This document shows, one piece after another, positions 1 to 11,855 of a stretch of 11,855 nt of DNA. The DNA is from a virus. Taxonomy: Duplodnaviria; Heunggongvirae; Uroviricota; Caudoviricetes. How positions within the stretch are numbered: position 1 is the stretch's first letter; the number at the start of each line of letters is the position of its first letter. The stretch lies in the IMG/VR virus record IMGVR_UViG_2675903621_000013, positions 1 through 11,855 of that record; one strand, given 5' to 3'. The notes beneath the pieces are model-generated. The model made no database searches and was not told the origin of the DNA. It saw only the letters and a program-made list of their open reading frames with translations. A program made the translations under genes and the position numbers.

Positions 1-1615
1 CTTCATCCGCAGGCGTGGGATCGGCTTTCATACGGGCATAGAGAATTTCTTTTGCGGTGTCCGTTCCCACTTCACACAGATACACGCCCCGCTGATTGCG
101 GGTTTTTGGCATGGTGATCACCGGCTTGCCATAGACAGATACGCCTTTTACCGGCAGCACCCGGAAAACACCGTGTTTTTTTGATCTCTGATAAACAATT
201 TCACCATCGATCCCCCCGGTGTCCCAGCAGACACGGGAAATAGTCATTTCGGTGCCATCCGCATGGCGGTATTTTTTGTTGATCGCCGCATCCACACGTA
301 ACAGCGTCTCTTCCTCATCAGGACGCCCCATAATGATGATTTTATCCACCAGAAAGGCTTCCTCTCCCGGAGCCCATCCCCAGACATACATCTCAAAACG
401 GTTTCGCTGCGAGTCAATGCCCGCCGTCAGATAAACCACCCGGGCAGGCACCGCCGCCGTGTAACGCACCACCTTATCCATCAGTACCTGGTGATCGAGT
501 TTTTCGCCCACGGCCTCTTCCCAGGTCTCGCCCAGCGTGGTGTTCACAAAGGTTTTCAGGCCGTTGGGATCTTTCAGTGCATCCAGCCAGTCATAGACAA
601 TCTGTACCCAGGTGGTGAACGGACTGTACGCCGTCCAGATATGGAACGTGATGGAGCGCGGCGGCGGAATTTCATCACCCCGGGCGCTGAAAAACGTCAG
701 ACCGTCACGGGTCCACATGCCCGTGTTTTCACAGATCCACCGCCCGTTACTCTGGTCAAGCTCAGACTGATGGATCACACAGCCATGATGCTCACAAAGG
801 TAGAAAACACTTTCTGGCTTATTCTTCTCCCACTTAAGACCGAAAGGCGAGGCATCATCGCCAAATTTCAGATACTGCTCCTCCCCACAGTGCGGACAGG
901 GCACATAAAAACGCATGAAGTGTGCCGACTCGTTAGCGGCTTTTTCGATCTGGCAGGTGCCTTTGATTTTAGGCGTCGAGCCGCGAATGGATTTTGGCCA
1001 CACCGACCCCTCAATACGCTTATCCCCCAGCAGGGTTGGCGAGCCCTCTTTTTCGACATCCGGCTCGAACGAGGAAAGTTCGTCATAGCAGACCACGTCC
1101 ACGGATTTTTCACGGTAGTTTTTGGCGGCAGCGCCGCCCAGGCACCAGAAACCGACGCCCGATGAAAAGCGTTTCAGCGTGAGAGTATTGTCACGATGTT
1201 TACGACCCAGCCATGGGGAAAGGTCTTTCAGGCATGGCACGTTCCGAATCGTCGCCTCCACGTGAGACTTCATAAAATCTTCAGCGGCAGAATCCGTGGG
1301 CTGAAAAAGCAGACTGTTTCGGGATTTATGCTCAATAAAATACCCGACCACCCCCAGCAACATCTTTGTATAGCCAACACGGGCAGATTTAATCAGGTTA
1401 ACCGTGCGAACCTGGTCGTTACCCATACAGTTCATGATGGCGATCTGGAATGGCAGCGTTTTCCATTCTCCCTCACCATATGAAGATTCTTTAGGCAGAT
1501 AATAATTTTGATCAGCCCATTCAACTGCCGTCATTGGTACAACCCTGACCAGAGGCTGCAGCGCAACCGAAACGGCAGCCATCATATTATTCAGTTGTTG
1601 CTCTGATATATTCAT
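1..1615 (-). CDS. A: Terminase large subunit, lambda gpA-like; N-terminal ~538 aa present, C-terminus lies beyond the window start
   Basis: Minus-strand translation from ATG at 1613-1615 (MNISEQQLNNMMAAVSVALQPL...VEWADQNYYLPKES...KRFSSGVGFWCLGG...CPHCGEEQYLKFGD...FVNTTLGETWEE...) is open to position 1 and aligns along its length with lambda gpA as I remember it. Its start lies 26 nt upstream of the Nu1-like stop, as in lambda Nu1/A. It is absent from the ORF track because it runs off the window edge. Confidence 0.93.
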   Translation of the reverse strand, partial: MNISEQQLNNMMAAVSVALQPLVRVVPMTAVEWADQNYYLPKESSYGEGEWKTLPFQIAIMNCMGNDQVRTVNLIKSARVGYTKMLLGVVGYFIEHKSRNSLLFQPTDSAAEDFMKSHVEATIRNVPCLKDLSPWLGRKHRDNTLTLKRFSSGVGFWCLGGAAAKNYREKSVDVVCYDELSSFEPDVEKEGSPTLLGDKRIEGSVWPKSIRGSTPKIKGTCQIEKAANESAHFMRFYVPCPHCGEEQYLKFGDDASPFGLKWEKNKPESVFYLCEHHGCVIHQSELDQSNGRWICENTGMWTRDGLTFFSARGDEIPPPRSITFHIWTAYSPFTTWVQIVYDWLDALKDPNGLKTFVNTTLGETWEEAVGEKLDHQVLMDKVVRYTAAVPARVVYLTAGIDSQRNRFEMYVWGWAPGEEAFLVDKIIIMGRPDEEETLLRVDAAINKKYRHADGTEMTISRVCWDTGGIDGEIVYQRSKKHGVFRVLPVKGVSVYGKPVITMPKTRNQRGVYLCEVGTDTAKEILYARMKADPTPADE

Positions 1616-2096
1616 CGAGTAAATCCGGTAATTTATCCCCTGCCCGCGCACACTGATTTGCCCCCTTAGCAATAAGGGTTTTCAGATGGTCAAGATGGCG
1701 CGGTGTTAAATCAGGAAACTGTCGCTGCATGGATAAAGGGATGGAATCAAGCGTACTGGATAACGCCATTGCCAGCTTACTGAGGGCAAAAATACAGAAC
1801 CCGGTGTCAATAAGTTTTCCTTTTGACACCTCATTTTTTAGCTGCTGTGTAACAGCCTGTTCTGCTGTCAGTTCCCATCTGGCAATAAGCAATTTCTCCT
1901 CATAGTCGTCTTCGCTATCGCCATCAGGCACATCGTTTTTACTTCTCCTCAGATACGATATGTAAAAATCGCGCCAGGCATCCAGATCCAGTTGCCCTCG
2001 CTTATTCGATATCGGGGCACCCGGCAATTTCTGCAATCTGCGAAGCTGGCGATCGGTCAGACTTAAATGCCTGGCAACTTCAGTCTGCGTAGCCAC
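1587..2096 (-). CDS. Nu1: Terminase small subunit, Nu1-like
   Basis: 169-aa ORF whose C-terminal half (FCIFALSKLAMALSSTLDSIPLSMQRQFPDLTPRHLDHLK) resembles lambda Nu1 (FCTFVLSRIAGEIASILDGLPLSVQRRFPELENRHVDFLK, from memory). Sits immediately downstream of cos and overlaps the large-subunit start. Start codon reads GTG at 2094-2096, preceded by GAGGTGAGGA. Confidence 0.88.
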   Translation of the reverse strand: MATQTEVARHLSLTDRQLRRLQKLPGAPISNKRGQLDLDAWRDFYISYLRRSKNDVPDGDSEDDYEEKLLIARWELTAEQAVTQQLKNEVSKGKLIDTGFCIFALSKLAMALSSTLDSIPLSMQRQFPDLTPRHLDHLKTLIAKGANQCARAGDKLPDLLDEYIRATTE

Positions 2097-2136
2097 TCCT
2101 CACCTCGCAAAAACTCTCACCTCACAATCACAACAA

Positions 2137-2220
2137 AACCGGTCATGTCCGGTTCACAGAAGACCTGTTTTTATATTTTTCATATAGTTAACTTGCAGAG
2201 AAACCGGACATGGATCCCGG
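2137..2220. promoter_or_regulatory. cosB-like terminase-binding region: inverted 9-mers CATGTCCGG (2144-2152) and CCGGACATG (2204-2212) flanking an AT-rich spacer
   Basis: Seen directly: an 18-bp palindrome AACCGGTCATGTCCGGTT at 2137-2154 and the reverse-complement 9-mer at 2204-2212, about 50 bp apart, lying between cosN and the Nu1 start where lambda has its R elements and IHF site. Functional assignment is inference. Confidence 0.4.
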
Positions 2221-2249
2221 AAAATTTTCATAAATAGCGAAAACCCGCG

Positions 2250-2261
2250 AGGTCGCCGCCC
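2250..2261. other. cosN, lambda-type 12-nt cohesive-end site (GGGCGGCGACCT on the minus strand)
   Basis: The reverse complement of 2221-2262 reads GGGGCGGCGACCTCGCGGGTTTTCGCTATTTATGAAAATTTT, matching the lambda left end (GGGCGGCGACCTCGCGGGTTTTCGCTATTTATGAAAATTTTCCGG) as I remember it. The reverse complement of 2262-2280 (GGCGATCCGACAGGTTACG) matches my recollection of the lambda right end. Confidence 0.82.
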
Positions 2262-2460
2262 CGTAACCTGTCGGATCGCCGGAAAGGACCCGCAAAATGA
2301 TAATAATTATCATCTACATGTCACAACGTGCATCTACGCCATCAAACCACGTCAAATAATCAATTATGACGCAGGTATCGTATTAATTGATCTGCATCAA
2401 CTTAACGTAAAAACAACTTCAGACAATACAAATCAGCGACACTGAATACGGGGCAACCTC

Positions 2461-2694
2461 ATGTCAACGAAGAACAGAACCCGCAGAACAACAACCCGCA
2501 ACATCCGATTTCCAAACCAGATGATTGAACAAATTAACATCGCTCTTGTTCAAAAAGGGTCCGGGAATTTCTCAGCCTGGGTCATTGAAGCCTGCCGCCG
2601 GAGACTGTGCTCAGTAAAAAGAGTTTCGCCTGAAGCAAACAAAGAAAAGAGTGACATTACTGAATTGCTCAGAAAACAGGTCAGACCAGATTGA
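2461..2694 (+). CDS. Small ribbon-helix-helix-like protein (resembles the ylcI-type small proteins next to cos in E. coli lambdoid prophages)
   Basis: 77-aa ORF. The segment RNIRFPNQMIEQINIALVQKGSGNFSAWVIEACRRRL has the beta-strand then helix pattern typical of CopG/Arc/MetJ RHH proteins, with a basic N-terminal tail. Similarity to ylcI is from memory and unverified. Confidence 0.55.
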   Translation: MSTKNRTRRTTTRNIRFPNQMIEQINIALVQKGSGNFSAWVIEACRRRLCSVKRVSPEANKEKSDITELLRKQVRPD

Positions 2695-2751
2695 AGCAAT
2701 TTAGATAATCGTGCAGACTACGCCCCCTCATATCACATGGAAGGTACTACA

Positions 2752-3162
2752 ATGGCTCAGGTTGCCATTTTTAAACAAATATTCGATAAAGTGCGAAATA
2801 ATTTAAACTATCACTGGTTTTATTCTGAACTAAAACGTCACAATGTCTCACATTACATTTACTATTTAGCCACAGAGAATATTCATCTTGTTCTTGAAAA
2901 CGATAATACGGTTTTAATAAAAGGACAGGGTAAGGTTGTAAATGTAAGATTTTCAAAAAATAAATGCCTTATAGAAGCCACCTTAAAAGGATTCAAATCA
3001 GGAGAGTTATCATTTTACGAATACAGGAAAAATCTTGCTACAGCAGGGGTTTTCAGATGGATTACAAATATCCACGAAAACAAAAGGTATTACTATACCT
3101 TTGATAATTCATTACTCTTTACTGAGAACATTCAGAACACTACACAAATATTTCCGCACTAA
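2752..3162 (+). CDS. DUF1398-like hypothetical protein (ybcV-like moron), AT-rich
   Basis: ORF track gives 2737..3162; the ATG at 2752 (MAQVAIFKQ...) has a GGAAGG Shine-Dalgarno 8 nt upstream whereas 2737 has none, giving 136 aa. The gene is visibly AT-rich relative to flanking phage genes and is transcribed opposite to the late operon. Family assignment is from memory. Confidence 0.65.
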
Positions 3163-3469
3163 ATCATAACGTCCGGTTTCTTCCGTGCCAGAACCGGACT
3201 CGCTGGCATGATGAAATATGTGTACCCGGTAACCCCGGTGTGCATCGTTTTTGATTATTCCCCCACACTTGTGCAGAAGGAGTTCCCCGTCAGGCTACAG
3301 TCATAATTAATGCAAGAGTACAGCGACGATACAGCGCACAGAAATAAATCAGGTATCCATTGACTTCACAAAGACGGTGCATAGCATCGACTGGAGTAAT
3401 TGCGTAAATTGAACTCTTGGCACACTTTAGCCACCGGCGAATCTTCAGCGGATTATCCTTGGCCGGTTT

Positions 3470-3934
3470 TTATCTGAGGCATTGCTCTCGAATGTATAGC
3501 TGTGCCCCTTCAAGTTGTTTTTGCATTATTATCAGTCGCGCTCTGAGGGTGAAATAATCCCGTTCAGCGGTGTCTGCCAGTCGGGGAGAGGCTGCATTAT
3601 CCACGCCGGAGGCGGTGGTGGCTTCACGCACTGACTGACAGACTGCTTTGATGTGCAACCGACGACGACCAGCGGCAACATCATCACGCAGAGCATCATT
3701 TTCAGCTTTCGCATCAGCTAACTCCTTCGTGTATTTTGCATCGAGCGCAGCAACATCACGCTGACGCATCTGCATGTCAGTAATTGCCACGTTCGCCAGC
3801 TTCAGTTCTCTGGCATTTTTGTCGCGCTGGGCTTTGTAGGTAATGGCGTTATCACGGTAATGATTCAGCCCCAGACTAAGCGCACCACAGGCCACCAGCA
3901 GGGCAATGATGACCACGCACAGTACGCGGTTCAT
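3470..3934 (-). CDS. Rz: Rz i-spanin (inner-membrane spanin), lambda-type
   Basis: 154-aa product ...[111 protein letters not shown]... is near-identical to lambda Rz as I remember it. Confidence 0.95.
3532..3714 (-). CDS. Rz1: Rz1 o-spanin (outer-membrane lipoprotein), embedded in Rz in the +1 frame
   Basis: 60-aa product [60 protein letters not shown] has a lipobox (VVGC), a proline run, and near-identity to lambda Rz1; it is nested entirely within Rz. Confidence 0.9.
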
Positions 3935-3935
3935 T

Positions 3936-4034
3936 TCACCACCAGCGTATCTGACCGATGAAATAACCGGAGGCCATAATCACAAACACCAGCCAGATAA
4001 GAATGAACTTCCAGGTGGATAATTTTTCAGCCAT
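3936..4034 (-). CDS. Candidate 32-aa single-pass membrane peptide, translationally coupled to Rz
   Basis: My own translation of the minus strand: ATG GCT GAA AAA ... TGG TGG TGA gives [38 protein letters not shown] Shine-Dalgarno lies 8-9 nt upstream, and the TGA stop sits 1 nt before the Rz ATG. Not in the ORF track (below its length cutoff). Confidence 0.35.
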
Positions 4035-4109
4035 CACTCGAATCTCCCGAATCAGTTTGCTAAAATCAAACACACTTTCTCCTTTGACTTTTCCGGAGTC
4101 AGGAAACAC

Positions 4110-4143
4110 AAAACCCCGCTTGGTGCCAACAAACGGGGTTTTT
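4110..4143. terminator. Bidirectional intrinsic-terminator-like hairpin between endolysin and Rz
   Basis: AAAACCCCG (4110-4118) pairs with CGGGGTTTT (4134-4142) around a 15-nt loop. It is followed by TTTTTACTTTTATT on the plus strand and by TTTTGTGTTT on the minus strand. Confidence 0.5.
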
Positions 4144-4232
4144 ACTTTTATTCACTTACGTTTCGCCAGTTCGCAGGATTTCATGTTATCCGCCCGCGTG
4201 GCCATGCTTTATTTTTCAGCAAAATATTCTGC

Positions 4233-4766
4233 TTATCTGTCGATACCCCAGCACGCCAGCGCGCTCTCCTGGTCACGACGGGATACCTGACCGTAGCAGT
4301 TGTTTGAACGAATACGGCAGTCTCTGCCACCGTCCTTAATCCACCAGCGAATCGCCTCACACGCTCCCCTGCGATCACCTGCATTAATTCGTTTATAAAA
4401 CGTCGACGGGAAACACTTACCGGGACCAATGTTGTACGGACAGAATGACGCGATCCCCGCTTTCTGGGGTTCGCTCAATGGCACTTTGATGTTTTTCTCC
4501 ACCCACGCCAGCGCTTTATCACGCTCAATGGCGTTAACCTGGTCGCATTTTTCCTTCGACAACTTCATGCCCGGAACGACAGGTTTGCCATCCACCATGA
4601 TGGCACCACGGCAGATGGTCCAGATACCTGCACCATCACGGTATGCCGTGGTGTGATTGCCTTCCTTTTCATCCAGAAACTGGTCGAGAATGTCAGGCGC
4701 AGACGCACCAGCGGCAATCAGCGCCAGAACGGCAGCCGACAGGCCGTATTTGATTTTGGTGTTCAT
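4233..4766 (-). CDS. R: SAR endolysin (T4-lysozyme-family muramidase with N-terminal signal-anchor-release domain), phage 21 R / Qin rrrQ type
   Basis: 177-aa product with an Ala/Gly-rich weakly hydrophobic N-terminus (YGLSAAVLALIAAGASA) and an E-x8-D-x6-T catalytic spacing (EGNHTTAYRDGAGIWT), close to the phage 21 R E-8-D-5-T triad. No Shine-Dalgarno upstream; the start is 36 nt after the preceding ORF. Confidence 0.93.
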   Translation of the reverse strand: MNTKIKYGLSAAVLALIAAGASAPDILDQFLDEKEGNHTTAYRDGAGIWTICRGAIMVDGKPVVPGMKLSKEKCDQVNAIERDKALAWVEKNIKVPLSEPQKAGIASFCPYNIGPGKCFPSTFYKRINAGDRRGACEAIRWWIKDGGRDCRIRSNNCYGQVSRRDQESALACWGIDR

Positions 4767-4802
4767 GGATATATTAAATATTCAGCCGCTGTCCCTGGCC
4801 CA

Positions 4803-5360
4803 CTAAATACGCACTTTAAGATAAGTCAGCCCCGGATGAAGCCAGTAAGCCGGCACTTTTTTAAAGGGCGGATTATCAAAATCACGAAGAAGAGCCTCCC
4901 GCACAACTGCATCCTTGTCCGCACCACTGGCCAGCGCTTCAATCTCAGCAGCTATCTGCAGATATCCCATGCAACGGCCAACGCGCTTCATCAGCCCCTG
5001 CTTTTTATTGTTCTTCAGGTAATCAATGGCAAATTCAATGAGCTCCTCACTGTGCTGGTGCGATGGAGGTGTTACTTTCCCATTTTCTGAGATGGTTATT
5101 TTCCCGGCATCACCGGATACAACAAAGGATGGCCGGTTACACTCCCATTCCAGCTCACTGAAATTATCATTATGAATACTGAAACACTCTGCGAGATTTT
5201 TGCTCATCACTTTCCGACAATAATCGTCAAACGCAGCAAACTGCTCATCGCGGCGTTTTTTTTCATCTTCAGAAGGCATCAGCGTCGACAGTTTTTTATT
5301 CAGTTCAGCAATTTCATTTTCCAGGCGACTGAAGCGCTGATTCATTTCTTCATGGTTCAT
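4803..5360 (-). CDS. Hypothetical 185-aa protein inserted between holin and endolysin (same position as ydfR in the Qin prophage)
   Basis: GGGGAGAG Shine-Dalgarno upstream of the ATG at 5358-5360, tightly packed against the holin stop. The N-terminus is coiled-coil-like (EEMNQRFSRLENEIAELNKKLSTLMPSEDEKKRRDEQ). No family recognised by eye. Confidence 0.75.
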   Translation of the reverse strand: MNHEEMNQRFSRLENEIAELNKKLSTLMPSEDEKKRRDEQFAAFDDYCRKVMSKNLAECFSIHNDNFSELEWECNRPSFVVSGDAGKITISENGKVTPPSHQHSEELIEFAIDYLKNNKKQGLMKRVGRCMGYLQIAAEIEALASGADKDAVVREALLRDFDNPPFKKVPAYWLHPGLTYLKVRI

Positions 5361-5363
5361 TAT

Positions 5364-5579
5364 TCACTCTCCCCGGGCGGCCTTACGCCGGTCCTCTCTG
5401 ATTTTGAAATACAGGTTAGTCAGATATGTCAGCAGCCCAAACAGCAGACTTCCCAGCACGCCTATTGCCGCCCACTGAGACGGGGAAACCCTGTCCAGCA
5501 ACTGCAGGAACCAGTAGCCCGTTCCCACCGCTGACGTGGTGTATGACACACCTGTTGTGATTTTTTCCATCTGGTACAT
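5364..5579 (-). CDS. S: Pinholin, phage 21 S21-type, with dual-start motif (antiholin from M1, holin from M4)
   Basis: [71 protein letters not shown] (71 aa) resembles S21 as I remember it. GGGAG Shine-Dalgarno upstream of the ATG at 5577-5579. The ORF-track start at 5657 is an upstream in-frame extension without an RBS. Confidence 0.9.
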
Positions 5580-5610
5580 ACCCCGTCTCCCGTTATCCGG
5601 AAGCTGACAA

Positions 5611-5644
5611 CAATAAAAAAAGCCACCAGTTAAGTACTGATGGC
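5611..5644 (-). terminator. Intrinsic-terminator-like hairpin (minus strand) between nanS-p and the lysis cassette
   Basis: On the minus strand, GCCATCAG..CTGGTGGC (8-bp stem with one mismatch) is followed by TTTTTTTATTG. Confidence 0.45.
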
Positions 5645-5729
5645 TCTGATAACTCATGCAGGCATCTCAGACGACCCACTGACACTACCGGTGAGTTTAA
5701 CGATACCTTCCATTTGACTGGCTCACTTT

Positions 5730-7583
5730 TTATGATGATGCCGGTGCATTTATCTCCAGCACCAGACTTTCTATCTCAACGCCATACGCTGCATTTTTGG
5801 TAATATCCGTCAGCGTCAGCGCATTCAGCCCCAGTGTCAGACTGTCTTTTATGACCTGGAATGCCGGGCCAGCCACTCCATTCAGTTTCGGAGTAACCGT
5901 GGCACTGCCGGCGGTGAACACCAGCTCCAGCGTCTGCCAGTCGTTACTGTAATTCCCGAACTCGCCCAACTTTGTGTTTCCTGCTTTCTTGTGATGCATC
6001 AGATTCAGTTTGCCGTCTGTGGTCTGGGTGAAGAACGACATCAGGAACGGGTTACCGGTACCCGTCATCGCCACGACGTCAGGTAACGCTACATCGGTAT
6101 ACAGATAAATTCCCAGACCGAACTGATTGTTGGTCAGTGCGCCTGACAGTCGAAACTTACAGCTCAGTCTGCCACCCCGTGTCAGCAGGGAGACTGCGTC
6201 ATCCACCGGGCGCGTCAGGGACCAGGTTTTATTGCTCTGCTTGGCGATCTTAAATACACCACCCGACAACTGAATTCCGCCGTCCTTAATGGTCCAGCCC
6301 TGCGCAGCAGCCTCTCCGGCTGTCGGCAGCAGGGAGATTGTGCGAACGGACGTATCTGCAGACGGACCCGATGGCGTGTCGCCGCCGGGCGAGGGTTTGA
6401 TTTCCGGCGCCTTACCACTGATGAAGGCTGAGGTGCGCCCGGCTGCGTTCAGAATAGCGGTTGCCATACGATCGGGAATAATGCCACGACGCGCCCATGA
6501 GCTGAAATGCGTCGGGCGATTTGATGATACCCAGTTTTTGTTCGTTCGGGATGCCGAACCGTAATAACCAGACCCGACAATATCAGGATCTTCTGACGGG
6601 TTGTTTGTCGGTGTATTAACTCCGCTACCATCGGTCATAAAGGGAACAAAATAAATCTGCTGGGATTCTTTACCTTTATATGCACCATATACCACTTCAT
6701 ATTGCGTACCGTGTTCTTGTTTCCACGCGTATGTCGTGTCGCCACAAATCCAGGGGACTGATGCCGGACTTCCACCGTGACACTGCGCCGCCAGCCCGGC
6801 AAGGTCAGCACGGAACTGCTGTACCATTGCAAGAAATGCTGCTGGCTGCTGGGCGTAACTGGCATTCGTCATATCGAATTCCCCCTGCATCCAGCATATC
6901 GCCAGCAAAACGTTTTTCGGGTTTTTCTGCAATGCTGCCTTCGTGCGGAAAAGCAGATCCTGATATAACGGCTTACCCACTCCCCAGCGAGCCGAATCCT
7001 GACTGGCCCCCGTGGACTCGCTGAATGTCCCCTCCGTGCCCTGGGTGAATGCCGAACCACCACGACAGCATGGTACCAGCAGGATCCCCGCATTATTAGG
7101 GATATACGGAAGCAGTTTTTTGGCAATATGTAAGCCCTGTCCGACACAGCCGTACTGCCCTTTGCTCAGGTCAGCCCGGGGATGGTTAATCGTACTCATA
7201 TCCTGAACATCATGCAGACAATGGTCAGCAGGAATGATGTCGTTAAATACGCATACTTCACCACCGGGAGTCACTGTGTTACGACGGGCCAGTTGCTTAA
7301 TGCGCGGATGGGGCGCATCGTATGAATCCGGAAGCGGAAGCCCTTCACCGTAAGCCATGGCATTGGACTGCCCGGCCAGTACGATGACGTAGTACCACTC
7401 CGGCTCAGTTGCACCACTGACGACCACATCACCTTCTGCTGCAATCGCCTGCATCAGGGTATAAGGGGTTATGGCCACCGGACTACCAAACGGCTGCCAG
7501 CCCTCTTTCAGTTTATGTGTCAGCTTTTCCGCAAGATCTGACGGCGACGCCGCCCTGACAACATCATAGTGTTTAAATGCCAT
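5730..7583 (-). CDS. nanS-p: NanS-p-type prophage sialate O-acetylesterase (DUF1737 N-terminal domain, SASA/SGNH esterase domain, C-terminal domain)
   Basis: Long ORF with the GQSN esterase motif (VLAGQSNAMAYGEG), sitting between the tRNA/toxin slot and the holin as in Stx phages. The ATG at 7581-7583 (MAFKHYDV...) has a GGTGGA Shine-Dalgarno; the ORF-track start at 7598 (MVERTM...) has none. Confidence 0.88.
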   Translation of the reverse strand: MAFKHYDVVRAASPSDLAEKLTHKLKEGWQPFGSPVAITPYTLMQAIAAEGDVVVSGATEPEWYYVIVLAGQSNAMAYGEGLPLPDSYDAPHPRIKQLARRNTVTPGGEVCVFNDIIPADHCLHDVQDMSTINHPRADLSKGQYGCVGQGLHIAKKLLPYIPNNAGILLVPCCRGGSAFTQGTEGTFSESTGASQDSARWGVGKPLYQDLLFRTKAALQKNPKNVLLAICWMQGEFDMTNASYAQQPAAFLAMVQQFRADLAGLAAQCHGGSPASVPWICGDTTYAWKQEHGTQYEVVYGAYKGKESQQIYFVPFMTDGSGVNTPTNNPSEDPDIVGSGYYGSASRTNKNWVSSNRPTHFSSWARRGIIPDRMATAILNAAGRTSAFISGKAPEIKPSPGGDTPSGPSADTSVRTISLLPTAGEAAAQGWTIKDGGIQLSGGVFKIAKQSNKTWSLTRPVDDAVSLLTRGGRLSCKFRLSGALTNNQFGLGIYLYTDVALPDVVAMTGTGNPFLMSFFTQTTDGKLNLMHHKKAGNTKLGEFGNYSNDWQTLELVFTAGSATVTPKLNGVAGPAFQVIKDSLTLGLNALTLTDITKNAAYGVEIESLVLEINAPASS

Positions 7584-7843
7584 GGTTCTTTCCACCATCT
7601 GAAAAATGATTCTTTAAAATACCTGACATGTAATACAGAAAAAACACAAAACCATACCTTAAATAAAAACCTCATCATCAAGCAGATATGCATGGATAAA
7701 CTACAAGACGAGATATAAACCACCCTGCATTTAAATAAACAATAAACAACATCAGAAAAATAATTCTGCTCTATGGTTTACAATCAAAAATATCATTTAT
7801 ACTTTTCAGAACATCACCAGCAAGGCATAAACAAGGAAACTAA

Positions 7844-8179
7844 ATGAAGTGGATTGTGATTGATACAGTTATCCAGCCATCATGCGGAATATCTTTTTCA
7901 GTCATATGGAGTAAAATAAAATTAATAATCTGGTATCAATCGGATGCTTTCTTACCTCCTGAAAGTATATTTACACTGACTCACACAGGTATCATGCTCA
8001 ATAACAAAGTGCTACCTGTAACCATTTACAACGTAGTACCATTCAATAAAACATTCTGGAATTTAATCAAAAACAGCCAGGAATGCCCTACAAATACAGA
8101 TAACGTATTGAATGAATGCTTTAATAACCGTTGCACTCTGCAAATATGTCCTTATGGGCTAAAACAACAAAGTCCATAA
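7844..8179 (+). CDS. Hypothetical AT-rich 111-aa ORF, divergent from the late operon
   Basis: AAGGA Shine-Dalgarno 6-7 nt before the ATG; possible sigma70 promoter upstream (TTTACA ... TATACT around 7766-7795). Cysteine-rich C-terminus ([26 protein letters not shown]). No minus-strand ORF of 60 aa or more anywhere in 7724-8626. No family recognised. Confidence 0.35.
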
Positions 8180-8196
8180 GGAGTTTACTCACATCT

Positions 8197-8235
8197 GACA
8201 AAATCAATATAAACAGCCCCTCCGGAGAGGGGCTG
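8197..8235 (-). terminator. Intrinsic-terminator-like hairpin (minus strand)
   Basis: Perfect 9-bp stem CAGCCCCTC / GAGGGGCTG (8214-8222 and 8227-8235) with loop CGGA. On the minus strand it is followed by TTTATATTGATTTTGT. Confidence 0.45.
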
Positions 8236-8626
8236 GAGAGTGGCGCTATGTGCCATTGCATGGTGCCGGGTGCCTCCCGGTGAATTCAGTACCAGCACCT
8301 GAATCCGCGATTATCCCATATACCTACTCGCTGATTGCCCCTCCGCACAGGGGGATTCACCATGCCAGTTTCTTTTAACAAACTCCCCGCAAACCAGACA
8401 ACAGTCAACCGCCTGAATTGTGAAGTATTTAAAAATTTCTCCCGCTAACTGATACCCGGCTAACAGTCTGGCGTTTTCTTTTTCAGCAACGGGAAAGCAA
8501 CAACCACCACACCCGCCACCAGCACACCGTCAGCCAGCACTGACATTATCCGGCTGCTGCAATGCCATTCACAAAAACAGTAAGCTATCACTTTTTACCG
8601 TAACAGGTGATAATCCAGATATGTAT

Positions 8627-8980
8627 CTACCCCAGATGAGTAATCCGAAGTTCATCCATACCACAGGTCCTGGCTATTCTGTTGTACTCCTGAACAAGAG
8701 CAAATAATTCTGAATTAGCAACCATGAACTCATCGCAAACCCTCTGTATAGCATCACTATTCAGAATAATAACGTCTCTTCCCGAAAGACGATCAGGAGT
8801 ACAGAACAAAACTGTAAAACGGCTGAAGGCCTTTGCTCGTGCTGCATTGACTATATCAATACGCTGCCTAAGGATGAAACACCCCGACGCCCCATCAATA
8901 TTCACTCTACCCACACCATATGAATGATAAATATTTAATACTGAAAAAACCATTAGACCGTATAACAAACACTCAATCAA
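8627..8980 (-). CDS. Hypothetical 117-aa ORF in the toxin slot (TTG start, no RBS); possibly a pseudogene or non-coding
   Basis: The ORF-track start is a TTG at 8978-8980. The first ATG (8951-8953) also lacks a Shine-Dalgarno. Same strand as the late operon, immediately downstream of tRNA-Arg. No family recognised. Confidence 0.3.
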   Translation of the reverse strand: MIECLLYGLMVFSVLNIYHSYGVGRVNIDGASGCFILRQRIDIVNAARAKAFSRFTVLFCTPDRLSGRDVIILNSDAIQRVCDEFMVANSELFALVQEYNRIARTCGMDELRITHLG

Positions 8981-9090
8981 TACTTAACAGAACTTTTATT
9001 TTTGACAAACATATAATATTTTCAACAATATCCTGAGCCAGGTATATTCCAGTATAAGGCTCTGCCGGAAGGAATCTGGAAGAATGAATA

Positions 9091-9167
9091 TGGCGCGTTG
9101 TACTGGATTCGAACCAGTGACCGATTGCTTAGAAGGCAATTGCTCTGTCCGGCTGAGCTAACAACGC
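9091..9167 (-). tRNA. tRNA-Arg (anticodon UCU)
   Basis: Minus-strand 77-nt sequence folds as a canonical cloverleaf: acceptor GCGTTGT/ACAACGC, D stem GCTC/GAGC, anticodon stem ATTGC/GCAAT with loop CTTCTAA, T stem ACTGG/CCAGT with loop TTCGAAT, and an encoded CCA. Confidence 0.9.
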
Positions 9168-9180
9168 TGAATACCGATAA

Positions 9181-9261
9181 TGGACCGCCATCGGGGACCA
9201 GCCCCCCGCACCAACAACCCTGTTATCGTGTCGTCTGCTCTTCCTGATAAGCTAATGGCGG
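9181..9261 (-). other. Degenerate tRNA-like element (possible pseudo-tRNA) between the two tRNA genes
   Basis: 81 nt with an encoded CCA end, a 7-bp acceptor stem (CCGCCAT/ATGGCGG), a D-stem-like GCTT/GAGC and a T-stem-like CGGGG/CCCCG, but a non-canonical T loop (GGCTGGT) and no foldable anticodon arm. Spacers to the flanking tRNAs are 7 and 13 nt. Confidence 0.3.
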
Positions 9262-9268
9262 TTTGTGA

Positions 9269-9344
9269 TGGTGGCCCTTGCTGGATTTGAACCAGCGACC
9301 TGGCGATTATGAGTCGCTCGCTCTCACCACTGAGCTAAAGGGCC
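9269..9344 (-). tRNA. tRNA with CAU anticodon, most likely tRNA-Ile2 (ileX/ileZ-like; lysidine-modified to read AUA)
   Basis: 76-nt cloverleaf: acceptor GGCCCTT/AAGGGCC, D stem GCTC/GAGC, anticodon loop CTCATAA, T stem GCTGG/CCAGC with loop TTCAAAT, encoded CCA. Close to E. coli ileX as I remember it. A Met identity cannot be excluded from sequence alone. Confidence 0.85.
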
Positions 9345-9393
9345 GGGAGCAGAATAATAATGGTGCGTAATTAATTCTGCAATCTCATCCGTT

Positions 9394-10443
9394 TCAAACG
9401 ATTAAATCCTGAACTTCCCTGACTGTCTGCTCAAAACGTCCGGTCTCCAGCTCAACACCAATCGCACGACGCCCCAGTGCCATCGCCGCTTTTACCGTTG
9501 AACCCGACCCCATGAAAAAATCCGCAACCAGATCACCAGGACGACTACTTGCGCTGATTATCTGCTGCAGCATTTCTGCCGGTTTTTCGCACGGATGTTT
9601 CCCGGGATAGAACTGCACCGGTTTATGTGTCCACACATCCGTGTACGGCACCTGCGCCGTCACACCAAAATACCGCCGCAGATGTTTATATTCACTCTGC
9701 AGCTCCGCATACTGTCGGTTCAGTGAAGTATACGTATCCACCAGCTGGTGGTGGGGCTTTTCCAGTTCCCCCCGCTGATGCTTCTCTTCTGCCACCCTGG
9801 CAAACAGTGCCTGTAATTTCAGATAATCGCTTTCGTTCGGCAACTGCCACTGACTGGCACTGAACCAGTGCGACACCATGTTTTTCTTTCCTGTGGCATC
9901 TGCAATCTGTTTTGCCGTTATCCCCGGGGCAGCGCGCGCATCACGAAAGTAAGCAATCAGCGGGGCCATCACATGCTGTTTCAGTGCCCTGCCCTTCGCC
10001 TCATACCCGGCATCTTTCGGACGATACGGCCCCTGATAATGTTCCGCGAACAGAATGCGCTCTGTGGCGGGGAAATACGCCCGCAGGCTTTCCTTGTTGC
10101 ATCCGTTCCAGCGTCCGGACGGCTTCGCCCAGATAATATGGTTCAGCACACTGAAGCGTTCACGCATCATGATTTCGATATCAGATGCCAGGCGATGACC
10201 ACAGAACAGGTAAAGACTTCCGGCAGGTTTCAGCACCCGCCAGAACTGCGCCAGACACTGGTCCAGCCACTTCAGGTAATCATCGTCGCCCTTCCACTGG
10301 TTATCCCAGCCCTCAGGCTTCACTTTAAAGTACGGCGGGTCCGTGACTATCAGGTCAACAGAATTTTCGGGTAACGACCGGATAAATTCCAGGCAGTCGG
10401 CGTTGATTAACTCACAACTGGATATTTTTACAGTATTAAGCAT
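9394..10443 (-). CDS. Beta-class amino DNA methyltransferase (N6-adenine or N4-cytosine), apparently orphan
   Basis: 349-aa ORF with the catalytic DPPY motif near the N-terminus (LIVTDPPYF) and the AdoMet-binding FxGxG motif near the C-terminus (DFFMGSGST). That motif order (IV before I) is beta-class. No restriction-endonuclease-like ORF is adjacent. Confidence 0.88.
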   Translation of the reverse strand: MLNTVKISSCELINADCLEFIRSLPENSVDLIVTDPPYFKVKPEGWDNQWKGDDDYLKWLDQCLAQFWRVLKPAGSLYLFCGHRLASDIEIMMRERFSVLNHIIWAKPSGRWNGCNKESLRAYFPATERILFAEHYQGPYRPKDAGYEAKGRALKQHVMAPLIAYFRDARAAPGITAKQIADATGKKNMVSHWFSASQWQLPNESDYLKLQALFARVAEEKHQRGELEKPHHQLVDTYTSLNRQYAELQSEYKHLRRYFGVTAQVPYTDVWTHKPVQFYPGKHPCEKPAEMLQQIISASSRPGDLVADFFMGSGSTVKAAMALGRRAIGVELETGRFEQTVREVQDLIV

Positions 10444-10580
10444 GGATCATTAAGCCTGTCTCTGATAGGCTCATTCTGCTTTTGCGCAAAGCAGTGGGCC
10501 TGAGGTTTGCTTGTGAACCCAACGCATGAGCAGATGGCTGGTGGGTGCCCCTAACACCCACCAGCCGCCCATTTACCACA

Positions 10581-10607
10581 AATAAAAAAGCCTTCACTGC
10601 GGAAGGC
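10581..10607 (-). terminator. Intrinsic terminator (minus strand) upstream of the methyltransferase
   Basis: On the minus strand, GCCTTC CGCAGT GAAGGC is followed by TTTTTTATTT (plus coordinates: A-run 10582-10589, stem 10590-10595 and 10602-10607). Confidence 0.55.
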
Positions 10608-10791
10608 GTCTGTAACAACCGAACTGATAGTCTGCCAGACCCGCCATAACCAGCTGGGTCAGTATTAACTGGCAGCGTTCGCGTGAAAGGTAAGTATTCT
10701 GCGCTATCTCCCCGACTGTCGCCGGTTCGGTAACGCTTAATTCATTAAACACCACTCTGGCGGTTTCTGTCATATCCTGCTGTTTTAGCAT
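10594..10791 (-). CDS. Small winged-helix protein, PapI/FaeA-like (65 aa from the ATG at 10789-10791)
   Basis: MLKQQDMTETARVVFNELSVTEPATVGEIAQNTYLSRERCQLILTQLVMAGLADYQFGCYRRLPQ shows the PapI/FaeA pattern (L..x..T..EIA..x..R..L..L...G). The ORF-track N-terminal extension to 10914 runs into a terminator hairpin and is rejected. The RBS is weak and the stop overlaps the downstream terminator stem, so coding status is uncertain. Confidence 0.45.
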   Translation of the reverse strand: MLKQQDMTETARVVFNELSVTEPATVGEIAQNTYLSRERCQLILTQLVMAGLADYQFGCYRRLPQ

Positions 10792-10913
10792 GTCTTTTTC
10801 CCTTTTCCGGTTAACGTGACACACCAATAACTCTTGTCGAAAAAGCCAGCAAGCTGAAAGAACGGTATTAATAACCACCAGCGAATTTATTGCGCTACTG
10901 TATATCGCGGACA

Positions 10914-10935
10914 CAAAAAAACCACCTTCCGGTGG
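10914..10935 (-). terminator. Intrinsic terminator (minus strand) about 80 nt downstream of the Q-like gene (tR'-like position)
   Basis: On the minus strand, CCACC GGAA GGTGG is followed by TTTTTTTTG (plus coordinates: stem 10922-10926 and 10931-10935, A-run 10914-10921). Confidence 0.55.
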
Positions 10936-11015
10936 CTTCCTTGTGCGAAAAAAACTTGCGTTTCGCCTCGCGATACAGCTTTGCGAAGCTTATACGGATT
11001 GAAGCAGTTTATTGA

Positions 11016-11567
11016 TCAGTTTGCAACATTTTTCTCTGTAACAAAAGCCATGCGCATGGGGGCATATAACATAAATTCAGATACCCCCAACCATTGATCA
11101 ATTCGGCGTCTGCACGTAACCAACGACCAATCAGGATGATCTGCATTTAACCTTTCGGCCATTTTCAGTTTGCTCATTCCCCGTCCTTCGTACCTTTGCC
11201 GGAGAACATTGATTAGCCCGGGATATTCCCCAAGCACCTCACTGATAACGCGATCAATAATCAACGCCTCTGTGTCTGTACAATGTGACAACCAGCTCTT
11301 CTGCTTTCCTCTTGTCATATCCCGAAAAAATGCCTCAAGTTCCGGTTTTTCCAGCCCGGATTTCTTCATTCTGCGTAAAACCTCATTAACTGCTGTTTTC
11401 GTCAGCTTTTTCGAAACCAGTAACCGGTTAAACATATTTCCGGATTTACCCCCACCGATATACGACCACCGCCCCCACATCCGTAATTTCCCCTGGATCC
11501 AGACTGCTTCCAGCGTGTTCAGGCGTAAATGTTCGCCGCTTTTGCCTGTAATTTCCGGATATATCAT
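11016..11567 (-). CDS. Putative late-gene antiterminator Q (Q21/QuuD-like family)
   Basis: Positional: immediately downstream of rusA and upstream of terminators, tRNAs and the lysis cassette, where Q sits in lambdoid phages. Contains an MWGRW motif resembling the WGxW motif I recall in Q21/QuuD-family antiterminators. The ORF-track start is a GTG at 11577-11579; the ATG at 11565-11567 (MIYPEITG...) is the more likely start. Confidence 0.6.
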   Translation of the reverse strand: MIYPEITGKSGEHLRLNTLEAVWIQGKLRMWGRWSYIGGGKSGNMFNRLLVSKKLTKTAVNEVLRRMKKSGLEKPELEAFFRDMTRGKQKSWLSHCTDTEALIIDRVISEVLGEYPGLINVLRQRYEGRGMSKLKMAERLNADHPDWSLVTCRRRIDQWLGVSEFMLYAPMRMAFVTEKNVAN

Positions 11568-11575
11568 ATTTACGC

Positions 11576-11855
11576 TCACTCACTCTCAATTTTGTAAATC
11601 TTCACACCCAGCCGTCCACCAGATACTGGCTGACCACGTACAATATTGATTTCATCAAACTGCTCGTCATCAATGAGCACTCCCGCATGCGTCAGCGCAT
11701 CCAGCGGTGCTTTCAGAATGTTGTCCAGGTCGCGACGACGCTTATCCGGTGGCTCTGCAATCACCTTTATCGCCAGCCTTCCGGACAGGCTTAATTTCAG
11801 CCGCTGCTGGCGAACAATAAGCGCCACAGCCCGGCGATAACGCTCACCGGCTTTT
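11576..11855 (-). CDS. rusA: Holliday-junction resolvase RusA (C-terminal part; start lies beyond the window end)
   Basis: ...PPDKRRRDLDNILKAPLDALTHAGVLIDDEQFDEINIVRGQPVSGGRLGVKIYKIESE matches the RusA C-terminal region (DRRRRDLDN...) as I remember it. The reading frame is open to the window edge. Confidence 0.85.
   Translation of the reverse strand, partial: KAGERYRRAVALIVRQQRLKLSLSGRLAIKVIAEPPDKRRRDLDNILKAPLDALTHAGVLIDDEQFDEINIVRGQPVSGGRLGVKIYKIESE

What the first reader, a model, noticed from the sequence alone, without database searches (positions are those of the whole stretch)
2461..3162. RHH-like small protein followed by a DUF1398-like protein: a two-gene moron module beside cos
These are two co-oriented plus-strand genes 57 nt apart, transcribed opposite to the flanking phage genes, in the slot where lambda carries bor. 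The first has the strand-plus-helix signature of ribbon-helix-helix DNA-binding proteins (antitoxins and repressors); the second is an AT-rich 136-aa protein of unknown function. A small RHH regulator followed by a larger uncharacterised partner is the layout of many toxin-antitoxin and abortive-infection modules. Relatives of both genes (ylcI, ybcV) occur in E. coli K-12 DLP12 but are, to my knowledge, functionally uncharacterised.
Basis: partly seen in the sequence, partly recalled or inferred. Interest (0 to 1): 0.5.

Follow-up and report, generated by a model that had tools for sequence, protein, structure and literature searches.

The report
Common lambdoid ynfO–ydfO-type accessory genes
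Two small, real genes beside the DNA-packaging site of a lambda-like prophage, a probable ribbon-helix-helix DNA-binding protein followed by a protein of unknown role, are common in E. coli and have homologues in phage lambda, and they do not behave like an obligatory toxin-antitoxin pair.

Summary
ORF1 (2461-2694, 77 aa) is a YlcI/YnfO (DUF3950) protein. ORF2 (2752-3162, 136 aa, 32% GC) is a YdfO/YbcV (DUF1398) protein. They lie 57 nt apart on the plus strand, antisense to Rz and Nu1, about 200 nt from cosN. Both are under purifying selection.

The RHH call for ORF1 is supported by structure prediction and fold search, but not by sequence profiles.

The toxin-antitoxin/abortive-infection reading is not supported. 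In 5,426 E. coli genomes there are 9,861 ylcI copies but only 3,850 prophage-type DUF1398 copies. About 5,000 further DUF1398 copies (ycgX) have no ylcI. 153 phage records carry ylcI and 43 carry DUF1398. Some lambdoid prophages carry DUF1398 without ylcI. DUF1398 matches no toxin or defence model, and its lambda homologue is dispensable.

The layout equals ynfO-ydfO of the K-12 Qin prophage. Lambda has both genes with ybcW inserted between them.

Best reading: an accessory ("moron") slot whose constant member is a small RHH regulator, here with a DUF1398 cargo gene. This is ordinary and already catalogued, although both functions remain untested.

The parts
2461..2694 (+). ORF1: YlcI/YnfO-family protein (DUF3950), 77 aa, basic (17 K+R against 7 D+E)
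   Evidence: Pfam DUF3950 E 2.1e-20; NCBIfam YlcI_YnfO_N; PHROG 949; dN/dS 0.08-0.19 for the core against its more divergent partners
2500..2610 (+). Conserved RHH-like core of ORF1 (residues about 14-50: NIRFP strand segment, helix 19-32, GSGN turn, helix 37-53)
   Evidence: Alignment A4 of divergent members; AlphaFold model pLDDT 70.6; Foldseek top hits almost all RHH proteins
2611..2694 (+). Variable C-terminal tail of ORF1, here the long 'CSVKRVSPEANKEKSDITELLRKQVRPD' class that is linked to an adjacent DUF1398 gene
   Evidence: Mosaic junction after about residue 50; tail class against DUF1398 presence
2695..2751 (+). 57-nt spacer with the Shine-Dalgarno-like GGAAGG (2739-2744) for ORF2; no terminator-like site on the plus strand
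   Evidence: Sequence; terminator scan
2752..3162 (+). ORF2: DUF1398 (YdfO/YbcV/YcgX family) protein, 136 aa, 32% GC, no hydrophobic segment
   Evidence: Pfam DUF1398 E 3.3e-43; PDB 2HH8 (YdfO) E 2.9e-67; hydropathy maximum 0.39; dN/dS 0.22
2250..2261 (.). cosN cohesive-end sequence (complement of lambda GGGCGGCGACCT), about 200 nt upstream of ORF1
   Evidence: Exact unique match; alignment to the lambda right and left ends
2359..2391 (.). Imperfect inverted repeat ATCAATTATGACG / CGTATTAATTGAT, 70-100 nt upstream of ORF1. A candidate operator only. Conserved in lambda- and Qin-type phages but absent upstream of ylcI in YYZ-2008.
   Evidence: binding untested
1587..2096 (-). Nu1-like terminase small subunit (boundary of the slot)
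   Evidence: Pfam Phage_Nu1 E 1e-18
3470..3934 (-). Rz spanin with Rz1 nested at 3532-3714 (other boundary of the slot)
   Evidence: Pfam Phage_lysis E 2e-52; ORF list

Best explanation
This is the non-essential accessory ('moron') slot between the lysis cassette and cos of a lambdoid prophage. ORF1 is a small basic ribbon-helix-helix-type protein. It most likely dimerises, binds DNA and acts as a transcriptional regulator, and it is the constant cos-proximal occupant of this slot. ORF2 is an AT-rich, horizontally mobile cargo gene for a soluble cytoplasmic DUF1398 protein whose biochemical activity is unknown. In this haplotype, which has the same layout as ynfO-ydfO of Qin, the two genes are probably co-transcribed antisense to the late operon, and so mainly when late transcription is off, as in the lysogen. 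They are linked by descent in one haplotype rather than forming an obligatory pair, and ORF2 is not a toxin held in check by ORF1. Shown: gene reality, family membership, RHH-like fold, slot position, presence/absence polymorphism. Inferred: dimerisation, DNA binding, regulation, co-transcription, timing of expression.
For: Families and purifying selection. RHH-like fold: helix-turn-helix core after an NIRFP segment. Foldseek top hits against PDB and BFVD are almost exclusively RHH proteins (MazE9-N, NikR, HicB, VapB, Arc, CopG, AtaR, CdbA, NikA), with TM 0.57-0.66 and rmsd 1.2-2.0 A over 37-41 columns. Slot and polymorphism: lambda has ylcI-ybcW-DUF1398-bor; Qin-type has ynfO-ydfO; other prophages have ylcI-iss or ylcI alone. 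In 180 distinct ylcI contexts, DUF1398 follows in 86 of 87 with the long tail (the exception is an IS5 insertion), in 12 of 23 with the lambda-type tail, in 0 of 42 with the other E. coli tails and in 0 of 28 from other clades. Genome counts: 9,861 ylcI places against 3,850 prophage-type DUF1398 places in 5,426 E. coli genomes; 153 against 43 phage records. DUF1398 without ylcI: ycgX next to bluR and lambdoid prophages with Nu1-cos-ProQ-DUF1398-Rz. Composition: 32% GC. No terminator-like site on the plus strand between or after the genes. Literature: lambdap78 is non-essential (PMC10695390); lambda exchanges this region with Qin and stays viable (bioRxiv 10.64898/2026.09.04.749371); ylcI is transcribed in K-12 (PMC12288877); YdfO overexpression is reported to raise oxidative-stress resistance, and ydfO is stress-induced (PMC4077768).
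Against: No convincing sigma-70 promoter was found upstream of ORF1 (best 8/12), and no terminator after ORF2. Sequence-profile evidence for RHH is not significant: Pfam gives only DUF3950 at E up to 10, the best RHH hit in PDB is CdbA at E 0.64, and hhalign against Arc gives 7% probability. The monomer model does not show the beta-strand. No DNA target is known, and the upstream inverted repeat is not conserved in YYZ-2008. The strict linkage of the long ORF1 tail with an adjacent DUF1398 at fixed spacing is also what a cognate pair would show. The activity of DUF1398 is unknown, and the AlphaFold model was too poor (pLDDT 55) for a fold comparison.
Confidence: 0.6

Rival explanations
1. Type II toxin-antitoxin or abortive-infection module: ORF1 is an RHH antitoxin whose C-terminal tail neutralises a DUF1398 toxin.
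For: RHH-like regulator upstream of a larger unknown protein, same strand, 57 nt apart. The long ORF1 tail class is followed by DUF1398 in 86 of 87 contexts at fixed spacing.
Against: DUF1398 occurs without any ylcI in about 5,000 E. coli chromosomes as ycgX and in lambdoid prophages L354-L356. In lambda-type phages, DUF1398 (76% identical) sits behind an opposite-strand gene and a ylcI with a different short tail. Two DUF1398 alleles that are 24% divergent share an almost identical tail, so there is no co-variation. There is no match to toxin families or to PADLOC defence models. YdfO was produced for an NMR structure (2HH8), and ybcV/ydfO overexpression clones gave non-lethal phenotypes. lambdap78 knock-down has no effect on plating. 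At least 61% of ylcI copies have no DUF1398 partner.
Confidence: 0.06
2. ORF1 serves the phage itself rather than the lysogen. It would be a DNA-binding factor acting on late read-through or packaging near cos (a roadblock, insulator or antisense regulator), and DUF1398 would be an unrelated passenger.
For: In E. coli lambdoids ylcI always lies between the lysis cassette and the terminase genes, whichever packaging module is present (Nu1/A or HNH-TerS-TerL), and is always antisense. Family members in satellites and other phages are likewise lone antisense genes inside long one-directional operons. Two members are fused to the N-terminal HTH of a Terminase_2 small subunit.
Against: Outside E. 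coli the position is not next to the packaging genes: it lies between AntA and primase in satellites, and among tail-like genes in clade 3. The DNA upstream of ylcI is not conserved between packaging types. The lambda right-end region is described as non-essential. There is no functional data.
Confidence: 0.15
3. DUF1398 is a lysogenic-conversion factor with a specific anti-phage (superinfection exclusion) or counter-defence role, and ORF1 is its regulator.
For: The slot carries known lysogen-benefit genes (bor/iss). A neighbouring gene of the same slot in lambda (lambdap79/ybcW) is sensed by a defence system, and escape occurs by exchange with Qin, which shows that this region is under defence-related selection.
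Against: No PADLOC match. A near-core chromosomal paralogue, ycgX, exists. The literature found reports no phage-related phenotype.
Confidence: 0.12

Closest known systems
ynfO-ydfO of the Qin cryptic prophage (E. coli K-12) and its relatives
   Same: Same two families, same order and strand, same 57-nt spacer, same position between Nu1-type terminase/cos and the lysis genes, and the same long YnfO tail. YdfO has a solved structure, 2HH8.
   Different: The DUF1398 allele here is only about 76% identical in protein to the Qin/lambda type. The window allele is the one found at 99-100% identity in about 1,060 E. coli genomes and in phages ev099 and PhiR49_1.
Right end of phage lambda / DLP12: ylcI - ybcW (lambdap79) - ybcV (lambdap78) - bor
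   Same: Homologous ylcI core (94% identical protein) at the same distance from cosN, and a homologous DUF1398 gene in the same orientation.
   Different: Lambda has the opposite-strand ybcW inserted between the two genes, a short ylcI tail, and bor downstream. The window has none of these. The lambda ylcI homologue is unannotated in J02459 and NC_001416.
bor/iss-type morons of lambdoid phages
   Same: Same slot, same antisense orientation to the late operon, and presence/absence polymorphism among related phages.
   Different: Bor/Iss are lipoproteins with a known serum-resistance phenotype and an annotated promoter of their own. ORF2 has no signal peptide or membrane segment and no known phenotype.
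Arc/Mnt/CopG-type ribbon-helix-helix repressors
   Same: Size, an N-terminal basic arm followed by a strand-like N-I-R-F-P segment, two helices joined by a G-x-x-N/S turn, and best structural matches to RHH proteins.
   Different: No significant sequence-profile match. Dimer formation, operator and regulatory target are unknown.
Type II toxin-antitoxin operons with RHH antitoxins (e.g. ParD, RelB, VapB, MazE9, HicB)
   Same: A small RHH-like protein encoded upstream of a larger partner, and structural resemblance of the core to RHH antitoxin domains.
   Different: The partner is not a known toxin. The two genes are frequently found apart in both directions, and there is no tail-partner co-variation.

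Membership tests
DUF3950 / YlcI-YnfO family | Significant match to Pfam PF13132 and NCBIfam NF041551 | tested here: met
   E 2.1e-20 (72.8 bits, cutoff 25) and E 9.2e-9 (35.2 bits, cutoff 30)
DUF1398 / YdfO-like family | Significant match to Pfam PF07166 and to the solved member YdfO | tested here: met
   E 3.3e-43 over the full profile; 2HH8 E 2.9e-67 over residues 1-135
Ribbon-helix-helix (Arc/MetJ/CopG) superfamily | Strand-helix-turn-helix topology of about 45 residues | tested here: inconclusive
   The model has helices 19-32 and 37-53 after an extended NIRFP segment, but the strand is not formed in the monomer prediction; pLDDT 70.6
Ribbon-helix-helix (Arc/MetJ/CopG) superfamily | Structural similarity to solved RHH proteins | tested here: met
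   Nearly all top PDB and BFVD hits are RHH proteins, with TM 0.57-0.66 and rmsd 1.2-2.0 A. Individual E-values are weak at 0.5-6.
Ribbon-helix-helix (Arc/MetJ/CopG) superfamily | Significant sequence-profile match to an RHH family | tested here: not met
   Pfam at E up to 10 gives only DUF3950; the family profile against PDB gives CdbA at best, E 0.64; hhalign against Arc gives 7% probability
Ribbon-helix-helix (Arc/MetJ/CopG) superfamily | Dimerisation forming a two-stranded ribbon that binds the DNA major groove | not testable with these tools
   Only single-chain prediction was available, and there is no binding assay
Type II toxin-antitoxin module | The two genes co-occur as a conserved bicistronic unit | tested here: not met
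   9,861 ylcI against 3,850 prophage-type DUF1398 places in E. coli; ycgX and L354-L356 lack ylcI; 153 against 43 phage records
Type II toxin-antitoxin module | The partner belongs to a toxin family or is demonstrably toxic | tested here: not met
   No toxin family in Pfam or PADLOC. Toxicity itself could not be tested. The literature shows viable overexpression.
Known anti-phage defence systems | Match to a PADLOC model | tested here: not met
   ORF1 has none; ORF2 has only Csx23 at E 0.023, 12.7 bits
Phage moron / accessory cassette | Lies between functional modules, is dispensable, and shows presence/absence polymorphism among related phages | tested here: met
   Lies between Rz and cos/Nu1; slot contents vary; lambdap78 is non-essential
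Phage moron / accessory cassette | Deviant base composition | tested here: met
   ORF2 is 32% GC and ORF1 45%, against about 50% in the flanks
Phage moron / accessory cassette | Own promoter and terminator, expressed in the lysogen | tested here: inconclusive
   Only weak promoter-like sites (8/12) and no plus-strand terminator. K-12 ylcI is transcribed.

The most novel reading that the evidence does not exclude
YlcI-family RHH proteins may be a distinct, so far undescribed class of regulators that phages and phage satellites embed as a lone antisense gene inside long one-directional operons. They could insulate or gate read-through into packaging or replication genes. In some satellites they are fused to a TerS-like HTH and so might interfere with helper-phage packaging. 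In the long-tail haplotype seen here, the tail might additionally couple the regulator to its DUF1398 neighbour.
Probability: 0.12. Interest if true: 0.55.

Novelty: already known. Interest (0 to 1): 0.17.

Why it matters
As it stands this matters little. The genes are already catalogued, near-identical copies sit in over a thousand E. coli genomes, and homologues sit in phage lambda. The useful outcomes are modest:

(1) DUF3950/YlcI can reasonably be labelled an RHH-type DNA-binding protein.

(2) The pair should not be annotated as a toxin-antitoxin or defence module.

(3) The labels 'head protein' and 'putative envelope protein' on DUF1398 are unsupported.

(4) Even phage lambda still carries an unannotated, conserved RHH gene about 200 nt from cos whose function nobody has tested, and that is a cheap experiment.

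Tried and rejected
- **DUF1398 structure:** the AlphaFold model from a shallow alignment was poor (pLDDT 55). Its PDB search recovered only 2HH8 through sequence (TM 0.40), and the other hits are meaningless, so no fold-based function could be inferred.
- **Genome-contig scan for DUF1398:** it returned mostly lambda control-DNA contamination under unrelated taxon names, and nothing beyond Escherichia and Shigella.
- **First two viral scans:** they returned only near-identical copies. Clade-specific queries were needed.
- **YcgX as a query:** it reached only Escherichia and Citrobacter, so no distant DUF1398 contexts were obtained.
- **P0325 in viral contigs:** no match.
- **A packaging-site role for YlcI:** I considered this because of its cos-proximal position and the TerS fusions. 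I downgraded it because distant members are not next to packaging genes and the upstream DNA is not conserved.
- **Overlapping DNA/RNA constraint in the invariant part of ylcI:** I considered this, but the pattern fits recombination between lineages.
- **Pasteurella hit labelled 'transcriptional repressor':** the label belongs to a dubious opposite-strand ORF, not to the YlcI-like gene.

Full report
**What is there.** The window is the late region of a lambdoid prophage with the late genes on the minus strand: RusA, Q, a DNA methyltransferase, two tRNAs, a NanS-p-type esterase, holin, lysozyme, Rz/Rz1, then cos and a Nu1-like small terminase subunit. The lambda cohesive-end sequence is present once, at 2250-2261. 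Two plus-strand ORFs lie between cos and Rz. ORF1 (2461-2694, 77 aa) matches DUF3950 (E 2.1e-20) and NCBIfam YlcI_YnfO_N. ORF2 matches DUF1398 over the full profile (E 3.3e-43). The ATG at 2752 has GGAAGG 7 nt upstream and is the start RefSeq uses, which gives 136 aa and a 57-nt spacer. ORF2 is 32% GC in a context of about 50%. dN/dS is 0.08-0.19 for the ORF1 core against its more divergent partners and 0.22 for ORF2.

**How common it is.** The 1.27-kb region matches 4,772 of 5,426 complete E. coli genomes and 177 phage records. Phage lambda itself carries homologues of both genes at its right end, in the order ylcI-like ORF, ybcW (lambdap79, opposite strand), DUF1398 (lambdap78, labelled 'putative envelope protein'), bor. 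The lambda ylcI homologue is not annotated in J02459 or NC_001416. The Qin-type arrangement ynfO-ydfO has exactly the layout of the window, including the 57-nt spacer.

**ORF1 as a ribbon-helix-helix protein.**
- The family is very small: 106 representatives at E up to 1e-3 among 1.84 billion proteins, many of them frameshifted reads of lambda control DNA.
- Genuine divergent members share the core K-x-I-R-F-P-x-x-L-I-E-x-I ... N-F-S-A-W-V-x-E-A-C.
- Sequence profiles do not link this to RHH families significantly. Pfam finds nothing else at E up to 10. The best RHH in PDB is CdbA, aligned in register but at E 0.64. hhalign against Arc gives 7% probability.
- An AlphaFold model built on the diverse alignment (pLDDT 70.6) gives an extended NIRFP segment, helix 19-32, a four-residue turn and helix 37-53.
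- Foldseek against PDB and against viral models returns almost only RHH proteins (MazE9-N, NikR, HicB, VapB, Arc, CopG, AtaR, CdbA, NikA and 'Arc-type RHH'). TM is 0.57-0.66 and rmsd 1.2-2.0 A over 37-41 columns, although individual E-values are weak.

I accept the RHH assignment as structurally supported. Dimerisation and DNA binding are inferred.

**ORF2.** It is a close relative of YdfO, whose NMR structure (2HH8) carries no functional annotation. It has no hydrophobic segment or signal peptide, so the labels 'envelope protein' (lambda) and 'head protein' (PHROG 413, RefSeq phages) have no support here. There is no match to toxin or defence models. My AlphaFold model was too poor for a fold comparison. 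As sampled here, the family is confined to Escherichia and Citrobacter. The literature gives only scattered phenotypes:
- ydfO is strongly induced by an ionic liquid, and its overexpression is reported to raise oxidative-stress resistance.
- PdhR binds between ybcV and ybcW.
- ybcV overexpression alters glycogen accumulation.
- lambdap78 knock-down does not affect plating.

- In E. coli genomes the ylcI core has 9,861 places in 4,184 genomes. The 3' part of DUF1398, which does not cross-match ycgX, has 3,850 places in 3,019 genomes. At least 61% of ylcI copies therefore lack DUF1398.
- All DUF1398 matches total 8,879 places in 5,376 genomes. The roughly 5,000 extra are ycgX, which sits in bluR-ycgX-ymgL-ymgK-iraM-icd with no ylcI.
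- In the phage collection, 153 records encode the ylcI core and 43 encode DUF1398.
- In Stx-type phages such as YYZ-2008, ylcI stands alone between Rz and HNH-TerS-TerL. Another prophage has ylcI followed by iss.
- Conversely, lambdoid prophages L354-L356 carry Nu1-cos-ProQ-like-DUF1398-Rz and have no YlcI-like ORF in any frame.

A survey of 180 distinct ylcI contexts:

| ylcI tail class or clade | Distinct contexts | With DUF1398 within 2.5 kb downstream |
|---|---|---|
| Long tail (CS[EV]KRVS...RPD) | 87 | 86; the exception is an IS5 insertion |
| Lambda-type short tail | 23 | 12, all distal |
| Other E. coli tail classes | 42 | 0 |
| Other clades | 28 | 0 |

The pair is thus one haplotype of a mosaic slot and not an obligatory unit. 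Two DUF1398 alleles only 76% identical to each other sit behind practically the same tail, so the tail and the partner do not co-vary.

**Mechanism.** My best reading (confidence 0.6) is an accessory slot whose constant member is a small RHH regulator, here with a DUF1398 cargo gene. The two are probably co-transcribed, because no plus-strand terminator lies between or after them. They run antisense to the late operon and so are probably expressed mainly when late transcription is off. The weak points are the lack of a recognisable promoter, an unknown DNA target, and an unknown DUF1398 activity. The upstream inverted repeat at 2359-2391 is conserved in lambda- and Qin-type phages but not in YYZ-2008, where similarity begins at the start codon.

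The rivals, each with its estimated confidence:
- **Toxin-antitoxin or abortive-infection module (0.06).** It keeps only the fixed long-tail/DUF1398 linkage in its favour.
- **A phage-intrinsic role of YlcI in late read-through or packaging (0.15).** The invariant antisense position next to the terminase genes in E. coli phages and two TerS-HTH fusions suggest it. Different positions in other clades weaken it.
- **A defence or counter-defence role for DUF1398 (0.12).** It is not excluded.

**Recent context.** A 2026 preprint reports that lambda-vir escapes the 'Vulcan' NADase defence by losing lambdap79 (ybcW) through recombination with Qin. That exchange converts the lambda arrangement into the ybcW-less ylcI-DUF1398 layout seen in this window. 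It shows that the haplotypes are interchangeable and that the slot is exposed to defence-driven selection.

**Family-wide side observation.** YlcI-like genes are repeatedly the only gene on their strand inside long one-directional operons. In E. coli lambdoids they lie between Rz and the terminase genes. In P4/PICI-like satellites they lie between AntA and the primase: int - AlpA - AntA - [ylcI-like] - primase. In a third clade they lie among tail-like genes. This is the basis of the 'novel case', and it is untested.

**Verdict.** The finding is real, correctly described and correctly assigned to families. It is already catalogued, with near-identical copies in over a thousand genomes, named K-12 paralogues and homologues in lambda. 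Its proposed toxin-antitoxin/abortive-infection interpretation fails the co-occurrence test. Interest is low (0.17). The residual interest lies in the untested function of a conserved RHH gene about 200 nt from lambda's cos.

Noticed in passing
window 7844-8179 (+) and 8205-8394 (-): An IraM (anti-adaptor) homologue and the sRNA STnc100 (Rfam 132 bits) occupy the region between the tRNAs and the NanS-p esterase, where Stx phages carry stx. In the E. coli chromosome the DUF1398 paralogue ycgX also lies about 0.7 kb from iraM (bluR-ycgX-ymgL-ymgK-iraM-icd), which suggests that region is a remnant of a similar prophage.
   Followed up: partly
window 9091-9167 and 9269-9344 (-): Two tRNA genes, Arg(TCT) and a CAT-anticodon tRNA that ARAGORN calls Met and RefSeq calls Ile, lie between the DNA methyltransferase/Q region and the lysis genes. 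This is typical of Stx-like lambdoid prophages.
   Followed up: no
window 4803-5360 (-): A 185-aa ORF between holin and lysozyme has no Pfam match and is annotated only as hypothetical in the closest genome.
   Followed up: no
L195 4853-5032; L200 5998-6183; L283-L340; L341-L347: YlcI-like RHH genes are repeatedly the lone antisense gene inside long one-directional operons. Examples are P4/PICI-like satellites (int-AlpA-AntA-[ylcI-like]-primase) and a third clade among tail-like genes. In Pasteurella phage Pmp7 the gene is unannotated and overlaps a dubious 224-aa 'transcriptional repressor' ORF on the other strand.
   Followed up: partly
L348 973-1335 (+); proteins P0297, P0325: These are complete ORFs fusing the DUF3950 RHH core to the N-terminal HTH of a Terminase_2 small subunit. 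In L348 the ORF sits in a satellite-like element (AlpA, integrase) next to a lambdoid TerS whose N-terminus resembles the fused domain. This may be a packaging-interference protein.
   Followed up: partly
L354-L356 (e.g. L354 3213-3626 and 4001-4405): A lambdoid prophage type carries a ProQ/FinO-domain gene plus a divergent DUF1398 gene in the cos-Rz slot, with no ylcI.
   Followed up: partly
(e.g. L014, L016, L017, L022; P0152, P0178, P0194): Both genes lie on the 3.6-kb lambda fragment used as a sequencing control. Contigs of about 3.5 kb and 48.5 kb carrying them are deposited under unrelated organisms (Staphylococcus, Kitasatospora, Bradyrhizobium, a spider and others). This inflates the apparent taxonomic range of DUF1398 and DUF3950.
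   Followed up: partly
lambda NC_001416 47048-47452 and 48142-48303; PHROG 413: The lambda DUF1398 gene is labelled 'head protein' (RefSeq/PHROG) or 'putative envelope protein', although it has no membrane or signal features. The lambda ylcI homologue next to cos is not annotated in the reference records.
   Followed up: partly
lambda lambdap79/ybcW (absent from the window); A 2026 preprint reports lambdap79 as the activator of the Vulcan NADase defence, with escape by recombination with Qin. The window's haplotype lacks ybcW and would not present that trigger.
   Followed up: no
L097 438-1454: An IS5-family transposase is inserted directly after ylcI, replacing DUF1398 and the spanin genes in one IMG/VR prophage fragment.
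   Followed up: yes

What the first reader, a model, noticed from the sequence alone, without database searches (positions are those of the whole stretch)
3936..4143. Small membrane-peptide ORF translationally coupled to Rz, preceded by a bidirectional terminator inside the lysis cassette
Lambda R and Rz abut one another, but here about 300 bp separate the endolysin stop (4233) from the Rz start (3934). That spacer contains a strong hairpin with T-runs on both strands (4110-4143) and a 32-aa ORF ([32 protein letters not shown]) with a GGGAG RBS, whose stop lies 1 nt before the Rz ATG. The peptide is a single predicted transmembrane helix, like small lysis-modulating or membrane-targeting peptides. 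The spacer also marks a mosaic junction between the phage-21-type holin/endolysin and the lambda-type Rz/Rz1/cos/terminase block.
Basis: seen in the sequence. Interest (0 to 1): 0.5.

Follow-up and report, generated by a model that had tools for sequence, protein, structure and literature searches.

The report
Mobile phage membrane-peptide cassette with antisense unit
The gap between the endolysin and Rz genes of this prophage holds a small mobile cassette: a terminator hairpin, a 45-codon gene for a membrane peptide of unknown function, and probably a short antisense RNA like sar of phage P22; the same cassette sits at many different places in the late operons of temperate phages.

Summary
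The hairpin (4110-4143), the small frame ending 1 nt before the Rz ATG, and the 298-nt R-Rz gap are all present. The gene is real: dN/dS is 0.03-0.27 across about 10 genera, and it matches PHROG 6632 (function unknown). Its conserved start is the GTG at 4073 (45 aa, AAGGAG Shine-Dalgarno (SD) site), not the ATG at 4034. That ATG is Met14 and is invariant.

The hairpin, a second stem-loop that sequesters the SD, and the ORF form one unit of about 215 bp. Its homology begins about 10 nt before the hairpin and ends at the stop codon. Both helices covary. The unit occurs before Rz, between baseplate genes, next to tape-measure and tail-fibre genes, and in a T7-like prophage. Hosts range from Enterobacterales to Pseudomonas and Azoarcus. 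It is therefore a mobile insert, not a part of the lysis machinery.

Codons 3-6 are fixed at synonymous sites, even in phages with 60% GC. On the opposite strand they read TGCTAAAAT, an extended -10. This matches the position of Psar inside P22 ant to within 1 nt. I infer a sar-like antisense RNA of about 73 nt (+ strand, 4073 to about 4145) covering the SD and start codon. That RNA and the peptide's function are untested.

The parts
4110..4143 (.). Helix 1: G+C-rich hairpin flanked by an A-tract and a T-tract. It looks like an intrinsic terminator in both directions and is the left end of the cassette.
   Evidence: 13-bp stem. Covariation: column 39/67 GC:10, AU:9; helix 1: 10 of 13 pairs changed on both sides; 94.7% of cells paired.
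4078..4106 (-). Helix 2: stem-loop in the leader. Its 3' side contains the SD AAGGAG (4084-4079), which pairs with UUUCCU just after helix 1.
   Evidence: Window fold and homologue folds. Stem types seen: CCTTG/CAAGG, CGTTA/TAACG, TGACT/AGTCA, CATG/CATG, CCTG/CAGG.
3936..4073 (-). 45-codon gene (GTG start, TGA stop at 3938-3936) for a tail-anchored membrane peptide, [50 protein letters not shown] 6632; RefSeq WP_000459345.1.
   Evidence: (dN/dS 0.03-0.27).
4032..4048 (-). It is invariant in all homologues and may give a second, 32-aa product.
   Evidence: A truncated Serratia copy keeps only this part.
4058..4066 (+). Predicted antisense promoter: extended -10 TGCTAAAAT, the complement of codons 3-6 (GAT TTT AGC A). 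A weak -35-like TCGAAT lies at 4038-4043, 17 bp upstream.
   Evidence: motif TGNTAANNT in 27/27 representatives; kept in 60% GC phages; codon choice fixed here but free elsewhere in the same genes; same position as P22 Psar.
4073..4145 (+). Predicted sar-like cis-antisense RNA of about 73 nt. It would be complementary to the start codon, SD and leader and would end at helix 1 plus a U-run. Inferred, not observed.
   Evidence: Fold (-23.2 kcal/mol, z = -3.4). Geometry compared with P22 sar. The Rfam sar model matches this strand of the Edwardsiella copy end to end, but below threshold.
3936..3943 (-). GGTGGTGA, from the last two Trp codons plus the stop. It is SD-like and sits 1 nt before the Rz ATG (3934). 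It is the right end of the cassette.
   Evidence: Homology between contexts ends at the stop codon, and the next gene starts 1-7 nt later in most contexts.
4144..4232 (-). The rest of the spacer, which is not part of the cassette. It is the flank of the endolysin gene and is shared with prophages that carry a different insert.
   Evidence: 86% identity to Sakai prophage Sp10 up to the point where the hairpin starts.
3470..3934 (-). Rz (i-spanin), with Rz1 embedded at 3532-3714. This is the downstream neighbour. Only 3871-3479 is lambda-like (94%).
4233..4766 (-). Endolysin of the phage 21 / H-19B type. This is the upstream neighbour.

Best explanation
Window 3936-4150 is one complete copy of a horizontally mobile cassette of about 215 bp that inserts between genes of phage late operons. 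In the direction of late transcription it has four parts. (1) A hairpin that looks like a terminator in both directions. (2) A second stem-loop that locks up the ribosome-binding site. (3) A 45-codon gene for a peptide with an N-terminal amphipathic helix and a C-terminal membrane anchor. (4) Final codons (TGG TGG TGA) that act as a ribosome-binding site for the next gene, here Rz, so that the insert does not interrupt downstream expression. Shown: the gene is under purifying selection, both helices covary, and the unit has moved between unrelated contexts. Inferred: the peptide is made only from read-through late transcripts (Q-antiterminated in this prophage), because the cassette has no conserved promoter on that strand. 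Also inferred: the complement of codons 3-6 is an extended -10 promoter that, together with the hairpin, makes an antisense RNA of about 73 nt covering the start codon and SD. This would be like sar RNA of phage P22, which represses ant from the same position. That RNA would hold down synthesis of the 45-aa form, and might shift initiation to Met14. The peptide's own job is not known. The variety of contexts argues for a general membrane-directed accessory or toxin-like role, not a role specific to Rz.
For: Coding: the 45-aa frame, its GTG/TTG/ATG start and its SD are kept in Escherichia, Citrobacter, Trabulsiella, Yersinia, Edwardsiella, Sodalis, Izhakiella, Brenneria, Pantoea, Symbiopectobacterium, Azoarcus, Pseudomonas phages and marine contigs. 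dN/dS is 0.03-0.27. The match to PHROG 6632 has E = 1e-29 over the full length.
Unit boundaries: the DNA alignment across contexts is alignable only from about 10 nt before the hairpin to the stop codon. The Sp10 comparison breaks at the hairpin.
Structure: 93.8% of cells are paired, against 37-59% when partners are slid. 14 pairs have changes on both sides, reached by 0/500 shuffles.
Mobility: contexts are listed.
Antisense promoter: TGNTAANNT is present in 27/27 representatives. In codons 3-12 the codon choices are Asp GAT 25/25, Phe TTT 19/19 and Ser AGC 26/27. In codons 15 onward of the same genes they are GAT 2/10, TTT 32/71 and AGC 9/37. pS is 0.33 in codons 2-13 and 0.80 downstream. The motif is kept in phages with 60% GC. 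Codons 7-9 and 13 vary freely, as a promoter spacer would.
P22 precedent: arc stop, then sar terminator 15021-15058, then ant ATG at 15091, then Psar 15097-15125 inside ant. The P22 antisense strand reads TTGCTATACT where the cassette reads TTGCTAAAAT, at the same distance from the start codon within 1 nt. Rfam sar aligns end to end with the antisense strand of the Edwardsiella copy (28.6 bits).
Against: No transcript data were found. The Hfq-CRAC list of Sakai sRNAs has nothing in an R-Rz gap, although the one Sakai prophage examined (Sp10) lacks the cassette. EDL933 TSS supplements and Sakai Ribo-seq supplements gave no match to the strings searched.
The -35 region matches the consensus at only 3 of 6 positions. 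The motif in one window is not significant by itself (2 found, 1.8 expected).
The fixed codons could instead serve translation initiation or the internal start at Met14.
The Rfam sar gathering score is not reached and the window copy gives no sar hit. My own model scores the P22 late terminator almost as high as the sar terminator, so common descent with sar is not shown.
G.U counts do not say which strand needs the helices.
A terminator in the middle of baseplate or tail operons should be polar unless those phages antiterminate.
Confidence: 0.5

Rival explanations
1. Lysis-specific reading. The peptide is an accessory of the lysis cassette, translationally coupled to Rz, that modulates lysis timing or spanin function. 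The hairpin is a terminator that makes Rz depend on Q read-through.
For: Most sampled copies lie between an endolysin and Rz with 1-nt spacing, downstream of several unrelated endolysin types. An unrelated 48-aa TM ORF also sits just before Rz in Sakai Sp10. Met14 is invariant, which recalls the dual-start motif of holin genes.
Against: In the one-genome-per-species sample only 3 of 11 copies are next to Rz. The rest are in baseplate, tail-fibre, tape-measure or internal-virion contexts. Homology ends at the stop codon, so Rz is not part of the unit. The peptide matches no holin, antiholin or spanin family.
Confidence: 0.2
2. Cassette without an antisense RNA. The unit is only a terminator or RNA-stabilising hairpin plus a small gene with a structured, weakly translated leader. 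The fixed codons at the 5' end reflect translation-initiation needs or control of the internal start.
For: Apical G.U pairs in helix 1 fit the sense RNA better. The SD is sequestered in the sense-strand fold. The -35 region is poor. No antisense transcript has been reported.
Against: Initiation-region constraints do not explain fixed AGC, GAG, TTG and CGA out to codon 12 with free codons 7-9 between them. They also do not explain GAT TTT kept at 60% GC, or the conserved A-tract beyond the stem on the upstream side. The stem between codons 5-7 and 10-12 predicted is lost in two clades.
Confidence: 0.25
3. Autonomous type I toxin-antitoxin (addiction) module. The peptide is a membrane toxin and the antisense RNA is its unstable antitoxin, and together they stabilise the prophage.
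For: The peptide is small, hydrophobic and single-TM. The SD is sequestered. A cis-antisense RNA over the initiation region is predicted. The unit is spread widely across mobile elements.
Against: The cassette has no conserved sense promoter, so no toxin mRNA is expected in a lysogen. Toxicity is untested. There is no match to known type I families or PADLOC models. The TM segment is C-terminal, behind a 20-residue cytoplasmic helix, unlike most type I toxins (my own knowledge).
Confidence: 0.12
4. Not a gene: a chance ORF in a recombination scar or in the remnant of a displaced endolysin 3' end.
For: The ORF is short, is unannotated in most phage records, and has a few frameshifted copies.
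Against: dN/dS is 0.03-0.27 with saturated synonymous sites. The 45-aa length and the start are kept at 46-69% identity across genera. A PHROG family exists.
Confidence: 0.02

Closest known systems
Phage P22 immI: sar antisense RNA controlling ant (Rfam RF00262; Liao et al. 1987 and Wu et al. 1987, as cited in PMC2629481)
   Same: The order of parts matches: upstream gene stop, terminator hairpin, SD, start codon, and an antisense extended -10 (TGC TA...T) inside codons 3-5. The distance to the start codon is the same within 1 nt. The antisense RNA would be about 70 nt and would cover the SD. Both lie in an insert ('moron') of a late operon (PMC2629481).
   Different: The controlled gene is a 45-aa membrane peptide, not a 300-aa antirepressor, and there are no arc/mnt repressors. 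Sequence similarity is limited to the hairpin and TAGCAA. The Rfam threshold is not reached, and my model does not separate the sar terminator from tR'. The cassette RNA has not been observed.
Type I toxin-antitoxin loci with a 5'-overlapping cis-antisense RNA (symE/symR; also hok/sok, tisB/istR) - from my own knowledge and PMC5415839, PMC2887945
   Same: A small hydrophobic peptide, a structured leader that hides the SD, and a short terminator-ended antisense RNA across the initiation region.
   Different: There is no dedicated toxin promoter and toxicity is unknown. The peptide has an extra N-terminal helix. The unit is embedded in phage late operons in the sense orientation.
Morons of lambdoid late operons (Juhala et al. 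2000; 'ant moron' in PMC2629481; sRNA morons in PMC4104026)
   Same: Extra DNA set precisely between two late genes. It is present or absent among related phages, carries a terminator, and is tolerated in Q-antiterminated operons.
   Different: The classical moron has promoter, gene and terminator on one strand. Here the only predicted promoter-terminator pair is on the opposite strand, and the protein gene rides on the host operon.
P22 sas RNA / sieB-esc, and dual-start holin genes (S21 71/68, lambda S107/S105) - my own knowledge; sas is listed in PMC5415839
   Same: Two in-frame starts about 13 codons apart in a small membrane protein gene. In P22, an antisense RNA can switch translation between starts.
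   Different: Use of both starts is unproven here. There is no homology to holins or SieB.
PHROG 6632 / RefSeq WP_000459345.1 'hypothetical protein'
   Same: The window peptide is a full-length member (E = 1.2e-29; identical RefSeq protein).
   Different: The family carries no function, and the RNA elements and mobility are not part of its description.

Membership tests
PHROG 6632 (phage protein family, unknown function) | Significant full-length match to the 45-position profile | tested here: met
   E = 1.2e-29, residues 1-45 on profile positions 1-45. Divergent homologues score 4e-14 to 4e-23.
Intrinsic (Rho-independent) terminator | G+C-rich stem-loop directly followed by a T-run | tested here: met
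   (- strand). The + strand tail is TTTTTACTTTTATT. The structure is kept through compensatory changes.
Intrinsic (Rho-independent) terminator | Stops RNA polymerase in vitro or in vivo, in either direction | not testable with these tools
   Needs transcription assays or 3'-end mapping.
sar RNA (Rfam RF00262) | Covariance-model score at or above the gathering threshold (43 bits) | tested here: not met
   The window gives no sar hit at E <= 10. The best homologue (Edwardsiella) scores 28.6 bits.
sar RNA (Rfam RF00262) | Antisense promoter inside the first codons of the controlled gene, with the RNA ending at a hairpin upstream of the SD | tested here: met
   Sequence level only. TGCTAAAAT lies at 4058-4066 (+) and the hairpin at 4110-4143. 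The geometry equals P22 within 1 nt.
sar RNA (Rfam RF00262) | The RNA is made and represses translation of the overlapped gene | not testable with these tools
   No expression data were found.
Type I toxin-antitoxin system | Small (<60 aa) hydrophobic peptide with a TM helix | tested here: met
Type I toxin-antitoxin system | Antisense RNA antitoxin pairing with the toxin mRNA | tested here: inconclusive
   Predicted from a conserved promoter motif and terminator. Not observed.
Type I toxin-antitoxin system | Toxin gene has its own promoter, forming an autonomous two-gene module | tested here: not met
   Homology starts at the hairpin. There is no promoter-like site on the sense strand within the cassette.
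Type I toxin-antitoxin system | The peptide is toxic when expressed | not testable with these tools
   Experimental.
Moron (Hendrix/Juhala definition) | Inserted between two genes that are adjacent in related phages | tested here: met
   R and Rz abut or overlap in lambda, P22 and Qin. The same unit sits between other gene pairs.
Moron (Hendrix/Juhala definition) | Own promoter upstream and own terminator downstream of the carried gene | tested here: not met
   For the peptide gene, the terminator is upstream and no sense promoter is present. The definition fits only the predicted antisense unit.
Holin / antiholin / spanin | Homology to a known lysis-protein family, or a lipobox or periplasmic domain | tested here: not met
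   No Pfam, NCBIfam or PDB match. Only three residues (RWW) lie beyond the TM segment.

The most novel reading that the evidence does not exclude
A previously undescribed family of miniature selfish or accessory cassettes that move between intergenic junctions of late operons in temperate sipho-, myo- and podoviruses of Gamma- and Betaproteobacteria. Each carries a sar-like antisense RNA gene back to back with a membrane-peptide gene. The RNA switches the peptide between a 45-aa and a 32-aa form (as P22 sas does for sieB/esc, or as in holin/antiholin pairs) or keeps a membrane toxin silent until late infection.
Probability: 0.3. Interest if true: 0.7.

Novelty: new variant of a known kind. Interest (0 to 1): 0.55.

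Why it matters
The 361-nt spacer query matches 2062 of 5426 complete E. coli genomes, and 871 genomes hold at least 80% of it. It is also present in H-19B and many Stx1/Stx2 phages, yet most phage records leave it unannotated. It could be a clear example of a 'polite' minimal insert: it brings its own structured leader, hands a ribosome-binding site to the next gene, and probably carries a regulatory RNA on the other strand. If the antisense RNA exists, it extends the P22 sar mechanism from one antirepressor locus to a widespread cassette. It would also add a prophage-encoded sRNA and a membrane peptide to Shiga-toxin phages, with possible effects on lysis timing, toxin release or host membrane physiology. 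For annotation, it shows that the R-Rz junction is an insertion hot spot, and that the start codon should be set at the GTG.

Tried and rejected
- Rfam scans of the window and of six homologous loci found no family at threshold for this element. There were only sub-threshold rimP-leader and sar hits on the antisense strand.
- Pas sRNAs (bioRxiv 10.64898/2026.05.13.724894) lie elsewhere: PasA/PasC between the esterase and holin genes, PasB in structural operons. No link was found.
- EcOnc sRNAs of Sakai (PMC4104026, Table S2): EcOnc11 and EcOnc12 looked promising by distance, but EcOnc11 (Sp10) lies 3' of Rz, and Sp10 lacks the cassette.
- Peptide and DNA strings were absent from the Sakai Ribo-seq supplements, the EDL933 TSS supplements and the CRAC supplements.
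- No Pfam, NCBIfam, PADLOC or PDB match.
- A sense-strand promoter within the cassette was looked for and not found.
- A + strand promoter-like site at 3951-3980 is not conserved in homologues.
- An mRNA stem between codons 5-7 and 10-12 is lost in the window clade and the high-GC clade.
- Common descent with the P22 sar hairpin could not be shown: model R1 scores the sar terminator at 19.2 bits and tR' at 18.4 bits.
- K-12 Qin has no spacer.
- 'Remnant of endolysin 3' end' is rejected by dN/dS.

Full report
**1. What is in the sequence**

The lysis genes are on the - strand:
- class II holin of the phage 21 type;
- a 185-aa ORF;
- endolysin, 4766-4233;
- a 298-nt gap;
- Rz, 3934-3470, with Rz1 embedded.

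In the gap, a 13-bp hairpin lies at 4142-4110 between an A-tract and a T-tract. It is the only terminator-like site in 3400-4800. A frame is open from 4109 to the TGA at 3938-3936, and one base later Rz starts. Thirteen codons upstream there is a GTG (4073) with a better Shine-Dalgarno (SD) site, AAGGAG, 5 nt before it. RefSeq's PGAP annotates exactly this 45-aa protein as hypothetical in an identical prophage (WP_000459345.1).

The 361-nt spacer query matches 2062 of 5426 complete E. coli genomes, and 871 genomes hold at least 80% of it. It is also present in H-19B and many Stx1a, Stx2a and Stx2c phages. K-12 Qin, lambda and P22 have no such gap.

**2. Is the small frame a gene?**

Yes.
- Protein searches found about 100 clusters, all named 'hypothetical' or 'phage protein'.
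- A scan of one genome per species found copies at 50-69% identity in Citrobacter, Trabulsiella, Yersinia, Edwardsiella, Sodalis, Izhakiella, Brenneria, Pantoea, Symbiopectobacterium, Serratia and an Azoarcus MAG.
- Cultured phages with a copy include Salmonella SPN3UB, FSL SP-016 and SEN34, and Pseudomonas YMC11/02/R656.
- In all of these the frame begins at a GTG, TTG or ATG with a GGAG-type SD at the position of window 4073, and is 43-48 codons long.
- Pairwise dN/dS is 0.03-0.27, with synonymous sites near saturation.
- The peptide matches PHROG 6632, a 45-position profile of unknown function (E = 1e-29). It matches nothing in Pfam, NCBIfam, PADLOC or the PDB.
- It is predicted as an amphipathic helix (residues 4-17), a break, and a membrane helix (20-44). 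The positive charge is on the N-terminal side and only RWW lies beyond the membrane segment.
A truncated Serratia copy keeps only that 32-codon part. A second, shorter product is therefore possible.

**3. The hairpin belongs to the gene, and the pair is mobile**

Copies from different genera align only from about 10 nt before the hairpin to the stop codon. The flanks are unrelated.

Contexts differ widely:
- endolysins of at least four unrelated types upstream and Rz downstream;
- between a spike-like baseplate protein and a gpW-like wedge protein, as in Yersinia, Pantoea and phage SEN34;
- after a tail fibre gene, after a structural protein, and after a 965-aa DarB-like protein;
- between T7-like internal virion proteins in Azoarcus;
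- after a tape-measure gene, between the tail chaperone and tape-measure genes, and after a tail-region gene (Pfam UCP028589);
- inside the lambda-like tail cluster of a Pseudomonas phage.

In Sakai prophage Sp10 the flank after the endolysin is homologous to the window up to the base where the hairpin begins. A different insert follows: an antirepressor gene plus an unrelated 48-aa TM ORF. The R-Rz junction is therefore an insertion hot spot, and 4144-4232 belongs to the endolysin flank, not to the cassette.

Relative to lambda, homology starts 63 nt inside Rz, at window 3871.

**4. RNA structure**

A covariance model of the leader, re-aligned to 26 distinct copies, gave these results:
- 93.8% of cells are paired, against 37-59% when the partners are slid;
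- 14 of 23 pairs show changes on both sides;
- no shuffle out of 500 reaches the observed covariation.

Helix 1 is the hairpin. Helix 2 lies just before the start codon, and its 3' arm contains the SD. It exists as CCTTG/CAAGG, CGTTA/TAACG, TGACT/AGTCA, CATG/CATG and CCTG/CAGG. In the window, UUUCCU after helix 1 pairs with AGGAGA, and many homologues fold the same way. The ribosome-binding site of the 45-aa frame is therefore normally closed.

**5. A constraint that coding does not explain**

In codons 2-13 the synonymous difference is 0.33. Downstream it is 0.80. The table compares codon choice in codons 3-12 with codons 15 onward of the same genes.

| Residue | Codons 3-12 | Codons 15 onward |
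|---|---|---|
| Asp | GAT 25/25 | GAT 2/10 |
| Phe | TTT 19/19 | TTT 32/71 |
| Ser | AGC 26/27 | AGC 9/37 |
| Glu | GAG 26/27 | GAG 5/14 |
| Arg | CGA 26/27 at Arg12 | CGA 3/28 |

Codons 7-9 and 13 vary freely. GAT TTT AGC is kept even in phages with 60% GC.

On the opposite strand the first fixed block reads TGCTAAAAT. This is an extended -10 element, and the pattern TGNTAANNT holds in 27/27 representatives. The second fixed block lies 17 bp upstream, where a -35 would be, although TCGCAA or TCGAAT matches the consensus at only 3 of 6 positions. A transcript from this promoter would start at about 4073 on the + strand, run across the start codon, SD and helix 2, and end at helix 1 followed by UUUUU. 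That gives about 73 nt, and the fold is more stable than shuffled controls (z = -3.4).

**6. The precedent**

This is the layout of the immI region of phage P22:
- arc stop at 15022;
- sar terminator at 15021-15058;
- ant ATG at 15091;
- Psar at 15097-15125, inside ant;
- sar RNA at 15021-15090 on the opposite strand.

The P22 antisense strand reads TTGCTATACT where the cassette reads TTGCTAAAAT, at the same distance from the start codon within one base. sar RNA controls expression of the antirepressor gene ant (PMC2629481; PMC5415839). The Rfam sar model aligns end to end with the antisense strand of the Edwardsiella copy, but at 28.6 bits against a threshold of 43. The window copy gives no hit. 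My own model finds the P22 sar terminator first in the P22 genome, but scores the late terminator tR' almost as high. I therefore claim the same working plan, not family membership or common descent.

**7. Best reading and its limits**

*Shown:* a real, conserved gene for a small membrane peptide; two covarying helices; and a unit that has moved among late-operon junctions of temperate phages.

*Inferred with moderate confidence:* a sar-like antisense RNA.

*Inferred from the absence of a sense promoter:* the peptide is made only from late read-through transcripts. In this prophage these come from pR' under Q. The conserved ending TGG TGG TGA offers GGTGGTGA as an SD to the next gene, which starts 1-7 nt later in most contexts.

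*Unknown:* what the peptide does. The variety of contexts argues against a Rz-specific role. A toxin-like, lysis-timing or exclusion role would each fit a late-made inner-membrane peptide.

I found no transcript or ribosome-profiling evidence in the papers and supplements I could search.

**8. Novelty**

The protein family is already catalogued but has no function. I found no description of the cassette, its RNA structures, its mobility or the antisense unit. It is best called a new variant of known kinds: an antisense-guarded small membrane-protein gene, built like P22 sar/ant, behaving like a moron, and resembling a type I toxin-antitoxin pair that lacks its own toxin promoter.

Noticed in passing
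window 8205-8394 (-), 9091-9167 (-), 9269-9344 (-): STnc100 sRNA (Rfam RF02076, 132 bits), tRNA-Arg(tct) and tRNA-Met lie in the region upstream of the esterase and lysis genes. This is the usual moron and sRNA site downstream of pR' in Stx-type prophages.
   Followed up: partly
window 4803-5360 (-): A 185-aa ORF of unknown function sits between the holin and endolysin genes. The same slot holds a 114-aa ORF in Stx2_EH2201 and Sakai Sp10, and YdfR in K-12 Qin, so it is another variable insertion slot.
   Followed up: no
L217 (Sakai Sp10, NC_002695.2 1945285-1946277): At the same R-Rz junction Sp10 carries an antirepressor gene (ECs_1965) plus an unrelated 48-aa TM ORF (ECs_1966) that ends 7 nt before Rz. 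This is a second, non-homologous small membrane ORF just upstream of Rz.
   Followed up: partly
window 3872-3934 (-): The first 63 nt of Rz, which encode its membrane anchor, are not lambda-like, whereas 3871-3479 is 94% identical to lambda Rz. A mosaic joint therefore lies inside the Rz gene.
   Followed up: yes
window ~5658-5729: According to a 2026 preprint, the PasA/PasC sRNA genes lie between the sialate esterase and holin genes of such prophages. This short intergenic stretch of the window would be the place. I did not examine it.
   Followed up: no
window ~3400-3470 (+): In Sakai Sp10 an abundant Hfq-bound RNA peak, EcOnc11, lies just 3' of Rz on the antisense strand; the Sp9 peak EcOnc12 was not located relative to Rz. 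I did not examine the equivalent place in the window.
   Followed up: no
L016 (Serratia sp. Ag1) 3010-3111: This is a truncated copy. The hairpin, leader and first 12 codons are missing. The 32-codon part from Met14 directly follows the stop of the spike gene, with a GGAG about 10 nt upstream, so the short form may work alone.
   Followed up: partly
window 3951-3980 (+): A second promoter-like site on the antisense strand (CTGACC N18 CATAAT) lies inside the 3' part of the small ORF. It is not conserved in other clades.
   Followed up: partly
L098 and about 50 similar IMG/VR loci: A common E. coli subfamily ends ...SQLIVAIKG instead of ...GQIRWW. Its leader is different: the SD lies in the loop of a GGCAG/CTGCC stem. 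It keeps helix 1 and the TGCTAAAAT block.
   Followed up: partly
L225 2796-3257 (-): In a marine (TARA) contig the cassette is followed by a convergent gene for an Arc-domain protein. This is of interest given the resemblance to the P22 arc-sar-ant region, but it may be coincidence.
   Followed up: no

Follow-up and report, generated by a model that had tools for sequence, protein, structure and literature searches.

ORF185, a predicted coiled-coil and orphan-domain protein encoded in the holin-endolysin slot of a Stx-phage-like prophage

The lysis cassette and its slot gene

The window, by which we mean the whole analyzed stretch of 11,855 nucleotides, represents a Stx-phage-like prophage of E. 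coli O55:H7 DEC5E that is defective and lacks stx. Its lysis cassette comprises genes for an S21-type class II holin (S), a SAR-type endolysin (R) and the spanins Rz and Rz1, and the slot between S and R holds a 185-aa open reading frame that we call ORF185 (Table 1). The pinholin/SAR-endolysin cassette of Stx-type phages governs the release of both phage and Shiga toxin, and the gene in its S-R slot has so far been uncharacterized. An M-Y-Q-M dual-start motif can be read in the holin sequence, and the endolysin has a SAR-like N-terminus (KYGLSAAVLALIAAGA). Two terminator-like hairpins bracket the S-ORF185-R unit. A consensus scan, the negatives of which are weak, detected neither a sigma-70-like promoter on the minus strand of positions 4800-5700 nor a terminator between ORF185 and R.

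Table 1. Features of the lysis cassette in the window, with the basis of each assignment
Feature	Position	Strand	Basis
Terminator-like hairpin with T-run, just upstream of the holin start	5619..5647	minus	consensus scan only
S, S21-type class II holin, pinholin-like, 71 aa	5364..5579	minus	PF04971, E 2e-32; RefSeq WP_000284510.1 'class II holin family protein'
Shine-Dalgarno of ORF185, GGGGAG, within the 3' end/last codons of the holin gene	5369..5374	minus	junctions of 7 phages compared
ORF185, 185 aa, ATG start	4803..5360	minus	open-reading-frame list; PHROG 1085 match; AF2
N-terminal module of ORF185, aa 1-64, predicted helical hairpin/coiled coil	5169..5360	minus	AF2 helices 3-27 and 31-60, pLDDT 76-90
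C-terminal domain of ORF185, aa 70-185, predicted three-stranded beta-meander plus four helices	4806..5151	minus	
Spacer from ORF185 stop to endolysin ATG, 36 nt, A/U-rich, no Shine-Dalgarno	4767..4802	minus	sequence read
R, SAR-type endolysin, 177 aa	4233..4766	minus	PF00959, E 2e-24; PHROG 7 endolysin; RefSeq 'lysozyme'
Terminator-like hairpin, 13-bp stem, 3' of the endolysin gene	4110..4142	minus	consensus scan only
Rz, i-spanin	3470..3934	minus	PF03245, E 2e-52; PHROG 13; open-reading-frame list
Rz1, o-spanin ORF embedded in Rz	3532-3714		open-reading-frame list

The sequence-only reading had described a tightly packed and well-initiated gene between holin and endolysin, and this description is borne out. 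The holin stop codon TGA (5366-5364) and the ATG of ORF185 (5360-5358) are separated by 3 nt (junction letters: ...CGGGGAGAGTGAATAATGAAC), GGAG at 5372-5369 lies 8 nt 5' of the ATG, and the frame is closed by TAG at 4805-4803. Among the seven phages compared, one holin 3' end supplies the Shine-Dalgarno (SD) sequence to whichever gene occupies the slot. An identical coding sequence is annotated in RefSeq as a 'hypothetical protein' (WP_024219164.1), and 169 relatives were found in the databases. ORF185 is under purifying selection (pairwise dN/dS against homologs of 0.21-0.59) and is more than a chance reading frame. It is also compositionally foreign relative to its neighbors: its GC and GC3 values are 45.7% and 46.2%, whereas S has 54.6% and 66.7% and R has 53.9% and 60.1%. 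The 21.3-kDa product (pI 6.0, GRAVY -0.64) is, as judged from its sequence, a soluble protein: the top Kyte-Doolittle 19-residue mean is 0.76, no transmembrane segment was predicted by this measure, and no holin family matched in Pfam or PHROG.

Domain architecture and relation to YdfR

ORF185 matched the PHROG 1085 profile with an E-value of 1.1e-112 (377 bits), its residues 1-185 corresponding to positions 117-296 of the 296-position profile. DUF1327, which makes up the N-terminal third of the profile (positions 1-116), is missing from ORF185. YdfR alone matches positions 1-112, and in ORF185 homologs of 268-329 aa residues 1-112 are DUF1327 and are followed by the same coiled coil and C-terminal domain. 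By these profile comparisons, ORF185 is the non-DUF1327 part of modular YdfR-family proteins, namely a predicted coiled-coil module plus an orphan C-terminal domain (C-domain) of about 115 aa, and we hold this identity and architecture with high confidence. The C-domain is marked by the motif H..(I/L)I...I..L...(K/R)..GR(C/A/S)MG(Y/L)LQ.AAEIE...F(D/N)(N/T)PPFK..P..W..PG..YLK.R, and all invariant motif columns of the PHROG 1085 C-domain are kept in ORF185 (G128, R129, L134, Q135, P165, and others). AF2 modeling from a shallow alignment restricted to E. coli sequences was unusable (pLDDT 56.7), and the addition of Salmonella homologs raised the pLDDT to 82. The two long helices predicted in the N-terminal module agree with the coiled-coil-like N-terminus noticed earlier from the sequence.

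The earlier statement that ORF185 belongs to no recognizable characterized family also held in Pfam, NCBIfam, PADLOC, PDB-sequence and fold searches. Nothing significant was detected in scans of ORF185 against Pfam (E <= 0.1), NCBIfam and PADLOC, and when 11 diverse C-domain sequences were scanned against Pfam at E <= 10, only noise was returned. PADLOC-DB v2 gave no family for ORF185 or the Salmonella homolog, and one insignificant match (E 0.018) for the fused form. The PHROG matches of the ORF185 family were restricted to families of 'unknown function', and a fold search of the ORF185 model against the PDB retrieved no structural relative. The best PDB sequence-profile match of the C-domain alignment, a PhoU homolog (E 0.019), was discarded as noise. 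The C-domain lacks a Pfam model, and the fused form is largely hidden in RefSeq because PGAP calls the DUF1327 part only and labels it a 'partial' pseudogene.

The gene order essQ-ydfR-rrrQ was confirmed in MG1655, so that ORF185 does occupy the slot of ydfR in the Qin prophage, as had been suggested. The S and R genes are adjacent in phage 21, and ORF185 had been described against this background as an inserted gene. It is not a special insertion, since an empty S-R slot is rare in Stx-type lambdoid phages, a 114-aa YdfR being the usual occupant, and phage 21 is the exception. YdfR (DUF1327, PF07041), in both its Qin and its 114-aa Stx-phage forms, lies in the same slot from S21-type holin to endolysin and is often fused or adjacent to the ORF185 modules, but YdfR and ORF185 show no sequence relationship. 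BLASTP of ORF185 against K-12 YdfR gave no alignment, comparison of the ORF185 family with the DUF1327 alignment by hhalign gave a probability of 2%, and no Pfam match to DUF1327 was found in ORF185 at E <= 0.1. The BLASTP and hhalign results rule out that ORF185 is an enlarged ydfR.

In E. coli, the DUF1327 and ORF185 modules occur fused in the two-domain proteins of PHROG 1085, which include gp05 of Stx2-converting phage 86 (YP_794052.1, 268 aa), a protein of Stx2_95 (BCI50300.1, 329 aa) and a 296-aa form from E. coli prophages. These proteins also begin directly after the holin stop codon, have the coiled-coil linker in common with ORF185, and are 84-97% identical to it in the C-domain. Their link to the endolysin start is short as well, measuring 36 nt in Stx2_95. 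Unlike them, ORF185 is devoid of DUF1327, and its start lies in the linker, within a conserved initiation context of its own. At four loci (L011-L014) the modules are split into neighboring genes, one for a 213-aa protein followed by one for a 75-aa DUF1327 protein. In the Salmonella form they are fused again, and its N-domain is a distant relative of DUF1327 (hhalign probability 87%, E 4e-6; sub-threshold matches in Pfam). No DUF1327 gene was found in the window or in the surrounding 18.5-kb DEC5E locus, so a partner of this kind would have to come from another prophage or be unneeded.

Mosaicism and distribution of the slot genes

Phages of this lineage hardly ever leave the holin-endolysin slot empty, and the content of the slot is mosaic. 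We observed five variants: YdfR only, YdfR with the coiled coil, YdfR with the coiled coil and C-domain, the coiled coil with the C-domain, and the coiled coil with another domain. DNA identity between phages breaks at window position 5363, and mosaic breakpoints within the N-terminal module lie at about 5266, 5218, and 5170. This module is shuffled independently, as it is joined to a different C-terminus in phage Stx2_499 and to DUF1327 alone in PhiR12_1. With DUF1327, the coiled coil, and the C-domain as its three shuffled units, the slot gene provides defined natural variants for questions of lysis timing, endolysin expression, and host RNA metabolism.

An alternative interpretation is decay, in which ORF185 would be what is left, in a defective prophage, of a two-domain YdfR-family gene that lost its N-terminal part and its function. 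The absence of DUF1327 is consistent with it, truncated or frameshifted copies are known at about 13 of the 80 viral loci, and the terminase gene of the host prophage is interrupted by IS3 elements, a defect that makes the present-day function of ORF185 in the DEC5E strain uncertain. However, immediately behind the holin stop codon the stand-alone form possesses a conserved start of its own (MNHEEMNQ...), which is common to the lineages of 185, 213, 209, and 161 aa and present in hundreds of sequences. Moreover, its coiled-coil part is a diverged allele and did not arise from the fused form by deletion, and the dN/dS ratios are below 1. We therefore regard decay as very improbable.

The C-domain is confined to prophages of Escherichia, Shigella, and Salmonella. 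It is present in 777 of the 5,426 complete E. coli genomes (about 14%) and in five of the 50,697 sequenced phage records. A search of 1.84 billion representative proteins with the C-domain HMM matched only 41 clusters, all of them enterobacterial and none informative on function, and a scan of GTDB species yielded three loci. In Salmonella and in metagenomes the homologs are placed upstream of the holin gene, between it and Q. They adjoin holins of PF04971 or PF16080 and endolysins of PF00959 or GH108, the latter beside one divergent homolog.

The prevalence of the C-domain in E. coli prophages and its rarity in sequenced phages would suit a gene for lysogenic conversion or defense, that is, a moron aiding the lysogen by superinfection exclusion, anti-phage defense or anti-defense, which sits in this hot spot by chance. 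The foreign base composition of ORF185 and the hypervariability of the slot point in the same direction. In addition, the slot of relatives often holds a convergent small gene, and one such antisense partner weakly matches the PADLOC candidate system PDC-S51 (E 2.5e-5). The copy in the window, however, has no antisense partner, nor was one found in the 18.5-kb DEC5E locus, and the PADLOC searches matched neither ORF185 nor its homologs. Furthermore, a start 3 nt after the holin stop leaves no room for a promoter, and the absence of a promoter-like site and of an own terminator in our consensus scan makes expression in the lysogen unlikely. Such cargo is, in our judgment, decidedly unlikely.

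A further comparison is with known lambdoid morons and late-operon inserts (bor, lom, stx, and nanS-p, as well as Ant or a methyltransferase between R and Rz). Like ORF185, these genes deviate in base composition, are variably present, and lie in the late region. Classical morons, however, possess a promoter and a terminator of their own and are active in the lysogen, whereas ORF185 has neither element by consensus scan and appears to be translationally linked to S. If the slot gene proves to be mere cargo, a recurrent speculation on the lysis regulation of Stx phages will be removed.

Endolysin translation, lysis timing, and the proposed function

The 36-nt spacer between ORF185 and the endolysin gene (TGGGCCAGGGACAGCGGCTGAATATTTAATATATCC) is followed by the endolysin ATG, which begins at 4766, and no purine-rich SD sequence was seen within 20 nt of this ATG. 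The sequence-only reading had reported both the SD-less start and its distance from the ORF185 stop codon correctly, and had concluded that endolysin translation may depend on ORF185. The corresponding functional proposal is that the role of ORF185 is chiefly translational, such that ribosomes ending at its stop codon re-initiate at the SD-less start 36 nt on and thereby set the level of endolysin. Besides the missing SD, two observations are in line with this proposal. First, the ydfR and rrrQ genes of Qin overlap by 4 nt (ATGA). Second, relative to most relatives, the ORF185 spacer lacks a 35-nt leader segment, which corresponds to a deletion between ATATCC direct repeats and contains a conserved stem-loop (GGATT-N11-AATCC); this loss in the clade has brought the stop codon to 36 or 42 nt from the endolysin ATG, a spacing that is kept in nearly all of the 80 viral loci with a C-domain.

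Nevertheless, none of the seven related phages examined has an SD at the endolysin start, not even those with gaps of 50 to about 450 nt. The same start (…ATATCCATGAAC) is found in L015 and L017, where 50 nt separate it from the end of the preceding ORF in the same orientation. It is also found in L003, L004, L011, and L016, where this distance exceeds 300 nt and an antisense gene is interposed. The use of this start at such distances indicates that the endolysin initiates independently, and leaves its dependence on ORF185 unsupported. The RNA around the start is A/U-rich and unstructured (z = +1.1), so that the start need not be unmasked by upstream translation. A sequestered start that is opened by upstream translation was accordingly ruled out, as the region folds no better than shuffled sequence. 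The purifying selection on the protein sequence further shows that the product matters, and not the act of translation alone. A chiefly translational role is thus improbable.

The position of ORF185 in the middle of the S-X-R unit, with 3 nt separating it from S and 36 nt from R, also invites a more direct connection with lysis. ORF185 could be a cytoplasmic regulator of lysis timing that binds the C-terminal tail of the pinholin, or the N-terminus of the SAR endolysin before its export, and thereby advances or delays triggering. Working models for such regulators are T4 RIII and P1 LydB on the holin side and the mycobacteriophage Ms6 chaperone Gp1 on the endolysin side. These proteins are small, soluble, and mostly helical, and are encoded beside the holin or endolysin gene, so they may serve as a model for ORF185; its predicted helical-hairpin N-terminus may resemble small helical antiholin cofactors. 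The near-invariant link of 36 or 42 nt between the C-domain gene and R, and the Salmonella homologs, which likewise directly adjoin lysis genes, are compatible with this role.

In contrast to these models, ORF185 matches nothing in the PDB by sequence or fold, and the holins and endolysins beside its homologs belong to different families, which argues against a specific physical partner. In many close relatives the slot is filled by YdfR only, truncated or frameshifted copies of the gene are common, and ORF185 has no transmembrane segment. The lysis cassette also tolerates clearly unrelated inserts, since Ant and methyltransferase genes occur between R and Rz in related phages. A lysis-timing regulator is hence unlikely in our assessment.

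None of our findings shows that ORF185 takes part in lysis. Between the two options of the sequence-only reading, lysis timing and cargo riding on late expression, the evidence leans towards an accessory gene, because homologs from Salmonella and metagenomes precede the holin gene and have differing lysis proteins as neighbors, and because ORF185 is compositionally foreign. It should be added that a constant place beside the lysis genes in two genera and the near-invariant spacing to the endolysin are also predicted by a lysis-related function.

Our best overall explanation, which we advance tentatively, is that ORF185 is a late accessory soluble protein tied to the YdfR pathway. An accessory rather than a core lysis character is probable, and an action on the YdfR/RNase E axis is possible, if rather doubtful. 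According to this explanation, the Q-dependent late promoter would be the sole source of ORF185 transcripts, which would also cover S and R. ORF185 would serve as a moron-like factor outside the holin-endolysin-spanin machinery, acting on neither the membrane nor the cell wall. The repeated fusion or adjacency with DUF1327, a linkage of the Rosetta-stone type, suggests that it may work in the same pathway as YdfR. It would oligomerize via the coiled coil and use the C-domain for protein binding. In this way it would, at a late stage of infection, modulate a host target in the cytoplasm that belongs to the YdfR/RNase E-RNA axis.

The choice of this axis draws both on the association with DUF1327 and on a report of 2026, in which YdfR was found to bind the catalytic N-terminal half of RNase E and, as it co-purified with RNA, possibly RNA as well (PMC13232886). 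These data concern the DUF1327 domain (the first 72 residues of YdfR), which is missing from ORF185. In the literature on DUF1327/ydfR and on holin-endolysin slot genes of Stx phages, we found no functional study besides this RNase E interaction screen. The fusion or adjacency with DUF1327 could also merely reflect recombination in one hot spot, and not a common function.

In an extended version of the proposed YdfR connection, which we consider quite improbable, the orphan C-domain and DUF1327 would form a two-part effector, fused or split, directed against RNase E and mRNA decay. The stand-alone form would then pair in trans, via its coiled coil, with YdfR of co-resident lambdoid prophages, and the effector might, for example, stabilize or time the S-R lysis transcript late in infection. 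If true, this would define a new class of phage RNA-decay modulator within a lysis cassette and a new route of cross-talk among multiple prophages in one cell.

Lysis cassette and prophage setting

The 185-aa gene under study (ORF185) separates a pinholin-like class II holin (S) from a SAR-type endolysin (R), as the sequence-only reading had placed it, and lies on the minus strand. The tight packing and good initiation that it described were also borne out, since the ATG stands 3 nt beyond the holin stop codon (TGA, 5366-5364) and a GGAG within the last holin codons lies 8 nt upstream. The endolysin ATG, likewise as described, follows 36 nt after the ORF185 stop and has no purine-rich Shine-Dalgarno (SD) sequence. 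The holin N-terminus M-Y-Q-M (5568-5579) forms a dual-start arrangement resembling the S21 68/71 holin and antiholin pair. In addition, a small unannotated 45-aa ORF, with a GTG start preceded by AAAGGAG and one hydrophobic segment, ends 1 nt ahead of the Rz start. PHROG 6632 (unknown function) matches it at E 1e-29, and related loci have diverged conserved forms, some with an in-frame stop 5' of an internal ATG that leaves a 32-aa product.

Features of the window and of compared loci (window positions unless a locus handle is given)
Feature	Position	Strand	Remarks
ORF185	4803..5360	minus	ATG start, 185 aa, ORF listing
S21-type class II holin (S)	5364-5579	minus	71 aa; PF04971, E 2e-32; upstream of ORF185
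Lysozyme (R)	4233-4766	minus	177 aa; PF00959; SAR-like N-terminus; downstream of ORF185
45-aa ORF	3936-4073	minus
Rz	3470-3934	minus	after endolysin
Rz1	3532-3714	minus	after endolysin
Terminator-like hairpin, T-run	5647-5619	minus	just before S, between esterase gene and holin start
Terminator-like hairpin, T-run	4142-4110	minus	just after R, between endolysin and Rz
iraM-like anti-adapter gene	7844-8179	plus
Two tRNAs	9091-9344	minus	CAU (Ile per PGAP) and Arg-UCU; precede iraM-like gene
IS3-family elements	L001 1-1134, 14274-15487		DEC5E prophage
Stx2_499 slot gene	L005 2679-3164		161 aa
Fused gene, E. coli EcPF40	L108 1455-2348		296 aa; NZ_CP054214.1
PHROG 1853 gene	L003 3249-3563		E. coli phage 86
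PHROG 1853 gene	L105 4722-5039		Salmonella
PHROG 1853 gene	L103 495-812		metagenomic contig
PHROG 10490 gene	L011 4902-5189	antisense	95 aa
N6/N4 DNA methyltransferase	L012 6342-7277, L105 5917-6846		R-Rz insert
Ant anti-repressor	L003 1743-2312		R-Rz insert

A prophage in E. coli O55:H7 strain DEC5E (NZ_CP038383.1) matches the window at 100% identity and has ORF185 annotated as WP_024219164.1, 'hypothetical protein'. The late region runs from RusA through a Q-like DUF1133 protein, a DNA methyltransferase, two tRNAs, IraM, a SASA/NanS-p esterase, S, ORF185 and R to Rz/Rz1, with all late genes on the minus strand and IraM opposite. This is the layout of an Stx phage without stx, and in the window the site that stx takes in such phages contains no toxin genes. 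The prophage in DEC5E is defective: IS3-family elements flank its late region and IS3 elements interrupt its large terminase gene.

Between 4800 and 5700, a consensus scan of the minus strand detected no sigma-70-like site, and the same kind of scan placed two terminator-like hairpins so that they bracket the S-ORF185-R unit. Q-modified polymerase would presumably read through both hairpins, and we infer that ORF185 is expressed from the Q-dependent late transcript along with S and R.

Module architecture and distribution

The statement that the protein has no recognizable family held for Pfam, NCBIfam and PADLOC, all of which returned no match for ORF185. Its match to PHROG 1085 ('unknown function', E 1e-112) covers only profile positions 117-296 of 296. 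Among 5.8 billion proteins, homologs were found exclusively in E. coli and Shigella and are of two kinds: stand-alone proteins of 185, 209, 213 or 217 aa that begin MNHEEMNQ..., and longer proteins of 268, 287, 296 or 329 aa in which DUF1327, the YdfR domain, forms the first ~110 residues. The alignment resolves three modules, namely DUF1327, a linker that forms a coiled coil (RIxxLExxxAELNKKLS...) and a highly conserved C-terminal domain of ~115 aa (C-domain; GRCMGYLQxAAEIE...NPPFK...W..PG.TYLK.RI); ORF185 consists of the latter two. Its nearest relatives are the 'YdfR family' proteins of PHROG 1085 from Stx phages, which have two domains and are uncharacterized, and of which it is a natural domain-deleted variant; it belongs to a known though uncharacterized kind, with no sign of a new system type. 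The suggestion that ORF185 might be an enlarged YdfR was rejected, as BLASTP gave no alignment with K-12 YdfR and profile-profile comparison with DUF1327 reached 2% probability; ORF185 is not a DUF1327/YdfR member.

Among the 80 IMG/VR loci with the closest C-domains, the fused form is intact (296, 329 or 268 aa) in 43, the 185-aa form occurs in 24, and about 13 hold truncated or frameshifted copies. The stand-alone start is no recent accident, since more than one diverged lineage has it and it directly adjoins the holin stop codon, as the fused forms do. The dN/dS values of ORF185 against its relatives (0.21-0.59) point to purifying selection on the reading frame, and a decaying remnant is a highly improbable description of the gene.

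An exhaustive HMM search across 1.84 billion cluster representatives yielded only 41 clusters. Proteins of Salmonella enterica (38-46% identity), each labelled 'hypothetical', came from a second, word-indexed search with a profile of the C-domain. Their N-terminal domain is a distant DUF1327 relative (hhalign 87%, E 4e-6; Pfam matches sub-threshold), so the two-domain architecture is old and DUF1327 was repeatedly lost or split off. GTDB species representatives contained no more than 3 loci, from Escherichia and Shigella. Of 5,426 complete E. coli genomes, 777 carry C-domain DNA, with a maximum of 5 copies per genome, as do just 5 of 50,697 GenBank phage records (Stx2_95, Stx2-converting phage 86 in two, and Stx2_12E129 in two). 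In E. coli EcPF40, PGAP calls the intact fused gene a pseudogene ('YdfR family protein, incomplete, missing C-terminus') spanning the DUF1327 part only, and leaves the coiled coil and C-domain unannotated despite the uninterrupted ORF. The same mislabelling occurs in 8 of 12 sampled E. coli genomes, so the C-domain is largely invisible in RefSeq annotation.

Variation of the holin-endolysin interval

DNA identity with four phages ends at the holin stop codon (5363) and returns ~6 nt 5' of the endolysin ATG (4772), with extra breakpoints within ORF185 at ~5266, 5218, 5170 and 5151. The third-position GC content is 46% in ORF185 versus 67% in S and 60% in R; the gene is compositionally foreign. 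The interval usually holds a 114-aa YdfR in Stx2a and Stx2c phages. Elsewhere it holds YdfR with the coiled coil (169 aa, PhiR12_1), all three modules (related phages), a gene for the coiled coil and C-domain ahead of a distinct 75-aa DUF1327 gene, or the coiled coil with an unrelated C-terminus (Stx2_499). In the last case, and in protein P0151, the ~60-aa MNHEEMNQ... module is joined to a ~100-aa C-terminus without a family match, which shows that the slot gene is built of interchangeable modules.

The homologs of Salmonella and of one metagenomic contig occupy the stretch from Q to the holin instead of the holin-endolysin interval, and their neighbours are PF04971 or PF16080 holins and PF00959 or GH108 endolysins. 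What is constant in lambdoid prophages is thus the link of the gene with the beginning of the lysis region, and not one position, holin family or endolysin family. A convergent small gene often trails the slot gene in related phages. Directly 3' of the C-domain gene, this is a ~105-aa protein of PHROG 1853 (unknown function) in three loci; the copies are mutually 40-44% identical, suggesting a conserved gene pair, and the partner is absent from the window. Between R and Rz, related prophages carry a DNA methyltransferase or an Ant anti-repressor, so the lysis cassette of this phage group is broadly permissive to unrelated inserts. That ORF185 is itself lysogen-benefit or defence cargo seems rather unlikely. 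One neighbouring antisense gene, between the DUF1327 gene and R in a related locus (PHROG 10490), has a weak partial PADLOC match to the candidate defence protein PDC-S51 (E 2.5e-5, profile positions 99-161 of 376).

The endolysin start bears on whether ORF185 acts as a translational coupler for R. All seven relatives examined share the SD-less start, ending ...ATATCCATGAAC. Most of them have an extra 35-nt leader with a conserved stem-loop, GGATT-N11-AATCC, just 5' of that start (L003, L004, L005, L015, L016 and L017); the leader is missing in the window (4767-4802) and in Stx2_95, seemingly deleted between ATATCC direct repeats. In L015 and L017 the co-oriented ORF ahead of the endolysin stops 50 nt short of the endolysin start. 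In L003, L004, L011 and L016 this distance exceeds 300 nt and an antisense gene intervenes. The endolysin therefore initiates independently in these relatives. In the window, the RNA at the start is no more stably folded than shuffled sequence (z = +1.1), so there is no occluded start for upstream translation to expose. The proposed dependence of endolysin translation on ORF185 is therefore not supported. However, the 36- or 42-nt link is nearly invariant in the 80 IMG/VR loci and Qin ydfR/rrrQ overlap by 4 nt, so coupling may contribute to how much endolysin this clade makes; as the role of ORF185, it is quite unlikely.

Predicted structure and proposed function

AlphaFold2 reached a pLDDT of 57 with a shallow alignment, and 82 (pTM 0.59) with 36 sequences including Salmonella. 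The coiled-coil-like N-terminus noticed earlier was modelled as two long helices (3-27 and 31-60), followed by a disordered hinge (58-71). The C-domain model comprises a three-stranded beta-meander (80-97) and four helices (101-117, 123-144, 151-161 and 178-184), with pLDDT 84-96 across this part, and has no recognizable relative in the libraries searched. ORF185 is predicted to be soluble (maximum hydropathy window 0.76, pI 6.0). A cytoplasmic regulator of lysis timing, working like T4 RIII, P1 LydB or Ms6 Gp1, is an analogy that we consider unlikely to apply.

Experimental evidence on the family is confined to an interaction screen from 2026, in which K-12 YdfR (DUF1327) bound the catalytic N-terminal half of RNase E by two-hybrid and pull-down, its first 72 residues sufficed for binding, and it co-purified with RNA, while overexpression had little transcriptome effect (PMC13232886). 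Our literature search found no other functional study of the gene between S and R. Fusion or adjacency of the C-domain and DUF1327 recurs in two genera, and our preferred reading is therefore action in the YdfR pathway. ORF185 would be a soluble accessory protein, made late, that oligomerizes via its coiled coil and shares a cytoplasmic pathway with YdfR. Its accessory rather than core role in lysis is probable; its place on the YdfR axis is put forward tentatively, from gene fusion and adjacency.

What the first reader, a model, noticed from the sequence alone, without database searches (positions are those of the whole stretch)
7600..9090. The position that holds stxAB in Stx phages contains uncharacterised AT-rich cargo instead
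The gene order Q-like, methyltransferase, tRNA-Ile2/Arg, [cargo], nanS-p, lysis cassette is the late-operon layout of Stx-converting lambdoid phages, where the cargo slot between the tRNAs and nanS-p holds stxA/stxB. Here I find no Stx-like A (~319 aa) or B (~89 aa) reading frame. The 1.5-kb slot is visibly AT-rich and contains a 117-aa minus-strand ORF with a TTG start and no RBS (8627-8980), a divergent 111-aa plus-strand ORF with its own RBS and promoter-like hexamers (7844-8179), an intrinsic terminator (8197-8235), and about 400 bp with no long ORF. This slot is a known hotspot for moron acquisition (toxins, porins, cold-shock genes), so its contents are the best candidates for novel function in the window.
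Basis: partly seen in the sequence, partly recalled or inferred. Interest (0 to 1): 0.65.

Follow-up and report, generated by a model that had tools for sequence, protein, structure and literature searches.

The report
Known iraL–STnc100 prophage moron region
The stretch that sits where Shiga-toxin genes lie in related phages is a common, largely described prophage segment: the RpoS-stabilising gene iraL, a known small RNA (STnc100), a damaged small membrane-protein gene, and one real but uncharacterised 92-residue gene.

Summary
The 111-aa plus-strand ORF is 100% identical to IraL of E. coli CFT073, a published RssB anti-adaptor that stabilises RpoS. Its published mRNA 5' end maps to 7811. 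The "terminator" and much of the "ORF-free 400 bp" are one STnc100 small-RNA gene (8205-8394, minus strand, 132 bits against a gathering score of 47). The same element follows stx2B in phage 933W, where it is known as EcOnc27/sRNA103. The 117-aa TTG ORF is really a 92-codon gene (GTG 8905 to 8627, dN/dS about 0.25) of an orphan enterobacterial family. It is followed by a DUF3927/TciB gene that has lost its first membrane helix, and the TerB partner gene is missing. Synteny shows two variable slots around STnc100. Only 8395-9090 corresponds to the stxAB position. iraL sits in the second slot, which holds the anti-sRNA AsxR in 933W. An O157:H7 Stx2c prophage carries both stx2c and an iraM-like gene. 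The whole slot is at about 99.9% identity in the best-matching genomes, and 863 of 5,426 complete E. coli genomes carry at least 80% of it. Low interest; the only unknown left is ORF92.

The parts
9091..9344 (-). Upstream boundary: tRNA with CAT anticodon (9344-9269; RefSeq calls it tRNA-Ile, ileZ type) and tRNA-Arg TCT (9167-9091)
   Evidence: ARAGORN; Rfam tRNA 72.5 and 70.1 bits. Homology to the 933W tRNA block runs from 9495 to 9083 at 86% and stops there.
8906..9090 (-). AT-rich spacer (31.4% GC) between tRNA-Arg and ORF92.
   Evidence: GC content. The promoter scan is a consensus match only and is not enriched over shuffles.
8627..8905 (-). ORF92: a real protein-coding gene of an orphan enterobacterial family (phrog_2873). 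Predicted fold is helix, beta-hairpin, helix. This gene, together with the tciB remnant, occupies the position of stxAB.
   Evidence: phrog_2873 at 227 bits, matching residues 10-117. Exactly 92 codons with a GTG start in three lineages that are 70-75% identical at nucleotide level; dN/dS 0.23-0.28, against about 1.2 with many stops in the other frames. The L009 homologue has an AGGAG Shine-Dalgarno sequence. No Pfam, NCBIfam, PDB or PADLOC hit. AlphaFold2 pLDDT 88. Best fold match is prefoldin beta at E = 0.04, not significant.
8592..8619 (-). 28-nt relic of the junction between the 3' end of tciA (TerB family) and the start of tciB. The rest of tciA is absent.
   Evidence: 24/28 identical to phage JLK-2012 at the tciA stop / tciB start. 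Intact triads ORF92-TerB-DUF3927 exist in L009 and in Citrobacter loci L013-L015.
8460..8591 (-). 43-aa DUF3927 (TciB-like) ORF. Its C-terminal 32 residues (second hydrophobic helix) are shared with full-length TciB. The first helix is replaced by 11 unrelated residues after a GTG start.
   Evidence: Pfam PF13064 at 95.6 bits. phrog_1470 'TciB-like' matches residues 12-40 only. Alignment and hydropathy against JLK-2012 TciB (54 aa) and the L009 protein (50 aa). RefSeq WP_000562553.1.
8205..8394 (-). STnc100-family small RNA gene (EcOnc27/sRNA103 in Stx2 phages; related to PasD). The conserved core is about 8257-8432. The 3' stretch between the closing stem and the terminator varies between copies.
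   Evidence: Rfam RF02076 at 132.4 bits against a gathering score of 47, covering model positions 1-206. The same family is found directly after stx2B in 933W (208 bits) and in the Stx2c prophage, CFT073, mEp460, 640R1 and JLK-2012. 9 of 42 predicted pairs show compensatory changes. MFE -69.2 kcal/mol, z = -2.3. Terminator scan.
7844..8179 (+). iraL coding sequence: a 111-aa RssB anti-adaptor of the IraM family, convergent with the late operon. Its stop codon lies 34 nt from the STnc100 terminator hairpin.
   Evidence: 111/111 identical to CFT073 IraL (WP_000871291.1) and 59.5% identical to K-12 IraM. NCBIfam NF007393 at 162 bits against a cutoff of 121. Same sequence as UniProt IRAM_ECO27. 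Function published in PMC4045071.
7777..7843 (+). iraL sigma-70 promoter and 5' UTR: -35 TTTACA (7777-7782), -10 TATACT (7798-7803), TSS A at 7811, 33-nt 5' UTR with Shine-Dalgarno AAGGAA (7833-7838)
   Evidence: The published 5'-RACE sequence of iraL mRNA matches 7811-7842 with 1 mismatch, and no match occurs in 200 shuffles. The sequence was read directly. Both hexamers are identical to CFT073.
7599..7776 (+). AT-rich region upstream of the iraL promoter, up to the divergent nanS-p start. It forms part of the iraL cassette, which is 32.5% GC overall.
   Evidence: GC content. 98.6% identical to CFT073 across 7599-8240. The published complementing fragment spans -100 to +33 (PMC4045071).
5730..7598 (-). 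Downstream boundary: intact nanS-p-like SASA esterase. RefSeq starts it at ATG 7583, giving 617 aa.
   Evidence: Pfam DUF1737 + SASA + DUF6645. 53% identical to the 933W esterase over 640 aa. RefSeq annotation in strain DEC5E.

Best explanation
The slot is a mosaic of four elements of the lambdoid 'moron' region downstream of PR'. They are arranged in two variable slots on either side of a conserved small-RNA gene.

**Slot A (8395-9090)** runs from tRNA-Arg to STnc100. This is the true stxAB position. It holds a decayed three-gene module, ORF92-tciA(TerB)-tciB(DUF3927):
- ORF92 is intact and under purifying selection.
- tciA is deleted except for a 28-nt relic.
- tciB has lost its first membrane helix.

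**Anchor (8205-8394, minus strand)** is an STnc100-family small RNA with its own Rho-independent terminator. It is the homologue of the Hfq-binding sRNA EcOnc27/sRNA103 that follows stx2B in Stx2 phages. By inference, it is made either from its own promoter or by termination or processing of transcripts coming from upstream, and it acts in trans through Hfq. Its conserved core is the sequence shared by otherwise different prophages, so it probably also serves as the homology anchor for exchanging cargo.

**Slot B (7599-8204)** runs from STnc100 to nanS-p. It holds the AT-rich iraL cassette on the opposite strand, at the place where 933W carries the anti-sRNA AsxR. iraL is transcribed in the lysogen from its own sigma-70 promoter (TSS 7811). 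[quoted passage not shown] This has been shown experimentally for the identical protein in CFT073.

**Shown here:** identities, family memberships, synteny, the two-slot architecture, coding constraint on ORF92, and the truncation of tciB.
**Taken from the literature:** IraL function and TSS; Hfq binding and expression of STnc100/EcOnc27 copies in O157.
**Inferred:** expression of this particular STnc100 copy and of ORF92; the recombination-anchor role; transcriptional interference between late transcription and iraL.
For: - IraL: 111/111 identity to CFT073 IraL. NCBIfam IraM at 162 bits against a 121-bit cutoff. Published TSS sequence found at 7811-7842. Promoter hexamers unchanged and CDS differences synonymous.
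- The CFT073 potB prophage carries the same module in the same order.
- STnc100: 132 bits against a gathering score of 47, full length. Found after stx2B in 933W and between stx2cB and the iraM-like gene in a Stx2c prophage. Compensatory pairs.
- Two slots: 933W shares the tRNA block (9495-9083), the STnc100 core (8423-8257) and the nanS-p start (7584-7476), but nothing in between. JLK-2012 has tciA-tciB in slot A. The Stx2c prophage has stx2c in slot A and an iraM-like gene in slot B. 933W has AsxR in slot B, and no AsxR relic is present here.
- ORF92: dN/dS 0.23-0.28. The triad with TerB and DUF3927 is conserved in E. coli and Citrobacter prophages.
- tciB truncation and tciA relic.
- Prevalence: whole slot in 863 genomes, iraL cassette at >=95% identity in about 1,400, and the ORF92 region in 1,183 of 5,426 complete genomes.
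- Literature: PMC4045071 (IraL); PMC4104026 and PMC7873438 (moron CDS followed by convergent Hfq-binding sRNAs; EcOnc27); PMC5331693 (11 STnc100 copies transcribed in EDL933, one confirmed by Northern blot).
Against: - No expression data exist for this strain or this copy.
- The STnc100 terminator has an interrupted U-tract (TTTATATT), which may weaken termination and Hfq binding.
- No convincing sigma-70 promoter was found for STnc100 or ORF92. Promoter-like sites in the region are not enriched over shuffles.
- RefSeq does not annotate ORF92 in this lineage, and its Shine-Dalgarno sequence here (GGTGTGGG) is weaker than in L009.
- The direction of the tciA/tciB change (deletion rather than ancestral state) is inferred from a 28-nt relic only.
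- The function of STnc100 is not established in any organism. The proposed fimZ/espA and stxB links are from overexpression or in silico work.
Confidence: 0.85

Rival explanations
1. One reading: the whole 1.5 kb is a novel, uncharacterised cargo cassette that replaced stxAB and is likely to encode new functions.
For: stx is absent. The region is a known moron hotspot (PMC4104026). ORF92 has no Pfam, NCBIfam, PDB or PADLOC match and RefSeq does not annotate it.
Against: About 800 bp of the 1.5 kb is iraL (identical to a characterised protein) plus STnc100. STnc100 is also present in Stx phages, so it did not replace stx. An iraM-family gene coexists with stx2c. The segment is common: 863 genomes carry at least 80% of it, and the best matches are 99.9% identical.
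Confidence: 0.07
2. Inert backbone: the slot is decaying prophage DNA with no expressed or selected product in this lysogen.
For: tciB is truncated and tciA is deleted. In many carriers the neighbouring nanS-p is reduced to a stub, which indicates defective prophages. No strong promoters were found for the minus-strand elements.
Against: IraL from the identical gene and promoter is expressed and functional in CFT073 and Shigella sonnei (PMC4045071). The iraL CDS carries only synonymous differences from CFT073. ORF92 is under purifying selection. STnc100 copies are transcribed in EDL933 (PMC5331693) and show compensatory changes.
Confidence: 0.05
3. ORF92 is a chance open frame, and the true product of 8250-8378 (+) is the partial 'hypothetical protein' that RefSeq marks there.
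For: RefSeq leaves 8627-8980 unannotated in more than 1,180 genomes and places a pseudo-CDS at the position equivalent to 8250-8375 on the plus strand.
Against: In the ORF92 frame dN/dS is 0.23-0.28, against about 1.2 with 4-13 stops in the other frames. All three lineages have exactly 92 codons. Homologues at 32-62% amino-acid identity occur in other contexts, and RefSeq annotates some of them. The model is confident, pLDDT 88. The 8250-8378 ORF matches no protein family and lies entirely inside the STnc100 match on the other strand.
Confidence: 0.03

Closest known systems
iraL locus of the potB-island prophage of uropathogenic E. coli CFT073 (Hryckowian et al. 2014, PMC4045071)
   Same: The module and its order are the same: tRNAs, unannotated ORF92 region, DUF3927, STnc100, iraL on the opposite strand, then the esterase gene and lysis genes. 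Identity is 97.5% over window 9383-7364. The IraL protein is identical, as are the promoter hexamers and the TSS sequence.
   Different: CFT073 has three tRNAs, an IS200 upstream and a different Q. Its nanS-p is reduced to a DUF1737 stub, whereas the window has an intact 617/622-aa esterase, a DUF1133-type Q and a DNA methyltransferase.
stx2AB / EcOnc27 (STnc100) / AsxR / nanS-p region of Stx2a phages 933W and Sp5 (Tree et al. 2014, PMC4104026)
   Same: The architecture is the same: PR', tRNAs, moron CDS, STnc100-family sRNA on the late strand, an element on the convergent strand, then the esterase and lysis genes. The tRNA block, STnc100 core and esterase start are homologous.
   Different: Slot A holds stx2AB there and ORF92 plus the tciB remnant here. 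Slot B holds the 53-nt anti-sRNA AsxR there and the 0.6-kb iraL cassette here. No AsxR/AgvB relic is present in the window.
Stx2c prophage of E. coli O157:H7 (strain Z1816, L007)
   Same: It has STnc100 followed by a convergent iraM-family gene immediately upstream of the esterase, the same slot-B arrangement as the window.
   Different: Slot A holds stx2A/stx2cB. The iraM-like protein has 107 aa, is 75% identical to IraL, and has a diverged promoter region.
tciA-tciB (TerB family + DUF3927) module of stx-negative phage JLK-2012, and the ORF92-TerB-DUF3927 triads of E. coli 442/2 and Citrobacter prophages
   Same: It occupies the same position downstream of Q and the tRNAs (or the methyltransferase) and upstream of the lysis genes. 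From the second half of tciB through STnc100 the window is 93% identical to JLK-2012. ORF92 homologues (38-62% amino-acid identity) lead the triad.
   Different: The window lacks tciA apart from a 28-nt relic, and its tciB lacks the first hydrophobic helix. JLK-2012 lacks ORF92. L009 and the Citrobacter loci put the triad directly before the holin genes, and no STnc100 homology was seen in L009 (blastn; the Citrobacter loci were not scanned for it).
IraM of E. coli K-12 (b1160, next to cryptic prophage e14)
   Same: Same protein family: NCBIfam NF007393, 59.5% identity, RssB anti-adaptor.
   Different: Different genomic context, with no STnc100 nearby, and a different promoter. According to PMC4045071, IraM contacts both RssB domains while IraL contacts only the N-terminal domain and acts in log phase.

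Membership tests
IraM/IraL family of RssB anti-adaptors | Sequence match to the curated family model above its cutoff | tested here: met
   NCBIfam NF007393 at 162 bits against a 121-bit cutoff, residues 1-110.
IraM/IraL family of RssB anti-adaptors | Identity to the experimentally characterised IraL of CFT073, as distinct from K-12 IraM | tested here: met
   111/111 identical to CFT073 WP_000871291.1 and 59.5% identical to K-12 IraM. The paper reports 58.9% between IraL and IraM (PMC4045071).
IraM/IraL family of RssB anti-adaptors | Native iraL sigma-70 promoter and mapped transcription start | tested here: met
   The 5'-RACE sequence matches 7811-7842 with 1 mismatch. The -35 and -10 hexamers are identical to CFT073.
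IraM/IraL family of RssB anti-adaptors | Binds RssB and stabilises RpoS | not testable with these tools
   Published for the identical protein in CFT073, Shigella sonnei and K-12 (PMC4045071). Not measured for this strain.
Rfam RF02076 STnc100 (EcOnc27/sRNA103; PasD-related) | Covariance-model score at or above the gathering threshold over the full model | tested here: met
   132.4 bits against 47, model positions 1-206, window 8394-8205 on the minus strand.
Rfam RF02076 STnc100 (EcOnc27/sRNA103; PasD-related) | Conserved secondary structure supported by compensatory changes | tested here: met
   42 predicted pairs, 9 of them with changes on both sides, among 7 copies from about 4 lineages. 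The sample is small, so support is modest.
Rfam RF02076 STnc100 (EcOnc27/sRNA103; PasD-related) | Rho-independent terminator at the 3' end | tested here: met
   9-bp stem with 7 G-C pairs at 8235-8214, followed by TTTATATT. The U-tract is interrupted, unlike the TTTTTA in 933W and the Stx2c copy.
Rfam RF02076 STnc100 (EcOnc27/sRNA103; PasD-related) | Position on the late-operon strand between the moron CDS and the esterase gene | tested here: met
   Same position in 933W, the Stx2c prophage, CFT073 and JLK-2012.
Rfam RF02076 STnc100 (EcOnc27/sRNA103; PasD-related) | Expressed as a discrete Hfq-binding RNA | not testable with these tools
   Shown for other copies in O157 strains Sakai and EDL933 (PMC4104026, PMC7873438, PMC5331693), not for this copy.
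DUF3927 / TciB-like small membrane proteins | Pfam PF13064 match above the gathering score | tested here: met
   95.6 bits against 25.
DUF3927 / TciB-like small membrane proteins | Full-length architecture of about 50-54 aa with two hydrophobic helices | tested here: not met
   The protein has 43 aa. The first helix of JLK-2012 TciB and of the L009 protein is replaced by VIAYCFCEWHC. The PHROG TciB profile matches residues 12-40 only.
DUF3927 / TciB-like small membrane proteins | TerB-family partner gene immediately upstream, overlapping the start | tested here: not met
   No TerB gene is present; only a 28-nt relic of the tciA end / tciB start remains at 8619-8592. Partners are present in L009, L011 and L013-L015.
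Shiga toxin (stxA/stxB) | A and B subunit reading frames | tested here: not met
   tblastn best E = 0.5 for the A subunit and 2.0 for the B subunit; blastn finds a 16-nt chance match.
AsxR/AgvB anti-sRNAs (convergent partner of EcOnc27) | Match to Rfam RF02703/RF02702, or to the 933W AsxR sequence, on the plus strand next to the STnc100 terminator | tested here: not met
   No Rfam hit at E <= 1. The best local alignment score of 17 equals the mean for shuffled sequences, 16.4.
phrog_2873 (phage protein family of unknown function) for ORF92 | Profile match over the full profile | tested here: met
   227 bits, profile positions 1-108 matching residues 10-117 of the 117-aa frame.
Prefoldin beta-like fold for ORF92 | Significant structural similarity to prefoldin beta subunits | tested here: inconclusive
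   The topology is shared (helix, beta-hairpin, helix), with TM-score 0.71. However, E = 0.04, rmsd is 8.5 A and sequence identity is 15%, and no match reaches E <= 0.001.

The most novel reading that the evidence does not exclude
ORF92 is a real, selected and largely unannotated gene. It leads a conserved ORF92-TerB-DUF3927 module that competes with stxAB for the same insertion slot. It might encode a new host-modulating or superinfection/envelope-stress function that survives here after its TerB and TciB partners decayed. More broadly, the conserved STnc100 core might act as a portable recombination anchor that lets lambdoid phages swap cargo on either side: toxins, Ter-like modules, RpoS anti-adaptors and anti-sRNAs. 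Several observations fit this anchor idea: an iraM-family gene lies next to stx2c in O157 Stx2c phages, and some prophages carry tandem arrays of STnc100.
Probability: 0.2. Interest if true: 0.45.

Novelty: already known. Interest (0 to 1): 0.2.

Why it matters
For annotation, this result removes a false lead. The 'empty stx slot' of this O55:H7-type prophage carries iraL, a published regulator of RpoS stability, and a copy of the STnc100/EcOnc27 small RNA.

It also gives a cleaner map of the late-region moron site. There are two independent cargo slots on either side of a conserved sRNA, which explains how stx, Ter-like genes, anti-sRNAs and RpoS anti-adaptors are shuffled among lambdoid prophages.

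Two small practical points follow:
- A 92-codon gene under purifying selection is left unannotated by RefSeq in more than a thousand complete E. coli genomes.
- RefSeq places a pseudo 'hypothetical protein' on the strand opposite the STnc100 gene.

None of this changes current understanding of these systems.

Tried and rejected
- Stx remnants: tblastn and blastn with 933W and Stx2c subunits found nothing.
- AsxR/AgvB anti-sRNA relic in the iraL 3' UTR: no Rfam hit, and the alignment was no better than shuffles.
- Function of ORF92: no hit in Pfam, NCBIfam, PADLOC or PDB sequences. A search of 1.8 billion representative proteins and a profile search found only small hypothetical proteins of Enterobacteriaceae. 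The Foldseek PDB search gave only non-significant coiled-coil and prefoldin-like matches. The afdb50 library was unavailable.
- Protein-level search for ORF92 in 50,697 phage records found one record, mEp460_ev081.
- A literature search for TciA/TciB returned only unrelated Trypanosoma papers.
- I could not decide whether the window's sRNA is a PasD variant, because PasD sequences are not in the held text or supplement of the preprint.
- I looked for an STnc100 relic next to K-12 iraM, to link chromosomal iraM to this slot. None was found.
- The promoter scan gave no enrichment over shuffles, so no promoter is claimed for ORF92 or STnc100.
- The short ORFs at 7569-7718 (+), 7520-7723 (-) and 8250-8378 (+) match no family.
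Full report
**Observation**

The late operon of this prophage fragment runs on the minus strand. The gene order is:
- a Q-like protein (DUF1133 plus a weak Phage_antitermQ match, 11579-11016);
- a small ORF;
- an N6/N4 DNA methyltransferase (10443-9394);
- a tRNA with CAT anticodon (9344-9269) and tRNA-Arg TCT (9167-9091);
- the 1.5-kb slot;
- a nanS-p-like esterase (DUF1737 + SASA + DUF6645, 7598/7583-5730);
- holin, a 185-aa ORF, lysozyme and Rz.

There is no stx. tblastn with Stx2A, Stx2B and Stx2cB finds nothing better than E = 0.5. The slot is 39.4% GC against 48.5% for the window, but the low GC is concentrated in 7599-8204 (32.5%) and 8906-9090 (31.4%). The stretch 8205-8394 is 55.3% GC. 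So the raw observation stands.

**The 111-aa ORF is iraL**

- It passes the NCBIfam IraM model (162 bits against a cutoff of 121).
- It has the same sequence as UniProt IRAM_ECO27.
- It is 111/111 identical to the CFT073 protein WP_000871291.1 and 59.5% identical to K-12 IraM.

Hryckowian et al. (PMC4045071) named the CFT073 protein IraL. [quoted passage not shown] Their 5'-RACE sequence of iraL mRNA matches window 7811-7842 with one mismatch and never matches in shuffles. This places the TSS at 7811, 33 nt before the ATG, as in their -100 to +33 complementing fragment.

The cassette 7599-8240 is 98.6% identical to CFT073. The -35 (TTTACA, 7777-7782) and -10 (TATACT, 7798-7803) hexamers are unchanged, and the differences inside the CDS are synonymous.

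**The terminator and the ORF-free stretch are an STnc100 small-RNA gene**

Window 8394-8205 (minus strand) matches Rfam RF02076 over the full model at 132.4 bits, against a gathering score of 47. Its 3' end is the hairpin 8235-8214.

The same family is found:
- directly after stx2B in phage 933W (208 bits);
- between stx2cB and an iraM-like gene in an O157:H7 Stx2c prophage (158 bits);
- in CFT073, mEp460, vB_EcoS-640R1 (two copies) and JLK-2012.

An alignment of seven copies gives 42 predicted pairs, 9 of them with compensatory changes. The window copy folds to -69.2 kcal/mol with z = -2.3.

In the literature this element is the Hfq-binding sRNA EcOnc27/sRNA103 downstream of stx2B (PMC4104026, PMC7873438, PMC12711010, PMC12370729). 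EDL933 has 11 transcribed STnc100 copies, one confirmed by Northern blot (PMC5331693). A 2026 preprint relates STnc100 to the PasD sRNAs of EPEC (10.64898/2026.05.13.724894). Its function is still unclear. RefSeq does not annotate the RNA; it places a partial 'hypothetical protein' pseudo-CDS on the opposite strand, equivalent to 8250-8375. That ORF matches no protein family.

**The 117-aa ORF is a real 92-codon gene**

The phrog_2873 profile (108 positions) matches residues 10-117, and the 108-aa ATG form occurs on more than 1,000 contigs.

Diverged copies, 70-75% identical at nucleotide level, occur in three lineages. Each has exactly 92 codons starting at GTG, and the L009 copy has an AGGAG Shine-Dalgarno sequence. 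In this frame dN/dS is 0.23-0.28. In the other two frames it is about 1.2, with 4-13 stops. The conserved gene is therefore 8905-8627, although the ATG at 8953 cannot be excluded as the start in this lineage.

The family is small: 91-95 residues, Enterobacteriaceae only, all annotated as hypothetical proteins. It has no Pfam, NCBIfam, PADLOC or PDB-sequence relative. AlphaFold2 gives a confident helix, beta-hairpin, helix model (pLDDT 88). The best structural matches are prefoldin beta subunits, but none is significant (E = 0.04). RefSeq annotates nothing here in at least 1,183 complete genomes, and only one of 50,697 phage records encodes it.

**The missed DUF3927 ORF is a damaged tciB**

The 43-aa ORF at 8591-8460 passes Pfam DUF3927 (95.6 bits). 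Compared with TciB of phage JLK-2012 (54 aa) and the L009 protein (50 aa), it keeps only the second hydrophobic helix. The first helix is replaced by 11 unrelated residues.

A 28-nt relic of the tciA stop / tciB start junction survives at 8619-8592, but the TerB-family gene tciA is gone. Intact triads ORF92-TerB-DUF3927 sit just upstream of the holin genes in E. coli 442/2 and in Citrobacter prophages, where the ORF92 homologue is only 38% identical. More distant ORF92 homologues are solitary genes on plasmids. The window therefore carries a decayed version of a conserved three-gene module.

**Synteny: two slots, not one**

The window shares three blocks with 933W and nothing in between:
- the tRNA block (9495-9083, 86%);
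- the STnc100 core (8423-8257, 71%);
- the esterase start (7584-7476, 85%).

Slot A lies between the tRNAs and STnc100. It holds stx2AB in 933W, stx2A/stx2cB in the Stx2c prophage, tciA-tciB in JLK-2012, and ORF92 plus the tciB remnant here.

Slot B lies between STnc100 and the esterase, on the opposite strand. It holds the anti-sRNA AsxR in 933W, an iraM-like gene (75% identical to IraL) in the Stx2c prophage, and iraL here. No AsxR relic remains in the window.

This is the architecture Tree et al. described: moron CDS, then convergent sRNAs, then a conserved ORF (PMC4104026). The difference here is that a protein-coding moron sits in the convergent position. Because an iraM-family gene and stx2c coexist, iraL is not what 'replaced' stx. 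Only about 0.7 kb (8395-9090) is positionally equivalent to stxAB.

**Prevalence**

- 863 of 5,426 complete E. coli genomes carry at least 80% of the slot, and the best-matching genomes are 99.9% identical across all 1,491 bp.
- The iraL cassette is present at 95% identity or more in about 1,400 genomes.
- The ORF92 region is present in 1,183 genomes.
- The whole 11.9-kb window matches O55:H7 strain DEC5E at 99.7%. Only three genomes carry 80% or more of it, as expected for a mosaic prophage.

**Mechanism**

- Shown or published: in the lysogen, iraL is transcribed from its own sigma-70 promoter, and IraL sequesters RssB and raises RpoS.
- Inferred: the STnc100 copy is produced on the late strand, ends at its terminator and acts through Hfq. 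Q-dependent late transcription would read through slot A, STnc100 and antisense across iraL on induction. The conserved STnc100 core serves as the homology anchor for cargo exchange. In line with that last inference, one prophage has four STnc100 copies separating successive morons.
- ORF92 is a selected cytoplasmic coiled-coil protein of unknown function. My low-confidence guess is that it works with the TerB/TciB envelope-associated pair. The tciB remnant is probably non-functional.

**Verdict**

The finding is a correct description with an over-optimistic interpretation. Nearly all of the slot consists of known, previously described elements. The residual unknown is one small orphan gene. 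Novelty: already known. Interest: 0.2.

Noticed in passing
L007 5115-5438 (E. coli O157:H7 Z1816, NZ_CP062719.1): An iraM-family gene (107 aa, 75% identical to IraL) lies about 300 bp from stx2cB in a Stx2c prophage, convergent with it and separated from it by STnc100. An RpoS anti-adaptor homologue is therefore physically linked to a Shiga toxin operon.
   Followed up: partly
L010 2668-2880, 4639-4834, 4898-5107, 5169-5370 (E. coli JNE170426): There are four full-length STnc100 copies in one late region. Three are in tandem after the ORF92 homologue and one follows a TolA-like moron. Phage vB_EcoS-640R1 (L002) has two copies. This suggests cassette stacking by recombination at the sRNA.
   Followed up: partly
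window 8250-8378 (+): RefSeq genomes carry a partial 'hypothetical protein' pseudo-CDS here (L001, L006, L012). It lies wholly inside the STnc100 match on the other strand and matches no protein family, so it is probably an annotation artefact.
   Followed up: yes
window 8627-8905 (-): ORF92 is under purifying selection, yet RefSeq leaves it unannotated in at least 1,183 complete E. coli genomes. RefSeq does annotate diverged homologues in other prophages as hypothetical proteins.
   Followed up: yes
window 5730-7598 (-): The nanS-p-like esterase is intact here (617/622 aa). In CFT073 and in strain 09-02E it is reduced to a DUF1737 stub: window 7364-5872 is missing from those genomes.
   Followed up: partly
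window 2737-3162 (+) and 2461-2694 (+): A second AT-rich moron (31-33% GC) lies downstream of Rz: a DUF1398 protein next to a YnfO/YlcI-like ORF. K-12 iraM also sits near a DUF1398 gene (ycgX), but that locus has no STnc100 relic.
   Followed up: partly
window 4803-5360 (-): A 185-aa ORF lies between the holin and lysozyme genes. It matches only PHROG families of unknown function (phrog_1085 and others) and has no Pfam, NCBIfam or PADLOC hit.
   Followed up: no
L016-L019: Distant ORF92 homologues (about 34% identity) are solitary genes on plasmid-like contigs. They lie next to K88/Pap-type fimbrial operons, or next to genes with type IV pilus/type II secretion-related domains (T2SSE, T2SSF, prepilin peptidase).
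   Followed up: no
window 10594-10914 (-) and 11016-11579 (-): The Q-like protein is a DUF1133 type with only a weak Phage_antitermQ match. Between it and the methyltransferase, RefSeq annotates a 65-aa hypothetical protein (WP_000917767.1) rather than the 106-aa ORF (phrog_331). A weak Rfam P26 match at 10503-10567 (+) is below threshold.
   Followed up: no
L012 12269-13482 (O55:H7 DEC5E): The closest genome differs from the window by an IS3-family insertion that splits the terminase large-subunit gene. The window therefore comes from a close relative without that insertion, or from a different copy.
   Followed up: no

Follow-up and report, generated by a model that had tools for sequence, protein, structure and literature searches.

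The antisense ORF among the late genes of a lambdoid prophage is iraL, in all likelihood a lysogen-expressed RssB anti-adaptor gene

The late region of the prophage studied here raises the question of what a single short open reading frame (ORF), poor in G+C and directed against the genes on either side of it, contributes to the phage or to its host. The window, i.e. the whole 11,855 nt stretch of DNA that was analysed (IMG/VR virus record IMGVR_UViG_2675903621_000013), includes this ORF on the plus strand at positions 7844-8179, where it runs from an ATG at 7844 to a TAA at 8177-8179 and encodes 111 amino acids, as the first-pass annotation had described. No other ORF of at least 60 aa was found between 7724 and 8626, and the ORF is therefore the only long one in this interval, as had been claimed. 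The low GC content noted earlier was also evident, being 34.5% for the ORF against 48.5% for the whole window, and the 244 nt upstream of the ORF have a GC content of 29%. The statement that the ORF is opposite to every phage gene around it holds for its immediate neighbours, a DUF3927 (DUF3927/TciB-like) gene at 8460-8591 and a SASA esterase gene (nanS-p) at 5730-7598, both on the minus strand, but does not hold for the window as a whole, which includes plus-strand genes at 2461-3162. When the AT-rich stretch was shuffled 2000 times, two of the shuffled sequences reached 111 aa, and ORF length by itself is only modest to weak evidence for a gene. That the ORF is a real gene is settled by its homology, the purifying selection acting on it, and published experiments.

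As judged by its sequence, the ORF is iraL (formerly ycgW), a gene known and characterised since 2014 and not a new one. The encoded protein is identical at 111 of 111 positions to IraL from the potB prophage of uropathogenic Escherichia coli CFT073 (WP_000871291.1), and the two coding sequences differ by two synonymous bases, with a further three differences in the 450 nt downstream of iraL. A megablast search of positions 7600-8700 against complete E. coli genomes returned 100% matches annotated as "anti-adapter protein IraM", and no fewer than 25 other genomes match this segment at 100% identity throughout. The protein scored 162 bits against the NCBIfam model for IraM (NF007393; curated cut-off 121 bits), with residues 1-110 aligned to positions 1-113 of the 114 in the profile. 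A remote-homology search had been proposed as a check, and it matched residues 1-78 to the IraM crystal chain 8twd_A at an E-value of 9e-32. In our alignment, IraM of E. coli K-12 (b1160; PDB 8TWD) is 59.5% identical to the protein encoded in the window, and the published figure for IraL and IraM is 58.9% (PMC4045071). RssC of Salmonella, the gene for which is 49% identical to iraL (PMC4045071), and the Enterobacteriaceae proteins named IraM are similarly ~110 aa long and have the domain order and the cysteine motif of IraL at 20-51% identity. The match to the family model, the identity to a characterised member, the fold of the N-terminal barrel and the cysteine motif thus all place the protein in the IraM/IraL/RssC family of anti-adaptors. 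IraP and IraD also bind RssB and stabilise RpoS as IraL does, but the literature reports no sequence similarity between anti-adaptors, and neither protein appeared in the results of any of the searches run here. The gene call by itself adds little, as iraL is already present in RefSeq under the name IraM.

The function of IraL has been established in strain CFT073 by Hryckowian et al. in 2014, who described its binding to RssB, an adaptor that resembles a response regulator, and the stabilisation of the stress sigma factor RpoS in log phase (PMC4045071). Deletion of iraL in CFT073 lowered log-phase RpoS and reduced its half-life from ~5 to ~2.5 min, and an iraL fragment under its native promoter restored RpoS stability in the deletion strain (PMC4045071). 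Log-phase RpoS also fell on deletion of iraL in Shigella sonnei, and rose in K-12 when the native-promoter fragment was transferred to it (PMC4045071). RssB and IraL copurify, and the two-hybrid interaction of IraL is confined to the N-terminal receiver domain of RssB, whereas IraM binds both domains (PMC4045071). The two anti-adaptors also differ in when they act, IraM being induced by Mg2+ starvation and IraL acting in unstressed log-phase cells according to the literature.

The ORF is therefore read as iraL, a prophage-borne paralogue of iraM and a moron that is expressed in the lysogen and encodes an RssB anti-adaptor stabilising RpoS, to which we assign a probability of about 0.93. In the published work, the identical protein blocks RssB from handing RpoS to ClpXP, and so raises the level of RpoS and extends its half-life about twofold. 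Given the orientation of iraL and the position of the cassette in the slot between Q and the lysis genes, it would be expressed in the lysogen, and Q-antiterminated late transcription would cross it in the antisense direction after induction. The net effect would be lysogenic conversion, with the host pre-loaded with RpoS. The earlier suggestion of a moron thus stands, the gene being AT-rich, independently transcribed and acquired horizontally, but the functions then named as examples, virulence and superinfection exclusion, do not, the gene being that for the RssB anti-adaptor IraL.

A prophage of E. coli O55:H7 DEC5E matches the window at 99.7% identity, the exception being an IS3 element found only in DEC5E. 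This IS3-family element interrupts the large terminase gene, and the window is without the insertion (near position 220), so the terminase of this prophage may be intact. Along the late (minus) strand, the genes follow the order RusA, a Q of the DUF1133 type, a small ORF, a DNA methyltransferase, two tRNAs, the DUF3927/TciB-like gene, an sRNA of the STnc100 family, iraL (antisense), the nanS-p SASA esterase, holin, lysozyme, Rz, a YlcI/DUF1398 pair (antisense) and terminase. Thus, iraL is head-to-head with nanS-p and tail-to-tail with the sRNA. The antisense pair between Rz and the small terminase gene comprises a YlcI/YnfO-like gene (2461-2694) and a DUF1398 (YdfO/YcgX-like) gene (2752-3162), both on the plus strand and AT-rich (31-33% G+C). 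In K-12, a DUF1398 gene, ycgX, is also found close to iraM, and the occurrence of this gene both there and in the window suggests that the surroundings of iraM in K-12 are what remains, after decay, of a late region from the same kind of phage.

Upstream of the slot are the two phage tRNA genes (9091-9167 and 9269-9344, both on the minus strand). One is a tRNA-Arg(TCT), and the other has a CAT anticodon and is called Met by ARAGORN and Ile by RefSeq. Their placement between Q and the cargo slot is the same in the CFT073 prophage. The AT-rich gap between the tRNA-Arg gene and the DUF3927 gene includes a 117-codon ORF with a TTG start (8627-8980, minus strand) that matches the full profile of phrog_2873 at an E-value of 4e-68. 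It is unannotated in three near-identical RefSeq loci (L001, L002 and L004) and may be a missed phage gene.

In CFT073 as in the window, iraL belongs to a lambdoid prophage and has the phage tRNA genes on one side and the lysis region on the other, and the two loci share the protein sequence, the promoter hexamers, the 5' UTR and the downstream sRNA and DUF3927 neighbours. The backbones are different, however, as the CFT073 prophage carries an Antiterm-type Q and a truncated DUF1737 esterase gene, whereas the window has the DUF1133-type Q and an intact nanS-p. Divergent iraL/iraM alleles occupy the same slot in the same orientation beside three other Q families (Antiterm, PF03589; Phage_antitermQ, PF06530; Phage_antiter_Q, PF06323), and the arrangement therefore recurs in four backbones in all. 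With its own promoter, a nearby hairpin, the GC contrast given above and a slot between conserved phage genes, iraL has the features of a moron; the remaining feature, independent expression in the lysogen, is taken from the literature (PMC4045071).

A constant position among the late genes of many lambdoid phages, inducible Stx2c and Stx2a phages included, with phage sRNA and tRNA genes alongside, would also be compatible with a gene that mainly serves the phage. IraL could act through RssB/ClpXP or RpoS to bias the maintenance of lysogeny, induction or burst, for example by titration of ClpXP substrates or by altering SOS/RpoS-dependent induction, and the stabilisation of RpoS would then be a by-product. 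We consider this unlikely. A constitutive-type promoter directed against the late operon is typical of lysogen-expressed cargo, and iraL persists in defective prophages and, in one instance, outside a phage context. Furthermore, the published phenotypes are those of the host, and no phage phenotype was reported in the papers searched.

The first-pass annotation had further proposed that the ORF has expression signals of its own against the late operon, and each of these could be located. A Shine-Dalgarno sequence, AAGGA, is present at 7833-7837, 6 nt 5' of the ATG. The -35-like hexamer TTTACA, as read from the sequence and present also in CFT073, lies at 7777-7782, and the -10 hexamer TATACT lies at 7798-7803, with a spacer of exactly 15 nt where ~15 nt had been estimated. 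The 5' end of iraL mRNA was mapped in CFT073 by RACE as ACATCACCAGCAAGGCATAAACAAGGAAACCA (PMC4045071). The window reads ACATCACCAGCAAGGCATAAACAAGGAAACTA from position 7811 and shares 31 of 32 bases with the published 5' end, with a single mismatch at 7841. By this identity to the 5'-RACE product, the transcription start is placed at 7811 on the plus strand, and TATACT ends 7 nt 5' of it. The paper describes iraL as transcribed in exponential growth from its own sigma-70-type promoter, with sigma-70 -35 and -10 elements predicted upstream of the mapped start (PMC4045071). As the mapped start falls 7 nt after TATACT, the -10 recognised from sequence is that of the published promoter and the -35 very probably so, although we infer the exact hexamers meant in the paper. 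Four divergent alleles (P0005, P0007, P0008 and P0017) retain the -10, in the form TATACT or TATGAT, and a -35-related hexamer, (A/G)TTACA, is seen in two divergent alleles. The claim of separate expression signals is hence sustained by the match to the published start.

A generic promoter scan did not report the iraL promoter, and its three matches were at chance level; TTTACA/TATACT was missed because the scanner demands spacers of 16-18 nt. No alignment was obtained between the upstream regions of K-12 iraM and iraL, which indicates that the promoters differ and fits the different regulation of iraM. A PhoP-type promoter common to K-12 iraM was looked for and rejected, as the upstream regions fail to align.

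Over the 250 nt upstream of iraL, the window and CFT073 differ at eight positions, none of them within either hexamer. Two of the differences are proximal to the promoter, one immediately 3' of the -35, at 7783, and one in the base that precedes the start, at 7810, and the expression level in this prophage could therefore differ from that in CFT073. The 15-nt spacer is suboptimal. Together with the 29% GC of the promoter region, these features might be taken to mean that iraL is silent cargo in this prophage, either silenced by H-NS as AT-rich DNA or with a weakened promoter, and has no effect on the host. In strain JJ1886, a second copy of iraL carries a mutation in the -35 (PMC4045071). In the window, however, both hexamers, the start region and the Shine-Dalgarno sequence are intact, the segment 7600-8700 is the same in the 25 or more genomes noted above, and the coding sequence is under strong purifying selection. 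As the native promoter fragment is also active in K-12 (PMC4045071), silence of the gene is considered very unlikely, and an iraL that is expressed in the lysogen remains favoured.

The 3' end of iraL faces a full-length Rfam match to the prophage sRNA family STnc100 (RF02076) at 8205-8394 on the minus strand, with a score of 132 bits where the gathering threshold is 47. A G+C-rich hairpin at 8214-8235 lies 35 nt past the iraL stop codon. In a terminator scan, it was recognised as an intrinsic terminator on the minus strand only, where a T-tract follows, and it ends the STnc100-family sRNA. There is no T-run after the hairpin on the plus strand. [quoted passage not shown] Read-through from iraL would be antisense to the sRNA. 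In RefSeq, a partial pseudogene for a "hypothetical protein" is annotated over 8250-8375 on the strand opposite to STnc100, and this annotation is probably spurious.

To assess whether the reading frame is conserved as an intact frame had been a further check proposed for the ORF. Among 5426 complete E. coli genomes, 1446 carry the iraL ORF, with at least 99% identity in 1166. All of 30 evenly sampled matches fall under a feature annotated as anti-adapter protein IraM, though one of these matches spans just 53% of the ORF. Pairwise dN/dS values among six alleles with 60-100% protein identity were 0.09-0.21, and were similar for the core and the tail of the protein wherever dS was unsaturated. 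The frame is therefore conserved across related prophages and is under purifying selection. An exhaustive profile search identified 161 representatives at E ≤0.001, several dozen of which are ~110 aa long and match nearly the full profile. Relatives whose names were checked, from Salmonella salamae, Citrobacter, Enterobacter, Cronobacter, Intestinirhabdus and Dryocola, are called IraM. Profile matches of 470-3000 aa (P0066-P0168), which consist of 3-9 short stretches at the beta-strand positions 3-45, were set aside as probable repeat or low-complexity artefacts.

A usable AF2 model of IraL was obtained from a 41-sequence alignment, whereas 12 close homologues gave a poor model (pLDDT 62). The predicted fold, an antiparallel beta-barrel at the N-terminus together with a beta-hairpin and a single helix, matches the structures of IraM and PmrD, and residues 1-80 alone aligned to anything in the fold searches. 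In IraM, residues 1-78 form a PmrD-like beta-barrel and suffice for the complex with RssB (PMC10844676). [quoted passage not shown] Residues 1-78 of IraL (7844-8077, plus strand) are predicted to form the corresponding PmrD-like beta-barrel and helix, a putative RssB-binding core that would sit on the same face of the receiver. This geometry is extrapolated from IraM at 59% identity, and the two-hybrid results indicate that IraL and IraM bind RssB in non-identical ways. Of the 14 IraM residues listed as contacting RssB (PMC10844676), 10 are identical in IraL. All five in cluster I, which contacts the receiver-domain face, are unchanged, whereas three of five are identical in cluster II (C-terminal domain; T13S and L75I) and two of four in cluster III (linker; H63N and I64V); IraL is also four residues longer at the C-terminus. 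This pattern is compatible with binding of IraL to the N-terminal domain only, though it falls short of proof.

PmrD (PDB 4HN7, 2RQX and 2JSO) has the same unusual beta-barrel and also binds a receiver domain, that of phosphorylated PmrA. However, it is 13-19% identical to IraL, has a different target, and lacks the 33-residue cysteine-rich extension of IraL, the PmrD structures being of 81-85 residues and aligning to only about the first 80 residues of the IraL model. Searches of current Pfam with hmmscan gave no PmrD match for either IraL or K-12 IraM even at E 10. IraL shares the PmrD fold but is not a member of PmrD. That IraL is instead a PmrD-type connector with PmrA or some further response regulator, and not RssB, as its target, and that the IraM-family name is misleading, can be dismissed as highly improbable given this low identity, the missing Pfam match and cysteine tail, and the RssB copurification and altered RpoS stability published for the identical protein (PMC4045071). 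Precomputed tables label IraM-family proteins as PF11183 (PmrD), in conflict with our hmmscan results, and the PF11183 model or its thresholds may have changed between versions.

The part of IraL that follows the barrel had been noted for four cysteines within about 25 residues, interpreted as a possible disulfide-stabilised or metal-binding domain. The stretch in question corresponds to residues 81-105 (8084-8158, plus strand), with the cysteines at 81, 92, 97 and 102; the fifth cysteine of the protein is Cys14. The motif C-P-x-N-x7-C-x4-5-C-x4-C-P-[YF]-G is family-wide. Among 17 close relatives, C81, P82, C92, C97, I101, C102, P103 and G105 are invariant and Cys14 is variable. Of the 42 remote relatives examined (20-51% identity), 39 carry the motif, and the three exceptions look truncated or frameshifted. 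Each of the four cysteine columns is kept in 41-42 of 43 sequences, and these columns, with W72, are the best conserved in the protein; alignment A3 shows no variation at C81, C97, C102 and P103. The confidence of AF2 in the tail was below 50 at first and 58-72 once the deeper alignment was used, and nothing resembling the cysteine tail was found in the fold searches.

The structural work on IraM removed the tail, which was called less conserved and flexible, and reported that the full-length protein was proteolysed and insoluble (PMC10844676). The segment so described is, in the sequences compared here, the strongest conservation signal of the family, down to 20% identity. As IraM 1-78 still forms the complex, the tail is dispensable for RssB binding in IraM. 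A signal peptide and a secreted disulfide-bonded domain were considered and rejected, since a beta-strand buried in the barrel forms the N-terminus, and RssB, to which IraL binds, is located in the cytoplasm. A metal site would fit a near-invariant four-cysteine motif in a cytoplasmic protein, and our best guess from these sequences is that the tail probably binds metal (Zn or Fe-S), which would control folding or stability. The proteolysis and insolubility of full-length IraM would fit a labile metal site lost in purification. The wider proposal, a metal-binding (Zn or Fe-S) or thiol-redox module that perhaps controls the stability, solubility or activity of the anti-adaptor, is put forward as a tentative and rather doubtful one. 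No passage on zinc or cysteines in IraM or IraL was found in the literature searched.

The cassette would occupy the slot between Q and the lysis genes in which stx sits in Shiga-toxin phages. In some E. coli assemblies, alleles that are ~72-76% identical are located immediately downstream of stx2B, tail to tail with it (L005, 3206-5105; L006; L007). The same arrangement was found in 41 records of Stx2c, Stx2a and Stx2k phages, e.g. FM180578.1 (24233-24562) and NC_011357.1 (26246-26575), and the iraL-like ORF beside stx2B is unannotated in most of these phage records. No paper on a linkage between iraL and stx2 was found in the literature searched. One allele (P0007; 71% identity) is located outside a lambdoid late region, beside IS21, a ProQ/FinO-like gene, PerC and GGDEF (L011, 6001-6321; L012), which shows that the cassette also moves outside phages.

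Beyond the gene call, residual interest thus lies in the cysteine motif, a point not covered in the papers searched, together with the stx2 linkage and the convergent arrangement with the sRNA. If the tail does act as a metal or redox module, stabilisation of RpoS by the IraM/IraL family would respond directly to metal or oxidative status. On the preferred reading, the prophage carries a lysogenic-conversion gene that would raise RpoS in growing cells and so tune the general stress response of its host, a trait tied in the literature to uropathogenic and Shigella lineages.

Follow-up and report, generated by a model that had tools for sequence, protein, structure and literature searches.

A conserved two-gene cassette early in a lambdoid late operon may keep an M.EcoGII-type methyltransferase gene silent

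How does a prophage carry a DNA methyltransferase gene that endangers its host, and what lies in front of that gene? M.EcoGII-type adenine methylation, which occurs in any sequence context, protects phage DNA from many restriction systems and harms the host; M.EcoGII itself is a widely used enzyme. We analyzed a stretch of 11,855 nucleotides from a Caudoviricetes record (IMGVR_UViG_2675903621_000013; the window), in which a Q-like gene is separated from such a methyltransferase gene by a region that an earlier note on this DNA had described as a complex regulatory leader. The analysis supports that description. The segment is the start of a lambda-like (lambdoid) prophage late operon, in which the Q-like gene and a tR'-type terminator are followed by a conserved two-gene cassette, and all features between the Q-like gene and the methyltransferase gene lie on the minus strand. 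The region is preceded by the Q-like gene; downstream of it come genes for the methyltransferase, tRNAs, an esterase and lysis.

The late operon begins much as in lambda. The Q-like antiterminator gene (11016..11579, minus strand) matches Pfam DUF1133 (E 3e-105), Phage_antitermQ (31 bits, cut-off 26) and PHROG 753, "anti-termination protein Q-like" (E 2e-75), and PGAP places its start at the ATG at 11567. The gene ends at 11016, and terminator 1 (10915..10939, minus strand) lies shortly downstream, as in the lambdoid pR'-tR' late leader. Terminator 1 consists of CCACC-GGAA-GGTGG and T7 at 10935-10915, which RNAfold extends to 10939 (-13.1 kcal/mol, z -1.9), and a GC hairpin with a T-run but a differing stem sequence sits at the same relative position in nearly all of 38 aligned related loci. 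Terminator 2, or T2 (10580..10607, minus strand), consists of GCCTTC-CGCAGT-GAAGGC and TTTTTTATTT (-8.9 kcal/mol, z -2.5), and its loop holds the stop codon of a 65-amino-acid open reading frame (ORF). Both minus-strand terminators named in the earlier note, the second overlapping the ORF stop, are present (10939-10915 and 10607-10580), and terminator-like sites number three in the region against 1.1 +/- 1.0 in shuffles. Across Enterobacteriaceae the two arms of T2 covary, although the 5' one is also coding sequence. A sigma-70 consensus scan of 10300-11200 found no promoter-like site, neither pR' nor an internal promoter, and to our knowledge, Q-binding elements have not been defined for DUF1133-type Q proteins. 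The lambda pR'-tR' leader (6S RNA) and StxS of Stx phages likewise have a terminator just after Q that is passed only by Q-modified polymerase and that heads a late operon, which carries stx in related phages (PMC7547250). Here, however, the equivalent stretch spans only about 11015 to 10915, pR' was not located by the scan, and the ORF, T2 and a folded leader form a separate cassette found behind several Q types.

The second gene of the cassette (9394..10443, minus strand) encodes a beta-class N6-adenine DNA methyltransferase of 349 amino acids (Pfam N6_N4_Mtase, E 5e-44). Its ATG lies at 10443, and the gene has no Shine-Dalgarno sequence. VTDPPYF (residues 33-39) precedes FFMGSGST (residues 309-316), and this order, like the length of about 349 residues, is that of the prophage-borne beta-class enzymes M.EcoGI and M.EcoGII, with DPPY in the N-terminal part, a central target-recognition domain and FxGxG in the C-terminal part. 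Moreover, 337 of 348 residues (97%) are identical to those of the phage 1720a-02 enzyme, which the M.EcoGII paper describes as very similar to M.EcoGII (PMC5778455). By way of that identity, the methyltransferase appears to group with the nonspecific M.EcoGI/GII enzymes. The same paper describes M.EcoGII as nonspecific, harmful if expressed constitutively and silent in the lysogen, and the purified enzyme is active without the 65-amino-acid protein; the passages searched are silent on an upstream gene and a leader and note only nonexpression in the lysogen (PMC5778455). Homologs in O111 genomes are predicted to be nonspecific, and none of the methylation detected there could be assigned to them (PMC6602927).

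The first gene of the cassette is the 65-amino-acid ORF (10594..10791, minus strand), and it is a genuine gene. The ORF claimed in the earlier note is thus both present and coding: it runs from an ATG at 10791, which an AGGG Shine-Dalgarno sequence precedes by 8 nt, to a TGA at 10596-10594, its dN/dS among homologs is 0.07-0.2 (about 0.1), and changes fall at the third codon position (22613) more often than at the first (12966) or second (9919). The product belongs to phrog_331 (PHROG E 1.4e-37), a family for which a profile search gave 495 protein clusters at E<=0.01, the best 120 of the 495 matches being listed, and RefSeq names it "hypothetical" or "TrmB family." An AlphaFold model (pLDDT 91) predicts an H1-b-H2-H3-wing topology, that is, a winged helix of the generic class, in which helix 3 bears R37, R39, Q41, T45 and Q46 and the wing has K/R-R. 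The protein is acidic, with a pI of 4.6-5.6 in seven of eight sampled homologs, and a conserved set of four cysteines is absent across its homologs. A longer, 106-amino-acid form starting at GTG was set aside, as its N-terminal extension is not conserved and has no family matches. The peptide RCQLILTQL is invariant among distant homologs, but this is an ascertainment artifact because the peptide was the search pattern, and it was not used as evidence.

The ORF, the spacer and the methyltransferase gene form one conserved cassette. At 32 of 33 informative species loci, ranging from Escherichia to Proteus and Plesiomonas, the methyltransferase starts 339-356 nt after the ORF start, and the pairing persists where the ORF products are only 41-63% identical. 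All 76 of the 76 IMG/VR contigs picked by the methyltransferase alone have the ORF upstream with a spacing of 347-349 nt. A separate IMG/VR scan with a methyltransferase alignment brought up near-identical loci alone and thus did not bear on distant methyltransferases. The cassette stands behind at least three Q families (DUF1133, PF06323 and PF06530). Thus, a linkage between a small winged-helix gene and a phage methyltransferase, as surmised from the sequence earlier, holds across Enterobacterales as co-conservation with fixed spacing. The module is matched in 2529 of the 5426 complete E. coli genomes searched (about half), and phiP27 and many Stx2 phages carry it, in phiP27 upstream of stx2.

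The spacer is a structured mRNA leader of the methyltransferase (10444..10593, minus strand; alignments A2 and A3, pair counts and fold z). It is 142-153 nt long in 36 of 37 distinct sequences, the exception being L042, with a truncated ORF; the whole 150-nt spacer has a fold z of -3.8, and all 37 aligned sequences share many unchanged positions, including those whose ORF products are no more than 41-63% identical. Neither the whole window nor the region alone matched an Rfam family at threshold. The best score was for P26, on the opposite strand (24.2 bits against 36), with nothing else above 16 bits in 10420-10960; we discarded this match, which stems from the P2 hairpin and lies on the wrong strand. 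P2 (10536..10566, minus strand) pairs arms 10566-10555 and 10547-10536 across a 7-nt loop over 12 bp with 100% complementarity (-28 kcal/mol, z -5.75; 0 of 200 shuffles match). The GC-rich hairpin without a T-run that had been read here earlier is therefore present, but its stem is 12 rather than 10 bp. Across loci, 6 of the 12 pairs of P2 show two-sided changes, and the paired fraction of cells is 93.9%; in Proteus the arms are GACTGTAAAAGTG/CACCTTTACAGTC. P4 (10476..10494, minus strand), CTGCTTTGCGCAAAAGCAG, can be read as two arms of 7 bp (CTGCTTT/AAAGCAG) that enclose 5 nt, or just as well as a perfect 10-mer, TTTGCGCAAA, lying one base out of register with the outer arms (-8.4 kcal/mol, z -3.3), and it ends 32 nt from the methyltransferase ATG. 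The 19-bp palindrome reported earlier does lie here, about 30 bp from the start, but it is not perfect. A further hairpin, at 10453-10471 (minus strand), is particular to the window. The earlier note had overlooked the hairpin at 10471-10453, together with the spacer as one conserved folded element, as well as the Chi octamers in both arms of P2 (10565-10558, minus strand; 10537-10544, plus strand), a second Chi site at 10882-10875 and a bipartite motif at 10853-10816. Several other candidates in the region were rejected. An upstream "ATGTCA" as an alternative start or upstream ORF has no distance to the main ATG that is a constant multiple of three, and the window has GTG there; a 60-amino-acid ORF at 10436-10618 lacks a conserved frame and family matches; the approximately 65-nt spacing of TGTGA...TCACA, picked out by eye, is wrong for a CRP site; and motif resemblances to boxA or ops are not conserved.

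The sequences of the leader point to two mutually exclusive folds, with compensatory changes in P2, P3, P6 and P1. Segment b, ATGGGC (10572-10567, minus strand), has two alternative partners within 10495..10572 by pair counts. With GCCCA (10499-10495) it forms P1, which is 97.8% paired with one compensatory pair (an A-U at L046), and with GCTCAT (10531-10526) it forms helix b:d, which is 99.1% paired with one-sided changes only. P3 (10506..10534, minus strand), a helix of the predicted three-way junction, pairs TCTGCTCATG (10534-10525) with CACAAGCAAA (10515-10506); four of its pairs have changed on both sides, and column pair 56-82 is CG15/AU6/UA5/UG4. P6 (10445..10518, minus strand) is a long-range helix of GUUCA-AAGC (10518-10509) with GCUU-UGAUC (10455-10445) that covers -12 to -2 of the methyltransferase AUG. 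P6 is 91% paired and, at most loci, belongs to the minimum-free-energy fold; the Proteus group has GGA:UCU in place of AAG:CUU. Compensation in this helix goes back to little more than one or two lineages, namely, Plesiomonas and the Proteus/Providencia group. The more stable fold is the one predicted to pair the bases just upstream of the AUG, the mean energy gap between the two being 3.8 kcal/mol, and predicted pairing of the start site differs modestly, at 11.2 versus 8.3 paired nt of 16. The observed covariation score and fraction of paired cells were reached in 0 of 500 shuffles, and slid registers left 29-46% of cells paired versus 86-89% observed. RNAalifold on the MAFFT alignment returned one of the two folds only; the three-way junction was found by partitioning the sequences on anchor motifs, and both folds were then checked by pair counts. 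Because of its G-U pairs, the structure holds for the sense strand only; this and the lack of antisense terminator tails speak against an antisense RNA like that of type I toxin-antitoxin systems, a reading that we set aside.

What might such a cassette do? We propose, with somewhat more belief than doubt, that it imposes layered silencing on a toxic anti-restriction methyltransferase and that the winged-helix protein is the regulator of the cassette. In a lysogen, transcripts would end at tR', and T2 would catch those that leaked through, in E. coli-type phages at least, with efficiencies that we infer for both sites. Any residual leader RNA would take the more stable fold, in which the conserved GGUCA..AAGCG pairs with -13 to -2 of the AUG, and since the gene lacks a Shine-Dalgarno sequence, this pairing of the start region is proposed to keep the enzyme silent. 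After induction, Q-modified polymerase would pass both terminators, and the leader would then switch to the three-way junction (P1, P2 and P3), removing the anti-start-site strand and presumably licensing translation. The cotranscribed winged-helix protein may regulate the cassette by acting on the leader RNA or on palindromic DNA. The net effect would be that the enzyme is made only under sustained late transcription, a logic that resembles that of the com-mom operon of phage Mu.

Several observations sit poorly with layered silencing. The two folds are predicted to expose the start site to only modestly different degrees, compensation in P6 is limited to those one or two lineages, and the acidity of the protein is unusual for a nucleic acid binder. 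Purified M.EcoGII is active without the 65-amino-acid protein (PMC5778455), and the ORF is also found without the methyltransferase (L013, L015, L014 and L032). Moreover, beyond the E. coli lineage T2 has no proper U-run, the long run being confined to E. coli-type loci and L030/L031, and its hairpin is missing in Proteus and Providencia. Finally, pR' was not located by the consensus scan.

Another reading places the control in the RNA itself. The 150-nt spacer could be an undescribed cis-regulatory RNA switch that gates methyltransferase translation, with the 65-amino-acid protein as a dedicated trans effector that binds either the leader RNA, like Mu Com, or both RNA and palindromic DNA, like Aca2; we regard this as possible but tentative, and as falling clearly short of an even chance. 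In Mu, Com opens a translation-inhibiting structure in the mom mRNA (PMC6483171). As in com-mom, a late anti-restriction gene for DNA adenine modification is directly preceded by the gene of a small protein, with which it is cotranscribed. In Mu, the start site of mom is held in an RNA structure that blocks it until opened (PMC6483171), a part that the predicted helix P6 may play here. Com is a zinc-finger RNA binder, however, whereas the 65-amino-acid protein is a predicted winged helix with only putative RNA binding. Mom, moreover, is not an S-adenosylmethionine (SAM) methyltransferase of this class, and no kinship in sequence or structure was found.

Alternatively, the winged-helix protein might be a classical dimeric DNA-binding regulator, like an Aca protein or the controller (C) protein of a restriction-modification system, with P4 as its operator 32-50 bp upstream of the methyltransferase start and with the leader conserved mainly for the operator and for mRNA stability. 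We consider this unlikely, though worth weighing. At many loci P4 forms a perfect palindrome of 16 bp, being GCTTTAGCGCTAAAGC or GCTTTAACGTTAAAGC, or else GCTT(A)TGTGCACAAAGC, and its center varies yet stays self-complementary in all three forms (AGCGCT, AACGTT and GTGCAC), a property of no use to a hairpin loop; the canonical winged helix, with the helix 3 and wing residues listed above, would also suit a DNA binder. The consensus scan detected no promoter near P4, however, and Q-modified polymerase arrives from upstream, so a repressor at P4 would need to act as a roadblock. Furthermore, the protein is acidic, the half-sites of P4 are offset by 1 nt in the window and in the Proteus group, the variants of P4 track the methyltransferase clade rather than the winged-helix clade, and the covariation of P2, P3 and P6 would be left unexplained. 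The known systems fit in part. Aca1 and Aca2 restrain a costly counter-defense gene at the DNA and RNA levels through inverted repeats and conserved 5' untranslated region hairpins (PMC13551039), and they too are small helix-turn-helix-type proteins in a phage counter-defense operon; here, the protein is a predicted winged helix, its gene lies upstream rather than downstream of the presumed target, and no promoter-overlapping repeat was found. C protein genes likewise encode small DNA-binding-type proteins and adjoin a methyltransferase gene with a palindrome nearby, but C proteins have an Xre-type helix-turn-helix, recognize C-boxes that precede the gene encoding them and set when a restriction enzyme is expressed. 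No restriction gene was found near the cassette, and neither a palindrome nor a consensus pairing was found upstream of the ORF.

Perhaps, instead, the 65-amino-acid gene is an independent moron-type gene that is expressed in the lysogen from a conserved motif and ended at T2, so that its linkage to the methyltransferase is positional only and the leader is simply the methyltransferase 5' untranslated region. This we think rather improbable. A bipartite motif, CTTGCTG-N12-(C)AGAGTTAYNTGTRTGTCAC, does lie upstream of the ORF (10816..10853, minus strand), is conserved across genera and has a promoter-like geometry (TTGCTG-17-TATTGG), and RNAalifold predicted no structure for it. Moreover, Chi sites and homology breakpoints flank the module on both sides, and the Chi octamer GCTGGTGG upstream of the ORF (10875..10882, minus strand) is the starting point of many BLAST homology blocks (query 198/199, window 10883/10882). 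In some phages the ORF is followed by an AraC-family gene (L013 and L015) or by no methyltransferase gene (L014 and L032). The -10 element of the motif is poor, however, being TATTGG or TATCTG without a T at position 6, and the scan called no promoter there. The near-constant spacing in 32 of the 33 species loci, kept even at low protein identity, and the pairing in every methyltransferase-chosen contig also argue against a merely positional linkage.

The protein could also be a partner of the methyltransferase itself, as an inhibitor, an antidote or a dimerization or targeting subunit, rather than a nucleic acid binder, which seems to us very doubtful. It is acidic and strictly co-conserved with a toxic enzyme, and its best Foldseek matches are N-terminal winged-helix domains of SAM-dependent O-methyltransferases (RedM, PigF and SibL). 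Those matches have E values near 1e-3, however, and are mixed with winged helices of IclR, MarR and SelB, and thus they identify only the generic fold. M.EcoGII, moreover, works alone in vitro (PMC5778455).

A methylation-dependent epigenetic switch, formed by a PapI-like protein and the phage methyltransferase, had been suggested by the earlier note, and we find it scarcely credible. A small winged-helix gene does adjoin a DNA adenine methyltransferase gene, and the AlphaFold model has the small size and general winged-helix fold of the PapI/FaeA family. The PapI/FaeA-like signature was not confirmed, however, and the fold is a generic winged helix only: there was no Pfam FaeA match at E<=1 (the weak matches, to TrmB, MarR_2 and DprA_WH, are all under cut-offs), no PapI/FaeA homology in an NCBIfam search, and no PapI at E<=10 by phmmer against the PDB, where YraP was the only chain matched. 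In addition, hhalign against a putative PapI sequence gave a probability of 1.3%, and PapI was not among the top 50 Foldseek matches of the model. The setting is a prophage late operon rather than a fimbrial one, and paired GATC/Lrp sites are lacking. Only one GATC occurs in 10444-10935; it occupies -5 to -2 relative to the methyltransferase AUG and is kept in 36 of 37 loci. As the methyltransferase groups with nonspecific enzymes, which are silent in lysogens, there is no longer a reason to expect its target motif in the palindromes. Lastly, the fallback that the whole segment is a noncoding pR'/tR' leader with an untranslated ORF fits a stretch that lies directly downstream of Q and opens with a terminator, but it is rejected with next to no reservation given the dN/dS, the third-position excess, the Shine-Dalgarno sequence, the confident predicted fold and the size of the protein family.

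The cassette thus offers a testable account of how a phage keeps an M.EcoGII-type gene off and then turns it on. As the module lies upstream of stx2 in phiP27 and is present in many Stx2 phage records, T2 and the leader probably affect read-through into the toxin genes. The leader, which matches no Rfam family, has the hallmark of a switch, namely, incompatible helices that both covary. Finally, we note that the pairing of a winged-helix protein with an anti-restriction enzyme may be a further case of a costly phage counter-defense gene kept in check by a small regulator.

The segment between the Q-like gene and the methyltransferase gene (10444-10935, minus strand) sits in a gene order that Stx phages and their lambdoid prophage relatives show at the start of the late operon. 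The RusA gene comes first, ending at 11579, and is followed by the Q-like antiterminator (11579-11016; Pfam DUF1133, E 3e-105; Phage_antitermQ, 31 bits; PHROG 753), the segment, a 349-aa N6_N4 methyltransferase directly after it (10443-9394), and then two tRNAs, an STnc100-like small RNA, a NanS-p-like esterase, and lysis genes, with RusA, Q, methyltransferase, and tRNA genes all on the minus strand. One of the two tRNA genes (9269-9344 and 9091-9167) has the anticodon CAT (tRNA-Ile or tRNA-Met in relatives) and the other is tRNA-Arg(TCT); they lie just 3' of the methyltransferase, and Stx phages show this arrangement upstream of stx. The Rfam match to STnc100 is strong (8205-8394, minus strand; 132 bits, threshold 47) and, between the tRNAs and the esterase, occupies the slot of the stx genes in Stx phages. 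On the plus strand, a 111-aa ORF (7844-8179) is a candidate for the anti-adapter IraM, which is the PGAP name for the equivalent ORF in two related loci (L001 and L015). Of 5426 complete E. coli genomes, 2529 matched a 701-nt query around the segment, as did 28 phage records. Both the segment's 65-aa ORF (10791-10594) and the methyltransferase lie 5' of the tRNAs and stx2e in phiP27, and the two are also present in many other Stx2 phage records.

The anatomy of the segment as first described was largely confirmed. Both terminators and the ORF are where the earlier note placed them, and terminator 1 (10939-10915; -13.1 kcal/mol, z -1.9) and terminator 2 (10607-10580; -8.9 kcal/mol, z -2.5) form more stable folds than shuffled sequence does. 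Upstream of the ORF, almost all loci carry an intrinsic terminator of their own, with differing stem sequences. Terminator 2 holds the ORF stop codon in its loop, and its arms covary although one of them lies in coding sequence; the hairpin is missing from Proteus and Providencia loci, and its U-run is strong only in E. coli-type loci and L030/L031. The GC hairpin (P2, 10566-10536; -28.0 kcal/mol, z -5.75, equalled by 0 of 200 shuffles) was correctly located, with a stem of 12 perfect pairs rather than 10 bp. The palindrome (P4, 10494-10476; -8.4 kcal/mol, z -3.3) is present but is not a perfect 19-mer: it can be read as 7-bp arms enclosing 5 nt or as a perfect TTTGCGCAAA core shifted by one base. 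In other loci, P4 is a perfect 16-mer whose centre varies yet remains self-complementary (AGCGCT, AACGTT, or GTGCAC), a pattern that hints at duplex DNA recognition by a dimer. The 150-nt spacer as a whole (10593-10444) folds at -60.6 kcal/mol (z -3.8). An 8-bp hairpin, AGCCTATCAGAGACAGGCT (10453-10471, z -3.75), just 5' of the methyltransferase start, occurs in this E. coli lineage only; other genera do not conserve it. A bipartite motif, CTTGCTG-N12-CAGAGTTAYNTGTRTG (10853-10816, minus strand), is conserved from Escherichia to Plesiomonas in the interval that separates the upstream terminator from the ORF; its spacing and geometry are promoter-like with a poor -10, and RNA structure prediction found no structure there.

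The possibility that the ORF is an untranslated part of a pR'/tR'-type leader was rejected. Compared with homologues of other genera, dN/dS is 0.07 to 0.2 with synonymous sites saturated, differences at codon positions 1, 2, and 3 number 12966, 9919, and 22613, and conservation starts sharply at the ATG at 10791. Moreover, the protein belongs to phrog_331 (E 1.4e-37), and its AlphaFold model is a canonical winged helix (pLDDT 91). Judged by substitution pattern and predicted structure, the ORF is a real gene. A 106-aa GTG-started form (10594-10914, minus strand; P0007, P0014, and P0021 among many database entries, one of them named "lipoprotein") is a start-site miscall, as the extension is not conserved and reaches as far as the upstream terminator's T-run. 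RefSeq calls the 65-aa protein "hypothetical" or "TrmB family."

While the winged helix holds, the PapI/FaeA-like signature does not. The FaeA/PapI profile failed to match at an E of ≤1, a PDB sequence search returned no PapI at an E of ≤10, hhalign against a PapI sequence gave a probability of 1.3%, and PapI was not within the Foldseek top 50. Profile matches were all subthreshold (TrmB, MarR_2, and DprA_WH), and the top Foldseek matches were N-terminal winged helices of O-methyltransferases, followed by IclR and MarR regulators.

The methyltransferase is 97% identical (337/348 residues) to the phage 1720a-02 enzyme, which one study presents as a very similar relative of M.EcoGII, a 349-aa enzyme described there as methylating adenine irrespective of the surrounding sequence, as deleterious under constitutive expression, and as not expressed in the lysogen (PMC5778455). 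In two O111 STEC genomes, M.EcoGI/GII homologues were predicted to be non-specific, and no attributable methylation was detected (PMC6602927). By analogy with these relatives, therefore, a target motif inside the palindromes is not expected. The segment contains a single GATC (10445-10448), which spans -5 to -2 relative to the methyltransferase start codon and is kept in 36 of 37 loci. With no PapI homology, one GATC, and kinship to non-specific enzymes, the proposed PapI-type epigenetic switch was rejected.

What the ORF, spacer, and methyltransferase do form is a cassette that is very common yet uncharacterised. The same methyltransferase comes 149 to 150 nt after the ORF in Klebsiella, Salmonella, and Buttiauxella, where Q genes of three different families precede the pair. 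Scanning a single genome for each species gave 34 loci, which ranged from Escherichia to Proteus, Providencia, Mangrovibacter, Mixta, and Plesiomonas, and the methyltransferase began 339 to 356 nt after the ORF start in 32 of 33 informative loci, even with the small protein at only 41 to 63% identity. Conversely, the ORF lay 347 to 349 nt upstream in 76 of 76 IMG/VR contigs picked by methyltransferase, which are close relatives. Two loci (L014 and L032) have the ORF without the methyltransferase, and in L013 and L015 a gene for a 237-aa AraC-family regulator (3551-4264 of L013 and 3434-4147 of L015) takes its place; this is the state of some E. coli prophages and of the Stx2k phage phiSTEC1575. 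Alignment of three exceptions (L013 to L015) put the recombination junction inside the P2 hairpin, which contains Chi. The Chi octamer GCTGGTGG occurs seven times on the minus strand, the late-gene sense strand (10882-10875, 10565-10558, 9745-9738, 8523-8516, 4348-4341, 3946-3939, and 3899-3892), against about 0.18 expected per strand; two plus-strand copies (9744 and 10537) are palindromic partners. Two copies flank the ORF, and the BLAST homology of the ORF module breaks off at them (10883/10882 and 10557-10554).

The leader looks, from comparative sequence and predicted folding, like an undescribed RNA switch, and no Rfam family matched the spacer. Many blocks are invariant across 37 distinct sequences. 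One predicted fold is a three-way junction of P1 (ATGGGC:GCCCA), P2, and P3 (TTCGCTCATG:CACAAGCGAA). P2 is kept by full compensation, from GGCTGGTGGGTG/CACCCACCAGCC here to GACTGTAAAAGTG/CACCTTTACAGTC in Proteus and GGCTGGTAAGTG/CATTTACCAGCC in Plesiomonas, with two-sided changes in 6 of 12 pairs, and one P3 pair occurs as CG15/AU6/UA5/UG4. The alternative fold, the minimum-free-energy structure in most loci, contains ATGGGC:GCTCAT, paired in 99% of cells; GGCCCAC:GTGAGCC, with A-U in place of G-C in 8 sequences; and P6, GGUCA..AAGCG:CGCUU..UGAUC, which is 91% paired and whose second strand occupies -13 to -2 relative to the methyltransferase AUG. In the Proteus group, P6 has GGA:UCU instead of AAG:CUU, although its compensatory changes stem from one or two lineages. 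For either fold, covariation score and paired-cell fraction were reached by 0 of 500 shuffles, and sliding the register lowered pairing from 86-89% to 29-46%. The folds are mutually exclusive because they share strands, they differ by a mean of 3.8 kcal/mol (range, -4.3 to +12), and frequent G-U pairs assign the structure to the sense transcript. Inspection of the leader alignment found no Shine-Dalgarno sequence 4 to 12 nt from the AUG; the adjoining invariant UGAUC, which includes the conserved GATC, is the strand predicted to be sequestered in the alternative, closed fold. The predicted gain in accessibility is modest, with 11.2 versus 8.3 of 16 start-site nucleotides paired.

We favour a reading in which a toxic anti-restriction enzyme is contained in layers. 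Terminator 1 (tR') and terminator 2 would halt unmodified polymerase, the closed leader fold would prevent translation of leaked transcripts, and Q-antiterminated late transcription, together with the fold alternative to the closed one, would license methyltransferase synthesis. Most simply, the co-conserved winged-helix protein would be the cassette's own regulator, and Aca2 is a helix-turn-helix protein able to bind repeat DNA and 5'-UTR RNA alike (PMC13551039). Three other roles are each less likely, namely, that the protein acts on a DNA operator, that its ORF is an independent moron gene, or that it is a protein partner; the three jointly draw on the acidity of the protein (pI 4.6 to 5.6), the activity of M.EcoGII alone, and the occasional ORF-only locus. 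The nearest functional analogue is Mu com-mom (PMC6483171), and the cassette would be a variation on already known regulatory logic.
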